Shown: positions 1-39,014 of the stretch, piece by piece | Layout of the letters: each line of letters opens with the position of its first letter | How positions within the stretch are numbered: position 1 is the stretch's first letter | Source of the DNA: a virus | Lineage: Duplodnaviria; Heunggongvirae; Uroviricota; Caudoviricetes | IMG/VR virus record: IMGVR_UViG_2671180460_000015 | Direction: 5' to 3' (one strand) | Length of the DNA stretch: 39,014 nt | Notes under the pieces: generated by a model | Databases searched by the model: none | Told to the model about the DNA's origin: nothing | Seen by the model: the letters and a program-made list of their open reading frames with translations, nothing else | Translations under genes and position numbers: made by a program

Positions 1-90
1 TTATCTTCTGGTATTTAGCTATCCCTCATAAGTTAATTGCCGCTGAGATATCCTAAGCTCTAGCCTCTGAAAATACATTTATATTTCGAA

Positions 91-122
91 GCCCGCGATA
101 TTTTAAGCGGGCTTTTATTTTA
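91..122. terminator. GC hairpin (GCCCGC-N10-GCGGGC) followed by a T-run on the + strand, just outside the tfa stop
   Basis: Inverted repeat gcccgc/gcgggc at 91-112 with ttttatttt on the + strand; the minus-strand T-tract is weak, so direction is ambiguous. Confidence 0.35.
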
Positions 123-701
123 AACTTCTGGTATTACAGGCCACTCAATATCAGGTGCAGTTGATGTATCAACACGGTTCAGCAACACCCGATACTTCTT
201 CCAGGCTTCCAGCAACGAGTTTTCTTCCTCCGTTGCGATCTCCAGATCTACAGCATCCTGAAGTGGCGCAATATGCTCACTGGCTACCTGCATCAGGCTG
301 TTTTTTGTTTCTTCCGCCTCCCGGATCCGGAACAGTTTTTCTGCTTCTGCATCTTTCACCCAGGCTGTGCCGTTCCACTTCTGAAACTCCCCTTCCGGCG
401 ATAACCAGGTAACATTTTCCGGTAACGGACCGAGTTCAGAAATAAATAACGCGTCCTCTGACGCTACGTCATAAACCGTTTTACCCCGATGATCTTCAAC
501 GAGATGCCACGATGCCTCATCACTGTTGAAAACAGCCACGAAGCCTGCCGGAATATCTGGCGGTGCAATATCGGTACTGTTTGCTGGCAGACCTGTATGA
601 GGCGGAATATATGCATCACCTTCACCAATAAATTCATTAGTTCCGGCCAGCAGATTATAAATTTTTATGGTCCGTGGTTGTTCACTCATTCTGAATGCCA
701 T
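120..701 (-). CDS. tfa: tail fiber assembly protein Tfa
   Basis: 193-aa ORF; translation [24 protein letters not shown]... is near-identical to lambda Tfa as I recall it. Confidence 0.95.
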
Positions 702-3700
702 TATGCAAGCCTCACAATATAGTTAAATGCGATGTTTTTGACGGTGTTTTCCGCGTTACCAGCAGCGTTAACGGTGATGGTGTGTCCATGTGAACCAATC
801 GCAACGGAGTGCGTGTGTGCACCAATACCTACAGTATGTGCGTGTGCACCTGCGCTTGCAGCAGTACCCGATACAGAGTGCGTATGAGCGCCTGCAGAAG
901 AAGTGTTAACACTGTATTTAGAATAATCAGGTGATCCACTTCCCGGAGCACCACTGGAACCACCTGAAACAAATGTCATCGAATGGGTATGTGCACCGGC
1001 TGAAGCAGCCGTACCGCTAACACTATGGGTATGCGCACCAGTGTTATTCGTGGATTTAGTGCCGTAATCAAACGACGATGTGGTTTTCGTCCCCAAATCA
1101 GTACTGGATGCGCTGGCGCTGTGGGTATGCGATTTTATGCCGTCCTGTTCCTGAGACAATACGGCACGACCACTGGCGGGCTTGCCCTTAATCGTCCAGC
1201 CACGCATATCAGGGATCACGCCTGACGGATAAGCGGCTGCAAGTTTCGGGTAGGCAGATTTGTCAAAAGTCTGCCCCTGCATCAGGGCATAACCAGACGG
1301 AACGGTATCTGATGGCCACGGGATTGGTGCGCCGACTGGGTAGCTTTCTGGTGGAAGCTTTTTCGAGGTATAAACTTCTGCCCAGTCTTCCTCAAAACCA
1401 TAACCGTCTCTTGAAGAACGGTAGAACAGACCACCATTTCTGTAATGCGCCTTCATCTGCAAGGTCCGGCAACTTCCGACTCCGGTATAGAAGTTAACCA
1501 GAATATAGCTGTCGCCAGAGCGGGTGACATTGTAAGCGCCTGATTCGGCATTCCAGGGAACGCCACCATCCGCATCGGCATATGTATCCGTTGCCCTTCT
1601 GGCAAAAGCAGCCACATGCGCGGCGGTTAAAGTAATATCTTTGGAACCATCAAACTCAACACCAGAAACCCGTCTTGGCGTTTGCAGCTTTGTTGCTGTT
1701 AATGCATTACCGTTCAAACTTGCGGACAGTTTGGTTCCAATAACCAGTTCGCCGGTTGCGTTATCAATAGCAAACGGTCTTAATGTATTCCAGCCACCAT
1801 AAACATCACCTTGATTGGTAAGCAGCAGGTAAGTTTTAGCGCCATCATTACGCCATAATGCCCCATACTCCCCACCTATCATTCGAATCTGATTACCACC
1901 ACGCGCTACAATTTCGTCTGTGGCAAAAAGTTTTTTGCACGACAAGTTATCGTTAACGATTAACGAATGAGACTCATAAAAACCACGCCCACTCTTAAAA
2001 TCAAGGATAACGTCCGCCGCGATACATTCAGTCGCCGGATTTGTTGCCCCAAACTTATAGGTCGTATCATTAACAACGAGATCAGCACCAGGTGCGGATA
2101 TTGACAGGCCATCTTCGATAAACGCAAAAACAGGGAAAGCAGCGCCATCAACATAGAACACAGAGCGCAAATCATCGCCCTTATTACTCATCATTATTGA
2201 GTGGATGGCTCGTTCATTGTTTTGATATTGCCAGAACATTCCATAAGCATAACGCCCCCTGTCAGTCCAGCCACCAGGCATAACAAATCCGTTAAACTCG
2301 CAGTTATTCATCGGATCGCCTGCGGTTCGCGTTGCCGTGGTGATAATGACCCTTGATGCCAGTTCGCTTACTGAGCCAGCAGAACGCATAACAACAACAG
2401 GGTAATATTTTCCAGATGTTGCACCTGCAGGAGCGTTAACCCGCACATAACGCATACCACGCTTATCAGCAAAGTCTGTTTTACTGACCGCGTTAATGTT
2501 GTTCAGGAAGCGTCCCTTATCGGGTATATCAGCGCCGTTCTGGTCTTTCTGCAGACGTTTCTCTGCATTGTCATAGGCTGCTTTTACTGCCTTTGGCGTT
2601 GCCGCCAGCGTTTCAGACGTGCTGTTGGTCGCGCTGCTGAGCTGTACTATCCCCTTTTTCGTCGTACTTGCATCCTCAAGCGCCACGGCGGATGCAATAT
2701 CCTCTGCCCGTTTAGCTGCTGTCTCGGCGCGCGTTGCCGCGGATTCCGCCGTACTTTTGCTCTGAGCTGCCGCCGTCGCACTGCCAGCTGCCTCTGTCGC
2801 CTTCGTGGATGCCGTCGTGGCGCTGCTCTTCGCTGCTGACGCCTGTCTGGTCGCCTCATCTTTTGAAGCAGACGCAGATGATGCCGATGACGCCGCCGAA
2901 CTGGCGGACGATGCGGCAGCCGTTTTTGAGGATTCTGCGCTGGTTTCCGACGCTTTCGCGTTCGTTTCGGATGTCTTCGCTGCGGAAGCAGACCTCGCTG
3001 CTGCGCTGGCCTGTTCAGTGGCTTCGCCAGCCTTCGTTGTGGCTGTTGAAGCAGACGATGCGGCACTTTCTGCCGATTTTCCGGCGGCGGTGGCACTGGC
3101 TGAGGCCTGCCCGGCACTTGTTGACGCGGCACTGGCAGACGACGCAGCCGCTGTTTTTGAGCCTGCCGCAGCCGAGGCGCTCTGTCCCGCTGCCGTTTCA
3201 GAAGACCCGGCGTTTGTCTCAGACGTCTTTGCCGCCTTCGCGGAATTGCCTGCCGCCGTTGCCGAGGAAGCGGCACTACTGGCGCTTGATGATGCGTTCG
3301 TTTCTGATGATTTCGCTGCCTCTTTTGAGGCCGCCGCATCCCGGGCTGAGGTGGCTGCTTCTGACGCCTTCGTGGTCGCGGCGGATGCAGAAGTGGCTGC
3401 TGATTGTTGTGACGCTGCCGCATTCGTTTCTGACGTTTTCGCCGCACCGGCACTGGTAGCTGCCGCGCTTTTTGAGGACTCTGCAGCAGCAGCACTTTTC
3501 GATGCTTCACTGGCCTTTGTTGATGCCGTTCCTGCGCTGGAAGATGCTGACTGAGCCGACGACGCGGCCTGCCCGGCTGATGTGCTGGCTGCACGTGCTG
3601 AGCCTGCAGCATCAGTCGCATGGGTTGCCGCCTCACGGGCTGATGTGCTGGCATCGCTGGCTGACTTCTTCGCGGCTGCCGTGTTCTGTGCCACCGCGGA

Positions 3701-4051
3701 CGCGTTACGCGCCACCTCTTCCACCATCAGTTCAAAACGGCGCAGTGCCTCAGGACGGGCATCATCCTCCGTCATGGCACCGAGAAAATCATTCAGCGTA
3801 CCGGGTCGGGAATCTTCATACACGGTGATGGTCCCGGCATGTGACGGAGGGAATCCCTCCACCAACAGAATAACGCTGTACTGCCCGTACTCAACGTCCA
3901 TGCTGTAACGCCCGGCTTCATCCGGATTTTCTGAGGCCAGCGTGTTCACCACCACCGTGGTGCTGTTACGTTTTGCTTTCAGCTGGATTGTGCAGTTCTG
4001 TACCGGTTTTCCTGTGCCGTCTTTCAGTACACCTGAAATCTTTACTGCCAT
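701..4051 (-). CDS. stf: side tail fiber protein Stf, intact and long (about 1116 aa)
   Basis: N-terminus [26 protein letters not shown]... and C-terminus ...[31 protein letters not shown] match lambda Stf. Ala/Ser/Thr-rich central low-complexity region and His-rich HTHS repeats. Start trimmed from ORF-track 4057 to the lambda-equivalent Met. Confidence 0.9.
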
Positions 4052-4062
4052 ATTCACCCCAC

Positions 4063-4088
4063 AAAAAAGCCCGCCTGAACCGGCGGGC
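4063..4088 (-). terminator. rho-independent terminator downstream of lom
   Basis: Minus-strand reading gcccgccggttcaggcgggc followed by tttttt. Confidence 0.55.
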
Positions 4089-4115
4089 TGTCATAACACT
4101 GTGTTACCTGGCTAA

Positions 4116-4715
4116 TCAGAATTTATAACCGACACCCACGATGAAACCGTCAGTGCGCCAGTCACCACTGCCGGAGCCTTCATAAGCAATATCAATGACC
4201 ACGGATTCGGTCGGGTTAAACTGCACGCCAGCCCCCCACGCCAGAGACGTGTTGCTGTGGCGACCGTCATCACTTCCGGTCAGCACATCGTGCTTTTTCC
4301 CCTTGTTGTCAGTTACGCGAAGATAATCCCCGGAGAAAGTCGACACACGGCTGTAAGCTACACCCGCCATCGCATACGCGCTGAACCATTCATTCACGCG
4401 CACAGACGGCCCCGCCATTACGCTGAACCAGCGGTTACGAACGGAATCTTCATGCCAGCGGGTATCGCTGTAACGGGTCAGCTGGCGATTCTTGTCTCCT
4501 GCATAGCTGAATGACGTCACCAGCCCCAGTGTGTCCGTAAACTCATAACGGTATTTCACGTTAATCCCGTTCAGATCATCACTGCCGGGGACGTTCGTCG
4601 AGGCATGAAGATACCCCGCGCTCAGCGTGGACTGATGTTCAGACGCCCATGCAGGCGCACCGGATACGGCCAGACAAATGGCTGCGGAAAAAATGGCGGC
4701 ATAAAGTTTACGCAT
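4116..4715 (-). CDS. lom: outer-membrane protein Lom (Ail/Lom family)
   Basis: 199-aa ORF with signal peptide and C-terminus ...DIAYEGSGSGDWRTDGFIVGVGYKF identical in pattern to lambda Lom; sits between J and stf as in lambda. Confidence 0.9.
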   Translation of the reverse strand: MRKLYAAIFSAAICLAVSGAPAWASEHQSTLSAGYLHASTNVPGSDDLNGINVKYRYEFTDTLGLVTSFSYAGDKNRQLTRYSDTRWHEDSVRNRWFSVMAGPSVRVNEWFSAYAMAGVAYSRVSTFSGDYLRVTDNKGKKHDVLTGSDDGRHSNTSLAWGAGVQFNPTESVVIDIAYEGSGSGDWRTDGFIVGVGYKF

Positions 4716-4736
4716 AATTACCTCTCGCTTTTCTGC

Positions 4737-4762
4737 AATAAAAAAGGCGCCATTTCTGGCGC
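4737..4762 (-). terminator. rho-independent terminator downstream of J
   Basis: Minus-strand hairpin ggcgcc-agaaat-ggcgcc followed by ttttttatt. Confidence 0.55.
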
Positions 4763-4781
4763 CCGTTCTGGGTTATAAAAT

Positions 4782-8183
<3,402 letters not shown>

Positions 8184-8240
8184 TCACGCTCCAGAAACGA
8201 CAAAACCGCCCTGAGGCGGTTTCACATAAAACGTTTTTCA

Positions 8241-8912
8241 TCAACGACCAATCACCACAACCTGACCACCGTCCCCCTCGTCTGCCGTGCTGATCTCCTG
8301 AGAAGCCACCCGCGACCCCACGCGCATTTCACCGTACAGAACAGGCAGAACATTGCCCTGGGCAACCATGTTATCCAGTGAGGAGAAATAGGTGTTCTGC
8401 TTACCGTTATCCGTTGTCTGTGTACGGGGAGTTCTGACTTTCGGTGCCAGCATCTGCGCCACACCACCAAGTACCATACTGGCACCGAGAGAAAACAGGA
8501 TACCGGTCATACCACCGGCCCCAATGGCTGCCCCCCATGCTGCAAGGGTGGCTCCGGCAGTAAAGAATGATCCGGCAATGGCGGCAGCCCCCAGAACAAT
8601 CTGGAATACGCCCCCTGACTTGGCCCCGGCGACTCTGGGAACAATATGAATCACAGCGCCGTCAGGCAGAACCTCATGTAACTGCGCCGTCAATCCGGAC
8701 GTGCTGACGTCCCGCCCGGAAATCCGTACCTGATACCAGCCGTCGCTCAGTTTCTGACGAAACGCCGGGAGCTGTGTGGCCAGCGCCCGGATGGCTTCAG
8801 CCCCCGTTTTCACACGAAGGTCGATGCGGCGGCCAAATCGTTGTAAATCCCCGTAAAGGCAGATGCGCGCCATGCCCGGTGACGCCAGAGGGAGTGTGTG
8901 CGTCGCTGCCAT
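8241..8912 (-). CDS. I: tail assembly protein I
   Basis: 223 aa, MAATHTLPLASPGMARICLYGDLQRFGRR...; lambda I length and sequence; overlaps K by 103 nt as in lambda. Confidence 0.9.
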   Translation of the reverse strand: MAATHTLPLASPGMARICLYGDLQRFGRRIDLRVKTGAEAIRALATQLPAFRQKLSDGWYQVRISGRDVSTSGLTAQLHEVLPDGAVIHIVPRVAGAKSGGVFQIVLGAAAIAGSFFTAGATLAAWGAAIGAGGMTGILFSLGASMVLGGVAQMLAPKVRTPRTQTTDNGKQNTYFSSLDNMVAQGNVLPVLYGEMRVGSRVASQEISTADEGDGGQVVVIGR

Positions 8913-9553
8913 TTGTCGGTATACCTCTCTCGTTTGCTCAGTTGTTCAGGAATATGGTGCAGCAGCTCGCCGTCACCACAGTAAATGGCGGCATGATTCG
9001 GCACCGATGAACCAAAACAGCACAGCAGCACATCGCCCGGTTGTGCTGATGACAACGGCACCTGATACAGCCCTGTGGCCTCCAGATTATCCAGATAGAG
9101 ATTCTGACCGTGACGCCACCAGTCATCCCCGCGATGAAAATCCGGCATCTCAATCCCCGCCAGATGATAAGCATCCCGGAACAGCGTGTAACAGTCCGTC
9201 ACCCCGTGCTCAAAGCGCCGCCCGGTGAGATGCGGCACACAGCGGAACTTGTGAATCGCCCCCCGGCAGACCAGCAACCACGGCAAATCACTCTGCACCT
9301 GCAGCCGCCGGTCAGACTCACTCAGCCAGGGCAGACCACCGGGGTGGCTGTGGACCAGCGCCACAATCTCACCCTGCATCTCTGCCTGCAGCCAGTCCTC
9401 CGGAGCCATCCGGAAATAATCCTCCGGCTCACCGGAGATATTCACGCAGGGAAAATATCTTTCCCCCTCCGGCGTGCTTACCACGAAGCCGCACGACTCC
9501 GCTGGCGCACATCGCCGGGCGTGCGCCAGAATCGCTGATTCTGTCTTTGTCAT
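8810..9553 (-). CDS. K: tail assembly protein K (JAMM/MPN plus NlpC/P60-like); long form
   Basis: ORF MTKTESAILAHARRC... contains the JAMM motif VHSHPGG...SESD. The lambda annotation I recall is 199 aa, which would start at the internal Met (about 9409); the longer ORF is open and starts right after L. Confidence 0.85.
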   Translation of the reverse strand: MTKTESAILAHARRCAPAESCGFVVSTPEGERYFPCVNISGEPEDYFRMAPEDWLQAEMQGEIVALVHSHPGGLPWLSESDRRLQVQSDLPWLLVCRGAIHKFRCVPHLTGRRFEHGVTDCYTLFRDAYHLAGIEMPDFHRGDDWWRHGQNLYLDNLEATGLYQVPLSSAQPGDVLLCCFGSSVPNHAAIYCGDGELLHHIPEQLSKRERYTDKWQRRTHSLWRHRAWRASAFTGIYNDLAAASTFV

Positions 9554-9558
9554 GGGAT

Positions 9559-10257
9559 TTACTGCGAAAGTTTGTTAATGGAAAGGAAGCCGCCAAAGTT
9601 GCCGACGTTATTGCGAAACTTACAGCCACTCAGGCATTTGCTGCATTTATCCTTCGTGATATCGGACGTCGGCTGGTCATATTCATCCGCGACTGCCGGA
9701 CCGTGATAACCGCACTCATCACCGCGATAGGTCCAGGTGCAGGTGTTGGCCAGCATGATACGTCCCGGAAAAACAGCGCCGTCCGTTTCCGTCGGCGTGG
9801 ACAGTACAAAAGAGGCACTCACCGCGCTCAGTTCGCTGCACTGCTCGATGCGCCAGCGGCTGATCACCTCCTGCTCCGGATCGGCGTCACTGTTTCCGTT
9901 GACGAAGTTCACCGCATCCAGAAAACGGGCGTAAACCTTACGCCGGACCACCGTTCCGCCGACCAGACTCTGCAGATCTTCCGCCATCCCGGTGACCATA
10001 CCGTACAGGTTAGAAACCGTCAGCGTGGGGCGCGTACTGGTGCCTTTGCCATTCAGTTCAAAACCACTCCCCTGAATGGGATACGGCTGATACTGTCGCC
10101 CCTGCCAGGTGACCGGCTCACCTTTTTCGTTCTGCTCATTACAGAAAAAATAACGTTCTCCACCGACCTCTGTCAGATCGATTTCCCAGAGCACCACGCT
10201 GGCCGACTGCTCCGCACGGGTGCATTCATTCAGTGTTTCCTGCCGGATATCCTGCAT
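9559..10257 (-). CDS. L: tail tip protein L
   Basis: 232 aa; lambda L length and position. Confidence 0.9.
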   Translation of the reverse strand: MQDIRQETLNECTRAEQSASVVLWEIDLTEVGGERYFFCNEQNEKGEPVTWQGRQYQPYPIQGSGFELNGKGTSTRPTLTVSNLYGMVTGMAEDLQSLVGGTVVRRKVYARFLDAVNFVNGNSDADPEQEVISRWRIEQCSELSAVSASFVLSTPTETDGAVFPGRIMLANTCTWTYRGDECGYHGPAVADEYDQPTSDITKDKCSKCLSGCKFRNNVGNFGGFLSINKLSQ

Positions 10258-10586
10258 CAGTTCACCACCTGTTCAAACTCTGCGCTGAACTCAACACGCA
10301 GCATACTGACCCGCGACGACCATTTTGCGCAGGTCACCTTTATCTGCCGCCACTCATAAGGCGGCGTCCACAGAAAGGATTTCCAGCCACCGTGCTCAGC
10401 CAGAAACGACTCCAGCGCCGTGGCCTCCCAACGGGGAACAGAAAGCGTCACGCTGTACGTTTTCAGGTTGGCATTCAGCCCGGCAGGCGCTCGCTGGGAA
10501 TAGCCATCACCAAAGCGCACCTTTCTTACAGAAGGGGCCGAAGCCACATCCATACCGGGTTTCACTTTCCAGCGGAAGGTTTTCAT
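10257..10586 (-). CDS. M: tail tip assembly protein M
   Basis: 109 aa; lambda M length and position. Confidence 0.9.
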   Translation of the reverse strand: MKTFRWKVKPGMDVASAPSVRKVRFGDGYSQRAPAGLNANLKTYSVTLSVPRWEATALESFLAEHGGWKSFLWTPPYEWRQIKVTCAKWSSRVSMLRVEFSAEFEQVVN

Positions 10587-13144
10587 CGTCCACCTCCGGA
10601 GAACAGGCCACCATCACGCATCTGTGTCTGAATTTCATCACGGGCACCCTTGCGGGCCATGTCATACACCGCCTTCAGCATCTGTGGACCTGGCAGACCA
10701 TTCGTACCGTCGTTCTGAATCACCACGTTGTTGTTCTGCTCAAATCTGATACCCTCTGAACGCCGCATCTGCGCCGGACTTCCGGTGCCACCGACATAAC
10801 CGCCGGTGGCATAGCCGCGCATCAGCCGGTAGAGATTCCCCACGCCAATCCGGCTGGTTGCCTCCTTAGTGAAGACAAATTCACCACGGTGAACAATCCC
10901 CGCTGGCTCATATTTGCCGCCGGTTCCCGTAAACCCTCCGGTTGCAAAATGGAATTTCGCCGCAGCGGCCTGAATGGCTGTACCGCCTGACGCGGATGCG
11001 CCGCCACCAACAGCCCCGCCAATGGCGCTGCCGATACTCCCGACAATCCCCACCATTGCCTGCTTAAGCAGAATTTCTGTCATCATGGACAGCACGGAAC
11101 GGGTGAAGCTGCGCCAGTTCTGCTCACTGCCGGTCAGCATCGCCGCCATATTCTGTGCAATACCATCAAAGGTCTGCGTGGCTGCACTTTTTACCTGCAA
11201 CATACTGTCCGTGGCGCTCTCTTCCCACTCACTCCAGCCGGACTTCAGGCCTGCCATCCAGTTCCCGCGAAGCTGGTCTTCAGCCGCCCAGGTCTTTTTC
11301 TGCTCTGACATGACGTTATTCAGCGCCAGCGGATTATCGCCATACTGTTCCTTCAGGCGCTGTTCTGCGGCTTCCCGTTCTGCCTGCCGGTCAGTCAGCC
11401 CCCGGCTTTTCGCATCAATGGCGGCCCGTTTTGCCCGTTGCTGCTGTGCGAATTTATCCGCCTGCTGCGCCAGCGCATTCAGGCGCTCCTGATACGTGAC
11501 CTTATCGCCAAGTGCAGCCAGCTGGCGTTTGTACTCCAGCGTCTCATCTTTATGCGCCAGCAGGGATTTCTCCTGTGCGGACAGCTGGCGACGTTGTGCC
11601 GCCTCCTCCAGTACCGCGAACTGACTCTCCGCCTTCCACAAATCCCGGCGCTGCTGGCTGATTTTCTCATTTGCTCCGGCATGCTTCTCCAGCGTCCGGA
11701 GTTCAGCCTGAAGCGTCAGCAGGGCAGCATGAGCACTGTCTTCCTGACGATCGCCCGCAGACACCTTCACGCCGGACTGTTTCGGCTTTTTCAGCGTCGC
11801 TTCATAATCCTTTTTCGCCGCCGCCATCAGCGTGTTGTAATCTGCCTGCAGGATTTTCCCGTCTTTCAGTGCCTTGTTCAGTTCTTCCTGACGGGCGGTA
11901 TATTTCTCCAGCGGCGTCTGCAGCCGTTCGTAAGCCTTCTGCGCCTCTTCGGTATATTTCAGCCGTGACGCTTCGGTATCGCTCTGCTGCTGCGCATTTT
12001 TGTCCTGTTGAGTCTGCTGCTCAGCCTTCTTTCGGGCGGCTTCAAGCGCAAGACGGGCCTTTTCACGATCATCCCAGTAACGCGCCCGCGCTTCATCGTT
12101 AACAAAATAATCATCCTTGCGCAGATTCCAGATGTCGTCTGCTTTCTTAAACGCAGCCTCTGCCTTAATCAGCATCTCCTGCGCGGTATCAGGACGACCA
12201 ATATCCAGCACCGCATCCCACATGGATTTGAATGCCCGCGCTGTCCTGTCTGCCCAGGTCTCCAGCGTGCCCATGTTCTCTTTCAGGCGGCGGGTCTGGT
12301 CATCAAACCCTTTCGTTGCGGCCTCGTTCGCCGCCTGCAATGCCCCGGCTTCATCGCCGGAACGCTGCAACTGAGCAACATACGCAATCTGCTCCGCCGT
12401 CACGTTATGGAACTGGCGTGCCATCGCCGTCAGCCCCGACGTCGGGTCTGTGGTCAGCTTCCCGAAGGCTTCAGCGACCTTGTCCACCTCCACGCCGGAT
12501 GCAGAGGAGAAACGCGCCACACTCTGGCTGATGGACGCAATCTGAGCCTCACCGCTTACCCCCGCCTTAACCAGTGCGCTGAGTGACTCGCTGGTCTGGT
12601 TAAACGTCAGCCCTGCCGCCTGCCCGGCTCTGGACAGGACCAGCATACGATCTGCCGTCAGTCCCGCCTGATTGCCGGAAAGGACCAGCGTTTTGTTGAA
12701 ATCGGACAGGGTTGAGTTGCCCTGATACCAGGCATACGCCAGCGCACCGGTCGCCACCGCCAGCGAGGTGGCCCCCACCATCGGCAGGGTGATCGCACCG
12801 GCAAGCCCCCTGAACATGGGGATCATCCCGCCGAAGGAGTCCTTCACCTGCCCCCCCTGTTGCAGCAGGATCAGCCACGGACTTTGCCCGCCTGCAAGCT
12901 GCGTGGCCACGTCGGTGAACTGTGCAGGCAGCATACGCATGGCGGCTTTATACTGCCCGACGGAAATCCCCGCTTTCTGTGCAGCCAGCGCCTGTCGGCT
13001 CAGCGACTGTTCAACGACTGCCGCTGTTTTTTTCGCATCACTTTCCGTACCGGAAAAATGACGCCTGACTCTGGCCATCTGCTCGTCAAATCTGGCCGCA
13101 TCCAGACTCAAATCAACGACCAGATCGCCTACCGGTTCAGCCAT
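10583..13144 (-). CDS. H: tail tape measure protein H
   Basis: 853 aa, lambda H length; Ala/Gln-rich coiled-coil composition. Confidence 0.95.
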   Translation of the reverse strand: MAEPVGDLVVDLSLDAARFDEQMARVRRHFSGTESDAKKTAAVVEQSLSRQALAAQKAGISVGQYKAAMRMLPAQFTDVATQLAGGQSPWLILLQQGGQVKDSFGGMIPMFRGLAGAITLPMVGATSLAVATGALAYAWYQGNSTLSDFNKTLVLSGNQAGLTADRMLVLSRAGQAAGLTFNQTSESLSALVKAGVSGEAQIASISQSVARFSSASGVEVDKVAEAFGKLTTDPTSGLTAMARQFHNVTAEQIAYVAQLQRSGDEAGALQAANEAATKGFDDQTRRLKENMGTLETWADRTARAFKSMWDAVLDIGRPDTAQEMLIKAEAAFKKADDIWNLRKDDYFVNDEARARYWDDREKARLALEAARKKAEQQTQQDKNAQQQSDTEASRLKYTEEAQKAYERLQTPLEKYTARQEELNKALKDGKILQADYNTLMAAAKKDYEATLKKPKQSGVKVSAGDRQEDSAHAALLTLQAELRTLEKHAGANEKISQQRRDLWKAESQFAVLEEAAQRRQLSAQEKSLLAHKDETLEYKRQLAALGDKVTYQERLNALAQQADKFAQQQRAKRAAIDAKSRGLTDRQAEREAAEQRLKEQYGDNPLALNNVMSEQKKTWAAEDQLRGNWMAGLKSGWSEWEESATDSMLQVKSAATQTFDGIAQNMAAMLTGSEQNWRSFTRSVLSMMTEILLKQAMVGIVGSIGSAIGGAVGGGASASGGTAIQAAAAKFHFATGGFTGTGGKYEPAGIVHRGEFVFTKEATSRIGVGNLYRLMRGYATGGYVGGTGSPAQMRRSEGIRFEQNNNVVIQNDGTNGLPGPQMLKAVYDMARKGARDEIQTQMRDGGLFSGGGR

Positions 13145-13571
13145 ACCGGACTCCTCCTGCGATCCCTTCTGATACTGTCATCAGCATTACGTCATCCTCC
13201 GTCATGTCCGCCACATCCGGGGAAGCGGGGATAACTTCATTCCCGTCCGGGCCAAAGCGGACACCTCCGGCAAGCCCTGCCGCTTTCTGCATCAGCACAT
13301 CATCTTCAGGCTCTTCGTCAGCCTCGCGCCGGTTCAGCAGACTGAAATCCAGCGGATGCATATCCGGATCGCTGAAAAACAGGCTGAGCACGGTGTACGT
13401 CAGCCCGGAAAAGTGCATATCCAGCAGAACATCATGAAAATAATGGGTACTGTAAAAGCGGTGCCAGTCGGCATACTCCGTGGATGACATCCCGGCAAGC
13501 ATGGCACGCCAGTCGGATCGCCCCATCTCACGCGCCAGTTTCAGGGCAAAACTCAGCTCACCGTCGAACAC
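13137..13571 (-). CDS. T: tail assembly chaperone T segment, made as a G-T fusion by -1 frameshift
   Basis: 144-aa ORF overlapping the 3' end of G in the -1 frame; lambda G/T arrangement. Confidence 0.85.
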   Translation of the reverse strand: MFDGELSFALKLAREMGRSDWRAMLAGMSSTEYADWHRFYSTHYFHDVLLDMHFSGLTYTVLSLFFSDPDMHPLDFSLLNRREADEEPEDDVLMQKAAGLAGGVRFGPDGNEVIPASPDVADMTEDDVMLMTVSEGIAGGVRYG

Positions 13572-13975
13572 TTTCCCGCAGAAACAGGCTCTGCGGGCCC
13601 GGCGTCCTCTGTCTGTTCAGGGGCATTATTCACCACAAACTCATACATACCAGACAGCCGGTACACCACGTTTTCAGCATGAGAAATTGCCTCCGTGGGC
13701 CAGGTGGTAAGCACTTCCTGCTCAATCTGTTTAACGGCTTCATTCATGGACGGCATCTGCGTCTTCTGCGGATGGTTATGCCACAGGGACATCGCCACCA
13801 GAAACGCGCCGGTTCTGATGGCGTCTTCCACAGTAAACTTCCGGTTGCTGTCTGACTCCGCCTGTTCTGCCTGCCGTTTCATCAGGGCGAGATGCTCAAT
13901 GCGCTGCAGGGCTGACAGTTCAGAAAGCGTGACGGTCACACCGTTATGTTCAAATGATTCGGTTTTCAGGAACAT
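13553..13975 (-). CDS. G: tail assembly chaperone G
   Basis: 140 aa; lambda G length and position. Confidence 0.9.
   Translation of the reverse strand: MFLKTESFEHNGVTVTLSELSALQRIEHLALMKRQAEQAESDSNRKFTVEDAIRTGAFLVAMSLWHNHPQKTQMPSMNEAVKQIEQEVLTTWPTEAISHAENVVYRLSGMYEFVVNNAPEQTEDAGPAEPVSAGKCSTVS
13571..13577 (-). other. G-T programmed -1 frameshift slippery heptamer GGGAAAG
   Basis: The minus strand reads GGGAAAG within the G/T overlap; this is the known lambda G-T slip site. Confidence 0.75.
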
Positions 13976-13990
13976 CGCTGACTCTCCGGA

Positions 13991-14731
13991 TTAACTGGCG
14001 GTGACGGTAATTTCTGCAACCGCAGCAAACTCACCATTACCGGATACAACCGGAATGTTGACCTTGCCTGCAGCAACGCCGTTCACGGTGATGGTCATAC
14101 CACTGACCGACACGGTGGCTTTTGTTTTATCCGCAGACACCGCACGAAAGCTCTTGTCGGTTACGCCCTCCGGCTGGAAGGCCACGGTCAGCGTGGTGCT
14201 CTGCCCTTTCACCACCGAGGTGCTGGCAGGCGTCACGGTCATGCCGGTTGCCGCTGTTACCGTGCTGCGATCTTCTGCCATCGACGGACGTCCCACATTG
14301 GTGACTTTCACCGTGCGGGTGATCACTTCCTTCGCCGTCACCGCCTTACCGATACTGCTGACCCAGCCACGGAACACATCGACCGTGCCGTTCGGGAAGC
14401 GGATTTTATAGGCACGGGTATCGCCTTCATTAAACCACGCCAGCAGCGCCTGCTGCCCCTGCTCTCCGGGCATCCACGCCAGCGTGAAGCTGGTATCTCC
14501 GGCAGATTTCTGCCCCTGCCCGGTCGCAGTCCAGTCTGCATCTTCATCATCGAGATAGCTGTCGTCATAGGACTCAGCGGTCAGTTCGCCGGGCGTCAGG
14601 TCTTTAACTTTTGCCAGACGCGACCAGTCAACGTCTGAAAGCGGATTCGCATAAGGGTCACCGCTCCCCTTATAAACCCACAGGGTGGTCCCGGCACCTT
14701 TCACCGGCATTGTAGGATTTGGTACAGGCAT
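13991..14731 (-). CDS. V: major tail protein V
   Basis: ORF contains [22 protein letters not shown]..., the lambda V N-terminus; start trimmed from 14761 to give 246 aa. Confidence 0.9.
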
Positions 14732-14738
14732 AGCGTCC

Positions 14739-15134
14739 TCACATTTCATAGGTAATGACATAAGTCAGATCGGCTGAACTCCACAGGCCCGCATCATCGT
14801 CGCGCCGGTAGTCATAGCCGCTGGCCACCATACTGGTGATCAAATCTGACAGTGCCGGGATATCACTCATCACCGGATAAATCCGGGACTCCATCCACGC
14901 ATCCAGCTCTGAATCCGGCACCTGAGCAGGCAGGAAAACTTCAATATGCAGCTCCGCCTGCCATGTATCGCTGTCCAGCTCTTCGCCCGTGTATTCAGCG
15001 CCGGTGAGATAAACGGCAACTGCCGGAAAATCCGCCTCATCAAAAACAGCGGGGCGACCATCAAAAAACGTCGCCCCGGTGTCATGCTTCTCCAGTGCAT
15101 CCAGTACGGCTGCACGGAGTTCAGTATGTTTCAT
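14739..15134 (-). CDS. U: tail terminator protein U
   Basis: 131 aa, [26 protein letters not shown]...; matches lambda U. Confidence 0.9.
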
Positions 15135-15709
15135 CGCTTTATTACCATTCTCAGTTGATGCTGCAGCGCATAGCCCAGCTCTTTCGGAAGACGTTCACGC
15201 CGTATCCGTTCAATATTCTGTTTAAACGCCGTGGTCAGCGGCACCGCCATCGGGATTTTCACCACATCAATGGGGTAACGGTTTTTCCCGGCCACACGCT
15301 GCATGACATGCCACCGGCCATTTTTCAGTTGCTGAATAAACGCGCCGGGAATACGACGGTTTCCCACCACAAGCACGCTGCCGCCACCTTTCAGGGATGA
15401 ACGCTGCCCCTTTTTACGACGTCTGCGGCGGGAAAGGACAACCCGCGCGTTACCCAGCTTGATTACGGGCAAATCCCCCCGGTTAACCCTGATTCTGGCC
15501 TGCGGATTTTTGACCGTGGCCCTTTTCAGCCTGGCCCTTTCCTTTACCAGTTTCCGGCGTACCTTTGTCTCACGGGCAACCTGTGACGCAGACTGCGATA
15601 TCGCGGATGACGCAACGCGGTTAATGGCCATTGCGGCGGCACCAGGCACCGCCGTTTTGCTGATACGGCTGAGGTTTTCAACGGCCTGCTCAAGACCTTT
15701 TATGGCCAT
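15131..15709 (-). CDS. Z: tail completion protein Z
   Basis: 192 aa; lambda Z length and position. Confidence 0.9.
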   Translation of the reverse strand: MAIKGLEQAVENLSRISKTAVPGAAAMAINRVASSAISQSASQVARETKVRRKLVKERARLKRATVKNPQARIRVNRGDLPVIKLGNARVVLSRRRRRKKGQRSSLKGGGSVLVVGNRRIPGAFIQQLKNGRWHVMQRVAGKNRYPIDVVKIPMAVPLTTAFKQNIERIRRERLPKELGYALQHQLRMVIKR

Positions 15710-15720
15710 ACATCCCCCTT

Positions 15721-16074
15721 TCAGCGGCGACGGTTAACGGCAGGCGGCACGCCACGCCCAAGCCAGAGATGACAGCTTCCGCCATCATCCGGCGAAATCC
15801 GGTCCACCCAGAAGTTTTCCTCGCCGATGGTCAGTGTGTCTCCACGCCGCAGCTGCCGCACATCATCAGTCCGGACAAACAGGGACGGGCTGGAGCCTTC
15901 AACGCGCACCCCCTGTCCGGCATAGCTGATATTTTCAGGGTCATCAAAAACACCACGTATCACAGCACCGGACAGCTCTCCGGATGTCATGGTGGCTGAC
16001 GTTCCCATGTACCCGCGTATCGTTTCATCGGCGCGGGCAATGGCAGCATCGAACAGGTTATCGGAATCAGCCAC
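15721..16074 (-). CDS. FII: head-tail joining protein FII
   Basis: 117 aa; lambda FII length and position. Confidence 0.9.
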   Translation of the reverse strand: MADSDNLFDAAIARADETIRGYMGTSATMTSGELSGAVIRGVFDDPENISYAGQGVRVEGSSPSLFVRTDDVRQLRRGDTLTIGEENFWVDRISPDDGGSCHLWLGRGVPPAVNRRR

Positions 16075-16085
16075 AGCGCCTCCCG

Positions 16086-16481
16086 TTATTGCATTCTGGC
16101 CAGGCCATGTTCTGTCATTTCGGCTGCCACACCGGCAGAGACACGAAACGCCGTTCCCGGCAGCACAAATGCCACAGGCTCATCCCGCGTGGCGTGAAGT
16201 GCATCAGTATGCAGCGTCACCAGTGCCACGACCGTGACCAGAGCAGCCGTATCAATCACGGTATCCGGCTGCGCTGATACCACCTCATTTTCATGTCCGG
16301 TCAGCGCATTTTCCGGGCTGACAGATGTGTCCTGACCGGCAGCGTCATCCGTGTCATCAAGCTCCTCTTCCAGCTCTGCCACACGGAGCACCAGTTCTTC
16401 TTTCGTCCCCATCAGGCTGACATCACGGTTCAGTTGCTCACCCAGCACCTGAAGACGGGCAATCAGTTCATCTTTCGTCAT
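16086..16481 (-). CDS. FI: DNA packaging / head completion protein FI
   Basis: Contains MTKDELIARLQVLGEQLNRDVSL..., the lambda FI N-terminus; start trimmed from 16520. Confidence 0.85.
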   Translation of the reverse strand: MTKDELIARLQVLGEQLNRDVSLMGTKEELVLRVAELEEELDDTDDAAGQDTSVSPENALTGHENEVVSAQPDTVIDTAALVTVVALVTLHTDALHATRDEPVAFVLPGTAFRVSAGVAAEMTEHGLARMQ

Positions 16482-16522
16482 GGACTCCTCCACAGAGAGA
16501 AAATGGCCCCGAAGGGCCATGA

Positions 16523-17548
16523 TTACGCCAGTTGTACGGACACGAACGCATCAGGATCAGCCAGCAGCATCAGCGGTGCTGACTGAATCATGGTGAACTC
16601 ACGCGCCGGATCGCCGGTGGTCACCCAGTTTTTCGGGTAGCGGGCAGAGGCGTTAATACCTTCGCGCTGTGCGTCCGCATCCTGAATGCAGCCATAGGTG
16701 CGCAGACCGCGTGCCTGAGTGTTCCCCAGCACCATCGTGTTGTCCGGCAGGAAGTTCTTTTTGACGTCGTTTTCCACGTACTGTCCGGAATACACGACGA
16801 TCGCCGTATCGCCATACATCCCCTTATAGGACACCGCTTCGCCCAGGTCTTTTACCGCTGTCTCCAGCTCGGAATGAGAGCCGCGACGGGTATCCAGCTT
16901 CTCCTTGACGGCTTTGAAGGAACGGAACAGCGCCCAGCCTTTCGGATCAAACACGATGATATTCACCACGCCGCTGGCGTTCAGCGCATAGGCTTCGATA
17001 TCGTCGGTCGGGTCATACGTGGACTTGTCACGCTTGCTCCACTCCGTACCACCGGACTGTGTGATGTTGTTCGCCGCACTGCGGCCCATATCCACCTCAA
17101 CCGGATCGAAGGCTTCACCGGTCATGGTGTATTTGCCCTTAAGCACAGCAGAAACTGCCTGCATCTCTTCGACCTGAGCAATGGCCAGCTCTTCGTCTCG
17201 CATGTTCTGCATGATGATGCGACGGCGGCGGTAAGCCGGGTCCGCCAGATTCTGCGGATCTTCATCCGGCAGGCGACGCAGGGTCATCTGCGGATTCACC
17301 TCATGCTTGGGTTTGACATATCCCGGCGTAAATTCAGAGGTGGAGCCGCCACGGGAACGGATAACCTCACCGGAAACAATCGGCGAAACGTACAGCGCCA
17401 TGTTTACCAGTCCCGGAATTTGTGAGAGATAGACTTTCTCCGTGGTGAAGGGATAGCTCTCACGGAAAAAGAGACGCAGAAACAGCGGATCAAACTTAAA
17501 TTTCTGCTCATTTGCCGCCAGCAGCTGGGCGGTTGTGTACATCGACAT
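16523..17548 (-). CDS. E: major capsid protein E
   Basis: MSMYTTAQLLAANEQKFKFDPLFLRLFFRESYPF... equals lambda E; start trimmed from 17575 to give 341 aa. Confidence 0.95.
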   Translation of the reverse strand: MSMYTTAQLLAANEQKFKFDPLFLRLFFRESYPFTTEKVYLSQIPGLVNMALYVSPIVSGEVIRSRGGSTSEFTPGYVKPKHEVNPQMTLRRLPDEDPQNLADPAYRRRRIIMQNMRDEELAIAQVEEMQAVSAVLKGKYTMTGEAFDPVEVDMGRSAANNITQSGGTEWSKRDKSTYDPTDDIEAYALNASGVVNIIVFDPKGWALFRSFKAVKEKLDTRRGSHSELETAVKDLGEAVSYKGMYGDTAIVVYSGQYVENDVKKNFLPDNTMVLGNTQARGLRTYGCIQDADAQREGINASARYPKNWVTTGDPAREFTMIQSAPLMLLADPDAFVSVQLA

Positions 17549-17603
17549 AAAAAAATCCCGTAAAAAAAGCCGCACAGGCGGCCTTTAGTGATGAAGGGTA
17601 AGG

Positions 17604-17936
17604 TTAAACGATGCTGATTGCCGTTCCGGCAAACGCGGTCCGTTTTTTCGTCTCGTCGCTGGCAGCCTCCGGCCAGAGCACATCCTCATAACGGAACGTG
17701 CCGGACTTGTAGAACGTCAGCGTGGTGCTGGTCTGGTCAGCATCAACCGCCAGAATGCCAACGGCAGTACCGTCGGTGGTGCCATCCCACGCAACCAGCT
17801 TACGGGTGGAGGTGTCCAGCATCAGCGGGGTCATTGCAGGCGCTTTCGCACTCAATCCGCCGGGCGCGGTTGCGGTATGAGCCGGGTCACTGTTGCCCAG
17901 CGGCTGGTAATGGGTAAAGGTTTCTTTGCTCGTCAT
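17604..17936 (-). CDS. D: capsid decoration protein D
   Basis: [43 protein letters not shown]... matches lambda D. Confidence 0.95.
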
Positions 17937-17945
17937 AAACATCCC

Positions 17946-19245
17946 TTACACTGGTGTGTTCAGCAAATCGTTAACGGCATCAGATGCCGGGTTACCTGCA
18001 GCCAGCGGTGCCGGTGCCCCCTGCATCAGACGATCCAGCGCAGTGTCACTGCGCGCCTGTGCACTCTGTGGTGCTGCGGCCAGAATTCGGCGGGCCGTTT
18101 CCACGGTCATACCGGGAGTTTCTGCCAGCACGCGAGCCTGTTCTTCGCGTCCGTGAGCCTCCTCACAGTTGAGGATCCCCATAATGCGGCTGTTTTCTGC
18201 CGCAACCGCTGCGGTGATCTGCGCGTTCACGTCTGGCTGCGCCGCGCTGGCGTTTTCACCCTCCGTCGCTGGCACCACGTCAGTAACGTCAGCCTGCAAA
18301 GCAGTGGCTGAAACAGTTGTTGATTGAGTCTCTTTGGTCATTCGTCCTCCTGAGAGACGGGATTTACGTGCATCCAGTGCATCACGCATGACGGTGATCG
18401 CATCGGTGCTGTTAACAAGTTCATCAGCCAGTCCGGCATCAATGGCCTCCTGACCGCTGTACACTGCTGCCTCGGTATCCAGCACAGCCTGCACGGACAG
18501 GCCGGTATATGCCGACACCTTCTGTGCAAACATCCGGCGGGTTGCATTCATCCGGGACTGCAGTGTTTCCCGGACATCATCCGGTAGATGGCTGTAGGGG
18601 TTGCCATCCACCTTATGGCTGCCGCTGTAAATCAGCGTGATTTCCACGCCCTGTTTCTCCAGCGCAGCACCGTAATTACTGTGAGCCATCATGACGCCGA
18701 TGGAGCCTGTCCGGGCGGTCTGCGTGACCAGACGTCGGGAGGCGGCGCTGGCAAGCAACTGACCTGCACTGCAGTTCATGTCATTGGCCAGCGCCCATAC
18801 CGGCTTTATGTCACGCACACGGGCGATGATGTCAGCGCAGTCAAATGCCCCTGCCACCATCCCGCCTGGCGTATCCATATCGAGCAGAATGCCGTCCACC
18901 ATCGGGTCGCTGGCAGCCTGTTGCAGACGGGCGATAATGCCGTTGTAACCGGTCATCCCCGAATACGGCTGCAGCGCTCGCGTCCGGCTGACCAGCGTAC
19001 CGGACACCGGCAGCACGGCGATGCCGTTCATGACCTGATAACTGCGGGCCTGTCGTGGTCCGTCATCATCACCGGATAACGCCTGCGCCGCGGGTGCCTC
19101 TCCGGCAGTCAGGCTGTCGCCGGACACCGCATCCGTCAGGCGACTGATCCCAAGCTGGCCTGCAAGCGCACAAAAGAAAACCCGCGCATAGGCGGGTTCA
19201 AGCATCAGCGGCTCATTAAAAGCCATGCTGGCAATATGCGGGAGA

Positions 19246-19265
<20 letters not shown>
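17946..19265 (-). CDS. C: capsid assembly protease C, with scaffold Nu3 nested in-frame in its 3' part
   Basis: Lambda C sequence (TAELRNLPHIASMAFNEPLMLEP...). Start placed at the lambda-equivalent GTG codon, giving the lambda-like 20-nt overlap with B; the ORF track extends to 19400. Confidence 0.85.
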
Positions 19266-22946
<3,681 letters not shown>

Positions 22947-22972
<26 letters not shown>

Positions 22973-23492
22973 TCAGCAACCCCGGTATCAGTTCATCCAG
23001 CGCGGCTGCTTTGTTCATGGCTTTGATGATATCCCGTTTCAGGAAATCAACATGTCGGTTTTCCAGTTCCGGAAAACGCCGCTGCACCGACAGGGGGATC
23101 CCGTCGAGAATACTGGCAATTTCACCTGCGATCCGCGACAACACGAAAGTACAGAATGCGGTTTCCACCACTTCAGCGGAGTCTCTGGCATTCTTCAGTT
23201 CCTGTGCGTCGGCCTGCGCACGCGTAAGTCGATGGCGTTCGTACTCAATAGTCCCTGGCTGGAGATCTGCCTCGCTGGCCTGCCGCAGTTCTTCAACCTC
23301 CCGGCGCAGCTTTTCGTTCTCAATTTCAGCATCCCTTTCGGCATACCATTTTATGACGGCGGCAGAGTCATAAAGCACCTCATTACCCTTGCCACCGCCT
23401 CGCAGAACGGGCATTCCCTGTTCCTGCCAGTTCTGAATGGTACGGATACTCGCACCGAAAATGTCAGCCAGCTGCTTTTTGTTGACTTCCAT
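22947..23492 (-). CDS. nu1: terminase small subunit Nu1
   Basis: 181 aa, MEVNKKQLADIFGASIRTIQNWQEQGMP...; lambda Nu1. Confidence 0.95.
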
Positions 23493-23580
23493 TGTTCATT
23501 CCACGGACAAAAACAGAGAAAGGAAACGACAAAGGCCAAAAAGCCCGTTTTCAGCACCTGTCGTTTCCTTTCTTTTCAGG

Positions 23581-23700
23581 GGGTATTTTAAATAAAAACA
23601 TTAAGTTACGACGAAGAAGAACGGAAACACCTTAAACCGGAAAATTTTCATAAATAGCGAAAACCCGCGAGGTCGCCGCCCCGTAACCTGTCGGATCGCC
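23581..23700 (-). other. cos: cos packaging site (cosB and cosN; 12-nt cohesive-end sequence at 23670-23681)
   Basis: 23581-23681 is the reverse complement of the lambda left end (GGGCGGCGACCTCGCGGGTTTTCGCTATTTATGAAAATTTTCCGG...) with about two mismatches. Confidence 0.9.
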
Positions 23701-23881
23701 GGAAAGGACCCGCAAAAATGATAATAATTATCATCTACATGTCACAACGTGCATCTACGCCATCAAACCACGTCAAATAATCAATTATGACGCAGGTATC
23801 GTATTAATTGATCTGCATCAACTTAACGTAAAAACAACTTCAGACAATACAAATCAGCGACACTGAATACGGGGCAACCTC

Positions 23882-24076
23882 ATGTCAACGAAGAACAGAA
23901 CCCGCAGAACAACAACCCGCAACATCCGCTTTCCTAACCAAATGATTGAACAAATTAACATCGCTCTTGAGCAAAAAGGGTCTGGGAATTTCTCAGCCTG
24001 GGTCATTGAAGCCTGCCGTCGGAGACTAACGTCAGAAAAGAGAGCATATACATCAATCCAAAGTGATGATGGATGA
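23882..24076 (+). CDS. ylcI: small DUF3950/YlcI-like protein with a ribbon-helix-helix-like motif
   Basis: 64-aa ORF MSTKNRTRRTTTRNIRFPNQMIEQINIALEQKGSGNFSAWVIEACRRRL; recalled as the YlcI family found next to bor in lambdoid prophages. Confidence 0.6.
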   Translation: MSTKNRTRRTTTRNIRFPNQMIEQINIALEQKGSGNFSAWVIEACRRRLTSEKRAYTSIQSDDG

Positions 24077-24436
24077 ACATCCCGGTTTCTTCCACCATCG
24101 CACCGGAAAAGCGACTATGAGGGTAACCCTGCGTCTGTCAGCACAGTAAAACCCGGTGTGCATCGTTTTTGATTATTCCCGCACACTCACGCAGAAGGAA
24201 TTCCCCGTCGGGCTACGGTCATGGTTAATGCGGGAATACGGCGACGATACAGCGCAGCTAAAAGGGTAATGGACAGATAGAGCGGTTTATTTCATTCCAC
24301 AGGATTCTGAGTGCCCCCCCTCCTCCAATAGGCTGAGCATCCACCTATATAGTTTTAATTTTCATCAATCCATTTAACTATCGTTTAATTGTTGTCACAT
24401 AGGATTCTGCCGTTTTTAACAATGCAGGATAATAAG

Positions 24437-24730
24437 ATGAAAAAAATGTTGTTTTCTGCCGCTCTGGCAATGCTTATTACAGGATGTGCTCAACAGACGT
24501 TTACTGTTGGAAACAAACCGACAGCAGTAACACCAAAGGAAACCATCACCCATCATTTCTTCGTTTCGGGAATTGGACAGGAGAAAACTGTTGATGCAGC
24601 CAAAATTTGTGGCGGCGCAGAAAATGTTGTTAAAACAGAAACCCAGCAAACATTCGTAAATGGATTTCTCGGTTTTATTACTTTAGGCATTTATACTCCG
24701 CTGGAAGCGCGTGTGTATTGCTCACAATAA
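24437..24730 (+). CDS. bor: Bor lipoprotein (serum-resistance moron)
   Basis: MKKMLFSAALAMLITGCAQQTFTV... with lipobox LITGC and C-terminus ...GIYTPLEARVYCSQ, as in lambda Bor; opposite strand to the lysis genes as in lambda. Confidence 0.9.
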   Translation: MKKMLFSAALAMLITGCAQQTFTVGNKPTAVTPKETITHHFFVSGIGQEKTVDAAKICGGAENVVKTETQQTFVNGFLGFITLGIYTPLEARVYCSQ

Positions 24731-24761
24731 TTGCATGAGTTGCCCATCGATATGGGCAGCT

Positions 24762-25223
24762 CTATCTGCACTGCTCATTAATATACTTCTGGGTTCCTTC
24801 CAGTTGTTTTTGCATAGTGATCAGCCTCTCTCTGAGGGTGAAATAATCCCGTTCAGCGGTGTCTGCCAGTCGGGGGGAGGCTGCATTATCCACGCCGGAG
24901 GCGGTGGTGGCTTCACGCACTGACTGACAGACTGCTTTGATGTGCAACCGACGACGACCAGCGGCAACATCATCACGCAGAGCATCATTTTCAGCTTTCG
25001 CATCAGCTAACTCCTTCGTGTATTTTGCATCGAGCGCAGCAACATCACGCTGACGCATCTGCATGTCAGTAATTGCCGCGTTCGCCAGCTTCAGTTCTCT
25101 GGCATTTTTGTCGCGCTGGGCTTTGTAGGTAATGGCGTTATCACGGTAATGATTAACAGCCCATGACAGGCAGACGATGATGCAGATAACCAGAGCGGAG
25201 ATAATCGCGGTTACTCTGTTCAT
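24762..25223 (-). CDS. Rz: spanin inner-membrane subunit Rz
   Basis: [29 protein letters not shown]...; lambda/21 Rz; start trimmed from 25235. Confidence 0.9.
24821..25003 (-). CDS. Rz1: spanin outer-membrane lipoprotein Rz1, embedded in Rz in another frame
   Basis: 60 aa, [46 protein letters not shown]; lipobox and Pro-rich, nested inside Rz. Confidence 0.9.
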
Positions 25224-25717
25224 TGCTGACCCCACAAACAGATTTCACGCTCAATCTCACGACGAGTCATGAGACCTTTCCATTGCTTACCGCCAGCATA
25301 TGTCCAGCGACGTAGCTGATCACATGCGCCTTTGATATCGCCCTGGTTTATTTTGCGAAGAAGCGTCGATGTTCTGAAATTGCCAGCACCCACGTTGTAA
25401 ACGAATGAGTAAAGAGCGCCGCGCATTGTTTCCGGTATATCGACTTTGATGTACGGGTTAATTTGTCTGGCGACCGTGGCAAGGTCTTTATTCAGGAGGG
25501 CTTTGCATTCTGCTTTGGTATACGTTTTACCGAGCATGATGTCTTTTCCTGTATGCCCGTGACATACAGTCCATACACCAACAATATCTTTGTATGGTAT
25601 GTAGCTGACACCTTCCAGACCATCGTTACCACTTGGGCCAGTGATTAACACTGATGCTATAGCAATTGCTCCGCCACCAATAGCAGCAGCAACGGCTTTT
25701 CGTAATGATGGAGGCAT
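25220..25717 (-). CDS. R: SAR endolysin R (phage-21-type lysozyme with N-terminal signal-anchor-release segment)
   Basis: 165 aa, [42 protein letters not shown]...; Gly/Ala-rich SAR domain then lysozyme. Confidence 0.9.
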
Positions 25718-25932
25718 TATTCACCTCTCGCAGCCTTGCGCTTATCTTCTTTAATCTTGAAATAAAGGTTTGTCAGGTACGTCAGCAGGCCAAATACCAG
25801 GCTACCCAGCACACCTATTGCTGCCCACTGTGAGGGCGTGACTTTATCGAGCAGCTGTAAAAACCAGTAACCGGCACTACCTGCTGAGGTGCCATAGGCG
25901 ACACCCGTTGTTAACTTATCCATGGATTTCAT
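25717..25932 (-). CDS. S: class II holin / pinholin S (phage-21 S21 type), with probable dual starts at 25932 and 25923
   Basis: [71 protein letters not shown]; 71-aa antiholin and 68-aa holin starts. The ORF track extends upstream to 25977. Confidence 0.9.
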
Positions 25933-26521
25933 AACCCCACCTCGCAGACAAAGCGGGTGTAAATTGAGGGAATACAACGTATCGCAAAAAAGCAGAAACG
26001 TAACAGACTCGGAGTCAGTGAATAACTCAGGTATTGGGTTATCAGCTAATATCGAGACTCAAAAAATGGAAAAACCCGCTCGACGGCGGGTTTAAGCTGT
26101 GTGACGAAGTAACCACTCTTAACAGCATAACCAATTTTTTACGTACGTAAACCACAAAATGATATTTGCGAGAATGCTACCGAGTATTGAAAACACCACT
26201 ACAAATACATAAGCAAATCTCAACAAATAACCAACAAATAATTTCCAGTGTTATTTTTAGCCGATTTAAATTGAACCTTCAAATTACAGAGCACTTATAA
26301 ATAACAGCCGTTAATATAAATTGGCTAATAGATTTATTTTTATTCAGCCAAGATCCATGAATAGGATTCGATAGAAAAAAGTTCAGATAAAAATAGAGAT
26401 CTACTTCACAAATCAAACGAGAAACCAAAACTTACATCTTGAAATAATCACATTGATTAGATGAATATTTATCGCGCAGTGACATCATTTTTTAATAATA
26501 GTTCAAAAAAAAGGGCTCACG

Positions 26522-27604
26522 ATGAAAAAATTAACAGTGGCAATTTCTGCTGTAGCTGCATCAGTACTGATGGCGATGTCTGCTCAGGCAGCTGAAATTT
26601 ATAATAAAGACAGTAACAAGCTGGATCTATATGGGAAAGTTAATGCCAAGCACTACTTCTCCTCTAATGATGCAGATGATGGTGATACTACTTATGCCCG
26701 TCTTGGCTTCAAAGGTGAAACCCAAATCAACGATCAACTGACTGGTTTCGGTCAGTGGGAATATGAATTCAAAGGCAACCGCGCTGAATCTCAAGGCTCC
26801 TCCAAAGACAAAACCCGTCTTGCATTTGCAGGCCTGAAATTCGGGGACTACGGCTCAATCGATTACGGCCGTAACTACGGTGTAGCATACGACATCGGTG
26901 CGTGGACTGACGTTCTGCCAGAATTCGGTGGCGATACCTGGACCCAAACAGATGTGTTCATGACTGGTCGCACCACTGGTGTTGCAACTTATCGTAACAA
27001 CGACTTCTTTGGTCTGGTTGATGGTCTGAACTTTGCTGCTCAGTATCAGGGTAAAAATGACCGCACTGACGTAACTGAAGCTAATGGTGATGGTTTCGGT
27101 TTCTCCACTACTTATGAGTATGAAGGATTCGGTGTAGGTGCAACCTATGCTAAATCTGACCGCACTAATAATCAGGTTATCTACGGTAACAACAGCCTGA
27201 ATGCATCTGGTCAAAATGCTGAAGTATGGGCAGCTGGTCTGAAATATGATGCGAACAACATCTATCTGGCTACCACCTATTCTGAAACCCAGAACATGAC
27301 TGTTTTTGGTAATAACCATATTGCCAACAAAGCACAAAACTTCGAAGTAGTTGCACAATATCAGTTCGACTTCGGTCTGCGTCCGTCCGTTGCTTACCTG
27401 CAATCTAAAGGAAAAGACTTGGGTGCGTGGGGTGATCAGGACCTGGTTGAATATATTGATGTAGGTGCAACCTATTACTTCAACAAAAATATGTCCACTT
27501 TTGTTGATTACAAAATCAACCTGATTGATAAGAGCGATTTCACGAAAGCATCTGGCGTTGCTACCGATGATATCGTTGCTGTAGGTATGGTTTACCAGTT
27601 CTAA
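26522..27604 (+). CDS. nmpC: outer-membrane general porin, OmpC/OmpF/NmpC (Lc) family, prophage-encoded
   Basis: 360 aa with signal peptide [30 protein letters not shown]... and C-terminal ...VGMVYQF; same position and opposite-strand orientation as DLP12 nmpC between Q and S. Confidence 0.9.
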
Positions 27605-27740
27605 TTTGATTACTAAAAGATATGTTGTGGGAGGCTTTGCCTCCCCAACATATAAGTGGCTCCCTCAAGCCACTTCCTTTAGAAGCACAACCTTGCTTCT
27701 AACTATATAAACCTTCTGTTATATATTACCCTTTATTTTT

Positions 27741-27765
27741 GGGGGCGTTTCAACGCCCCATTTTT
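27741..27765 (+). terminator. rho-independent terminator of the porin gene
   Basis: GGGGCGTT-TCAAC-GCCCC hairpin followed by ATTTTT on the + strand. Confidence 0.65.
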
Positions 27766-27792
27766 AATAATTTTTAGTAAACAATTGGCATA

Positions 27793-28191
27793 TTAATTGG
27801 AGTTATTAACAACGATATCCATCTCTAACCGGATATCTAATGCCATTAACATCCCTTCAATTATGCCCTCAGCCTTCTGTAACCTTTTCCCGATATAACC
27901 ATCAGAGCAGCAATGCTTACCTGCCAGTGACATGAATGTCATACCGACTACATAATAATCTACTAATAAATCGTGCAAATCGCTGTTGTTCTTTTTCAGA
28001 CGGGCCATGCACCCGCAAATGATCATCGCGTCATCGTCACAACATTGCGGGCGAGATTTTACTTTTGAAGTAATTAATCCCTTAAAACCGGCGGCAATGG
28101 ACGACCAGGTCACATCTTCATGATTATTAGCCGCCCACGCTCCCCAACGCTCAAGAACCATCTGAATATCACGCATCAACTTACTCCACAA
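27793..28191 (-). CDS. quuD: late-gene antiterminator Q (QuuD / phage-21-82 type)
   Basis: 132-aa [27 protein letters not shown]... with Cys-rich zinc-binding region; position upstream of the lysis genes. Confidence 0.85.
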
Positions 28192-28261
28192 AAATCAGAC
28201 CAGAACGCCAATTACAAGCAAAAATCAACGAAACAGTATTAGTTGATTGTTATCTCTGACT

Positions 28262-28402
28262 TCATACTCCTGCTCCTGTCAGGGTTTTGGCGTAATTCTT
28301 CAGTATTCGGTAATCGGTCAAAACAGAACCGGGGAAACGATATAAGCGCAGACGCCCCCAGCGGTGGCGAAGACGTTCTGCCATATAAAACTCAAACATC
28401 AT
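28262..28402 (-). CDS. ylcG: small protein YlcG
   Basis: Hand translation of the minus strand gives [46 protein letters not shown] (46 aa); its start overlaps the rusA stop (ATGA). Absent from the ORF track because it is under 60 aa. Confidence 0.65.
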
Positions 28403-28761
28403 TCATTCCCCATTTCGGTGATGGTCAGTTCCAGCCTCCCACCTTTGGTAACAGGCATCTTCACAACGCGGTAATCAACGACCTGAGCATCATCCAGCCA
28501 GAAACCTGCTTTAGTGAGTGCGTCAAAAGCGGCTTTTTGCAGATTATCCAGGTCACGGCGACGGCGATCCGGCATGTGGCACTCAATGCGGATTTTCACA
28601 GGCATAGCCAGGCCGATATCCAGCATTGCGTTTTTAATGATTCGGGCGACGTTATCGCGGTATGCCTGCCCCTCTGCGCTGACGTGGGTGCGCCCGCGAT
28701 TATGGCGGTAATAGCGATTATTGCTCGGAGGCCAGGGTAATGTGATGCTGTAGGTATTCAC
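28399..28761 (-). CDS. rusA: Holliday-junction resolvase RusA
   Basis: 120 aa, [46 protein letters not shown]...; matches E. coli RusA. Confidence 0.95.
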
Positions 28762-29048
28762 GCCTTAATAACCCCCTCTTTCAGCCAGATAACCTGTGTT
28801 CTCGCCATACCTTCCAGCGCGCATTCTTTTGCATATGCAGCATCGACAAAATGTGTGCGGCGGTCGATTTCGTCGTGGCAGGCAGAACATGCAATGGTGG
28901 CAATCAGGTCTGGCGGTTTGGTACCGGTGCCGCACAATCCAGTCAGCCGGATATGTGCCAGTACAGACGTTTCAGGGTTACCATTACATACGCCAGGGAT
29001 TCTTACCTGGCATTCCCGACTACGCGCTGCTTTTCTCAAATCAGCCAT
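28758..29048 (-). CDS. ybcO: YbcO (DUF1364 putative nuclease, Cys-rich)
   Basis: [64 protein letters not shown]...; start trimmed from 29087. Confidence 0.85.
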
Positions 29049-29211
29049 GATTCCTCCTTGCTGCCAGTCGCAACCATTTTTTATCAACCAGGCTGGCGGT
29101 ATATCCGAGCAGTGTTGGTATTTCGGAAGGTTTCAGCTCCGGTTTACGCTTACGACGATTTGGTACTCTGTAGATGTGTCCGTTCATGACACGAATAAGC
29201 GGTGTAGCCAT
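29041..29211 (-). CDS. ninE: NinE
   Basis: Hand translation gives [56 protein letters not shown] (56 aa); start shares a base with the ybcN stop and the stop overlaps the ybcO start. Under 60 aa, so not in the ORF track. Confidence 0.7.
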   Translation of the reverse strand: MATPLIRVMNGHIYRVPNRRKRKPELKPSEIPTLLGYTASLVDKKWLRLAARRNHG

Positions 29212-29666
29212 TACGCCTCCTGCTTGTCACGGAGCTGCTGGAACTCGCAGCTCTGCGGAATAGTCAGATGGCAGCCAATATTCACCGCCCAGGCTTCAAC
29301 CTTACACAGGAAGACATACATCTCTCCGGTATCAAGATCGGAGGTATGGCGTAACGACTGGATAGTGGTGATATCACCGGTTACGACATCAACCAGGTCT
29401 TTGGTTTCATAACCGAGATATGTGTGTTTGAGAGCATCTTTTACCCAAGCTGGAGTGGCGAACGTTTTACCCCTGCTGATGAGGTATTCACTGATTTCGC
29501 TGTACCACATGTGGCTGAGTGCATTCTGGGAAAGACTGCGTTTCTCACGCCACGGTTTAAGCATCATGCGAAAGCATTTGCCCTCCTCCAGATAAGGCTG
29601 GATCTGCCGACCGATAGCGGTGAAGTTACCGCGATGTAATTTTATGCCGTCTTGTGGGAGGTTCAC
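29211..29666 (-). CDS. ybcN: YbcN (DNA base-flipping protein of the nin region)
   Basis: 151 aa, [62 protein letters not shown]...; matches DLP12 YbcN as recalled. Confidence 0.9.
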
Positions 29667-29860
29667 GCTTCACCTCCGCAGAGGCCAAACGCTGGATGCA
29701 AAAAATCGCAGGTGCATTTCTGCATCTGTGAATGGAGAAGATAGGTTGGTTTGTATGTGCGCATAAACGTCCCCGTTTAGCGCAGAAGTCACCGGAGTTG
29801 TTCAGGCTCCAATGGCATGATTATGGCTGGTTGATTATTGGAAATCAAATGTGCTGAAAA

Positions 29861-30370
29861 TTAGTCTGCCAAGTCTTCCTCAGTCGCAACTGGGTAATTC
29901 CAAATATCAAAAAAAGCTATAGCCTCCTGCCATTTGCTCCATAAGTTATCAAGTACTTGTGTAGGTTCCGTACTTTTAAAAACAGAATCAGCCGCATCAC
30001 CGTTATGAACTTCCTCGTACAGTTCCATTATTAGCAGATTAACAAAGTACTGTTTCAACATTAATGCCTGATTACCTTCTTTCTGCTGGCTATCCTGCTT
30101 GATGATCTCCATCGCCCGTACTAGGCACCTGATGATATCCGCTGCATCATTAACGCTCCATTCAGATCCGCGCTTATCTTTAGCTGATGAATTGGCTCTC
30201 TCAGCGCAAGCCTTTAAAGACTCATAAAGGTAAACTCTATTTTGTAGCTGCAGCGCTTTTTTTGACGTGTACCAACTTGCAAGCGCCGACCCCGCTGCGG
30301 CTAATGTGCCAAACGCAGAAATACCTGCTGCTATTGCACTTAAGTCGGCACTGTCAAAGTTCCACATCAT
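29861..30370 (-). CDS. hypothetical 169-aa protein with one N-terminal hydrophobic helix; accessory gene of unknown function
   Basis: ORF in an AT-rich stretch; N-terminal DLSAIAAGISAFGTLAAAGSALASWY is a likely transmembrane segment; no lambda or DLP12 counterpart recognised. Confidence 0.6.
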   Translation of the reverse strand: MMWNFDSADLSAIAAGISAFGTLAAAGSALASWYTSKKALQLQNRVYLYESLKACAERANSSAKDKRGSEWSVNDAADIIRCLVRAMEIIKQDSQQKEGNQALMLKQYFVNLLIMELYEEVHNGDAADSVFKSTEPTQVLDNLWSKWQEAIAFFDIWNYPVATEEDLAD

Positions 30371-30688
30371 CGTTACACCTTATATAAATACCCCTCAGTA
30401 ATATCCAATAAGGTATGTGCACAATCAATATAATTTTATCCGTATCGGCACATAGCGATTTGAACGCTACTGGTAATGGTATATTTTAGATTATATCGTC
30501 CAGTTTACAGCACCCGTATTTTATGAAATGGACTCGCATATTACCCAAAAAATGCCAGCACTTCCGTCATCGTAGAATGCTGGCAGTATTTCTAACTAGT
30601 GACTTTATTGGAACAGATTCTGACGGAAATATGGTAACACTCGACTCCACTTATCATCCAGCCACGGCTGGAATTTTACATGTGCCGT

Positions 30689-30928
30689 TTATCTGGCGAG
30701 GATTGCTCGCGCTCTGTTGAGTATCTGGGGATATTCATGCTCGATAGAAGTAAAGCGGCCGGCTTCGCGGTGCTCCGCAACCTGAAGTAGTGGAGTAACG
30801 TTCTGGCAGGCAGTTAACATCACATCACCTGCTCGCCATAACCAAGCACGTGCACAAAGTTTGTTATCAGTGAATTGTTTTGTGATTGGGTATTGTTGAA
30901 CTGCTAGAACGAGAACGCCAGCATCCAT
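30689..30928 (-). CDS. possible small ORF (79 aa) or gene remnant
   Basis: Open frame with locally higher GC than its AT-rich surroundings; no recognisable family and no convincing RBS identified. Confidence 0.25.
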   Translation of the reverse strand: MDAGVLVLAVQQYPITKQFTDNKLCARAWLWRAGDVMLTACQNVTPLLQVAEHREAGRFTSIEHEYPQILNRARAILAR

Positions 30929-31039
30929 TGGCAGTCCCTATAGTAAAACCATAGCTCAGGACGCTTCGTTCAGGATAGATAATTTTATTGTACTTACCTA
31001 ACTTTCTTACTATAGCACGGTTGAAAAAGTGATTATTAC

Positions 31040-32566
31040 TCAAAAATAAACCTCACCATCAACCATATATTTGAGAGTACTTATCGCCTGCTGGGCGGAT
31101 ATTGTTTTCATTAAAGGATAGTGTTTAAAAACAATGCCATTCATAAAATAGATATCACAGGTTTTATTATCTGTATTGATTATGATTTTTTCGAATGTTT
31201 TATAGGCAAGTGTACGACATAGCTCTCGCCCATTTTTACTGGTTAAGTCAATAGCATGAAAATCACCAAGTGAACTCACCGCTTTACTCTTCAAAGTTTT
31301 TAATGATACAGAAGCCCTTCGTAATTCCTTATCTAATACTCTGATTTTTTCTGCTATAGCGGTAACTTCAGGCGCAACAGATAATGCAGCAATTAAATTA
31401 TTAATTTTCATCTGGAGCTCAATAATTTTCAACTCTAAAGTTTCATTAGCATCTTTCTTGTTTTCAACTGGTTGGATTTTACTACAATTAAAAAGCAACT
31501 CATTAATGATATTATAATCAACCAAATCTCTCTTTATTGATGGCCTGTCACATCGATGCAGTCTTCTCATCGGACAAACATAATAGCCATGCAAACTTCC
31601 AGATACCGCATGAACAATCATGGTATTACCACAAGCCTCGCACTTCATAACTGTTCGAAGTAGATTTATCAACATAGGATTTTTGCTACTATTGCTAATA
31701 CCAAAAGGTGCCAACCGAATTTCCTGCACAGCGTAAAACAAATCATCTGATATGACTCTGGGATAATAGCCAGCGATTTCACTTATTCCTTTACCTCTTG
31801 CACGATATGAAGGTACGCATATACCTATCAGAGCTTTATTCGCTAATAATTTTTCAATTACAGAAGGTCCCCATGCACTTTCTTTTCCTGAGAAATTCTT
31901 TACAGCATGATCATTTAAATACTTGGCTATTGCATTCAATGAGCGCCTTTCCATCCTGAGTTTAAAAATTAGCTCAATAGTTTTCACCCTGTCGGGGTCT
32001 GGAACAAAAGCCGTTCTTTTGTCATCCAATGAGAGCCATCTCGGACAAGACGCCGTCATAATCGTGCCTGACTCCAGTGCATCCTGCCGTTTTTTCTTCC
32101 ATGATAATTTAACCCGACTTGACTTTATCTCGCTTTCTTCATTTGCCCTTTGTGCTATAAGTATGGCTTTTATTAATGAATATGGCTCATTCAATGAGTC
32201 AATATTATAGACTGTATTATCGCAAAGAGTTATAACATCAATACCGTGATTCAAAATCAATTTCAGACGCTCAATCGCTTCACCGACTTTTTCTCTTGAA
32301 AGTCTGTCCAGACTTTCAACTAACAATGTAGTCCCTGGCAATATATAACCATGTTCTATAGCATCTAAAAATTCCGAAAAAGCTCCTGATTGTGCATGCT
32401 TTCCATTGAATGCGCTTAACCCCAAATCTTCATACGTTACGGTATCAAGGTAATAATCACTATTTACCTTTAGCCATTCAGTAATAAGCCTTCTCTGGCG
32501 GTTTAATGAATCACCAGACATCTGACCTGGTGATGAAAATCGCATATATGCTATGGCTTTTTTCAT
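31040..32566 (-). CDS. ybcK: large serine recombinase (resolvase/invertase-type N-terminal catalytic domain), YbcK-like
   Basis: 508 aa; N-terminus MKKAIAYMRFSSPGQMSGDSLNRQRRL... has the serine-recombinase catalytic motif (YxRxS...R); same length and context (next to emrE) as DLP12 ybcK. Confidence 0.85.
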   Translation of the reverse strand: MKKAIAYMRFSSPGQMSGDSLNRQRRLITEWLKVNSDYYLDTVTYEDLGLSAFNGKHAQSGAFSEFLDAIEHGYILPGTTLLVESLDRLSREKVGEAIERLKLILNHGIDVITLCDNTVYNIDSLNEPYSLIKAILIAQRANEESEIKSSRVKLSWKKKRQDALESGTIMTASCPRWLSLDDKRTAFVPDPDRVKTIELIFKLRMERRSLNAIAKYLNDHAVKNFSGKESAWGPSVIEKLLANKALIGICVPSYRARGKGISEIAGYYPRVISDDLFYAVQEIRLAPFGISNSSKNPMLINLLRTVMKCEACGNTMIVHAVSGSLHGYYVCPMRRLHRCDRPSIKRDLVDYNIINELLFNCSKIQPVENKKDANETLELKIIELQMKINNLIAALSVAPEVTAIAEKIRVLDKELRRASVSLKTLKSKAVSSLGDFHAIDLTSKNGRELCRTLAYKTFEKIIINTDNKTCDIYFMNGIVFKHYPLMKTISAQQAISTLKYMVDGEVYF

Positions 32567-32821
32567 GGTGACACCTGCTAAAGTATGCTTTTATAAACCT
32601 TAGTGGTGAGATATGATTTTTGTTTAATTTTTATTTAAAAAGACAATTAAGGTCACATTATCTTGAATATACAACAATAATCGTATTGCAATTTTCTTAC
32701 ACCATAATCTTGAAAGCACAAAAGAATGAATAAAAACTAAAGACATTAACAAAAAGCATAAAACGAGGCCCATATAAATATACGAACCTCCATATTTTAG
32801 TCGTTTAAAAACAAATTATTT

Positions 32822-33154
32822 TTAATGTGGTGTGCTTCGTGACAATAAATTAATAACCAACACACCGGCACAAATCAACATCATGCCTATAATGGCTGGC
32901 AGGTCCAACCGTTGGCCGAAAAATCCCCATGATAGTAAGCTAATCAGGACAATACCGACTCCTGACCAGATAGCATAAGCAATCCCTGTAGGAATATAAG
33001 CCAGCGTCTGAGCTAATAACCAGAATGATGCACAATAACAAATAATTGTACCAACAGATGGCCATAACCGTGTAAAACCTTCTGAAAACTTCATTAAGGT
33101 TGTACCAATGACCTCTGCAAGTATTGCACCACCAAGATAAATATAAGGATTCAT
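32822..33154 (-). CDS. emrE: small multidrug resistance efflux transporter EmrE (SMR family)
   Basis: MNPYIYLGGAILAEVIGTTLMKFSEGFTRLWPSVGTIICYCASFWLLAQTLAYIPTGIAYAIWSGVGIVLISLLSWGFFGQRLDLPAIIGMMLICAGVL.INLLSRSTPH, 110 aa; start trimmed from 33208. Confidence 0.95.
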   Translation of the reverse strand: MNPYIYLGGAILAEVIGTTLMKFSEGFTRLWPSVGTIICYCASFWLLAQTLAYIPTGIAYAIWSGVGIVLISLLSWGFFGQRLDLPAIIGMMLICAGVLVINLLSRSTPH

Positions 33155-33221
33155 AGCATATTCTTTCCTGTTCAAACTGGAGAGAATTGTACTACAGTTT
33201 GAACTCAACTCACCTGTTTCA

Positions 33222-33524
33222 TCATTGTGTACCCATTGATGTTCTTTTATATACCCTCAATACCCGTTTCATCGCGGCACTCTGGCGACACTCCTTAAAA
33301 ATCAAATTCGTGCTCACCTTTCCTTCCCATTCTTCTCTGGTAGCGAACCGATAATACACCGTTCGCCAGACCTTACCATCAACGACCAGGATTCCTGCCC
33401 GCGCCATTTTAGCCGCAGCCTGATTTATGCTGGTTACCGTTGCGCCTGTTACCGCGGCAACGTCCTGCGCACAGAATTTCTTATGAGTCCCCAGGTAATG
33501 AATAATTGCCTCTTTGCCCGTCAT
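33222..33524 (-). CDS. ren: Ren (Rex-exclusion escape protein)
   Basis: MTGKEAIIHYLGTHKKFCAQDVAAVTGATVTSINQAAAKMARAGILVVDGKVWRTVYYRFATREEWEG...; matches lambda Ren. Confidence 0.9.
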   Translation of the reverse strand: MTGKEAIIHYLGTHKKFCAQDVAAVTGATVTSINQAAAKMARAGILVVDGKVWRTVYYRFATREEWEGKVSTNLIFKECRQSAAMKRVLRVYKRTSMGTQ

Positions 33525-34222
33525 ACCCTTGCTCCTTTCAGCCCAAACTTAGCTTTGATTTCTGCGATCTTCGCCAGAGCCTGTGCACGATTTAGAGGTC
33601 TACCGCCCATGACAGGAAGTTGTTTTACTGGTTCAGGTATAGCCTCACCACGGTTAATTCGTGCGGTCATACAGGACAGTTCATCGGCAGCCTTGCGCCG
33701 TAATTCCGCGTCAGTCAACGCATTGGCCCGCATGTTCTGATACAGGTTGGTAACCAGCCAGTAGTGCGCGTTTGATTTCCACGGATAAGACTCTGCATCC
33801 GGATACAGCCCGCGCTTCCGGCAATACTCGTAAACCATATCAACCAGCTCGCTGGCGTTTGGCAGCCCAGCGGTAACGGATGCTTCTTCCCGGCACCAGG
33901 CGACAAACTGCCCGGGTGATGGCAGGAATGGTCGATTCTGCCGACGGGCTACGCGCATTCCAGCGTTAACCTGTTCCATTGTGGTGATCCCGTTTTCCCG
34001 GAAAGCCAGAACCCACTGGCGGCGGATTTCGTTCAGTTCATTCTGGTCACGGTTAGCCAGGCTCGCCGGGAAAGTTGCCAGTAACTGGCTGAACACACCG
34101 TTGATGATCTGCGCTACCTGCTGTACCTGTGGCTTTTCGTCGTACTGTTCCGGCATGTTGTTGGCGATCCGGCGCATCTGCTCACAGTCAAAGTTAACCA
34201 TCTGTGCGGCGATGTTTTTCAT
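33521..34222 (-). CDS. P: replication protein P (DnaB helicase loader)
   Basis: 233 aa, MKNIAAQMVNFDCEQMRRIANNMPEQYDEKPQVQQVAQIINGVFSQLLATF...; near-identical to lambda P. Confidence 0.95.
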   Translation of the reverse strand: MKNIAAQMVNFDCEQMRRIANNMPEQYDEKPQVQQVAQIINGVFSQLLATFPASLANRDQNELNEIRRQWVLAFRENGITTMEQVNAGMRVARRQNRPFLPSPGQFVAWCREEASVTAGLPNASELVDMVYEYCRKRGLYPDAESYPWKSNAHYWLVTNLYQNMRANALTDAELRRKAADELSCMTARINRGEAIPEPVKQLPVMGGRPLNRAQALAKIAEIKAKFGLKGARV

Positions 34223-35148
34223 AGCTCCACCCCGTAAATCCAGTCAGTGTTCGTCAGGTCGAGTTTTGGTTTGCCGGCTGTCACGCCAGCCTGTTGCTTG
34301 TTTCGGTTGATTTCGAGCTGGGTCCACTTGTCGCGGAGTTTGGCCGGACTTAGCACGTTACCGGACCAGAAGTTGTCCTGGCATGCCCAGCGGAACAGCA
34401 CGCACATGTCGCGGTGGTTACGTCCGTCACGTTCACGCATCAGGCGGATATCGTTAGCCCACCCTGCAAAATTCGGTTTTCTGGCTGATGGCGCGATGGT
34501 CTTCACCATGTCAAACATCCACTCTGCGGCGGTCAGGTCTTCTGCTGTCCCCCACTTGCTGCCGCTCTGAATTGCAGCATCCGGTTTCACCACAGGAAGA
34601 TCGTTTTCTGGTTGGTCAGAGGATTCGCCAGAATTCTCGGACGAAAAAGGTTTTATATTGTCTTTTGTTAGTTTGTCTTTTGTGTTTACCTGATTCGGGT
34701 AAACGCCTTTACCTGATTTGGGTAAACTTTTTTTACCTGATTCAGGTAAATTTACCTCTTTCAGGTAAACTTTATTTTTCTTACCTGATTCGGGTAATGT
34801 TGACCATTCACTGACCACATTATTAATGCCGATATTCCGCCCGCTCTGAATAAGAATCCCACGCTTTACCAGAACACTTTTTGCAGCAGAACACTTATGC
34901 GGCAATATCCCGGTCAATTCGGAAAGTTGCTCGTTGCTCACCCAATCCAGTTTTTTATTAAAGCCATATGTTTTGCGCATGACAGCCAGGAAGACCAGAA
35001 GCTGGTGCTGTGTTAATCCGGCCAGCATCACAGCTTCCAGCAACTCATTTGCAATGCGCGTATAACCATCATCGAGATCTGCCACGCGCGGCTCCTTTTG
35101 TGCCGCATCCGGCACTGGAAAATTGAATATCTCAGCAGTGTTTGCCAT
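34219..35148 (-). CDS. O: replication initiator O
   Basis: From MANTAEIFNFPV...RVADLDDGY the N-terminus aligns with lambda O; contains the ori iterons. The ORF is open upstream to 35238, where an ATG overlaps the stop of the preceding gene (alternative coupled start). Confidence 0.85.
   Translation of the reverse strand: MANTAEIFNFPVPDAAQKEPRVADLDDGYTRIANELLEAVMLAGLTQHQLLVFLAVMRKTYGFNKKLDWVSNEQLSELTGILPHKCSAAKSVLVKRGILIQSGRNIGINNVVSEWSTLPESGKKNKVYLKEVNLPESGKKSLPKSGKGVYPNQVNTKDKLTKDNIKPFSSENSGESSDQPENDLPVVKPDAAIQSGSKWGTAEDLTAAEWMFDMVKTIAPSARKPNFAGWANDIRLMRERDGRNHRDMCVLFRWACQDNFWSGNVLSPAKLRDKWTQLEINRNKQQAGVTAGKPKLDLTNTDWIYGVEL
34686..34799. repeat. replication origin iterons inside O: five copies of about 18 bp, TACCTGATTCGGGTAAAC-like
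   Basis: Direct repeats tacctgattcgggtaaac, tacctgatttgggtaaac, tacctgattcaggtaaat, tacctctttcaggtaaac, tacctgattcgggtaatg, flanked by an AT-rich tract; encodes the LPESGKK-type linker of O. Confidence 0.8.
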
Positions 35149-35234
35149 AATTCCTCCCGCAATGAGTGCGTTACGATTTGCACCTGAAAGTCGGTTCTGT
35201 TCCAGCAGACCGGCTTTCGCCATTTCTGAACCAG

Positions 35235-35780
35235 TCATATTGCCCCCAGCATGGTGGTGACCATCGCCATCAATGGACCAGCCAGATCCGGGTCCACACG
35301 AAACATCGACACAATGCCTTCACTCATCTCCTTCAGTTTCTGGTGGCGTGGCGCGTTGAGAATGACAGCCTGTTTTGCTTCACTGAGTTCCTTTTCCATT
35401 TCAGCCAGCCGAGCCATGAAGCTATCCTGCTCAACCAGGTGGCCGCGATAGTCCAGCGGTAGTACCGCCAGAATTGCCGGGGTCAGTTCACGCACGTTAT
35501 TTCGGTATTTTTCAGAATCGAATTTGTTATCGAGGAAGCGGAACAGCTTCTGGCGTGCACGGCTGACATCATCAGGGAAATCGATGGTGCCGCCGCCCTG
35601 CTCCCGATACTCATTCACAATGAGTGCGGCAACAACATCCTGATTATCTGCAGCCGACCAGGCGCGGACGGCATCACGGATTTTTTCGTGGCCTGGAGCT
35701 TGTTTTGTTTGAGAACGATTTATCACCGCAGTCGGGCTAAATCCGCTAGTCTGTTGGTATGTAAGTGGTTGCATAGTCAT
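35235..35780 (-). CDS. early regulatory protein at the cII position (possibly a YdaT-like CII analog)
   Basis: 181-aa ORF between cro-like and O on the pR-transcribed strand; does not resemble lambda CII (97 aa). Family assignment is inference from position and vague recall. Confidence 0.6.
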   Translation of the reverse strand: MTMQPLTYQQTSGFSPTAVINRSQTKQAPGHEKIRDAVRAWSAADNQDVVAALIVNEYREQGGGTIDFPDDVSRARQKLFRFLDNKFDSEKYRNNVRELTPAILAVLPLDYRGHLVEQDSFMARLAEMEKELSEAKQAVILNAPRHQKLKEMSEGIVSMFRVDPDLAGPLMAMVTTMLGAI

Positions 35781-35804
35781 TGCCTTATCAGTTAACGCCG
35801 CAGA

Positions 35805-36032
35805 TTAGGCGGCAGAATTACTCGCGTTAAACAATGGTGCGAGGTCGGGACGAATATCTGCTGGTTTAATCTTTCCACCAGTGGCTGAGACAATTTTCAT
35901 TACATAGCGGGCATCAATTCCGCCACCGTGTAGCCAACGCCAAACAGTGGGCTGGGCTACACCGCATAGATCTGCCAGTCGTTTTTGACTACCTGTAATA
36001 CTGATTGCGAGTTGAATGGTTTGATTTGTCAT
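35805..36032 (-). CDS. cro: Cro-like HTH repressor (Cro/YdaS type)
   Basis: 75 aa; helix-turn-helix QKRLADLCGVAQPTVWRW; divergent from cI across an operator region. Confidence 0.8.
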   Translation of the reverse strand: MTNQTIQLAISITGSQKRLADLCGVAQPTVWRWLHGGGIDARYVMKIVSATGGKIKPADIRPDLAPLFNASNSAA

Positions 36033-36142
36033 TATTAATTCCTATTGGTATTACAATGAATAAATAATAGCAATACGTATTAATCATAACAATAGCAAAA
36101 CGTGTTTTGACCATCAATACGCAAGCGTATAAATTAAAACTT
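36033..36142. promoter_or_regulatory. OR region with divergent pR and pRM candidates and AATAGCAA operator motifs
   Basis: Minus-strand pR candidate: -35 TTGTTA (36092-36087), 17-bp spacer, -10 TATTAT (36069-36064). Plus-strand pRM candidate: TTGACC (36107-36112) and TATAAA (36128-36133), placing the start at or near the cI ATG (leaderless, as in lambda). Operator motifs at 36066-36075 and 36091-36100. Confidence 0.6.
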
Positions 36143-36835
36143 ATGAAAAAAGAAACTCTTGCTGATCGCTTAAACCTAGCGATGGAACAATCTGGAATGT
36201 CTCAAGGCGCTCTTGCAAAGGCGTCTGGCGTAGCTCAACCCACAATCTGGAGACTGACAAGCGGCAACGCGCGCGGCTCAACAAAAATTGTTGAAATAGC
36301 TAATGCATTGGGTGTTCGAACAGAGTGGCTCTCATCAGGCATAGGCCCGATGAGAAATGACGGTCAACAATTAGGGAAGCCTACTGCCAACCATCCCAAA
36401 TACTTCAAGATTGACGTTCTTGATATAGAAGTGAGTGCCGGGCCGGGAGTCATCAACCGTGAGTTTGTAGAAGTTCTACGCTCGGTTGAGTACTCGTTTG
36501 ACGATGCTCGTCACATGTTCGATGGTAGGAAGGCAGAAAATATCCGCATCATTAACGTACGCGGTGACAGCATGTCAGGAACGATTGAACCTGGTGATCT
36601 TCTATTCGTTGATATCACGGTTAAATCTTTCGACGGTGATGGTATCTATGCGTTTCTGTACGACGACACAGCCCATGTAAAGCGCCTGCAAATGATGAAG
36701 GATAAGCTGCTGGTTATCTCTGATAACAAAAGCTACTCACCGTGGGACCCGATCGAGAAAGATGAGATGAACCGGGTATTTATCTTCGGGAAAGTTATTG
36801 GGAGCATGCCGCAGACGTATAGGAAGCATGGATAG
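36143..36835 (+). CDS. cI: CI-like prophage repressor (N-terminal HTH plus C-terminal LexA/S24 self-cleavage domain)
   Basis: MKKETLADRLNLAMEQSGMSQGALAKASGVAQPTIWRL... HTH; C-terminal region with GDSMSGTI (S24 peptidase Ser motif) and the catalytic Lys region. The ORF-track TTG start at 36107 is probably spurious. Confidence 0.9.
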   Translation: MKKETLADRLNLAMEQSGMSQGALAKASGVAQPTIWRLTSGNARGSTKIVEIANALGVRTEWLSSGIGPMRNDGQQLGKPTANHPKYFKIDVLDIEVSAGPGVINREFVEVLRSVEYSFDDARHMFDGRKAENIRIINVRGDSMSGTIEPGDLLFVDITVKSFDGDGIYAFLYDDTAHVKRLQMMKDKLLVISDNKSYSPWDPIEKDEMNRVFIFGKVIGSMPQTYRKHG

Positions 36836-36915
36836 TACCAATTAAAAATTATCAACCGGGCATTGTGCTCATTCAGTAAAACAACTTAATTATTCATTTT
36901 AGAATGGAGAACTTA

Positions 36916-37977
36916 ATGGATACTTTAAAATATGAGAAATTCTCTGATTTTGATCACAATGACCCATTTTTTGACTCTTTAAAAAAAGATTATAAAGAGT
37001 TTCCTCTTTGGTTAGAAAAAAAAGCCAGAGAAGGAGAATCAGCTTATGTGCTCTATGATGACAAGCATAAAATCGAAGGTTTTATGTATCTAAAAGAAAA
37101 TGATGATGCAAATGACATTAATCCAGCGCTCCCACCAGGACGTCATCTAAAGATAGGAACATTCAAATTTGAATCTAAAGGCACCCTTCGCGGACAACGA
37201 TTTCTAAAAAAAGCGTTTGACCATGCATTTTCATCAAAATCTGATGATATTTATGTTACTGTTTTCGACAAACACGTCCATCTAATAAAACTTTTCCAAA
37301 CGTACGGATTTTACATTCATGGTGAAAAAGAAACACATAACGGGAAAGAGTTTGTATATGCGAGGTCTTTGCATGAGCCTTATGGTGATATTTTATTAGA
37401 TTACCCTCGAATAATGACATCAAGGGCCAACAAATATTTACTGGCGATTTATCCCGAATATCACACTAGACTATTCCCTGATTCAAAACTTGTAAATGAA
37501 TCACCAGATATTGTCAAAGATATATCCCATGCTAACAGCATTCATAAAATTTACATATGTGGAATGCGTTCTGTGATGGGAATGAAAAGAGGAGATATCA
37601 TTGTCATCTATAGAACCGGAGACAAAAAAGGGCCAGCTCGCTATCGTTCTGTAGCCAGTACATTATGTGTAGTTGAGAGCGTAAAAAATATTTCTGAATT
37701 TTTAAGCGAAGATAGTTTTGTAGACTATTGTATTCGTTTTAGCGTATTTTCTGAAGATGAACTCAGAAAAATCTATAAAGAACGTCGATACCCTTTCATT
37801 ATAAGATTCACATACAATCTGTCTTTGCCAAAGAGACCCAATCGTGCTATTTTAATAGATCATGTGGGGCTAAATGGTTCGCGTGCATTCCGATGGAGTC
37901 ACTTTAAACTCACAAATGAGCAGTTCTTAAAGATCATCGAGTTAGGCAAGATAAATGAAAGTTTTATTATCCATTAA
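36916..37977 (+). CDS. hypothetical 353-aa protein, first gene of the immunity-region accessory operon (rexA position)
   Basis: ORF 36904-37977; GGAG at 36906-36909 sits 6 nt before the second ATG (36916). Strongly AT-rich. No lambda homolog recognised; tentative GNAT-like N-terminal half and PUA-like C-terminal half from motif inspection only. Confidence 0.75.
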   Translation: MDTLKYEKFSDFDHNDPFFDSLKKDYKEFPLWLEKKAREGESAYVLYDDKHKIEGFMYLKENDDANDINPALPPGRHLKIGTFKFESKGTLRGQRFLKKAFDHAFSSKSDDIYVTVFDKHVHLIKLFQTYGFYIHGEKETHNGKEFVYARSLHEPYGDILLDYPRIMTSRANKYLLAIYPEYHTRLFPDSKLVNESPDIVKDISHANSIHKIYICGMRSVMGMKRGDIIVIYRTGDKKGPARYRSVASTLCVVESVKNISEFLSEDSFVDYCIRFSVFSEDELRKIYKERRYPFIIRFTYNLSLPKRPNRAILIDHVGLNGSRAFRWSHFKLTNEQFLKIIELGKINESFIIH

Positions 37978-38332
37978 GCCTGAGTTTGCAGAAAAAATAT
38001 TGAACGGAACAAAGCGGTTCGAGTTTCGTAAAGGTATATTCAAAAATCCGCAAATTAGCACCGTTGTTATTTATGCCACGATGCCATTAGGTAAAGTTGT
38101 TGGTCAATTCCGTATTGAATCAATACTAAGTGACGAACCGGAATCTCTTTGGAAAAAGACGGAAAAACACGCAGGTATTTCTAAGCAATTTTATGACTCA
38201 TATTATTCAGGTAGAGAAAAGGCCTACGCAATAAAAATTGGTGAAGTGGAAAGATATAAAGAACCAATTCCTATCTCTGCTCTAGGTAGTAATATTAAGC
38301 CACCACAATCATATCTTTACCTACCTGCGTAA
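37955..38332 (+). CDS. ASCH/PUA-like domain protein (125 aa), second gene of the immunity-region accessory operon (rexB position)
   Basis: MKVLLSIKPEFAEKILNGTKRFEFRKG... carries the ASCH G-x-K-x-x-E-x-R signature; start overlaps the upstream gene by 23 nt; AT-rich. Confidence 0.75.
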   Translation: MKVLLSIKPEFAEKILNGTKRFEFRKGIFKNPQISTVVIYATMPLGKVVGQFRIESILSDEPESLWKKTEKHAGISKQFYDSYYSGREKAYAIKIGEVERYKEPIPISALGSNIKPPQSYLYLPA

Positions 38333-38336
38333 GAAT

Positions 38337-38363
38337 CCCGGCCACCGTGCCGGGTTTTCTTTT
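38337..38363 (+). terminator. rho-independent terminator ending the cI-distal accessory operon
   Basis: CCCGGC-caccgt-GCCGGG hairpin followed by TTTTCTTTT, 5 nt after the stop codon. Confidence 0.7.
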
Positions 38364-38444
38364 GTCCCCTCATCACACAAACCGTTCGAAAAACCACCAC
38401 ATCCTCCCTTCAGTTATCGCTATGCGATGCAAGTCACAAAATTA

Positions 38445-38535
38445 ATTCTTTTTGCTATCAAACAGTTAATATCAAAACACATTAATCAATAGCAATAAGT
38501 ATTGATACAGCCAATAGCAATAGCTATTATCACCA
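38445..38535 (+). promoter_or_regulatory. OL/pL region: near-consensus sigma-70 promoter with AATAGCAA operator motifs
   Basis: -35 TTGATA (38502-38507), 17-bp spacer, -10 TATTAT (38525-38530) on the + strand. Operator motif aatagcaata at 38488-38497 and 38513-38522, and inverted (tttgctatc) at 38451-38460. Confidence 0.6.
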
Positions 38536-38603
38536 TGTCGCAACAACACAACGATACGGCAATCACCTGATTCACCGTTGCGATGACCGCTTAGATCCGC
38601 AGC

Positions 38604-39014
38604 TTGAATTTCAGCAGGCTCCGGGGAGTGCGAGGGGTGAAGCGGACGCGTGAACGTCGGTGTGACCAGCTGAAATCAACTCAACACTTCATACCTCAGT
38701 CGCTTCAACGAGGCGGCTTAGTTATGACAACCGGCGGCCATCCACCGCCTGAATACGCGCAGAAGTCTCTATATGTTCAGCAGCCCAGCTTACGGGCAGG
38801 AGTTTTTATGGTTCATCAACATTACGGAACGCAGACCGTTAATCGAGGTGCGGTCATGCCAGGAATGCTGGTCAAACACAAAGATGGTACCTGGACTGCA
38901 TCAGCTAATTTACGCGGACGGCTTTATCTGCATCGCGGCATCGAGCGCACTTATACCCGTGATTTGCTCGTGGAAGTTTTTCTCGACGGACGCGGTAACG
39001 GCCTGAATCACTAA
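38604..39014 (+). CDS. hypothetical early protein at the N position (first gene downstream of the candidate pL); start uncertain
   Basis: Open frame from a TTG at 38604; alternative starts are a GTG at 38634 and the ATG at 38722. An Arg-rich stretch KRTRERR near the N-terminus loosely resembles the lambda N arginine-rich motif, but the rest is unlike N. Confidence 0.4.
   Translation: MNFSRLRGVRGVKRTRERRCDQLKSTQHFIPQSLQRGGLVMTTGGHPPPEYAQKSLYVQQPSLRAGVFMVHQHYGTQTVNRGAVMPGMLVKHKDGTWTASANLRGRLYLHRGIERTYTRDLLVEVFLDGRGNGLNH

Follow-up and report, generated by a model that had tools for sequence, protein, structure and literature searches.

A prophage gene in the ybcL/ybcM slot with a predicted membrane anchor, a candidate for phage exclusion

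The window analyzed here is a 39,014-nucleotide stretch of DNA (IMG/VR record IMGVR_UViG_2671180460_000015, Caudoviricetes), and the gene under study, ORF169, was found on its minus strand (Table 1). The initial annotation had described the host element in terms of DLP12. This identity did not hold, as the element is a complete lambda-like prophage running from int to tail fibre and not the cryptic remnant of K-12. It carries a DLP12-like emrE-ybcK...ybcN module, the conversion genes iss/bor, an ompC-like porin gene, lom, and emrE, and a lysis cassette (essD-rrrD-rzpD) at 24762-25932, 4 kb from ORF169.

BLAST comparison with E. coli K-12 MG1655 placed ORF169 in the slot occupied there by ybcL and ybcM, as had been proposed. 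The flanks are 96-98% identical to MG1655, and a block of 1194 bp between ybcK and ylcH-ybcN stands in for 1858 bp (ybcL + ybcM) in K-12; the two inserts do not align. The part from 29837 to 30915 is common to PD-lambda-1-type lambdoid phages, and the remaining 115 bp (30916-31030) match neither those phages nor K-12. Among 5426 E. coli genomes the block was found in 177 and ybcLM in 3206, with flanks matching in about 3000. The earlier description of a variable slot in the lambdoid nin region held up.

Table 1. Features in and around the ORF169 block (positions in the window).
Feature	Position	Strand	Basis and details
ylcH-like ORF	29663..29764	-	33 codons, overlaps ybcN start; backbone common to K-12, outside the cassette
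Block replacing K-12 ybcL-ybcM	29837..31030		BLAST vs. K-12 MG1655; between ybcK and ylcH-ybcN
ORF169 coding sequence	29861..30370	-	169 aa, ATG start; RefSeq WP_000990013.1 "hypothetical protein"; PHROG 1779
Acidic C-terminal tail, (T)-E/D-E-D-L-x-D	29861..29881	-	codons 164-169 plus stop; family alignments
Predicted membrane anchor	30275..30337	-	codons 12-32, uncharged Ala/Gly/Ser-rich hydrophobic segment; family-wide conservation
Shine-Dalgarno sequence AAGGTG	30376..30381	-	5 nt ahead of first ATG
Imperfect inverted repeat bracketing the -10	30388..30416	-	ATACCTT (30416-30410)...GGGGTAT (30394-30388); alignment
Sigma70-like promoter, TTGATT-17-GATATT	30400..30428	-	-35 30428-30423, 17-nt spacer, -10 30405-30400
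Terminator-like hairpin	30547..30585	-	TGCCAGCA...TGCTGGCA then TTTTTT; -20.3 kcal/mol, z -2.15; alignment
Rha/antirepressor-like pseudogene remnant (P22AR C-terminal domain)	30605..30928	-	PF10548, E 2.4e-12; RefSeq pseudogene

Contrary to the first description, ORF169 is not alone in the slot, which also contains, upstream of it, a truncated Rha pseudogene and a hairpin followed by a run of T residues. The Rha remnant lacks its N-terminal half, has an internal stop at 30689-30691, and is annotated as a pseudogene in an identical RefSeq locus (L068, coordinates coinciding with those of the window). Intact Rha proteins of 202-249 aa are encoded in phages PhiR26_1 and PhiR5_1 and in loci L010 and L011, and ORF169 remains intact beside its decayed neighbor in the window. 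An obligatory Rha-ORF169 two-gene system was rejected on account of this pseudogene and of relatives with other upstream genes. The terminator-like hairpin is situated just past the stop codon used by intact Rha of other phages, and it is conserved in PhiR26_1, PhiR5_1, and L010. The 194 bp downstream of ORF169 had been called AT-rich; their GC content is 46.9%, K-12 homology runs from 29836 downward, and ylcH lies inside, so that by sequence this segment is backbone and not island. L010 and L002 have a further 98-bp copy of the ylcH region (29687-29784) ahead of Rha. A search of Rfam with positions 29400-31200 gave no match.

The ORF itself was exactly as annotated. A second ATG lies 3 nt into the gene and is the start used in PhiR5_1, where codon 1 is ATA. 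Comparisons with homologues of 57-66% protein identity gave dN values of 0.25-0.44 with saturated synonymous sites; dN/dS among E. coli alleles was unusable, with only 3-9 differences. Judged from these substitutions, ORF169 is a genuine protein-coding gene kept by purifying selection. The GC content is 43.9% for ORF169 and 39.0% for the upstream spacer vs. 51.2% for the whole window, so the reported AT-richness is real but modest. Both the deviating base composition of ORF169 and its spacer relative to their neighbors and the presence/absence polymorphism of the block are as expected of a moron.

Only one family recognized the protein. PHROG 1779 (function unknown) matched over the full length (E 1.2e-102, 342 bits, residues 1-169 on profile positions 1-169 of 169), and its entry holds no function, domain, or structure. 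The earlier statement that no family is recognizable thus applies to the other libraries, since no match was obtained in NCBIfam, no Pfam family was found at E ≤ 1 (including SieB, Imm_superinfect, Abi families, holins, and transporter and envelope domains), and no defence family was found in PADLOC-DB v2 at E ≤ 1, a library from which the positive controls PD-Lambda-1 and PDC-M11 were recovered. Pfam searches over 32 relatives yielded scattered chance matches with no consistent family. The family is very small. Of 1.84 billion proteins, 35 represent it at 50% identity, and every one comes from a temperate phage of Enterobacterales. Its RefSeq entries, WP_000990013.1 and WP_000990010.1, are both "hypothetical protein". 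The annotation of E. coli O128:H27 90-9281 includes a protein identical to that of the window, and strains 55989 and O104:H4 carry the locus too. Literature searches with accessions, phage names, and the hotspot retrieved nothing specific to ORF169, and the protein was absent from the accessible parts of the supplements of the DefensePredictor paper.

Structure prediction, proposed as a check, gave an AlphaFold2 model with one continuous helix at residues 10-63, a pLDDT below 50 in the anchor, and generic helical matches only. The best match of this model in BFVD had E 0.026 and TM 0.37, Foldseek against the PDB gave a best E of 0.49, and a sequence-profile search of the PDB a best E of 3.7; no fold indicated a mechanism. 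Several chains of HepT (of MntA-HepT) appeared as weak Foldseek matches at ranks 3, 6, 13, 32, and 35, each a small up-down bundle of helices about as large as the ORF169 model. The values were not significant (E 0.9-3.1, TM-scores 0.21-0.34, probabilities ≤ 0.23). These HepT/HEPN matches were rejected because the Rx4-6H motif is absent: the only histidine (H122) is not kept in the family, and none follows the conserved R58-A-N60. A holin was likewise rejected, considering the distance of the lysis cassette, the lack of a holin match in Pfam, and a protein predicted to be mostly a soluble helical bundle.

A putative sigma70-like promoter was recognized between the terminator-like hairpin and ORF169, with a predicted transcription start at about 30395-30393 on the minus strand. 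It agrees with the consensus at 8 of 12 positions and was for this reason missed by the consensus scan, whose threshold was 9/12. TTG and TGGATATTA are invariant and the 17-nt spacing is kept in six diverged loci with differing upstream genes (Rha, DUF551, unknown), and the promoter core is 52-93% identical vs. 35-56% at third codon positions. Three other sub-lineages have a promoter-like element directly upstream of their ORF169 homologues, and TATAAT or TGnTACAAT is found at the corresponding place in other sub-lineages. This conservation suggests that ORF169 has a private sigma70-like promoter, a putative moron trait. The inverted repeat around the -10 is perfect in relatives L005, L054, and L057 (ATACCCT-N15/16-AGGGTAT). 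It might act as an operator, or else form a hairpin in read-through transcripts alone. Covariation around the -10 was uninformative for an RNA hairpin, as the arms are mostly identical instead of covarying, and a LexA box was dismissed by eye, the conserved upstream motif having no CTG-N10-CAG. Downstream of ORF169 no convincing terminator was found; there is a weak 5-pair hairpin with a T-run inside ylcH (29724-29707) and a strong hairpin with no T-run.

The single N-terminal membrane helix claimed initially exists as a segment throughout the family and is marginal in the protein of the window itself. Residues 12-32, 21 consecutive positions, are free of charge in all 32 aligned relatives. 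Residue 10 is Trp/Leu, with Trp in 20 of 28 relatives, Lys/Arg occur at residues 33-34 and 37-38, and nearly all relatives have net negative charge before the segment and net positive charge after it. A stretch of about 20 uncharged hydrophobic residues with a positive-inside bias is thus present family-wide, and many relatives reach Kyte-Doolittle (KD) values of 2.0-2.5, while the window protein has a maximum of 1.59 and a summed insertion scale of +2.7. The uncharged segment, the Trp before it, and the Lys/Arg after it suggest an inner-membrane anchor with an N-out/C-in topology. In a 288-aa variant (P0042/P0060) occupying the same slot, three strongly hydrophobic segments precede this one. 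The acidic tail is kept in about two thirds of the family, distant members included. Invariant polar residues are nearly lacking in the bundle (only S32, Q43, and N60), and a binding or sensing module therefore appears likelier than an enzyme.

ORF169 always closes a variable accessory cluster and is directly followed by a core module, which is ninB/ybcN or DUF1367 in lambdoid phages and phd-doc in a P1-like phage-plasmid. Its orientation is always that of the early operon. It is flanked by the replication genes and ninB or, on the pL side, by erf/ssb and xis/int, and its neighbors, Ead/Ea22 and DUF551 among them, are typical early accessory genes. The homologues of the Pantoea/Dryocola sub-lineage overlap an upstream DNA polymerase III theta-like gene by 4 nt and have no promoter of their own, which makes the protein an early-operon product at least there. 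An orphan copy was found in Pectobacterium polaris beside a tRNA cluster, and all other phage genes are absent from the surrounding 8 kb. In most of the sampled E. coli copies, namely the three other arrangements inspected (PhiR26_1, L010, and L011), PD-lambda-1 (PADLOC E 2e-198) adjoins or lies near Rha-ORF169. Its domain, DUF4041, is that of an experimentally validated defence protein (PMC9519451). The proximity may reflect merely a generally variable slot.

We propose that temperate Enterobacterales phages carry ORF169 as a "moron"-type accessory gene, self-transcribed, whose product would be an inner-membrane protein with a role in either superinfection exclusion or abortive infection. We assign this reading a probability of roughly 35%; the role is our best available guess. 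Transcription would start from the gene's own sigma70 promoter, and the terminator-like hairpin would insulate that promoter from upstream early transcription, so that expression might be possible in the lysogen. One small-residue-rich N-terminal helix would tether the protein to the inner membrane, probably serving as an oligomerization interface as well, and would present a cytoplasmic helical bundle of roughly 135 residues ending in the acidic tail DEDLxD. In the weakest step of the proposal, the protein would hinder infection by other phages at the membrane of the lysogen. It might do so by blocking genome entry (superinfection exclusion); alternatively, the bundle might bind a phage or host protein, whereupon the clustered anchor would disturb the membrane (abortive infection). 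This reading was favored because of the conserved putative promoter, the PD-lambda-1 neighbor, the variant with four segments, and the orphan copy outside a prophage. Counted against it were the missing PADLOC match, the lack of a fold pointing to a mechanism, the marginal anchor with its low pLDDT, the 8/12 promoter, and the lack of a convincing downstream terminator, as well as the fixed early-operon orientation, the promoterless Pantoea/Dryocola lineage, and the chance that PD-lambda-1 proximity is a slot effect.

Several of these points would also suit an accessory protein of the early lytic cycle that benefits the phage and not the lysogen, for instance by helping in host takeover or counter-defence or by modulating a membrane process. 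It would be made mainly by read-through from pR or pL, with the promoter-like motif secondary. The constant orientation, the two early positions, the typical early accessory neighbors, the translational coupling to the theta-like gene, and the absence of any terminator-like site after ORF169 other than the weak hairpin in ylcH all fit such a role. We nevertheless regard it as somewhat unlikely in view of the conserved promoter-like element in three other sub-lineages with a terminator-like hairpin before it, the intact state of ORF169 beside a decayed neighbor, and the orphan of Pectobacterium, which survives in a chromosome although the phage it might have served is gone. The orphan, the putative promoter, and the probable membrane location would also be explained by lysogenic conversion, in which the protein alters host physiology (envelope stress, transport, or colonization) and not defence, like the bor/iss, lom, and emrE genes of the same prophage, which has the ompC-like porin gene too. 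However, the prediction places most of the protein in the cytoplasm and not at the surface, no transporter or envelope domain was found, and the family, confined to phage accessory slots, is seldom met with (177 of 5426 E. coli genomes, 35 clusters worldwide); this explanation appears distinctly improbable.

Membrane location itself is the issue if ORF169 is a soluble cytoplasmic adaptor or regulator whose Ala-rich N-terminal helix is an Alacoil-type oligomerization helix. The low hydrophobicity of the window segment, a heptad-like stripe with bulky residues at 13, 16/17, 20, 23, 27, and 30 and small ones elsewhere, and the long continuous helix of the AlphaFold2 model are consistent with this. 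It seems rather improbable to us in light of the 21 consecutive positions that stay charge-free across 32 diverged sequences, preceded by an aromatic residue and followed by basic ones, the higher KD values of many relatives, and the natural fusion that sets the segment behind three clearly hydrophobic ones.

Single-pass membrane superinfection-exclusion morons are known from siphophages, HK97 gp15 being an example. Like the gp15-type morons, ORF169 is small and prophage-borne; it has a predicted N-terminal anchor and what seems to be a private promoter, and its position in a lambdoid genome is non-essential. As a candidate exclusion protein it differs from them in its predicted 135-residue cytoplasmic bundle and its place in the early (nin) region instead of the tail/late region, and it has no detectable similarity to any Pfam exclusion family. 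With PD-lambda-1, which was described as putatively membrane-anchored (PMC9519451), ORF169 shares the variable region from ren to ninB in lambdoid prophages, but it lacks a nuclease-like domain. With ybcL and ybcM of K-12 DLP12 it shares the positional slot and no homology; there is neither a PEBP domain as in ybcL (PEBP/Raf-kinase-inhibitor-like, periplasmic) nor an AraC domain as in the regulator ybcM.

The ren-to-ninB region of lambdoid prophages is a cargo slot that has already yielded the validated defence gene PD-lambda-1, and ORF169 is a compact orphan within it, probably self-transcribed and membrane-tethered. We consider it a reasonable candidate, from its predicted features, for prophage-encoded phage exclusion. 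If the proposal is true, the single-gene systems of exclusion or abortive infection would gain a new family, one without a known fold; if the defence reading fails, the family would be marked as an early-lytic accessory function. Current understanding is not overturned, and the value lies in a well-delimited candidate with mapped predicted regulatory elements. The gene occurs in pathogenic lineages (55989, O104:H4) and in the inducible phages PhiR26_1 and PhiR5_1, which plate on laboratory E. coli; together with its compact size this makes ORF169 cheap to test.

A bolder version of the exclusion proposal, which we consider unlikely as a whole, would have ORF169 found a new single-gene, membrane-anchored anti-phage family of temperate Enterobacterales phages with lysogen-specific expression. 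The conserved acidic DEDLxD tail would act as a sensing or docking element. The private promoter would start transcription within the inverted repeat, in which case both arms would be present only in read-through (lytic) transcripts. In the TATAAT-type relatives the 3' arm of the repeat is the Shine-Dalgarno sequence, and there lytic transcripts would be translationally silenced.

The gene under study (hereafter ORF169) was found where the initial annotation had placed it, and its product is identical to WP_000990013.1, a RefSeq "hypothetical protein" of E. coli O128:H27 strain 90-9281. Over the 1.5 kb compared, the 90-9281 locus and the window are identical in sequence, and the annotation coordinates of the two coincide. 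Compared with homologues in loci L005, L006, and L008 (57-66% protein identity), synonymous sites are saturated and dN is nevertheless 0.25-0.44; ORF169 is therefore a real, conserved protein-coding gene. The E. coli copies fall into two alleles (at least 99% and ~97% identity over the block), with too few coding changes to inform on selection.

Profile searches of Pfam, NCBIfam, and PADLOC gave no match, in line with the earlier statement that the protein has no recognisable family; PHROG 1779 (function unknown), however, matches it end to end (E 1e-102). Relatives are few: 15 clusters in a word-indexed search of 5.8 billion proteins, and only 35 representatives (E <= 1e-3) when 1.84 billion were searched exhaustively with a profile. 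All named sources are Enterobacterales (Escherichia, Scandinavium, Enterobacter, Phytobacter, Dryocola, Pantoea, Erwinia, Pectobacterium, and Kluyvera). Among 50,697 deposited phage genomes only two carry the gene, PhiR26_1 (recorded on E. coli K-12 MG1655) and PhiR5_1 (on E. coli C). A profile of 32 relatives found no solved structure, no Pfam family recurred among these relatives, and literature searches yielded no paper on the protein. ORF169 is thus a very rare accessory gene of temperate Enterobacterales phages without known domain or fold, already catalogued (RefSeq, PHROG 1779) and uncharacterised.

Alignment with K-12 MG1655 confirmed that the slot holding ybcL and ybcM in DLP12 has been replaced: 1194 bp at window 29837-31030 stand in for 1858 bp, between flanks 96-98% identical to DLP12 (31031-33435 with ybcK, ylcJ, and emrE; 27566-29836 with ylcH, ybcN ... 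quuD). Among 5426 complete E. coli genomes, 3206 carry ybcL-ybcM and 177 the ORF169 block. ORF169 is not the single open reading frame of the slot as had been supposed, since a Rha/antirepressor-type remnant lies upstream of it. Nor are the ~190 bp downstream AT-rich: these 194 bp have 46.9% GC, include ylcH (33 codons) and, from 29836 down, also occur in K-12; they are therefore backbone rather than island. GC is indeed lowered at the gene (43.9%) and in the upstream spacer (39.0%), a modest shift against 51.2% for the window. At ~29800-29760 (minus strand), also in K-12, there is a strong hairpin without T-run, GCGCTAAACG-GGGA-CGTTTATGCGC, with the ylcH start codon in its 3' arm; it may control ylcH/ybcN translation.

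In lambdoid phages and prophages ORF169 always lies immediately upstream of ninB/ybcN or the positional analogue DUF1367, where it closes a variable accessory cluster and is oriented as the early-right operon. The gene order in the other E. coli examples inspected (PhiR26_1, L010, and L011) is ren, PD-lambda-1 (opposite strand), Rha, ORF169, ylcH, ybcN. Their DUF4041 gene is PD-lambda-1 according to PADLOC (E 2e-198), and DUF4041 marks an experimentally validated defence protein (PMC9519451). Homology of the window to this arrangement covers 29000-30915 and is regained at 33258, so that emrE-ylcJ-ybcK has taken the place of PD-lambda-1 and of the N-terminal half of Rha; Rha decayed in the window while ORF169 stayed intact. 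In L010 and L002 a 98-bp ylcH-like sequence (~90% identity) flanks the Rha-ORF169 pair on both sides, plausibly a recombination linker or mosaic boundary for module exchange. The 115 bp at window 30916-31030, which separate the Rha remnant from the stop codon of ybcK, match neither K-12 DLP12 nor PD-lambda-1-type phages.

More distant members of the family are found at other accessory sites of temperate phages. In Pantoea and Dryocola the gene belongs to the early-left side, flanked by erf/ssb and xis/int; it overlaps a phage-borne DNA polymerase III theta-like gene (PF06440) by 4 nt and has no promoter of its own. Just before phd-doc, P1-like phage-plasmids (93-98 kb) from E. coli, E. albertii, and E. 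marmotae, one of 98 kb among them, encode a 154-aa homologue. Escherichia lambdoid prophages carry, in the same position before DUF1367, a 288-aa family variant (P0042/P0060). The Pectobacterium polaris copy of this variant is an orphan: it follows pgsA, adjoins a tRNA-Gly/Cys/Leu cluster and has no further phage gene within 8 kb. L064, a small integrative element, bears in addition a retron-like RVT_1 + SLATT_5 pair.

Features of ORF169, its upstream region and its relatives
Feature	Location	Coordinates	Strand	Remarks
ORF169 CDS	window	29861-30370	-	169 codons, ATG start
Shine-Dalgarno AAGGTG	window	5 nt upstream of ATG	-	
Imperfect inverted repeat bracketing -10	window	30416-30410 / 30394-30388	-	window copy
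Sigma70-like promoter (putative)	window	30428-30400	-	-35 TTGATT/TTGCTT/TTGCTA, -10 GATATT across six loci
Hairpin + TTTTTT	window	30585-30547	-	-20.3 kcal/mol, z -2.15; ~120 nt upstream of -35
Rha/antirepressor-type C-terminal remnant	window	30605-30928		P22AR_C E 2.4e-12; RefSeq pseudogene, internal stop
ylcH-like ~98-bp copies	window; L010; L002	29687-29784; 6785-6882; 4653-4741		
Pantoea/Dryocola sub-lineage	L064; L065; L066	7756-8519; 7762-8516; 7235-7989		
154-aa homologue, ~35% identity	L073 (E. coli plasmid pS51_2, NZ_CP015997.1)	5920-6384		immediately upstream of phd-doc
288-aa variant	L069-L071; L072	8001-8867; 8001-8867		

Six diverged loci (window, L005, L006, L008, L054, and L057) have in common, immediately 5' of the gene, a TTG and a TGGATATTA, both invariant, and a spacer of 17 nt; the gene that precedes this element varies among them (Rha, DUF551 or unknown). 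Pairwise identity over the 29-nt core is 52-93%, against 35-56% at third codon positions of the gene. A generic promoter scan missed this element because it matches the consensus at only 8/12 positions. The comparison gives moderate support to a private promoter for ORF169. Promoter-like sequences of other kinds occupy this place in further sub-lineages. TATAAT stands there in L062, L063, L069, and L074 (TATACT in L072), and after it comes a CCCCTC-N8/N9-GAGGGG hairpin that has the ribosome-binding site as its 3' arm; in L072 the hairpin is degenerate. Upstream of the copy on the P1-like plasmid there is an extended -10, TGATACAAT. In window-type promoters an inverted repeat, ATACCCT-N15/16-AGGGTAT, surrounds the -10 and is perfect in L005, L054, and L057. 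Transcription from the private start would, in either promoter type, begin downstream of the 5' arm, so that, on this hypothesis, only read-through transcripts would carry both arms. The T-tailed hairpin farther upstream falls just after the stop used by the intact Rha of other phages, where it is conserved. No convincing terminator was found 3' of ORF169, and Rfam gave no match in the region. In E. coli JCC-EE 7 (L012 5025-5549) IS1 lies directly upstream, has removed the native promoter region and gives the annotated ORF169 a 5-codon N-terminal extension; the adjoining ybcN is a pseudogene.

The AlphaFold2 model (14-sequence alignment; mean pLDDT 71, pTM 0.64) has one long helix over residues 10-63 and a helical bundle at ~40-155 (pLDDT 71-93 as 10-residue block means); the first 26 residues fall below 50. 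A single N-terminal transmembrane helix had been proposed, and positions 12-32 are indeed hydrophobic and free of charged residues in 32/32 family sequences. In the window protein, however, the segment is marginal (KD 1.59, +2.7 on the summed insertion scale). The family as a whole makes a stronger case: several relatives reach KD 2.0-2.5, and in the 288-aa variant three strongly hydrophobic segments precede it. Trp occupies residue 10 in 20/28 sequences and Lys/Arg follow at 33-34 and 37-38. Since the N-flank is net acidic and the C-flank net basic in nearly every member, an N-out/C-in topology is predicted. Bulky residues stand at 13, 16/17, 20, 23, 27, and 30, and small ones (A/G/S) dominate positions 15, 18, 19, 21, 22, 24-26, 28, 29, and 32, a pattern typical of tightly packing helices. 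We put the probability that ORF169 is tethered to the membrane at roughly two in three; one N-terminal anchor with a cytoplasmic helical bundle is moderately supported. The only invariant or near-invariant polar residues among 32 relatives are S32, Q43, and N60, which argues for a binding module rather than an enzyme. About two thirds of the family, distant members included, end in an acidic tail, D/E-E/D-D-L-x-D. Foldseek gave a few HepT/HEPN chains among weak matches; this assignment was rejected, as the Rx4-6H motif is missing and the only His is not conserved.

ORF169 is best filed with the prophage accessory (moron) genes of the lambdoid cargo slot, and its existence would not surprise a specialist. 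Its moron-like wiring, the defence-bearing slot and its persistence where neighbours have decayed or the phage has been lost weakly suggest an anti-phage role in the lysogen, by membrane exclusion or abortive infection. The chief alternative, a role as an accessory protein early in the lytic cycle, is supported by the orientation, which matches the early operon, and by the translational coupling in one sub-lineage. A conversion function unrelated to defence and a soluble oligomeric protein are also possible. ORF169 is of value as a compact, well-delimited candidate, and inducible carrier phages are on record for laboratory E. coli strains.

The slot had been compared with that of DLP12; by the 90-9281 annotation the surrounding element is a complete lambda-like prophage and not the cryptic K-12 remnant, with int, xis, exo/bet/gam, kil, repressor, O, P, ren, Q, lysis, terminase, head, tail, J, and tail fibre genes. 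It runs from int/xis, just outside the window, to the tail fibres, and also carries an intact ompC-like porin (26522-27604), iss/bor, lom, and emrE. Its integrase is of the type adjoining ybhC in L012. Where lambda has rexAB, immediately after the cI-like repressor gene, two overlapping genes (36916-37977 and 37955-38332, both plus strand) match the PADLOC candidate system PDC-M11 (component A, E 3e-133; ASCH-domain component B, E 7e-52).

Follow-up and report, generated by a model that had tools for sequence, protein, structure and literature searches.

The window, that is, the whole 39,014-nucleotide stretch of phage DNA analysed here, carries the genes and regulatory regions of a candidate genetic switch in the order P-O-cII-cro, OR, cI-cargo-terminator and OL-pL (Table 1). 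The cI and cro genes are divergent and flank an intergenic gap of 110 bp, CII is a YdaT-family protein, and no N gene is found downstream of pL in the window. The two cargo genes lie outside the switch proper, although they are located between OR and OL. They match PDC-M11A (2e-133) and PDC-M11B (7e-52) in PADLOC and correspond to GevT/GevA by the labels of PV340567, a pair on which our literature search returned nothing relevant. Among phages that share the immunity, the cargo is swapped for other genes, as in Perceval, where the immunity and OL are kept and the cargo is different. The terminator hairpin is also found in both PhiR47_2 and Perceval.

Table 1. Features of the switch region in window coordinates
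Feature	Position	Strand	Description
cro	35805..36032	-	75 aa, YdaS/Cro-family HTH, recognition segment GVAQPTVWRW
Operator-like palindrome in cro leader	36037..36052		AATTCCTATTGGTATT, halves AATTCC/AATACC, overlaps cro Shine-Dalgarno
pR	36064..36092	-	-35 TTGTTA (36092-36087), 17-nt spacer, -10 TATTAT (36069-36064), TG-extended
OR1	36066..36081		AATAGCAATACGTATT, half-sites AATAGC + AATACG, overlaps pR -10
OR2	36091..36106		AATAGCAAAACGTGTT, half-sites AATAGC + AACACG, overlaps pR -35, adjoins pRM -35
pRM (candidate)	36107..36135	+	-35 TTGACC, 17-nt spacer, -10 TAAATT
OR3	36116..36131		AATACGCAAGCGTATA, two weak halves AATACG + TATACG, within pRM spacer and -10
cI repressor	36143..36835	+	230 aa, 434-like HTH_3 N-terminal domain and S24 autocleavage domain
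Two cargo genes in rexAB position	36904..38332	+	357 aa and 125-aa ASCH protein, co-oriented with cI
Intrinsic terminator	38337..38364	+	6 G-C pairs and T run, closes cI-cargo operon ahead of OL
Distal OL site	38444..38459		minus strand GATAGCAAAAAGAATT, contains inverted copy, PWM 16.4
Weak OL3-like site	38468..38483		AATATCAAAACACATT, PWM 13.3
OL2	38488..38503		AATAGCAATAAGTATT, overlaps first two bases of pL -35, PWM 25.9
pL	38502..38530	+	TTGATA-17-TATTAT, 10/12 matches, rightward into Kil-like ORF
OL1	38513..38528		AATAGCAATAGCTATT, 14/16 symmetric, two strong halves, in pL spacer and -10

Against Pfam, cI matches Peptidase_S24 (1.3e-18) and HTH_3 (1.8e-6). The alignment of its N-terminal domain with the 434 repressor is gapless (E 1e-5) and places the recognition helix, Q32-P-T-I-W-R37, in helix 3. 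The autocleavage signature is present as SAGPG, GDSM and VKRLQ, each aligned with its counterpart in HK022 cI, and the Ala-Gly site together with the Ser/Lys dyad in the C-terminal domain makes cI a candidate for RecA-stimulated autocleavage. Cro is matched by YdaS_toxin PF15943 (E 9.6e-15, above the family cut-off) and weakly by P22_Cro, and its nearest PDB chains are 5w8y (engineered XPH1, E 8e-4) and 3bd1 (deposited as 'Cro protein', E 1.2e-3), consistent with membership of the Cro/YdaS family. The initial annotation had pointed to similar recognition segments in the two proteins and, indeed, GVAQPTIWRL of cI and GVAQPTVWRW of Cro are both found, within HTH regions that align at 32% identity (E 4e-9).

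The same annotation had proposed an 8-10-mer, AATAGCAA(T/A)A, as the operator motif. The motif recurs in OR and OL exactly where it had been placed, as AATAGCAATA at 36066-36075, 38488-38497 and 38513-38522 and as AATAGCAAAA at 36091-36100, but it comprises merely one half of a longer element. The full operator unit is a 16-bp pseudo-palindrome, AATAGCAAnnnGTATT, composed of strong (AATAGC) and weak (AATACG) half-sites, and its ideal form, AATAGCAATTGCTATT, is a perfect palindrome seen in relatives. The elements of the initial interpretation all hold, with the AATAGCAA repeat as the strong half of predicted 16-bp repressor/Cro sites. The inverted copy reported in OL at 38451-38460 is a minus-strand 7-mer, ATAGCAA (38452-38458), which does not reach the full 8-mer and forms part of the distal OL site. 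The repeat units span 17-19 nt and are spaced by 25 bp in OR and OL alike. The symmetry axis (8|9) is set by the perfect palindromes of relatives and by the occurrence of strong half-sites in either orientation. Alternative axes on the internal palindromes AATACGTATT of OR1 and CAAAAC-GT-GTTTTG of OR2 were rejected, as the two are offset from one another by 1 bp and the perfect palindromes of relatives lie on the 8|9 axis. A further match found in many loci, ATAGCTA at cI +153, was read as codons of the conserved ...EIANAL... peptide and was not counted as an operator.

In a PWM scan of the 39 kb, the four best matches are the four proposed strong sites. The window contains five occurrences of AATAGCAA, where 1.28 are expected. 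This count is reached in 2 of 100 shuffles, and the enrichment over a shuffled background that had been put forward as a check is thus present, if modest. Four of the five copies fall within two intergenic blocks of ~100 bp that flank cI, both of which are AT-rich (25-26% GC). Recurrence as a chance product of such low-complexity DNA would be in keeping with this weak window-wide enrichment and with the 7-mer, which is not enriched in the window (7 found, 5.3 expected). Yet in dinucleotide-preserving shuffles of the two blocks alone, any 8-mer occurs four times in 36 of 5,000 cases, and at least twice in each block in only 17 of 5,000. Local p values are about 0.003-0.007 and the window-wide value is 0.02, which makes the window moderately significant when taken alone. 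What effectively refutes the chance explanation is that the sites are found again, at the same spacing, in every one of the 30 other OR sequences, from many genera, with diverging spacers; given these comparative data, we regard a chance origin of the repeats as untenable and its probability as negligible.

Within OR, OR1 is the best PWM match of the window (26.6) and is conserved at 1.88 bits per column, compared to 1.57 for OR2. The two sites cover the hexamers of pR, in agreement with the earlier proposal that the OR motifs overlap the -35 and -10 of a minus-strand TTGTTA-17-TATTAT promoter, and the -10 is preceded by TG. Transcription from pR is predicted to start near 36057 and to drive cro-cII-O-P, and the columns of its -10 are near-invariant among 31 related OR sequences (majority fraction 0.99). 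Exactly 25 bp past OR2 lies OR3, which the initial annotation had not listed, as is the case for the OL3-like and cro-leader sites. OR3 is conserved at 1.70 bits per column (31 sequences), whereas the spacers on either side of it reach 0.84 and 0.56. The hexamers of the candidate pRM, which encloses OR3, show majority fractions of 0.90 and 0.98 in the same sequences. The end of the pRM -10 and the cI ATG are separated by 7 nt, a distance kept in 30 of the 31 sequences, so that the cI mRNA is predicted to be leaderless or nearly so, as originally suggested; inspection by eye revealed no Shine-Dalgarno sequence upstream of the ATG.

The operator-like palindrome in the cro leader scores 17.7 in the PWM scan and is conserved at 1.46 bits per column, compared to 0.57 in the adjacent gap. 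Its equivalents in other immunity types are built from the half-site of their own type, and we consider it a possible fourth OR site. A promoter scan of the window overall found 8 promoters compared to 8.2 expected in shuffles; in the absence of enrichment, the promoter calls rest on position and conservation.

On the OL side, the motif lies within the spacer of a rightward TTGATA-17-TATTAT promoter, as the initial annotation had it. OL1, located there, scores 24.4 on the plus strand and 16.0 on the minus strand and is the sole pair of 6+6 half-sites in the window. The -10 of pL is retained by most relatives and its predicted start is at about 38535-38537, such that an immunity-specific cassette of 95 bp ends at the predicted +1. 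At the other end, the distal OL site starts one base within this cassette, and this element is also conserved in OL of many relatives. The OL3-like position is occupied in several relatives (e.g. L021 and L022) by the perfect palindrome AATAGCAATTGCTATT. The exact geometry of OL is uncertain, since some relatives allow two readings of OL2, in frames offset by 6 bp. For OR3, the site in the cro leader and both distal sites of OL, the PWM scores are no better than those of a few chance matches elsewhere in the window (e.g. at 30320 and 1766), and their assignment therefore rests on position and conservation.

An E-value-mode Rfam search of positions 35700-39014 yielded sub-threshold chance matches only, and OR, OL and the pL leader thus hold no known RNA element. 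In the relative HK639, a putL-like antiterminator RNA is annotated after pL; the alignment of the window with HK639 does not extend past the first ~25 nt, and the 189-nt fold is no better than those of shuffles (z -0.64).

The four strong copies in the window share one orientation and a 25-bp phasing, and their right halves are only partly symmetric, with 4/6 matches. This arrangement would also be compatible with asymmetric direct-repeat sites, in which each AATAGCAA(T/A)A is read alone in one orientation, as by repressors of the P2 C or mycobacteriophage type. However, among relatives with an identical helix the strong half occurs on one strand or the other, as seen for OL1 of ST104 (AATACTCAATGCTATT) and OL of Yersinia (AATACGTATTGCTATT), perfect 16-bp palindromes are present in relatives, and OL1 of the window is itself symmetric at most positions. 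In addition, the N-terminal domain of cI is a 434-type HTH, for which solved complexes reveal dimers on symmetric sites. We consider direct-repeat recognition very unlikely and favour symmetric 16-bp sites bound by dimers.

To assess conservation, the OR of the window was aligned with 30 non-identical sequences, 28 from Enterobacterales genomes, one from Salmonella phage ST104 and one from a Klebsiella phage. All 30 cro-proximal sequences retain the operator sites, their spacing and the promoter hexamers, with the spacers drifting. The operators reach 1.57-1.88 bits per column and the promoter hexamers 1.56-1.97, compared to 0.56-0.94 for the spacers, figures that overstate the support because the related sequences are not phylogenetically independent. 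OR1 and OR2 start 25 bp apart in the window, as they do in 29 of the 30 relatives; the OR2 of the remaining one (L028) falls outside the search pattern. A second half-site cluster is always located 3' of cI, about 830 to 3260 bp away depending on the cargo.

The half-site also changes with the recognition helix. Wherever the locus could be read, the cI helix is AQPTIWR, which pairs with AATAGC, with the exception of the variant AATAGT in Xenorhabdus (L039); relatives with other helices have other half-sites, namely AATAAC with QPTIWK, ATAACC with QPAIQK and ACAACC with QAAIQK. The natural recombinant PhiR47_2 has the cI C-terminal domain, cargo and flanks in common with the window, whereas its cI N-terminal domain, cro and OR are replaced together with exactly the 95-bp OL cassette (window 38443-38537), and the replacement cassette is built from PhiR47_2's own half-site. 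In this recombination of modules, the operators co-segregate with the predicted repressor/Cro specificity.

This co-segregation also bears on whether the motifs could be bound by another regulator, for instance CII (YdaT-type) or a nucleoid protein of the host, or could reflect AT-rich promoter architecture with UP-like elements. The low GC content of the two blocks and the partial coincidence of the conserved sequence with the -10 and -35 hexamers would fit such an explanation, and YdaT-family proteins do bind DNA palindromes (PMC9986795), the published site being TTGATTN6AATCAA. On the other hand, the half-site follows the cI/Cro helix across lineages, it was swapped along with the cI N-terminal domain and cro in PhiR47_2, and conservation extends well beyond the hexamers, into the right half of OR1, the left half of OR2 and the core of OR3. 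The YdaT/CII site was rejected as the source of the repeats, since it is matched only at 36021-36038, with two mismatches and outside the operators. There is, in our estimation, little chance that another regulator or promoter composition accounts for the motifs, and we retain cI and Cro as the predicted ligands.

In phage lambda, cI and cro diverge around a tripartite OR, with OR1 and OR2 over pR, OR2 adjoining the pRM -35 and OR3 within pRM. OL covers pL beyond cI and rexAB, the cI mRNA is leaderless, the repressor is of the S24 autocleavage type and Cro acts on the same sites. The window likewise has divergent cI and cro genes, a tripartite OR and OL over pL beyond cI and a cargo in the rexAB slot; its cI mRNA is predicted to be leaderless, its repressor bears an S24 domain and its Cro is predicted to use the same sites. 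The operators are distinct, however, being 16 bp with an AATAGC half-site and uniformly spaced (25/25 bp), compared to 17-bp sites in lambda. Moreover, the cI N-terminal domain is 434-like, Cro is of the YdaS/all-alpha type rather than the lambda Cro type, CII belongs to the YdaT family, N is missing after pL, and the cro leader and distal OL contain additional operator-like sites. The 434 operator is a 14-bp ACAA...TTGT element and the helix residues of its repressor are QQSIEQ, whereas the window has a 16-bp AATAGC...GCTATT and QPTIWR. In both, dimers bind (in the window, by prediction) short symmetric operators whose outer bases are conserved and whose central bases vary. The HTH fold and register agree with the 434 structures (PDB 1per, 2or1, 1rpe), such that Q32 of the window cI corresponds to Gln28 of 434.

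When the region was compared with known lambdoid immunity groups, as the initial annotation had advised, HK022 proved to be of different specificity and ST104 to share helix and half-site. The window cI is 40% identical overall to that of HK022, mainly in the C-terminal cooperativity/cleavage domain, N is absent from both phages, and cI and Cro of HK022 also share a helix motif (TPKAISKW and TPKAIYKW). HK022 cI has TPKAISKW where the window has AQPTIWRL, and its operator sequence therefore differs. Extra operators are described for HK022, with OL3 located 53 bp from OL2 and one more operator lying downstream of OR at a distance of about 300 bp (PMC8053113, which cites Carlson & Little 1993 for the immunity region). 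No such distant OR site was identified in the window, which in contrast has OR3 in pRM, and OL and OR are 2.4 kb apart compared to about 700 bp in HK022 (PMC8053113).

The cI helix of ST104 is identical (GVAQPTIWRL) and its Cro helix near-identical (GVKQPTVWRW). OR2 and OR3 of ST104 are identical to those of the window, while two central positions distinguish the OR1 sites. ST104 has the same pRM and site spacing, and its OL holds the same site types. ST104 differs in its P22-like backbone and in having an N-like gene 24 after pL. Half-site and recognition helix point to ST104-type specificity for the window, whereas the cI N-terminal domains (75.5% identical) and Cro proteins (69%) fall below the 92% protein identity that the Casjens group uses as a rule for predicting the same specificity (PMC2629481). 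ST104 itself was classed as its own specificity type, not experimentally determined (PMC2629481), and our literature search found no operator characterisation for BTP1/ST104. On this comparison the immunity specificity appears to be new (ST104-like) and of a kind already known.

The region has the apparent make-up of a lambdoid immunity region, with shared pseudo-palindromic operators in OR and OL that overlap pR, pRM and pL, and a divergent HTH-S24 repressor and small Cro-type gene around a short regulatory region. Very probably, then, the locus belongs to a lambdoid prophage of the 4A7/Lambda_4C10 type and serves as its lambda-style lysis-lysogeny switch. The sequences, positions, phasing and conservation of the sites, their co-variation with the recognition helix and their exchange along with the immunity module are observed, whereas binding itself, the order of affinities, stimulation of pRM, the starts of transcription and a possible OL-OR loop are inferred. 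In a limited search of the literature, neither binding or footprint data nor transcript data were found for this switch or its close relatives. In the proposed mechanism, dimers of cI, and of Cro, would bind the 16-bp operators through the near-identical helix QPT[I/V]WR. OR1 and OR2 would control pR, from which cro, cII, O and P are predicted to be expressed, and the 25-bp phasing would suit dimers that bind cooperatively in pairs by way of their HK022-like C-terminal domain. During lysogeny, cI on OR1 and OR2 would shut pR and probably stimulate pRM, while cI on OL1 and OL2 would shut pL. The pRM mRNA would carry cI and the two cargo genes up to the terminator at 38337, and at high cI concentration OR3 would be filled, leading to autorepression. 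Upon DNA damage, self-cleavage of the S24 domain would allow pR and pL to fire, after which Cro would shut pRM from the same sites.

An extension of this scheme, which we consider possible but less likely than not, has four operators on each side, beyond the lambda paradigm, and a natural helix code in which Arg at position 37 is associated with G, and Lys with A, at the fifth base of the half-site. The site in the cro leader could act like the extra 'antivirulence' operator of HK022, or could place a roadblock on cro or subject it to translational control.

The operators, promoters and module boundaries defined for this immunity type provide a resource for annotation, and the operator definition may help to predict homoimmunity and heteroimmunity among prophages. 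In addition, the candidate defence pair PDC-M11 (GevT/GevA) is given a likely expression context, the cI operon transcribed from pRM, and the helix/operator co-variants constitute a natural set for 434-type HTH recognition. The understanding of how such switches work is unchanged. The module has already been sequenced in isolated phages, and the immunity type is present in prophages of 718 of 5,426 complete E. coli genomes (about 13%) as well as in prophages of many enterobacterial genera.

The predicted immunity region of the window is an ordinary, very common lambdoid switch; a search of the open-access literature found no paper characterising its operators. The divergent cro and cI genes are separated by a 110-bp gap containing OR, and OL lies beyond cI and two cargo genes (table). 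The initial annotation had described a short motif shared by OR and OL, an observation that is confirmed here and whose interpretation is supported and extended. All five copies lie where they had been placed, the inverted OL copy retaining just the 7-mer ATAGCAA at 38452-38458 rather than the full motif. The window contains five copies of the word AATAGCAA, where 1.28 are expected (at least five in 2 of 100 shuffles), and four of these copies fall in two blocks of ~100 bp flanking cI. When just these two blocks (25-26% GC) were subjected to dinucleotide-preserving shuffling (n=5000), any 8-mer was present four times in 36 shuffles and at least twice in each of both blocks in 17.

Features of the immunity region and adjoining genes (half-sites in the 8+8 reading; bits are means per column over 31 non-identical sequences)
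Feature	Coordinates	Strand	Details
P	33521-34222	-	ORF
O	34219-35238	-	ORF
cII-position gene	35235-35780	-	181 aa; Pfam YdaT family, E 3.6e-29
cro	35805-36032	-	75 aa; Pfam YdaS/Cro family, E 9.6e-15
Weaker PWM site	36037-36052	-	score 17.7
pR	36092-36064	-	TTGTTA-17-TATTAT; -10, 1.97 bits
OR1	36066-36081		AATAGC + AATACG; 1.88 bits
OR2	36091-36106		AATAGC + AACACG; 1.57 bits
pRM	36107-36135	+	TTGACC-17-TAAATT; -10, 1.91 bits
OR3	36116-36131		AATACG + TATACG; 1.70 bits
cI	36143 (ATG)-36835	+	230 aa; Pfam HTH_3 + Peptidase_S24 (E 1.3e-18)
Cargo ORF 1	36904-37977	+	357 aa
Cargo ORF 2	37955-38332	+	125 aa; Pfam ASCH domain
Intrinsic terminator	38337-38354 + T run		after cargo, before AT-rich block
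AT-rich block, then Kil-like ORF			3' of terminator; ORF rightward
Weaker PWM site	38444-38459	-	score 16.4; contains the inverted copy
Weaker PWM site	38468-38483		score 13.3
OL2	38488-38503		AATAGC + AATACT
pL	38502-38530	+	TTGATA-17-TATTAT
OL1	38513-38528		AATAGC + AATAGC; 14/16 symmetric

With a repeat finder the motif grows to 17-19 nt, and successive copies start 25 bp apart in OR as well as in OL. The four strong sites, with the consensus AATAGCAAnAnGTATT, are also the four best hits in the whole window for a PWM derived from them. A further operator absent from the initial annotation, OR3 (AATACGCAAGCGTATA), is located exactly 25 bp past OR2, where it sits in the pRM spacer and -10. 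A purely direct-repeat reading is ruled out, since relatives have, in their OL clusters, strong halves in both orientations as well as perfect palindromes (AATAGCAATTGCTATT), and OR1 of Fraca is likewise a perfect palindrome; the symmetry axis is thereby fixed. The gradient of half-sites fits the classical affinity order OR1 > OR2 > OR3, which we infer for the window as well. An isolated operator-like 16-mer at 30320-30335 (AATACCTGCTGCTATT, 5+6 half-site matches), inside ORF 29861-30370, is the sole strong match outside OR/OL besides 1766-1781, and is probably due to chance.

All three promoters, pL, pR and pRM, were recovered by the consensus scan; the scan of the window was not enriched over shuffles (8 found versus 8.2 expected), and these calls therefore need outside support. 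OR1 overlaps the -10 and OR2 the -35 of pR, OR2 ends directly before the -35 of pRM, and OR3 resides within pRM, while OL1 fills the spacer and -10 of pL and OL2 touches its -35. The cI ATG follows 7 nt past the end of the pRM -10, with no Shine-Dalgarno visible by eye before it, and a cI transcript from the predicted pRM start would plausibly be leaderless or near-leaderless, as had been suggested.

Relatives found by tblastn and a GTDB scan come from Salmonella (ST104, SE1, BTP1), Klebsiella, Yersinia, Kluyvera, Citrobacter, Enterobacter, Raoultella, Proteus, Providencia, Morganella, Serratia and others. Each of the 30 other OR sequences in the alignment has the same three sites, in the common order OR1, OR2, TTGAnn, OR3/TAtAAT, 7 nt, ATG, and the helices, where readable in these loci, are AQPTIWR(L/I) in cI and QP(T/S)VxRW in Cro. 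By half-site pattern search, a distance of 25 bp separates the strong halves of OR1 and OR2, both in the window and in 29 of the 30 aligned relatives; the exception, related locus L028, carries a C at a degenerate OR2 position that the pattern excludes, and its alignment holds the register. The spacers and the pRM-to-ATG stretch reach 0.56-0.94 bits per column, a contrast with the operators that is descriptive and carries no probability because the 31 sequences are related. A second half-site cluster lies downstream of cI in every long-enough locus, at a distance of ~830-3260 bp that varies with the cargo.

The weaker site at 36037-36052 forms a palindrome in the cro 5' leader with 1.46 bits per column versus 0.57 adjacent, part of which reflects its overlap with the cro Shine-Dalgarno. 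Since the cro-distal half changes with immunity type in other lineages (AACAACCTCCGTGGTT in PhiR47_2, AATTCCATTAGTTATT in Morganella locus L043), the palindrome is a probable weak fourth OR operator at ~+5 to +20 of pR. A precedent for extra operators is HK022, with OL3 53 bp from OL2 and an immunity-involved operator ~300 bp downstream of OR (PMC8053113).

The segments GVAQPTIWRL of cI and GVAQPTVWRW of Cro are indeed both present, and the two HTH regions align (E 4e-9). The cI N-terminal domain aligns with the 434 repressor without gaps, which pairs Q32 with Gln28 of 434 and R37 with Gln33; the latter lies in helix 3 and contacts bases in the solved complexes. Differing cI helices pair with differing half-sites: QPTIWK with AATAAC (L043), QPAIQK with ATAACC (HK639, PA28, Gilliamella) and QAAIQK with ACAACC (PhiR47_2); a Xenorhabdus locus (L039) with the AQPTIWRL helix has the variant AATAGTTATGTGTATT in place of AATAGC. 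Among the few lineages available, the Arg/Lys change tracks G/A at half-site position 5, which suggests a direct contact.

The switch logic is that of lambda, the HTH is 434-like and the repressor C-terminal domain resembles that of HK022, whose cI is 40% identical overall; the solved chains nearest to the YdaS/Cro-family Cro are 5w8y and 3bd1. The predicted DNA specificity matches that of phage ST104, which has an identical cI helix and identical OR2 and OR3, although identity is only 75.5% in the cI N-terminal domain and 69% in Cro. Casjens and co-workers give the ST104 repressor a specificity type of its own, listed as not experimentally determined (PMC2629481).

Isolated phages 4A7 (assigned to genus Bievrevirus in NC_049946), Lambda_4C10, D2, 1W and 3W match the 2.8-kb region at 99.9% identity, and 197 complete E. 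coli genomes carry it at 99.9-100%; considered on its own, the cro-OR-cI-NTD module is found in 718 of 5,426 complete genomes. Database annotation of the region reads 'CI-like repressor' and 'transcriptional repressor', without operators. In PhiR47_2, the C-terminal domain of cI, the cargo pair, the terminator and the OL flanks match the window (96.8% identity), but the cI N-terminal domain, cro and OR differ, and the OL of this phage is exchanged exactly between 'cacaaaat' and 'tcgcaacaac'. The OL cassette measures 95 bp in both phages (window 38443-38537; related locus L001 4568-4662), which represent two immunity types, and it runs from one base ahead of the distal OL site up to the predicted start of pL. 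A half-site of their own, ACAAC(C), is common to the OR and OL that PhiR47_2 has instead. Conversely, cI, cro, OR and OL of Perceval are the same as here, but its cargo genes are different. Thus, the operator blocks travel with DNA-binding specificity, not with their neighbours. Recombination joints lie within the cI linker (about 36380) and, because the cassette ends at the predicted pL start, precisely at operator/promoter block edges.

The cargo pair (36904-38332) sits in the rexAB slot of the pRM operon, where same-immunity phages have other cargo; it matches the PADLOC candidate defence pair PDC-M11A/B (E 2e-133, 7e-52), and GenBank PV340567 names the same genes 'GevT toxin' and 'GevA antitoxin'. 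Within 38537-39014, after pL, there is no N-like gene, the first ORF being Kil-like, and the stretch gave no Rfam hit and no significant fold; the relative HK639 has an annotated putL-like antiterminator RNA at this position, which the window resembles over the first ~25 nt only.

P and a ren-position ORF are followed downstream by a serine recombinase gene (508 aa, 31040-32566) and an ORF (32822-33208) that we take to be emrE-like, of the small multidrug-resistance type; together (31040-33208) they presumably resemble the nin-region cargo of E. coli DLP12 (emrE/ybcK). In addition, a nin-region intergenic gap contains at 29831-29848 a perfect copy (TTGATTATTGGAAATCAA) of the published YdaT-binding palindrome TTGATTN6AATCAA; because the cII-position gene of the window belongs to the YdaT family, this copy may serve as a CII-type target, for instance an anti-Q-like promoter.

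Follow-up and report, generated by a model that had tools for sequence, protein, structure and literature searches.

Between the stop codon of a cI-type repressor gene and an intrinsic terminator, the DNA analysed here (a 39,014-nt stretch of Caudoviricetes origin, hereafter the window) carries two open reading frames on the cI strand, gene A (353 aa) and gene B (125 aa), which overlap by 23 nt as the first-pass annotation had described (Table 1). Base composition marks the cassette as foreign, its GC content being 0.349 versus 0.519 in the rest of the window and 0.472 in cI, in line with the AT-rich, acquired cassette proposed earlier. Neither frame is a chance opening, since the probability of 353 codons without a stop is about 1e-12 at the cassette's own base composition and both A and B have thousands of homologues. 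A start of A at 36904, yielding 357 aa, was dropped in favour of 36916 because homologues of A are 350-357 aa long, PGAP gives 353 aa in E. coli genomes and a GGAG lies 6 nt upstream of the latter codon.

Table 1. Features of the immunity region and of its cargo module (positions in the window)
Feature	Position	Strand	Evidence or remark
OR operator region (context), between cro-like (YdaS-type) gene and cI	36061..36114	.	repeat comparison
cI-type repressor (context), 230 aa by PGAP homologues	36143..36835	+	Pfam HTH_3 and Peptidase_S24
Swappable cargo module (leader, A and B)	36837..38335	+	homology breakpoints, GC 0.349
Leader, 79 nt, with Shine-Dalgarno GGAG 36906-36909	36837..36915	+	sequence; terminator scan
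Gene A, 353 aa, predicted GNAT-EVE type (PDC-M11A)	36916..37977	+	PADLOC, phrog, GevT identity, AF2
Predicted GNAT acetyltransferase domain of A, about aa 1-152	36916..37371	+	
Predicted PUA-like (EVE/ASCH-type) C-terminal domain of A, about aa 173-353	37432..37974	+	without the ASCH catalytic octapeptide
A/B overlap, 23 nt	37955..37977	+	ATG of B formed by conserved Asn/Asp-Glu codons of A
Gene B, 125 aa, canonical ASCH (PDC-M11B; region labelled GevA)	37955..38332	+	Pfam, PADLOC, PDB
ASCH octapeptide of B, G18-x-K20-x-x-E23-x-R25	38006..38029	+	K/E/R in 77/77 and G in 75/77 partners
Last 76 nt of B, retained in the deletion scar	38257..38332	+	scar comparison
Intrinsic terminator of the immunity transcript	38337..38363	+	6-bp all-G:C stem 38337-38354, T-run to 38363
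OL operator repeats (context), with pL-like promoter 38502-38530 (+)	38467..38536	.	repeats and promoter scan

The slot between cI and the immunity terminator

The repressor frame is open from a TTG at 36107; the start at 36143 was transferred from PGAP calls of homologues, and the TAG stop codon occupies 36833-36835. Operator-like repeats are common to OR and OL: the 54 nt of OR match 38483-38536 at 72% identity, and copies of a 22-nt unit lie at 36065, 38467 and 38487. The OL operators and the pL-like promoter lie beyond the terminator, where they had been predicted. No Rfam family was found near pL. The sole gathering-level Rfam match in the window is IS009 at 160-358.

Cargo is exchanged precisely within the interval from the cI stop (36835) to the terminator stem (38337): homology to phages that share this cI and differ in cargo breaks off at 36834-36836 and picks up again at 38336-38337. 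The terminator is common to phages with other cargo and belongs to the phage backbone; the earlier description of a two-gene unit ending in a terminator was right about the existence of the latter and wrong in counting it as part of the cassette. HipA-like/DUF3037 (PDC-M66) and MqsA-like modules occupy the same slot in sister phages, which answers the earlier question whether it is a variable hotspot. The cI-terminator slot is a true cargo hotspot, syntenic with lambda rexAB, and its exact boundaries, from cI stop codon to terminator stem, make it a clean place to study lysogen-expressed cargo swaps in lambdoid phages.

Lambda carries rexAB in this slot, on the cI transcript, and a lambda lysogen thereby excludes other phages. 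The rexA-rexB position attributed to the pair stands: both genes run in the direction of cI, and a scan predicted no terminator in the cI-A interval. The pair has in common with RexA-RexB its position, its two genes and an expected expression on the cI transcript up to the immunity terminator, but no kinship of sequence or fold: RexB is a membrane protein, which neither A nor B resembles, and no Rex-related match was found in PADLOC, Pfam, PHROGs or NCBIfam. A promoter scan returned 8 sites versus 8.2 expected by chance, so that an internal promoter for B cannot be claimed.

Domain composition of A and B

Protein A is matched by PADLOC model PDLC04419 (E 2e-133, aa 6-356 of 357) and by phrog_6345 (E 1e-186), and has no Pfam match of its own. 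The GNAT-like N-terminal and PUA-like C-terminal halves first proposed by eye were both borne out by structural comparison of its AF2 model (pLDDT 88). The GNAT structures closest to A are N-alpha-acetyltransferases; acetylation of the amine of an aminoacyl-tRNA by A would be compatible with these neighbours, which do not prove it. The putative acetyl-CoA loop reads G-T-L-R-G-Q-R and differs from the canonical R-x-x-G-x-G/A; this deviation and the missing Pfam match both weigh against the acetylating toxin favoured below.

The C-terminal domain of A finds its best structural match in ZmASCH, an ASCH and not an EVE protein, and is not detected by the Pfam EVE model. It has a ZmASCH-like fold and a V-I-Y-x-T strand motif in common with B. 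When the full-length profiles of A and B were compared, no more than 29 columns aligned (probability 20%), so the ASCH homology of this domain rests on structure, not sequence. None of the A relatives (0/34) has the ASCH octapeptide, and they vary at the site of the catalytic Lys (K in 21, I in 12, R in 1), which makes a non-catalytic reader the best interpretation of the domain. As modelled, A joins a GNAT acetyltransferase fold to a PUA-like reader of nucleic acids in which the ASCH catalytic motif is gone. An R-x5-H motif (RAFRWSH) singled out in the first-pass annotation was discarded, as it is conserved in 6/34 relatives at each end, with gaps in 24/34 between. Some relatives of A bear fusions, namely a TIR domain, a PIN-like extension (weak match) or an ASCH domain; the ASCH-fused relatives still keep a separate B gene.

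The ASCH signature noticed in B was substantiated by the Pfam ASCH model (PF04266; E 2.5e-8, 35 bits versus a gathering cut-off of 21.2). B also matches PADLOC PDLC04425 (E 7e-52, aa 1-123), phrog_3136 (E 1e-57) and, in the PDB, ZmASCH 5GUS/5GUQ (E 1e-15). The octapeptide, in the form G-x-K-x-x-[E/T/S]-x-R, is present in all 28 of 28 B relatives, and B keeps Y40, K47 and S119, which correspond to Tyr47, Lys53 and Ser128 of ZmASCH. Judged from its sequence, B is a small ASCH protein in which the predicted catalytic Lys/Glu dyad and the RNA-cleft residues are intact. A B-type domain is elsewhere fused to ribosomal protein L22 (NF008917), and in other lineages B-type ASCH proteins have unrelated upstream partners.

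ZmASCH (ZMO0922; PDB 5GUQ/5GUS/5Y6B) is the closest solved relative of B, with the octapeptide and the three residues above in common, and matches PDC-M11B with an E of 3e-29. It was first described as a weak ribonuclease, cutting ssRNA only. According to a recent preprint (10.64898/2026.02.27.708502), all 19 of 19 ASCH proteins assayed, ZmASCH included, strip ac4C from E. coli tRNA in vitro, the Lys and Glu being essential as the catalytic dyad of this removal; ac4C was not lowered in vivo by ZmASCH, and some ASCH proteins bind ssDNA or dsDNA. A check for an A-type partner of ZmASCH in Zymomonas was negative: the 375-aa protein encoded upstream is unrelated to A (hhalign probability about 0) and has no PADLOC or Pfam match. 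This neighbour places ZmASCH outside GNAT-EVE systems and, together with the weak RNase activity and the lack of an ac4C drop in vivo, means that ZmASCH biochemistry transfers to B only at the subfamily level.

A known family, its pairing and its distribution

The novelty that the first-pass annotation implied for the pair does not hold. By sequence comparison the module is a copy of the GNAT-EVE + ASCH family, for which the accessible literature offers no mechanism; the family is already known, as attested by PADLOC, by a GenBank label and by an operon predicted to be a toxin-antitoxin system in 2013 and 2020 (PMC7641849). PADLOC, which the earlier note had proposed to run, matched both proteins end to end with their best models, those of PDC-M11, a class of defence candidates, and gave no match other than PDC-M11. 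Our literature search for PDC-M11 found no functional publication, its one trace being a brief mention in a survey of strains. In Escherichia phage PhiR47_2 (PV340567.1), a coding region labelled GevT toxin encodes a protein 100% identical to A and is followed by one labelled GevA antitoxin; the locus as a whole shows 97% DNA identity and occupies the same slot after cI. GevT and GevA are unreferenced annotation labels in this record. Literature searches for GevT, GevA and GevAT found no paper mentioning GevT or GevA. Their probable source is the study of Brenes and Laub (2025, Cell Host Microbe 33:1004).

Bell, Wolf and Koonin (2020, PMC7641849) predicted (PIN)-GNAT-EVE + ASCH (+AAA_17) operons to be toxin-antitoxin systems and noted GNAT-EVE + ASCH operons in prophages of beta- and gamma-proteobacteria. 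As cited there, Iyer et al. (2013, NAR 41:7635) gave an earlier description of the family and proposed a DNA base as target. Our module and its relatives agree with the operons of Bell et al. in gene order (GNAT with a C-terminal PUA-superfamily domain, then a stand-alone ASCH gene), in their variants (PIN-like N-terminus, AAA_17 third gene) and in their gamma-proteobacterial prophage habitat; three of these traits, a PIN-like extension (as a weak match), AAA_17 genes nearby and an ASCH partner that is always present, were recovered independently here. As a difference, the C-terminal domain of A is missed by Pfam EVE and has an ASCH protein as its nearest solved structure. Our additions to Bell et al. 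are the exact slot from cI to terminator, an overlap of 23 nt that is universal, relatives fused to TIR, the deletion scar, and an ASCH octapeptide that A has lost and B has kept.

Pairing was surveyed at 80 loci from many phyla. B lies beside A in 80/80, directly downstream on the same strand in 77 and convergent nearby in 3, and the A-B pair is obligatory. Of the 77 same-strand pairs, 72 share an overlap of exactly 23 nt and the remaining 5 have one of 29 nt; SopEPhi, Lj965 and P7.1 show the 23-nt form as well. Such constancy across phyla agrees with the translational coupling of a functional pair suggested earlier, and the overlap is evidently a conserved coupling device.

The module is common in E. 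coli, where it sits in the classic rexAB position: it was found in about 5% of complete genomes, O157:H7 and ST131 strains included. A further 14% or so, about 750 genomes, carry a deletion scar from which both genes were removed together and in which the first 44 nt of the leader (36837-36880) are retained along with the end of B, the missing span being 36881-38256. The nearest neighbours at the 80 loci include integrases, ThsA/SIR2, GajB, R-M systems, SoFic, RmrT and other PDC candidates, and the P2-like SopEPhi has the module between its gene A and portal Q, beside a PRTase + DprA-like pair. The abortive infection or exclusion acting on RNA or tRNA that was first proposed is plausible. An unlikely alternative would have it serve the phage, either in counter-defence or anti-restriction or as a prophage-stabilising addiction module without exclusion. 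It has been suggested that prophage GNAT-EVE proteins might shield phages from host restriction (PMC7641849), and toxin-antitoxin modules can be mere stabilisers; the pair is found on 34 plasmids, besides temperate phages, across many phyla. However, placement on the cI transcript speaks for expression in the lysogen and not in early infection, lambda has rexAB in this slot where sister phages have other toxin-antitoxin or defence candidates, and the clean loss of the cassette from about 750 genomes implies that any addiction is weak at best.

Naturally disrupted copies bear on the roles of the partners. Among 30 sampled E. coli rows, A was disrupted by IS1 or a frameshift, with B intact, in 2 genomes and both were broken in 1 (n=3 disrupted copies, among which sequencing errors are possible); none had B broken and A intact. 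Of the two partners, A seems to be the one that can be lost. The opposite assignment, with B an ssRNA ribonuclease effector and A a sensor or regulator restraining or activating it, for example by acetylating B or its substrate, would account for the degradation of ssRNA by ZmASCH in vitro through residues conserved in B, and for the unrelated upstream partners of B-type proteins elsewhere, as expected of a portable effector. We regard it as highly improbable: the ribonuclease of ZmASCH was described as weak, natural variants break A and leave B intact, the depositors of PV340567.1 label A the toxin, and the effector-like TIR and PIN-like domains are appended to A, not to B.

Candidate modes of action

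From the GenBank labels and the disrupted E. coli copies, we infer candidate roles for A as the toxic and B as the neutralising partner. The PDC-M11/GevTA cargo probably, though with appreciable doubt, comprises an RNA- or tRNA-acetylating toxin and its antidote, a balance that infection upsets so that the phage is excluded. In lysogens the pair would share a transcript with cI, and its two proteins would be made at a constant ratio. The reader domain of A, the harmful partner, would direct the GNAT active site onto a nucleic acid, tRNA or some other RNA being the likeliest, and A would N-acetylate its target (cytidine N4 or an aminoacyl amine) and block translation. B, as antidote, may hydrolyse the amide, occupy the same RNA site or A itself, or do both. 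Infection by another phage would disturb the balance, the lysogen would stop translating and the incoming phage would be excluded by abortive infection.

The toxins of TacAT, AtaRT, ItaRT and KacAT are GNAT enzymes that acetylate aminoacyl-tRNA; they are single-domain proteins of about 160-175 aa, encoded after a ribbon-helix-helix antitoxin gene and neutralised by binding. A GNAT as toxic enzyme and translation as probable target are likewise proposed for A. Unlike them, A has two domains including a reader, its gene comes first and its partner is an ASCH protein, and TacT/AtaT-type toxins are absent from its top structural neighbours.

How B would act is the point on which readings diverge. 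One of them follows type II logic: B would neutralise A by protein binding only and reverse nothing enzymatically, either mimicking the PUA-like domain of A or capping the GNAT site, its catalytic residues being maintained for that interaction or for some other function. A complex assembled during translation would suit the strict 23-nt coupling, and the fold and strand motif common to B and the C-terminal domain of A, the ASCH domains fused to the A core and the alpha-proteobacterial HTH-ASCH fusions, which resemble autoregulating antitoxins (PMC7641849), point the same way. Yet the invariance of the octapeptide and RNA cleft of B across phyla exceeds what a binding interface usually needs, and a separate B gene is kept even where an ASCH domain is fused to A, so that binding as the whole explanation appears doubtful.

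The toxin-antidote reading that we favour could take a more specific form, which we put forward tentatively, as a possibility short of an even chance: A, steered by its catalytically dead PUA-like reader, would be a writer that adds an N-acetyl group to RNA (for instance ac4C at non-native positions, or aminoacyl-tRNA) and B a dedicated ASCH amidohydrolase that removes it continuously until infection tips the balance and translation is shut down. DarT-DarG, in which the toxin ADP-ribosylates DNA and a macrodomain antitoxin removes the mark, offers an analogy only, that of a covalent mark and its enzymatic removal; the chemistry is another one and there is no homology. The dead ASCH-like reader in A versus the live ASCH in B, taken with the 2026 report of ac4C erasers, makes this a specific and cheaply checkable hypothesis. 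If true, the pair would be the first acetylation-based toxin-antitoxin or defence system with an enzymatic antidote and would provide the first physiological role of the bacterial ZmASCH-type 'ac4C erasers'.

The target may also be considered to be DNA, the reader of A recognising a modified or unmodified base of phage DNA that the GNAT domain would acetylate, with the ASCH protein reading or removing the mark. EVE-type domains often read modified DNA bases, ASCH-HsdS and ASCH-HTH fusions exist in some lineages and PIN-GNAT-EVE proteins occur with type I R-M systems (PMC7641849), to which the DNA binding of some ASCH proteins may be added (preprint 10.64898/2026.02.27.708502). The same preprint, however, measured ASCH activities on ac4C in tRNA or nucleosides, and ZmASCH cleaves ssRNA only. 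With the B-type domain on ribosomal protein L22 (NF008917) and the PIN-like extension pointing to RNA, and with N-alpha-acetyltransferases as the closest GNAT neighbours of A, a DNA target seems improbable.

The cassette and its slot in the immunity region

The first-pass annotation had proposed two overlapping ORFs, A and B, downstream of the cI repressor gene, and both were recovered on the + strand with identical limits and an overlap of 23 nt. Given the cassette's own base composition, a 353-codon frame would stay open by chance with a probability of about 1e-12. For A, we prefer ATG 36916 over the start at 36904 since GGAG lies 6 nt upstream of it, homologues are 350-357 aa long and PGAP calls a 353-aa protein in E. 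coli. The G+C content of the cassette is 34.9%, versus 51.9% for the remaining window and 47.2% for cI.

The upstream neighbour of A encodes a cI-type repressor (Pfam HTH_3 and Peptidase_S24); beyond the divergent promoter region come a cro-like gene of the YdaS type and a gene of the YdaT type (Pfam). Proteins of these two types are named 'toxins' in Pfam and annotated as Cro and cII in phage records. The terminator scan predicted no terminator between cI and A. Operator-like repeats are common to the cro/cI intergenic region and to the region of the pL-like promoter. Between this promoter and the kil-like gene (38531-38807), no ORF for an N-like antiterminator was annotated and no Rfam family matched.

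The boundaries were compared with those of phages that share the cI allele, or have a related one, and carry different cargo. The alignment of PhiR5_1, PhiR70_1 and Perceval with the window ends at 36834-36836 and is regained at 38336-38337; consequently, the exchangeable module is made up of gene A, gene B and the 79-nt leader in front of them. The terminator, previously counted as part of the cassette, sits in the common backbone, where sister-phage homology has already resumed. The slot of the sister phages holds either a HipA-like kinase with DUF3037 (PADLOC candidate PDC-M66A/B), a three-gene set with an MqsA-like antitoxin, or a 340-aa protein with a membrane protein. In lambda, rexA-rexB occupy the same position. 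The suggestion that this slot is a variable hotspot is borne out by the differing cargo of the surveyed sister phages, and the cargo that it collects is toxin-antitoxin-like and would be expressed by the lysogen.

Coordinates of features in the window and in compared loci
Feature	Sequence	Coordinates	Strand	Basis or remark
IS009 small RNA family	window	160-358	-	Rfam, 228 bits
Gram-negative porin, full-length	window	26522-27604	+	Porin_1, E 3e-153
Large serine recombinase, 508 aa	window	31040-32566	-	Resolvase, Recombinase, Zn_ribbon_recom
YdaS-type (75 aa) and YdaT-type (181 aa) proteins	window	35235-36032	-	cro and cII positions
Operator-like repeats, cro/cI intergenic	window	36061-36114
cI stop codon, TAG	window	36833-36835	+	sequence
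Exchangeable module	window	36837-38335		alignment breaks
ORF A	window	36904/36916-37977	+	ORF call
ORF B	window	37955-38332	+	ORF call
Terminator, 6-bp all-G:C stem and T-run	window	38337-38363		predicted
Operator-like repeats, pL region	window	38467-38536
pL-like promoter	window	38502-38530		promoter scan; within pL-region repeats
kil-like gene	window	38808 to window end		transferred from PGAP calls
AAA_17/AAA_18 P-loop gene	L019	1720-2232		directly 3' of B
AAA_17/AAA_18 P-loop gene	L028	7431-7946		directly 3' of B
AAA_17/AAA_18 P-loop gene	L066	7431-7970		directly 3' of B
ZmASCH (ZMO0922) locus	Zymomonas mobilis, L092	2825-4447
A-B locus	SopEPhi, L097	3444-6733
A-B locus	Lj965, L095	2807-4902
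Distant A relative	psiM100, AF301375.1 / NC_002628.3	8698-9534
Second A-B allele	E. coli, NZ_OX460315.1	around 3069115-3070402

Family membership, pairing and genomic context

A and B match PADLOC candidate PDC-M11 from end to end. A protein identical to A is named 'GevT toxin', with a 'GevA antitoxin' as its partner, in Escherichia phage PhiR47_2 (GenBank PV340567.1); the phage panel originates from Brenes and Laub 2025. 'Gev' evidently stands for GNAT-EVE. Operons of the '(PIN)-GNAT-EVE' type are predicted toxin-antitoxin systems, almost always with an ASCH protein and often with an AAA_17 ATPase, and their PIN-less forms are common in beta- and gammaproteobacterial prophages (Bell, Wolf and Koonin 2020, PMC7641849). 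The same authors name Iyer et al. 2013 as having described such systems before them, and report that no component had been characterised as of 2020 (PMC7641849). Our literature search found no open paper mentioning GevT or GevA. The window cassette is a member of this already described and already named candidate family; its predicted role is known as well.

A scan for A relatives in one genome per species yielded 215 loci, the best 80 of which were analysed (45-74% identity; Proteobacteria, Bacteroidota, Firmicutes, Acidobacteria, Verrucomicrobia and Campylobacterota). All 80 contain a B homologue, lying directly downstream on the same strand in 77. Counting the A stop codon, the overlap is exactly 23 nt in 72 of these 77 loci and 29 nt in five, and 23 nt recurs in Salmonella phage SopEPhi, Lactobacillus prophage Lj965 and Lacticaseibacillus phage P7.1. 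The ATG of B is formed from conserved Asn/Asp-Glu codons of A. In these gene arrangements the pair is obligatory and its coupling tight. About nine of the 80 loci (L019, L028, L066 and others) have a small AAA_17/AAA_18 P-loop gene directly after B, a facultative third member of the module that is absent from the window.

Two further loci show that B-type ASCH proteins have several different partners. Crystallised ZmASCH matches the PDC-M11B profiles and lies downstream of a 375-aa protein unrelated to A, with no Pfam or PADLOC match. In Neorhizobium (L094), a B-type ASCH gene overlaps that of a 721-aa GNAT-containing protein, and the pair adjoins a Type ISP restriction gene, a reverse transcriptase and an integrase. 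A distant A relative (27% identity over 79% of length) lies inside 'inserted fragment IFa' of the archaeal virus Methanothermobacter phage psiM100.

The 150 genes closest to the pair at the 80 loci include integrases, resolvases, cI-like repressors and holins, together with established or candidate defence genes (ThsA/SIR2, GajB, type I and III R-M, SoFic, RmrT, mad2 and several PDC candidates). This neighbourhood points to defence. Relatives of A were also found on 34 plasmids. In P2-like SopEPhi, the pair is located in the interval from replication gene A to portal gene Q; a phosphoribosyltransferase (PRTase) and a DprA/SLOG-like protein follow it and resemble a further defence-type pair at this hotspot. 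In P2, tin and old occupy this region. The Lj965 pair comes immediately after a cluster of four tRNA genes of the phage (Ser, Glu, Tyr, Phe), which may be coincidence or may reflect tRNA as the system's currency.

Within E. coli, the cassette is present at 99% identity or more in 275 of 5,426 complete genomes, always on the chromosome; the cI gene preceding it represents at least two alleles. Three of 30 sampled E. coli rows hold damaged copies (L089 in NZ_AP022351.1, L090 and L091), the damage being IS1 (IS1X4) in A with B intact, a frameshift in A with B intact, or a frameshifted A with a truncated B; none of the 30 combines an intact A with a broken B. B-derived sequence occurs in 1,058 E. 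coli genomes, about 750 of which keep only the last 76 nt of B. In the two scar prophages examined (L098 and L099), the cI stop and leader 36837-36880 (44 nt) are joined to 38257-38332 and the terminator, with about 90-92% identity to the cassette. This scar results from one deletion of about 1.38 kb, in which the whole of A was lost along with three-quarters of B, and about 750 of the 5,426 complete genomes have a lambdoid prophage with only the scar in its cI-pL slot. Damage pattern and joint deletion are both compatible with a toxic A to which B is the antidote, in a small sample with possible sequencing errors. A second, divergent A-B allele (about 65-68% DNA identity) was found at another chromosomal site in 35 complete E. 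coli genomes.

Domains and a putative writer-eraser mechanism

The domain calls initially made by eye proved good, and the ASCH assignment of B was confirmed by a match above the Pfam cut-off. B also matches the solved Zymomonas protein ZmASCH (E 1e-15). Its octapeptide G18-x-K20-x-x-E23-x-R25 is found in 28 of 28 aligned relatives, with K/E/R kept in all 77 B partner genes of other genomes. Y40, K47 and S119 are equivalent to ZmASCH Tyr47, Lys53 and Ser128, which are required for nucleic-acid binding and cleavage. NCBIfam NF008917 ('L22/unknown domain fusion protein'; E 3e-15 against B) joins a B-type ASCH domain to ribosomal protein L22, which hints at a link with the ribosome.

A (353 aa) has no Pfam match, and its AlphaFold2 model with 34 homologues is confident (pLDDT 88, pTM 0.85). 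None of 34 relatives has the ASCH octapeptide in the C-terminal domain, and the alignment column of the catalytic Lys holds K in 21, I in 12 and R in one. This domain carries the invariant motifs S-[HY]-x-N-S-I-[HR]-K-[IV]-Y and D-x-x-x-x-Y-R-[TM], and we read it as a putative non-catalytic reader. The R-x5-H motif noted earlier in A falls in an indel-rich, unconserved region. Longer A relatives have extra N-terminal domains: TIR in P0243 (L088), a weak PIN-like match in P0300 and P0311, and an additional canonical ASCH in P0322 (L087), P0335 and P0343; P0311 bears a further ASCH at its C-terminus. A separate B gene is retained beside both extended-A variants examined.

Other GNAT toxins acetylate the aminoacyl amine. 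Nineteen ASCH proteins, including ZmASCH, strip the tRNA of E. coli of N4-acetylcytidine (ac4C) in vitro, an activity for which Lys and Glu of the octapeptide are indispensable (preprint 10.64898/2026.02.27.708502). Such activity, together with an acetyltransferase that bears a dead ASCH-like reader and has a live ASCH partner, suggests a writer-eraser toxin-antitoxin as the simplest model. A would acetylate RNA, most likely tRNA, at cytidine N4 or the aminoacyl amine, and B would hydrolyse the amide or shield the site. The lysogen would be protected by transcription of the pair together with cI and by its coupled translation, until a superinfecting phage disturbs the balance and translation stops.

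The acetyl-CoA loop of A, however, departs from the canonical form, and a DNA rather than RNA target, as considered by Iyer et al. (via PMC7641849), is possible. ZmASCH did not lower ac4C in vivo (preprint 10.64898/2026.02.27.708502) and, unlike B, has a partner foreign to the A family, which tempers transfer of its mechanism. B may possibly be a purely binding antitoxin, although its octapeptide is invariant. It may also be the effector, ZmASCH having first been reported as a weak ssRNA nuclease, although the damaged copies fit the reverse roles. The pair may, alternatively, serve the phage. The writer-eraser model gives a sharp, testable mechanistic hypothesis for a widespread family at a classic locus.

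Other features of the window

The porin gene, a typical lambdoid moron, runs in the opposite direction to the late genes around it. The serine recombinase gene lies between the replication and late-regulation regions, and IS009 is the only gathering-level RNA family match in the window (Rfam).

Follow-up and report, generated by a model that had tools for sequence, protein, structure and literature searches.

The put RNA of phage HK022 acts in cis on RNA polymerase via the beta' zinc-binding domain, without protein factors, and is, to our knowledge, the only well-characterised phage RNA that makes E. coli RNA polymerase terminator-resistant without help. In HK022 and HK639, put stands in the early-left leader a short distance from pL, is about 70-100 nt long and forms two stem-loops, and it occurs in lambdoid phages without N, upstream of intrinsic terminators. 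A conserved structured RNA that is alike in position, size, number of stem-loops and phage context, here called W, was found near the end of a 39,014-nt stretch of Caudoviricetes DNA (the window). The early-left (pL) operon of an N-less lambdoid phage begins here, with kil as its first real gene. For the locus as a whole, the account favoured here is that kil is preceded by a candidate put-like cis-acting antiterminator RNA, which, with the antitermination role included, has in our estimation an even chance of being right.

The pL-like promoter that an earlier note had placed upstream of the first open reading frame is present as a sigma-70-like TTGATA-17-TATTAT at 38502-38530, flanked by operator-like CAATAGCAATA copies at 38487-38498 and 38512-38523 (Table 1). 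Because the same motif recurs three more times in the cI-cro intergenic region (36042-36101), pL is predicted to be repressor-controlled. The intrinsic terminator further upstream closes the cI-side moron genes, which encode a 357-aa protein and an ASCH protein, and probably insulates pL from upstream transcription. The transcript is predicted to start near 38537. Hairpins equivalent to the one at its 5' end were recognised by eye in other leader types, with stems AUCGC/GCGAU (L355), CCAUCGC/GCGAUGG (L362) and UCGA/UCGA (HK639/phi80 type).

Table 1. Features of the early-left leader and the first gene of the pL operon (window coordinates)
Feature	Position	Strand	Remarks
Intrinsic terminator closing the cI-side moron genes	38337-38364	+	stem CCCGGC/GCCGGG, 6 G-C pairs, then TTTTCTTTTG
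pL-like early-left promoter with two operator-like CAATAGCAATA repeats	38487-38530	+	promoter matches 10/12
5'-terminal hairpin of the pL transcript, GUCG-caacaacacaa-CGAU	38537-38555	+	first helix of the minimum-free-energy fold; CA-rich loop
W element, conserved structured RNA of ~100 nt, candidate cis-acting antiterminator	38582-38681	+	conservation, covariation, put slot
W helix P0	38588-38590/38630-38632	+	
W helix P1	38597-38606/38615-38624	+	C.C mismatch at 38600/38621
W, possible loop-to-3' pairing	38608-38615/38669-38676	+	wobble-compatible changes only, several broken end pairs
W linker GGGGAGUGCGAGGGGUG	between P1 and P2	+	invariant, G-rich, 17 nt
Mechanical ORF	38604-39014	+	136 codons; very probably kil joined in frame to translated leader RNA elements, not one gene
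KRTRERR codons AAG CGG ACG CGT GAA CGT CGG	38640-38660	+	both arms and loop of hairpin P2
W helix P2	38642-38648/38655-38661	+	G.G mismatch at 38644/38659
Conserved island (CAUACC, HP1, AUG 38724, HP2)	38690-38749	+	shared with phi80, ENT1 and KO-TP1
Island hairpin HP1, AGUCGCUUC-aac-GAGGCGGCU	38698-38718	+	
Island hairpin HP2, GGCGG-ccaucca-CCGCC	38733-38749	+	
kil Shine-Dalgarno AGGAG	38798-38802	+	5 nt ahead of ATG 38808, read from the sequence
kil, predicted 68-aa Kil/KilR-family FtsZ (septation) inhibitor	38808-39014	+	PHROGs and NCBIfam profile matches

The first open reading frame downstream of the promoter does begin, as described in the earlier note, at TTG 38604 and end with the stop codon 39012-39014, and would encode 136 aa. 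Its possible starts needed correction: the in-frame GTG codons are at 38628 and 38637 rather than at 38634, and the in-frame ATG is at 38724 rather than at 38722, which is out of frame and gives stop codons. The start that matters, ATG 38808 behind its AGGAG motif, had been missed. The product read from this ATG is predicted to belong to the Kil/KilR family of FtsZ inhibitors, since it matches phrog_294 over its full length (residues 1-68, E 1.3e-37) and the NCBIfam profile NF008465, "FtsZ inhibitor protein", with residues 1-68 on profile positions 1-70 of 73 (E 1.8e-17). The NF008465 score, 63 bits, lies below the curated cut-off of 92 bits, so the protein is probably a relative of Rac KilR rather than a member of the same subfamily. 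As in that family, both profiles match end to end, and the gene, with its own start and a product of about 70 aa, stands in the early-left operon beside gam and the recombination genes; in contrast, the lambda Kil protein of 47 aa is unrelated to it in size. The 68-aa coding sequence is annotated in phage 4A7 and in an O157:H7 RefSeq genome, where gam, bet/recT and exo follow, and RefSeq annotates the 68-aa kil in near-identical prophages.

The 136-codon frame arises because, in the window phage, the leader (270 nt) happens to lack stop codons in the frame of kil. The frame occupies the N slot mechanically, as the first ORF of the operon, but biologically it appears to be leader read-through into kil; that the long ORF is an artefact and kil the real gene is very probable in our judgement. 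The upstream frame is not conserved: among 76 unique close relatives it is broken by frameshifts or stops in about 14, all of which keep kil intact. The KRTRERR stretch, which had been likened to an arginine-rich RNA-binding motif, is indeed encoded, but it matches codon for codon the P2 RNA hairpin of W, being the in-frame translation of the GC-rich hairpin CGGACG-cgugaa-CGUCGG (38642-38661). In the sister types of the element the same frame reads GTG-TAA or GTG-AAG-CGG-ACG-TGA, the latter stopping after four codons, so that the Arg-rich motif, in contrast to what would be expected of an N-type protein, is not conserved as coding sequence.

A real long ORF, whose product would be a Kil with an N-terminal extension or else a bifunctional protein that uses its Arg-rich N-terminus to bind RNA in the manner of N or Nun, is nevertheless suggested by the frame being open in 60 of the 76 relatives, by a GGGGAG motif 8 nt ahead of GTG 38637, and by some GenBank records that annotate a long "Kil". 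The relatives are 90-99% identical, however, so that an open frame is expected by descent, and kil stays intact in just those variants that break it. The sister types stop the frame at once, the Kil family profile begins at the Met of 38808, and the extension has no family match and none to N. The Arg codons are accounted for by the hairpin arms CGGACG/CGUCGG; even the G to A change at 38642, silent in the frame, is accounted for equally well by one P2 base pair going from GU to AU. A functional long ORF is thus very improbable, and long "Kil" ORFs that swallow the leader, found in several GenBank phage records, would be a recurrent annotation error that the present assignment corrects.

The earlier note had also suggested an alternative antiterminator protein at this position, from a different N family or Nun-like. 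The absence of similarity to lambda N was confirmed, the best BLASTP match having an E value of 0.13 over an unrelated stretch, and a match to the phi80 "N" (E 0.026) falls inside the Kil part. The ORF has no match in Pfam, its sole PHROGs match is Kil, and residues 12-68 match no PHROGs family. Homology of the ORF is thus confined to the Kil/KilR FtsZ inhibitors, which are unrelated to antitermination, an outcome that the earlier note had itself named as counting against its reading. The proposal of an antiterminator protein is not supported, for a Nun-like one as judged from the PHROGs search.

What is conserved in the leader is its RNA. The pL/operator stretch varies between relatives of different immunity types and the leader downstream of it does not, positions 38571-38750 being nearly invariant across at least three immunity types. 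W itself is near-invariant across the 76 unique relatives and, when at least three immunity types are compared, varies less than kil, whose coding sequence carries many scattered substitutions (all codon positions pooled). The secondary structure of W is backed by covariation. In an alignment of 28 distinct variants, 97.2% of the cells are paired and 22 are double-change cells; none of 500 shuffles reached the observed pairing score, and helices slid out of register were only 18-41% paired. Double-sided changes occur at three P1 pairs and one P2 pair, and a further pair, 38642/38661, appears as GU, AU and GC. P1 and P2 were recovered independently by RNAalifold, in agreement with our own model, and all four W types fold alike, the same fold being the minimum-free-energy structure in each. 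A competing RNAalifold helix (38633-38638/38665-38671) showed three disruptions and no support. W is not predicted to fold more stably than shuffled sequence (z from +0.28 to -1.27), and the whole-leader fold gives z = -0.79; the energy therefore does not support the structure, and only the covariation does. The diversity of W is low: its sequences fall into about five types, and the effective sequence number of the model is 1.08. The covariation thus reflects perhaps four or five events that arose independently. On this evidence W is probably a functional structured RNA.

W is unannotated but widespread. Among 5426 complete E. coli genomes, 2210 contain it, each in a single copy, so that about 40% of fully sequenced E. 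coli, including O157:H7, have a W-bearing prophage; the complete phage 4A7 genome likewise has one copy. A blastn search of the leader against phage genomes returned only 16 close relatives, and scans of genome and metagenome collections added few further types, from Trabulsiella, Enterobacter and Scandinavium, plus one P2 variant. Rfam gave nothing relevant for 38300-39014 at E values up to 10, and for the whole window at the gathering threshold only IS009 at 160-358. The covariance model of W matches the element with 128 bits, its only convincing copy in the window. With filters off, two minus-strand matches were judged to be chance: one of 24 bits at 3295-3374, lacking P1 and located in a structural-gene region, and one of 14 bits at 32255-32333, inside a recombinase coding sequence. 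In every W-bearing leader type read, W starts about 45-75 nt after a repressor-type promoter (about 45 nt past the predicted start site in the window).

The position of W relative to put bears on its proposed function. When HK639 was aligned with four W-bearing leaders, a left flank of about 57 nt, nearly identical, and a right flank of about 40 nt were shared by all, and between these very same flanks stood putL in HK639 and W in the four others. The HK639 record, which annotates only the left-operon copy, labels that middle part "putL-like antiterminator RNA". In addition, W, put and a phi80-type module with UGCUUUUUAACAA never occur together in 219 island-bearing loci. Since W takes exactly the place of put in related prophages, close behind the early promoter and with terminators further on, and no N is annotated, it could represent a novel type of antiterminator RNA. 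The slot could also be shared because it is a recombination-prone joint rather than because of a common function.

The suggestion of a different, put-RNA-like mechanism holds in a modified form: no N, Nun, HK022-type put or good boxA/boxB was found, and a conserved structured RNA lies in the putL slot, with its antitermination role suggested by context. Neither early operon was matched by a covariance model built from 11 putL/putR sequences, whose best hit in the window, to part of the model, lay in a tail gene (E 0.047), and nhmmer found no HK022-type put in the window. HK639 putL goes undetected by Rfam, which thus appears to hold no put model. Between put and W there is no similarity of sequence or covariance model. 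Put forms a near-contiguous V shape, whereas the hairpins of W are set apart by the 17-nt invariant G-rich linker, and the hallmark motifs of put, GAACGGC...CGGCAAU, do not occur in W.

W would act in cis on the RNA polymerase that transcribes it, like the put RNA of HK022 and HK639, the elongation complex would become terminator-resistant, and read-through of the intrinsic terminators of the pL operon would bring expression of the recombination and xis/int genes. We infer that W suppresses termination by direct RNA polymerase binding. That W is an antitermination determinant of some kind is slightly favoured; that it acts in the manner of put, without a dedicated protein, is a tentative reading by analogy, and W may have a trans-acting protein partner. 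The terminators that such a mechanism would have to overcome are present. In L096, two strong intrinsic terminators lie between W and kil/gam/recT, with no N-like ORF seen on inspection of those listed, and in 4A7 terminator-like sites precede xis/int in the pL operon; in L001 such pL-operon sites are at 8586-8608 and 9183-9197. In the window-type phage, only the non-canonical hairpins of the island follow W immediately, and no clear terminator appears until about 2.3 kb further on.

The pR side differs from that of put-bearing phages with a putR. No second copy of W was found in the pR operon of the window or in the 4A7 genome, Smith-Waterman scores on the pR side being at shuffle level, and only about 24 nt separate cro from the cII-like gene in the window. 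Since a terminator-like site nonetheless follows the ren-side genes (32790-32765, minus strand), W alone cannot explain how transcription reaches Q.

As an alternative, W might be a nut-like site at which a boxA-like string and P1 bind host Nus factors and/or a phage protein encoded elsewhere, with that partner and not the RNA alone modifying polymerase. The locus resembles lambda N/nut in being promoter-proximal within the pL transcript, in having a weak boxA-like octamer by a hairpin and in encoding an Arg-rich peptide in one frame. The octamer stands immediately 5' of the hairpin, an order resembling boxA-spacer-boxB, and the phi80-type alternative in the same slot carries UGCUUUUUAACAA, which differs at one position from the E. 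coli rrn boxA core UGCUCUUUA. This core was derived from PMC3177189, in which the A. aeolicus boxA is given and E. coli boxA is stated to differ from it at positions 1, 6 and 9. The boxA-like string that the earlier note had seen near 38590 is CGCTTAGA at 38588-38595, with 5 of 8 matches to lambda boxA (CGCTCTTA); its assessment as weak, and the view that no convincing boxA/boxB exists here, both stand. Compared as CGCUUAGA with lambda boxA CGCUCUUA, the string scores 5 of 8, but it reaches only about 3 of 9 against the rrn core. The P1 loop, 8-14 nt long, is unlike the GNRA-like boxB pentaloop, N homology is lacking, the Arg-rich frame is unconserved, and there is no counterpart of nutR, no second copy of a leader element being found anywhere in the window. 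No N-like gene is annotated in the complete W-bearing phages; in 4A7 none of the 70 annotated genes is N, though the same naming style labels lambda N. An all-against-all ORF comparison of 16 W-bearing loci found, among loci of different types, only ordinary cII-like, O, repressor and Kil/Gam/RecT genes in common. Complexes formed with Nus factors only (rrn type) counter mainly Rho, whereas the terminators found downstream of W include strong intrinsic ones. A nut-like W is thus considered unlikely. Literature searches on N-less lambdoid antitermination and on "GevT/GevA" yielded nothing useful.

Equally doubtful is a structured 5'-UTR element with no part in antitermination, serving in stabilisation or processing, as a ribosome loading or start-stop site, as a small-RNA precursor, or in the control of toxic kil. 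W stands directly ahead of kil in the window type, and its G-rich linker holds two SD-like motifs (GGGGAG/GAGGGG) followed by GUG 38637, which in other types is GUG-UAA, a minimal start-stop ORF; the unremarkable folding energy and the lack of a pR-side copy would also agree with such a role. In the L096, L354 and L356 types, however, W is about 2 kb, several genes and two terminators away from kil, so it is not a kil-specific regulator, and neither the exact replacement of put between identical flanks nor the fact that W never occurs together with put or the boxA module would be expected of an unrelated 5'-UTR function.

Under the put-like reading, W would make up another class of antiterminator RNA that modifies polymerase, unrelated to put in structure ("put-II"), and would replace N and put in a large group of enterobacterial lambdoid prophages, a generalisation that is possible but falls short of an even chance. 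If correct, the early-left leader would be a slot for interchangeable antitermination cassettes (put, W, boxA module), and the existence of two classes that differ in fold but do the same job would reveal what an RNA truly needs in order to reprogram polymerase. It would also explain the expression of recombination, excision and kil functions after induction in a very common family of N-less E. coli prophages, some of them in O157:H7 and O26.

Downstream of W, the island is the only part that the window has in common with phi80, ENT1 and KO-TP1. The phi80-type leader of these three phages shares with the window HP1, the start of a short MTTGGHPP reading frame opened by AUG 38724, and HP2, and it shares its 5' leader scaffold with L096-type W phages, but it carries the near-consensus boxA-like UGCUUUUUAACAA and a long conserved leader instead of W. 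In place of the phi80 "N" ORF, KO-TP1 and ENT1 have unrelated ORFs. In other phages the island directly follows a tL1-like terminator, and the HK639 record annotates HP2 as a terminator. HP1 varies in sequence, with 21 different 5' arms among 36 unique variants, all of which form hairpins of about 7-11 bp with a mean minimum free energy of -9.6 kcal/mol, compared with -3.7 kcal/mol for shuffled sequences.

The ORF at the N position opens with TTG, encodes 136 amino acids, and has its stop at the final base of the window. It had been read in an earlier note as a possible alternative antiterminator protein with an Arg-rich N-terminus, but this reading fails because the ORF is homologous to Kil, a protein unrelated to antitermination. 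Residues 60–136 match phrog_294, "Kil protein for bacterial septation inhibition," in PHROGs (E 2e-38), and the 68-aa product of the 3' part matches this family end to end (E 1e-37), while residues 12–68 of the ORF have no PHROGs match and the ORF has no Pfam match. The NCBIfam profile NF008465 ("FtsZ inhibitor protein," Rac KilR family) aligns with residues 1–68 of the short product at profile positions 1–70 of 73, placing the family N-terminus at the Met of 38808. Since the score is under the curated cut-off, the protein is considered a relative of Rac KilR and not a member of the same subfamily. A 68-aa protein of identical extent is annotated by RefSeq in phage 4A7 and in an O157:H7 prophage sharing the immunity region, and in both kil is followed by gam, bet/recT, and exo. 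The start codon that matters is thus one that had not been listed, ATG 38808, with AGGAG at 38798–38802 upstream. Among the starts proposed previously, TTG 38604 is present, the GTG given as 38634 is misplaced (GTG codons occur in frame at 38628 and 38637), and ATG 38722 lies in a frame with stops, the in-frame ATG being at 38724. Sequence comparison agreed that the ORF is not similar to lambda N, and no similarity was found to the "N" of phi80. The ORF is kil plus a translated leader RNA, so there is no Arg-rich antiterminator protein of the kind proposed. "Kil" is likewise a long or misplaced ORF spanning the leader element (W) and the adjoining conserved island in several GenBank phage records, including L358, L359, Perceval, and PhiR26_1, a recurrent annotation artefact.

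Among 76 distinct relatives of the leader drawn from viral contigs, the long frame is open in 60, which is expected as the relatives are 90–99% identical. In about 14 it is broken by indels or stops (5 nt inserted after 38676, 2 nt lost at 38761–38762, and insertions of one base, for example), with the kil start and frame retained. The KRTRERR stretch, previously likened to an arginine-rich RNA-binding motif, is present at codons 38640–38660. However, the segment GTG AAG CGG ACG CGT GAA CGT CGG TGT is an RNA hairpin with arms CGGACG/CGUCGG and loop CGUGAA, and the frame looks Arg-rich because hairpin arms made of CGN codons translate as Arg. Diverged copies of the element carry a different hairpin sequence there, and their codons run GTG TAA or GTG AAG CGG ACG TGA. 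Since these codons are a hairpin and give way to stops, KRTRERR is a by-product of RNA structure and no true arginine-rich motif.

The region 38571–38750 is almost invariant across the 76 relatives; the operator/promoter region varies, at least three immunity types being represented, and kil carries many scattered substitutions, counted irrespective of codon position. Scans built to leave out the window type recovered diverged W copies in several viral contig types and in Trabulsiella guamensis, Enterobacter intestinihominis, and Scandinavium hiltneri. RNAalifold on 28 distinct W sequences, gap-free over 100 nt, predicted helix P1 with an internal C.C mismatch, helix P2 with a G.G mismatch, and a short closing helix, P0; an independent model drawn up before this run has identical P1 and P2. 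Under the model 97.2% of the alignment cells are paired, falling to 18–41% in slid-register controls. Both sides change in four pairs (P1: GC to AU, AU to CG or GU, and GC to AU; P2: AU to GC), amounting to 22 double-change cells, and the observed score was reached by none of 500 shuffles. Pair 38642/38661 occurs as GU, AU, and GC, position 38621, unpaired in its mismatch, is free to be C, U, or A, and one metagenome variant has U.G in place of G.G. The architecture is the minimum-free-energy fold in all four main types, with folding energies no better than those of shuffles (z +0.28 to −1.27). The predicted structure is supported by covariation resting on a handful of independent events, the diversity among the copies gathered being small. 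The G-rich, invariant linker (GGGGAGUGCGAGGGGUG, within 38623–38642) holds two SD-like motifs and then GUG, which forms a minimal start-stop ORF, GUG-UAA, in three element types, and it may matter for ribosome loading or transcription-translation coupling.

A covariance model found a single W in the window (128 bits) and none in HK022, HK639, phi80, ENT1, or KO-TP1. A 24-bit match at 3295–3374 on the minus strand (rough E 2.5e-5) keeps the P2-like part, lacks P1, and lies in the structural-gene region, and was judged to be chance. Rfam has nothing at W, which is present, usually as one unannotated copy, in 2210 of 5426 complete E. coli genomes.

The window represents a lambdoid phage or prophage with late genes on the minus strand as read. 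The ORF region is 99% identical to phages 4A7 and Lambda_4C10 (genus Bievrevirus) and 90–98% identical to about a dozen further coliphages. The motif CAATAGCAATA occurs twice at the promoter and three more times between cI and cro, identifying a repressor-controlled early-left promoter and bearing out the pL assignment. Between cI and pL, in a rexAB-like moron position, sits a pair of genes with its own terminator at the end. The 357-aa protein has no match in Pfam or NCBIfam; the record of phage PhiR47_2 (PV340567) names the pair "GevT toxin / GevA antitoxin," for which a literature search turned up no paper. In the pL leaders of all types examined (the window, L355, L362, L096, and HK639), the 5' end carries a short hairpin. 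Its loop is CA-rich (aacaacacaa, gacaacaca, or aacgaaaca), its stems vary (GUCG/CGAU, AUCGC/GCGAU, CCAUCGC/GCGAUGG, UCGA/UCGA), and it may stabilize the transcript 5' end.

Coordinates of features in the window and in compared loci
Feature	Sequence	Coordinates	Strand
O	window	34219–35238	-
cII-like	window	35235–35780	-
cro-like	window	35805–36032	-
cI-like	window	36107–36835	+
357-aa protein	window	36904–37977	+
ASCH-domain protein, 125 aa, overlapping the 357-aa gene	window	37955–38332	+
Intrinsic terminator	window	38337–38364	+
Promoter, TTGATA-17-TATTAT	window	38502–38530	+
5'-terminal hairpin	window	38537–38555	
W	window	38582–38681	
P1	window	38597–38606/38615–38624	
P2	window	38642–38648/38655–38661	
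ORF	window	38604–39014	
Island (begins with CAUACC)	window	38690–38749	
HP1, 9 bp	window	38698–38718	
Island AUG	window	38724	
HP2	window	38733–38749	
kil	window	38808–39014	
Phi80-type leader	L004 (phi80)	2270–2345	
Phi80-type leader	L006	2345–2420	
Phi80-type leader	L005	about 1993–2100	
Island	L004 (phi80)	3001–3058	
Island	L006	3001–3088	
Island	L233 (HK639)	8105–8175	-
Weak Rfam isrK match, over terminator plus island	L233 (HK639)	8181–8267	-
"Kil" as annotated	L358	3805–4011	
"Kil" as annotated	L359	3804–4190	

The HK639 record annotates a "putL-like antiterminator RNA" after pL. When this leader was aligned with four W-bearing leaders (L096, L263, Trabulsiella, and Enterobacter), near-identical flanks of about 57 nt on the left and 40 nt on the right enclosed a middle of roughly 100 nt that HK639 fills with put and the other four with W, as aligned a clean cassette exchange. 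In 219 loci with the island, the leader before it contains one of three modules and never two together: W, put, or a module of the phi80 type. The last carries UGCUUUUUAACAA, which departs by a single base from the E. coli rrn boxA core (core derived from PMC3177189). Two of these three interchangeable modules are known signals for antitermination. L096 has a pair of strong intrinsic terminators (GCCGCCTAACTGGCGGC-CTTTTT and AACCCGCTCAGGCGGGTT-TTTT) separating W from kil/gam/recT, and no N-like ORF was seen there by inspection among the ORFs listed. Phage 4A7 has terminator-like sites in the pL operon before xis/int and no N among its 70 annotated genes, lambda N being named under the same annotation style. 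No HK022-type put was found in the window by nhmmer or by a covariance model from 11 put sequences. Given this context, we propose that early-left antitermination in these N-less phages depends on W. Most economically, W would act in cis on the polymerase transcribing it, in a put-like manner; of the mechanisms suggested earlier, the put-RNA-like fallback is consistent with a leader RNA in this slot and the protein version is not. W and put are unlike in sequence and layout, and W is possibly a nut-like site for Nus factors or some other protein; the boxA-like string reported near 38590 is indeed there, as CGCTTAGA at 38588–38595. A UTR element with a function other than antitermination is also possible, and against the antitermination role of W, the window type has no canonical terminator between W and kil. 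This leader RNA in the put slot, conserved and structured, occurring widely, and so far without annotation, merits experimental study.

The pR side also weighs against W as an antiterminator. The covariance model found no W copy in the pR operon of the window, nor is there a put or N, and the cro to cII-like gap of only about 24 nt (35780–35805) leaves no room for a nutR/tR1 arrangement. A terminator-like 11-bp hairpin with GUUUUAUGCU behind it follows the ren-side genes (32790–32765, minus strand), and W alone would not explain how pR transcription gets to Q.

Phi80-type leaders, with UGCUUUUUAACAA in the put/W slot followed by a long conserved leader, were found in three loci. Where phi80 has the ORF named "N," KO-TP1 and ENT1 have unrelated ORFs, so the phi80 "N" may be something other than the conserved antitermination component.

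The island, a second conserved module in the middle of the ORF, is the sole part of the window shared with phi80, ENT1, and KO-TP1, and lies ahead of the kil region in many lambdoid phages whose antitermination systems differ. The lower stem of hairpin HP1 covaries extensively; every one of its 36 unique variants folds, across 21 different 5' arms (mean MFE −9.6 vs −3.7 kcal/mol for shuffles). The island AUG, which explains the ATG of the earlier note, starts a short MTTGGHPP frame whose continuation varies between phages. Hairpin HP2 (GGCGG-ccaucca-CCGCC) is annotated as a terminator in the HK639 record. The island immediately follows a strong tL1-like terminator in phi80, KO-TP1, HK639, and L096; in the window type this terminator and the preceding genes are absent and the island abuts W. 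The island may act as a weak terminator, mark a processing site, or control translation. The terminator-plus-island segment of HK639 gave a weak Rfam isrK match (17 bits, E 0.7, far under the gathering score) that the window island did not give, and it is probably noise. Elsewhere in the window, 160–358 on the minus strand is a full-length match to Rfam RF02111 (IS009), scoring 228 bits where the gathering score is 117.
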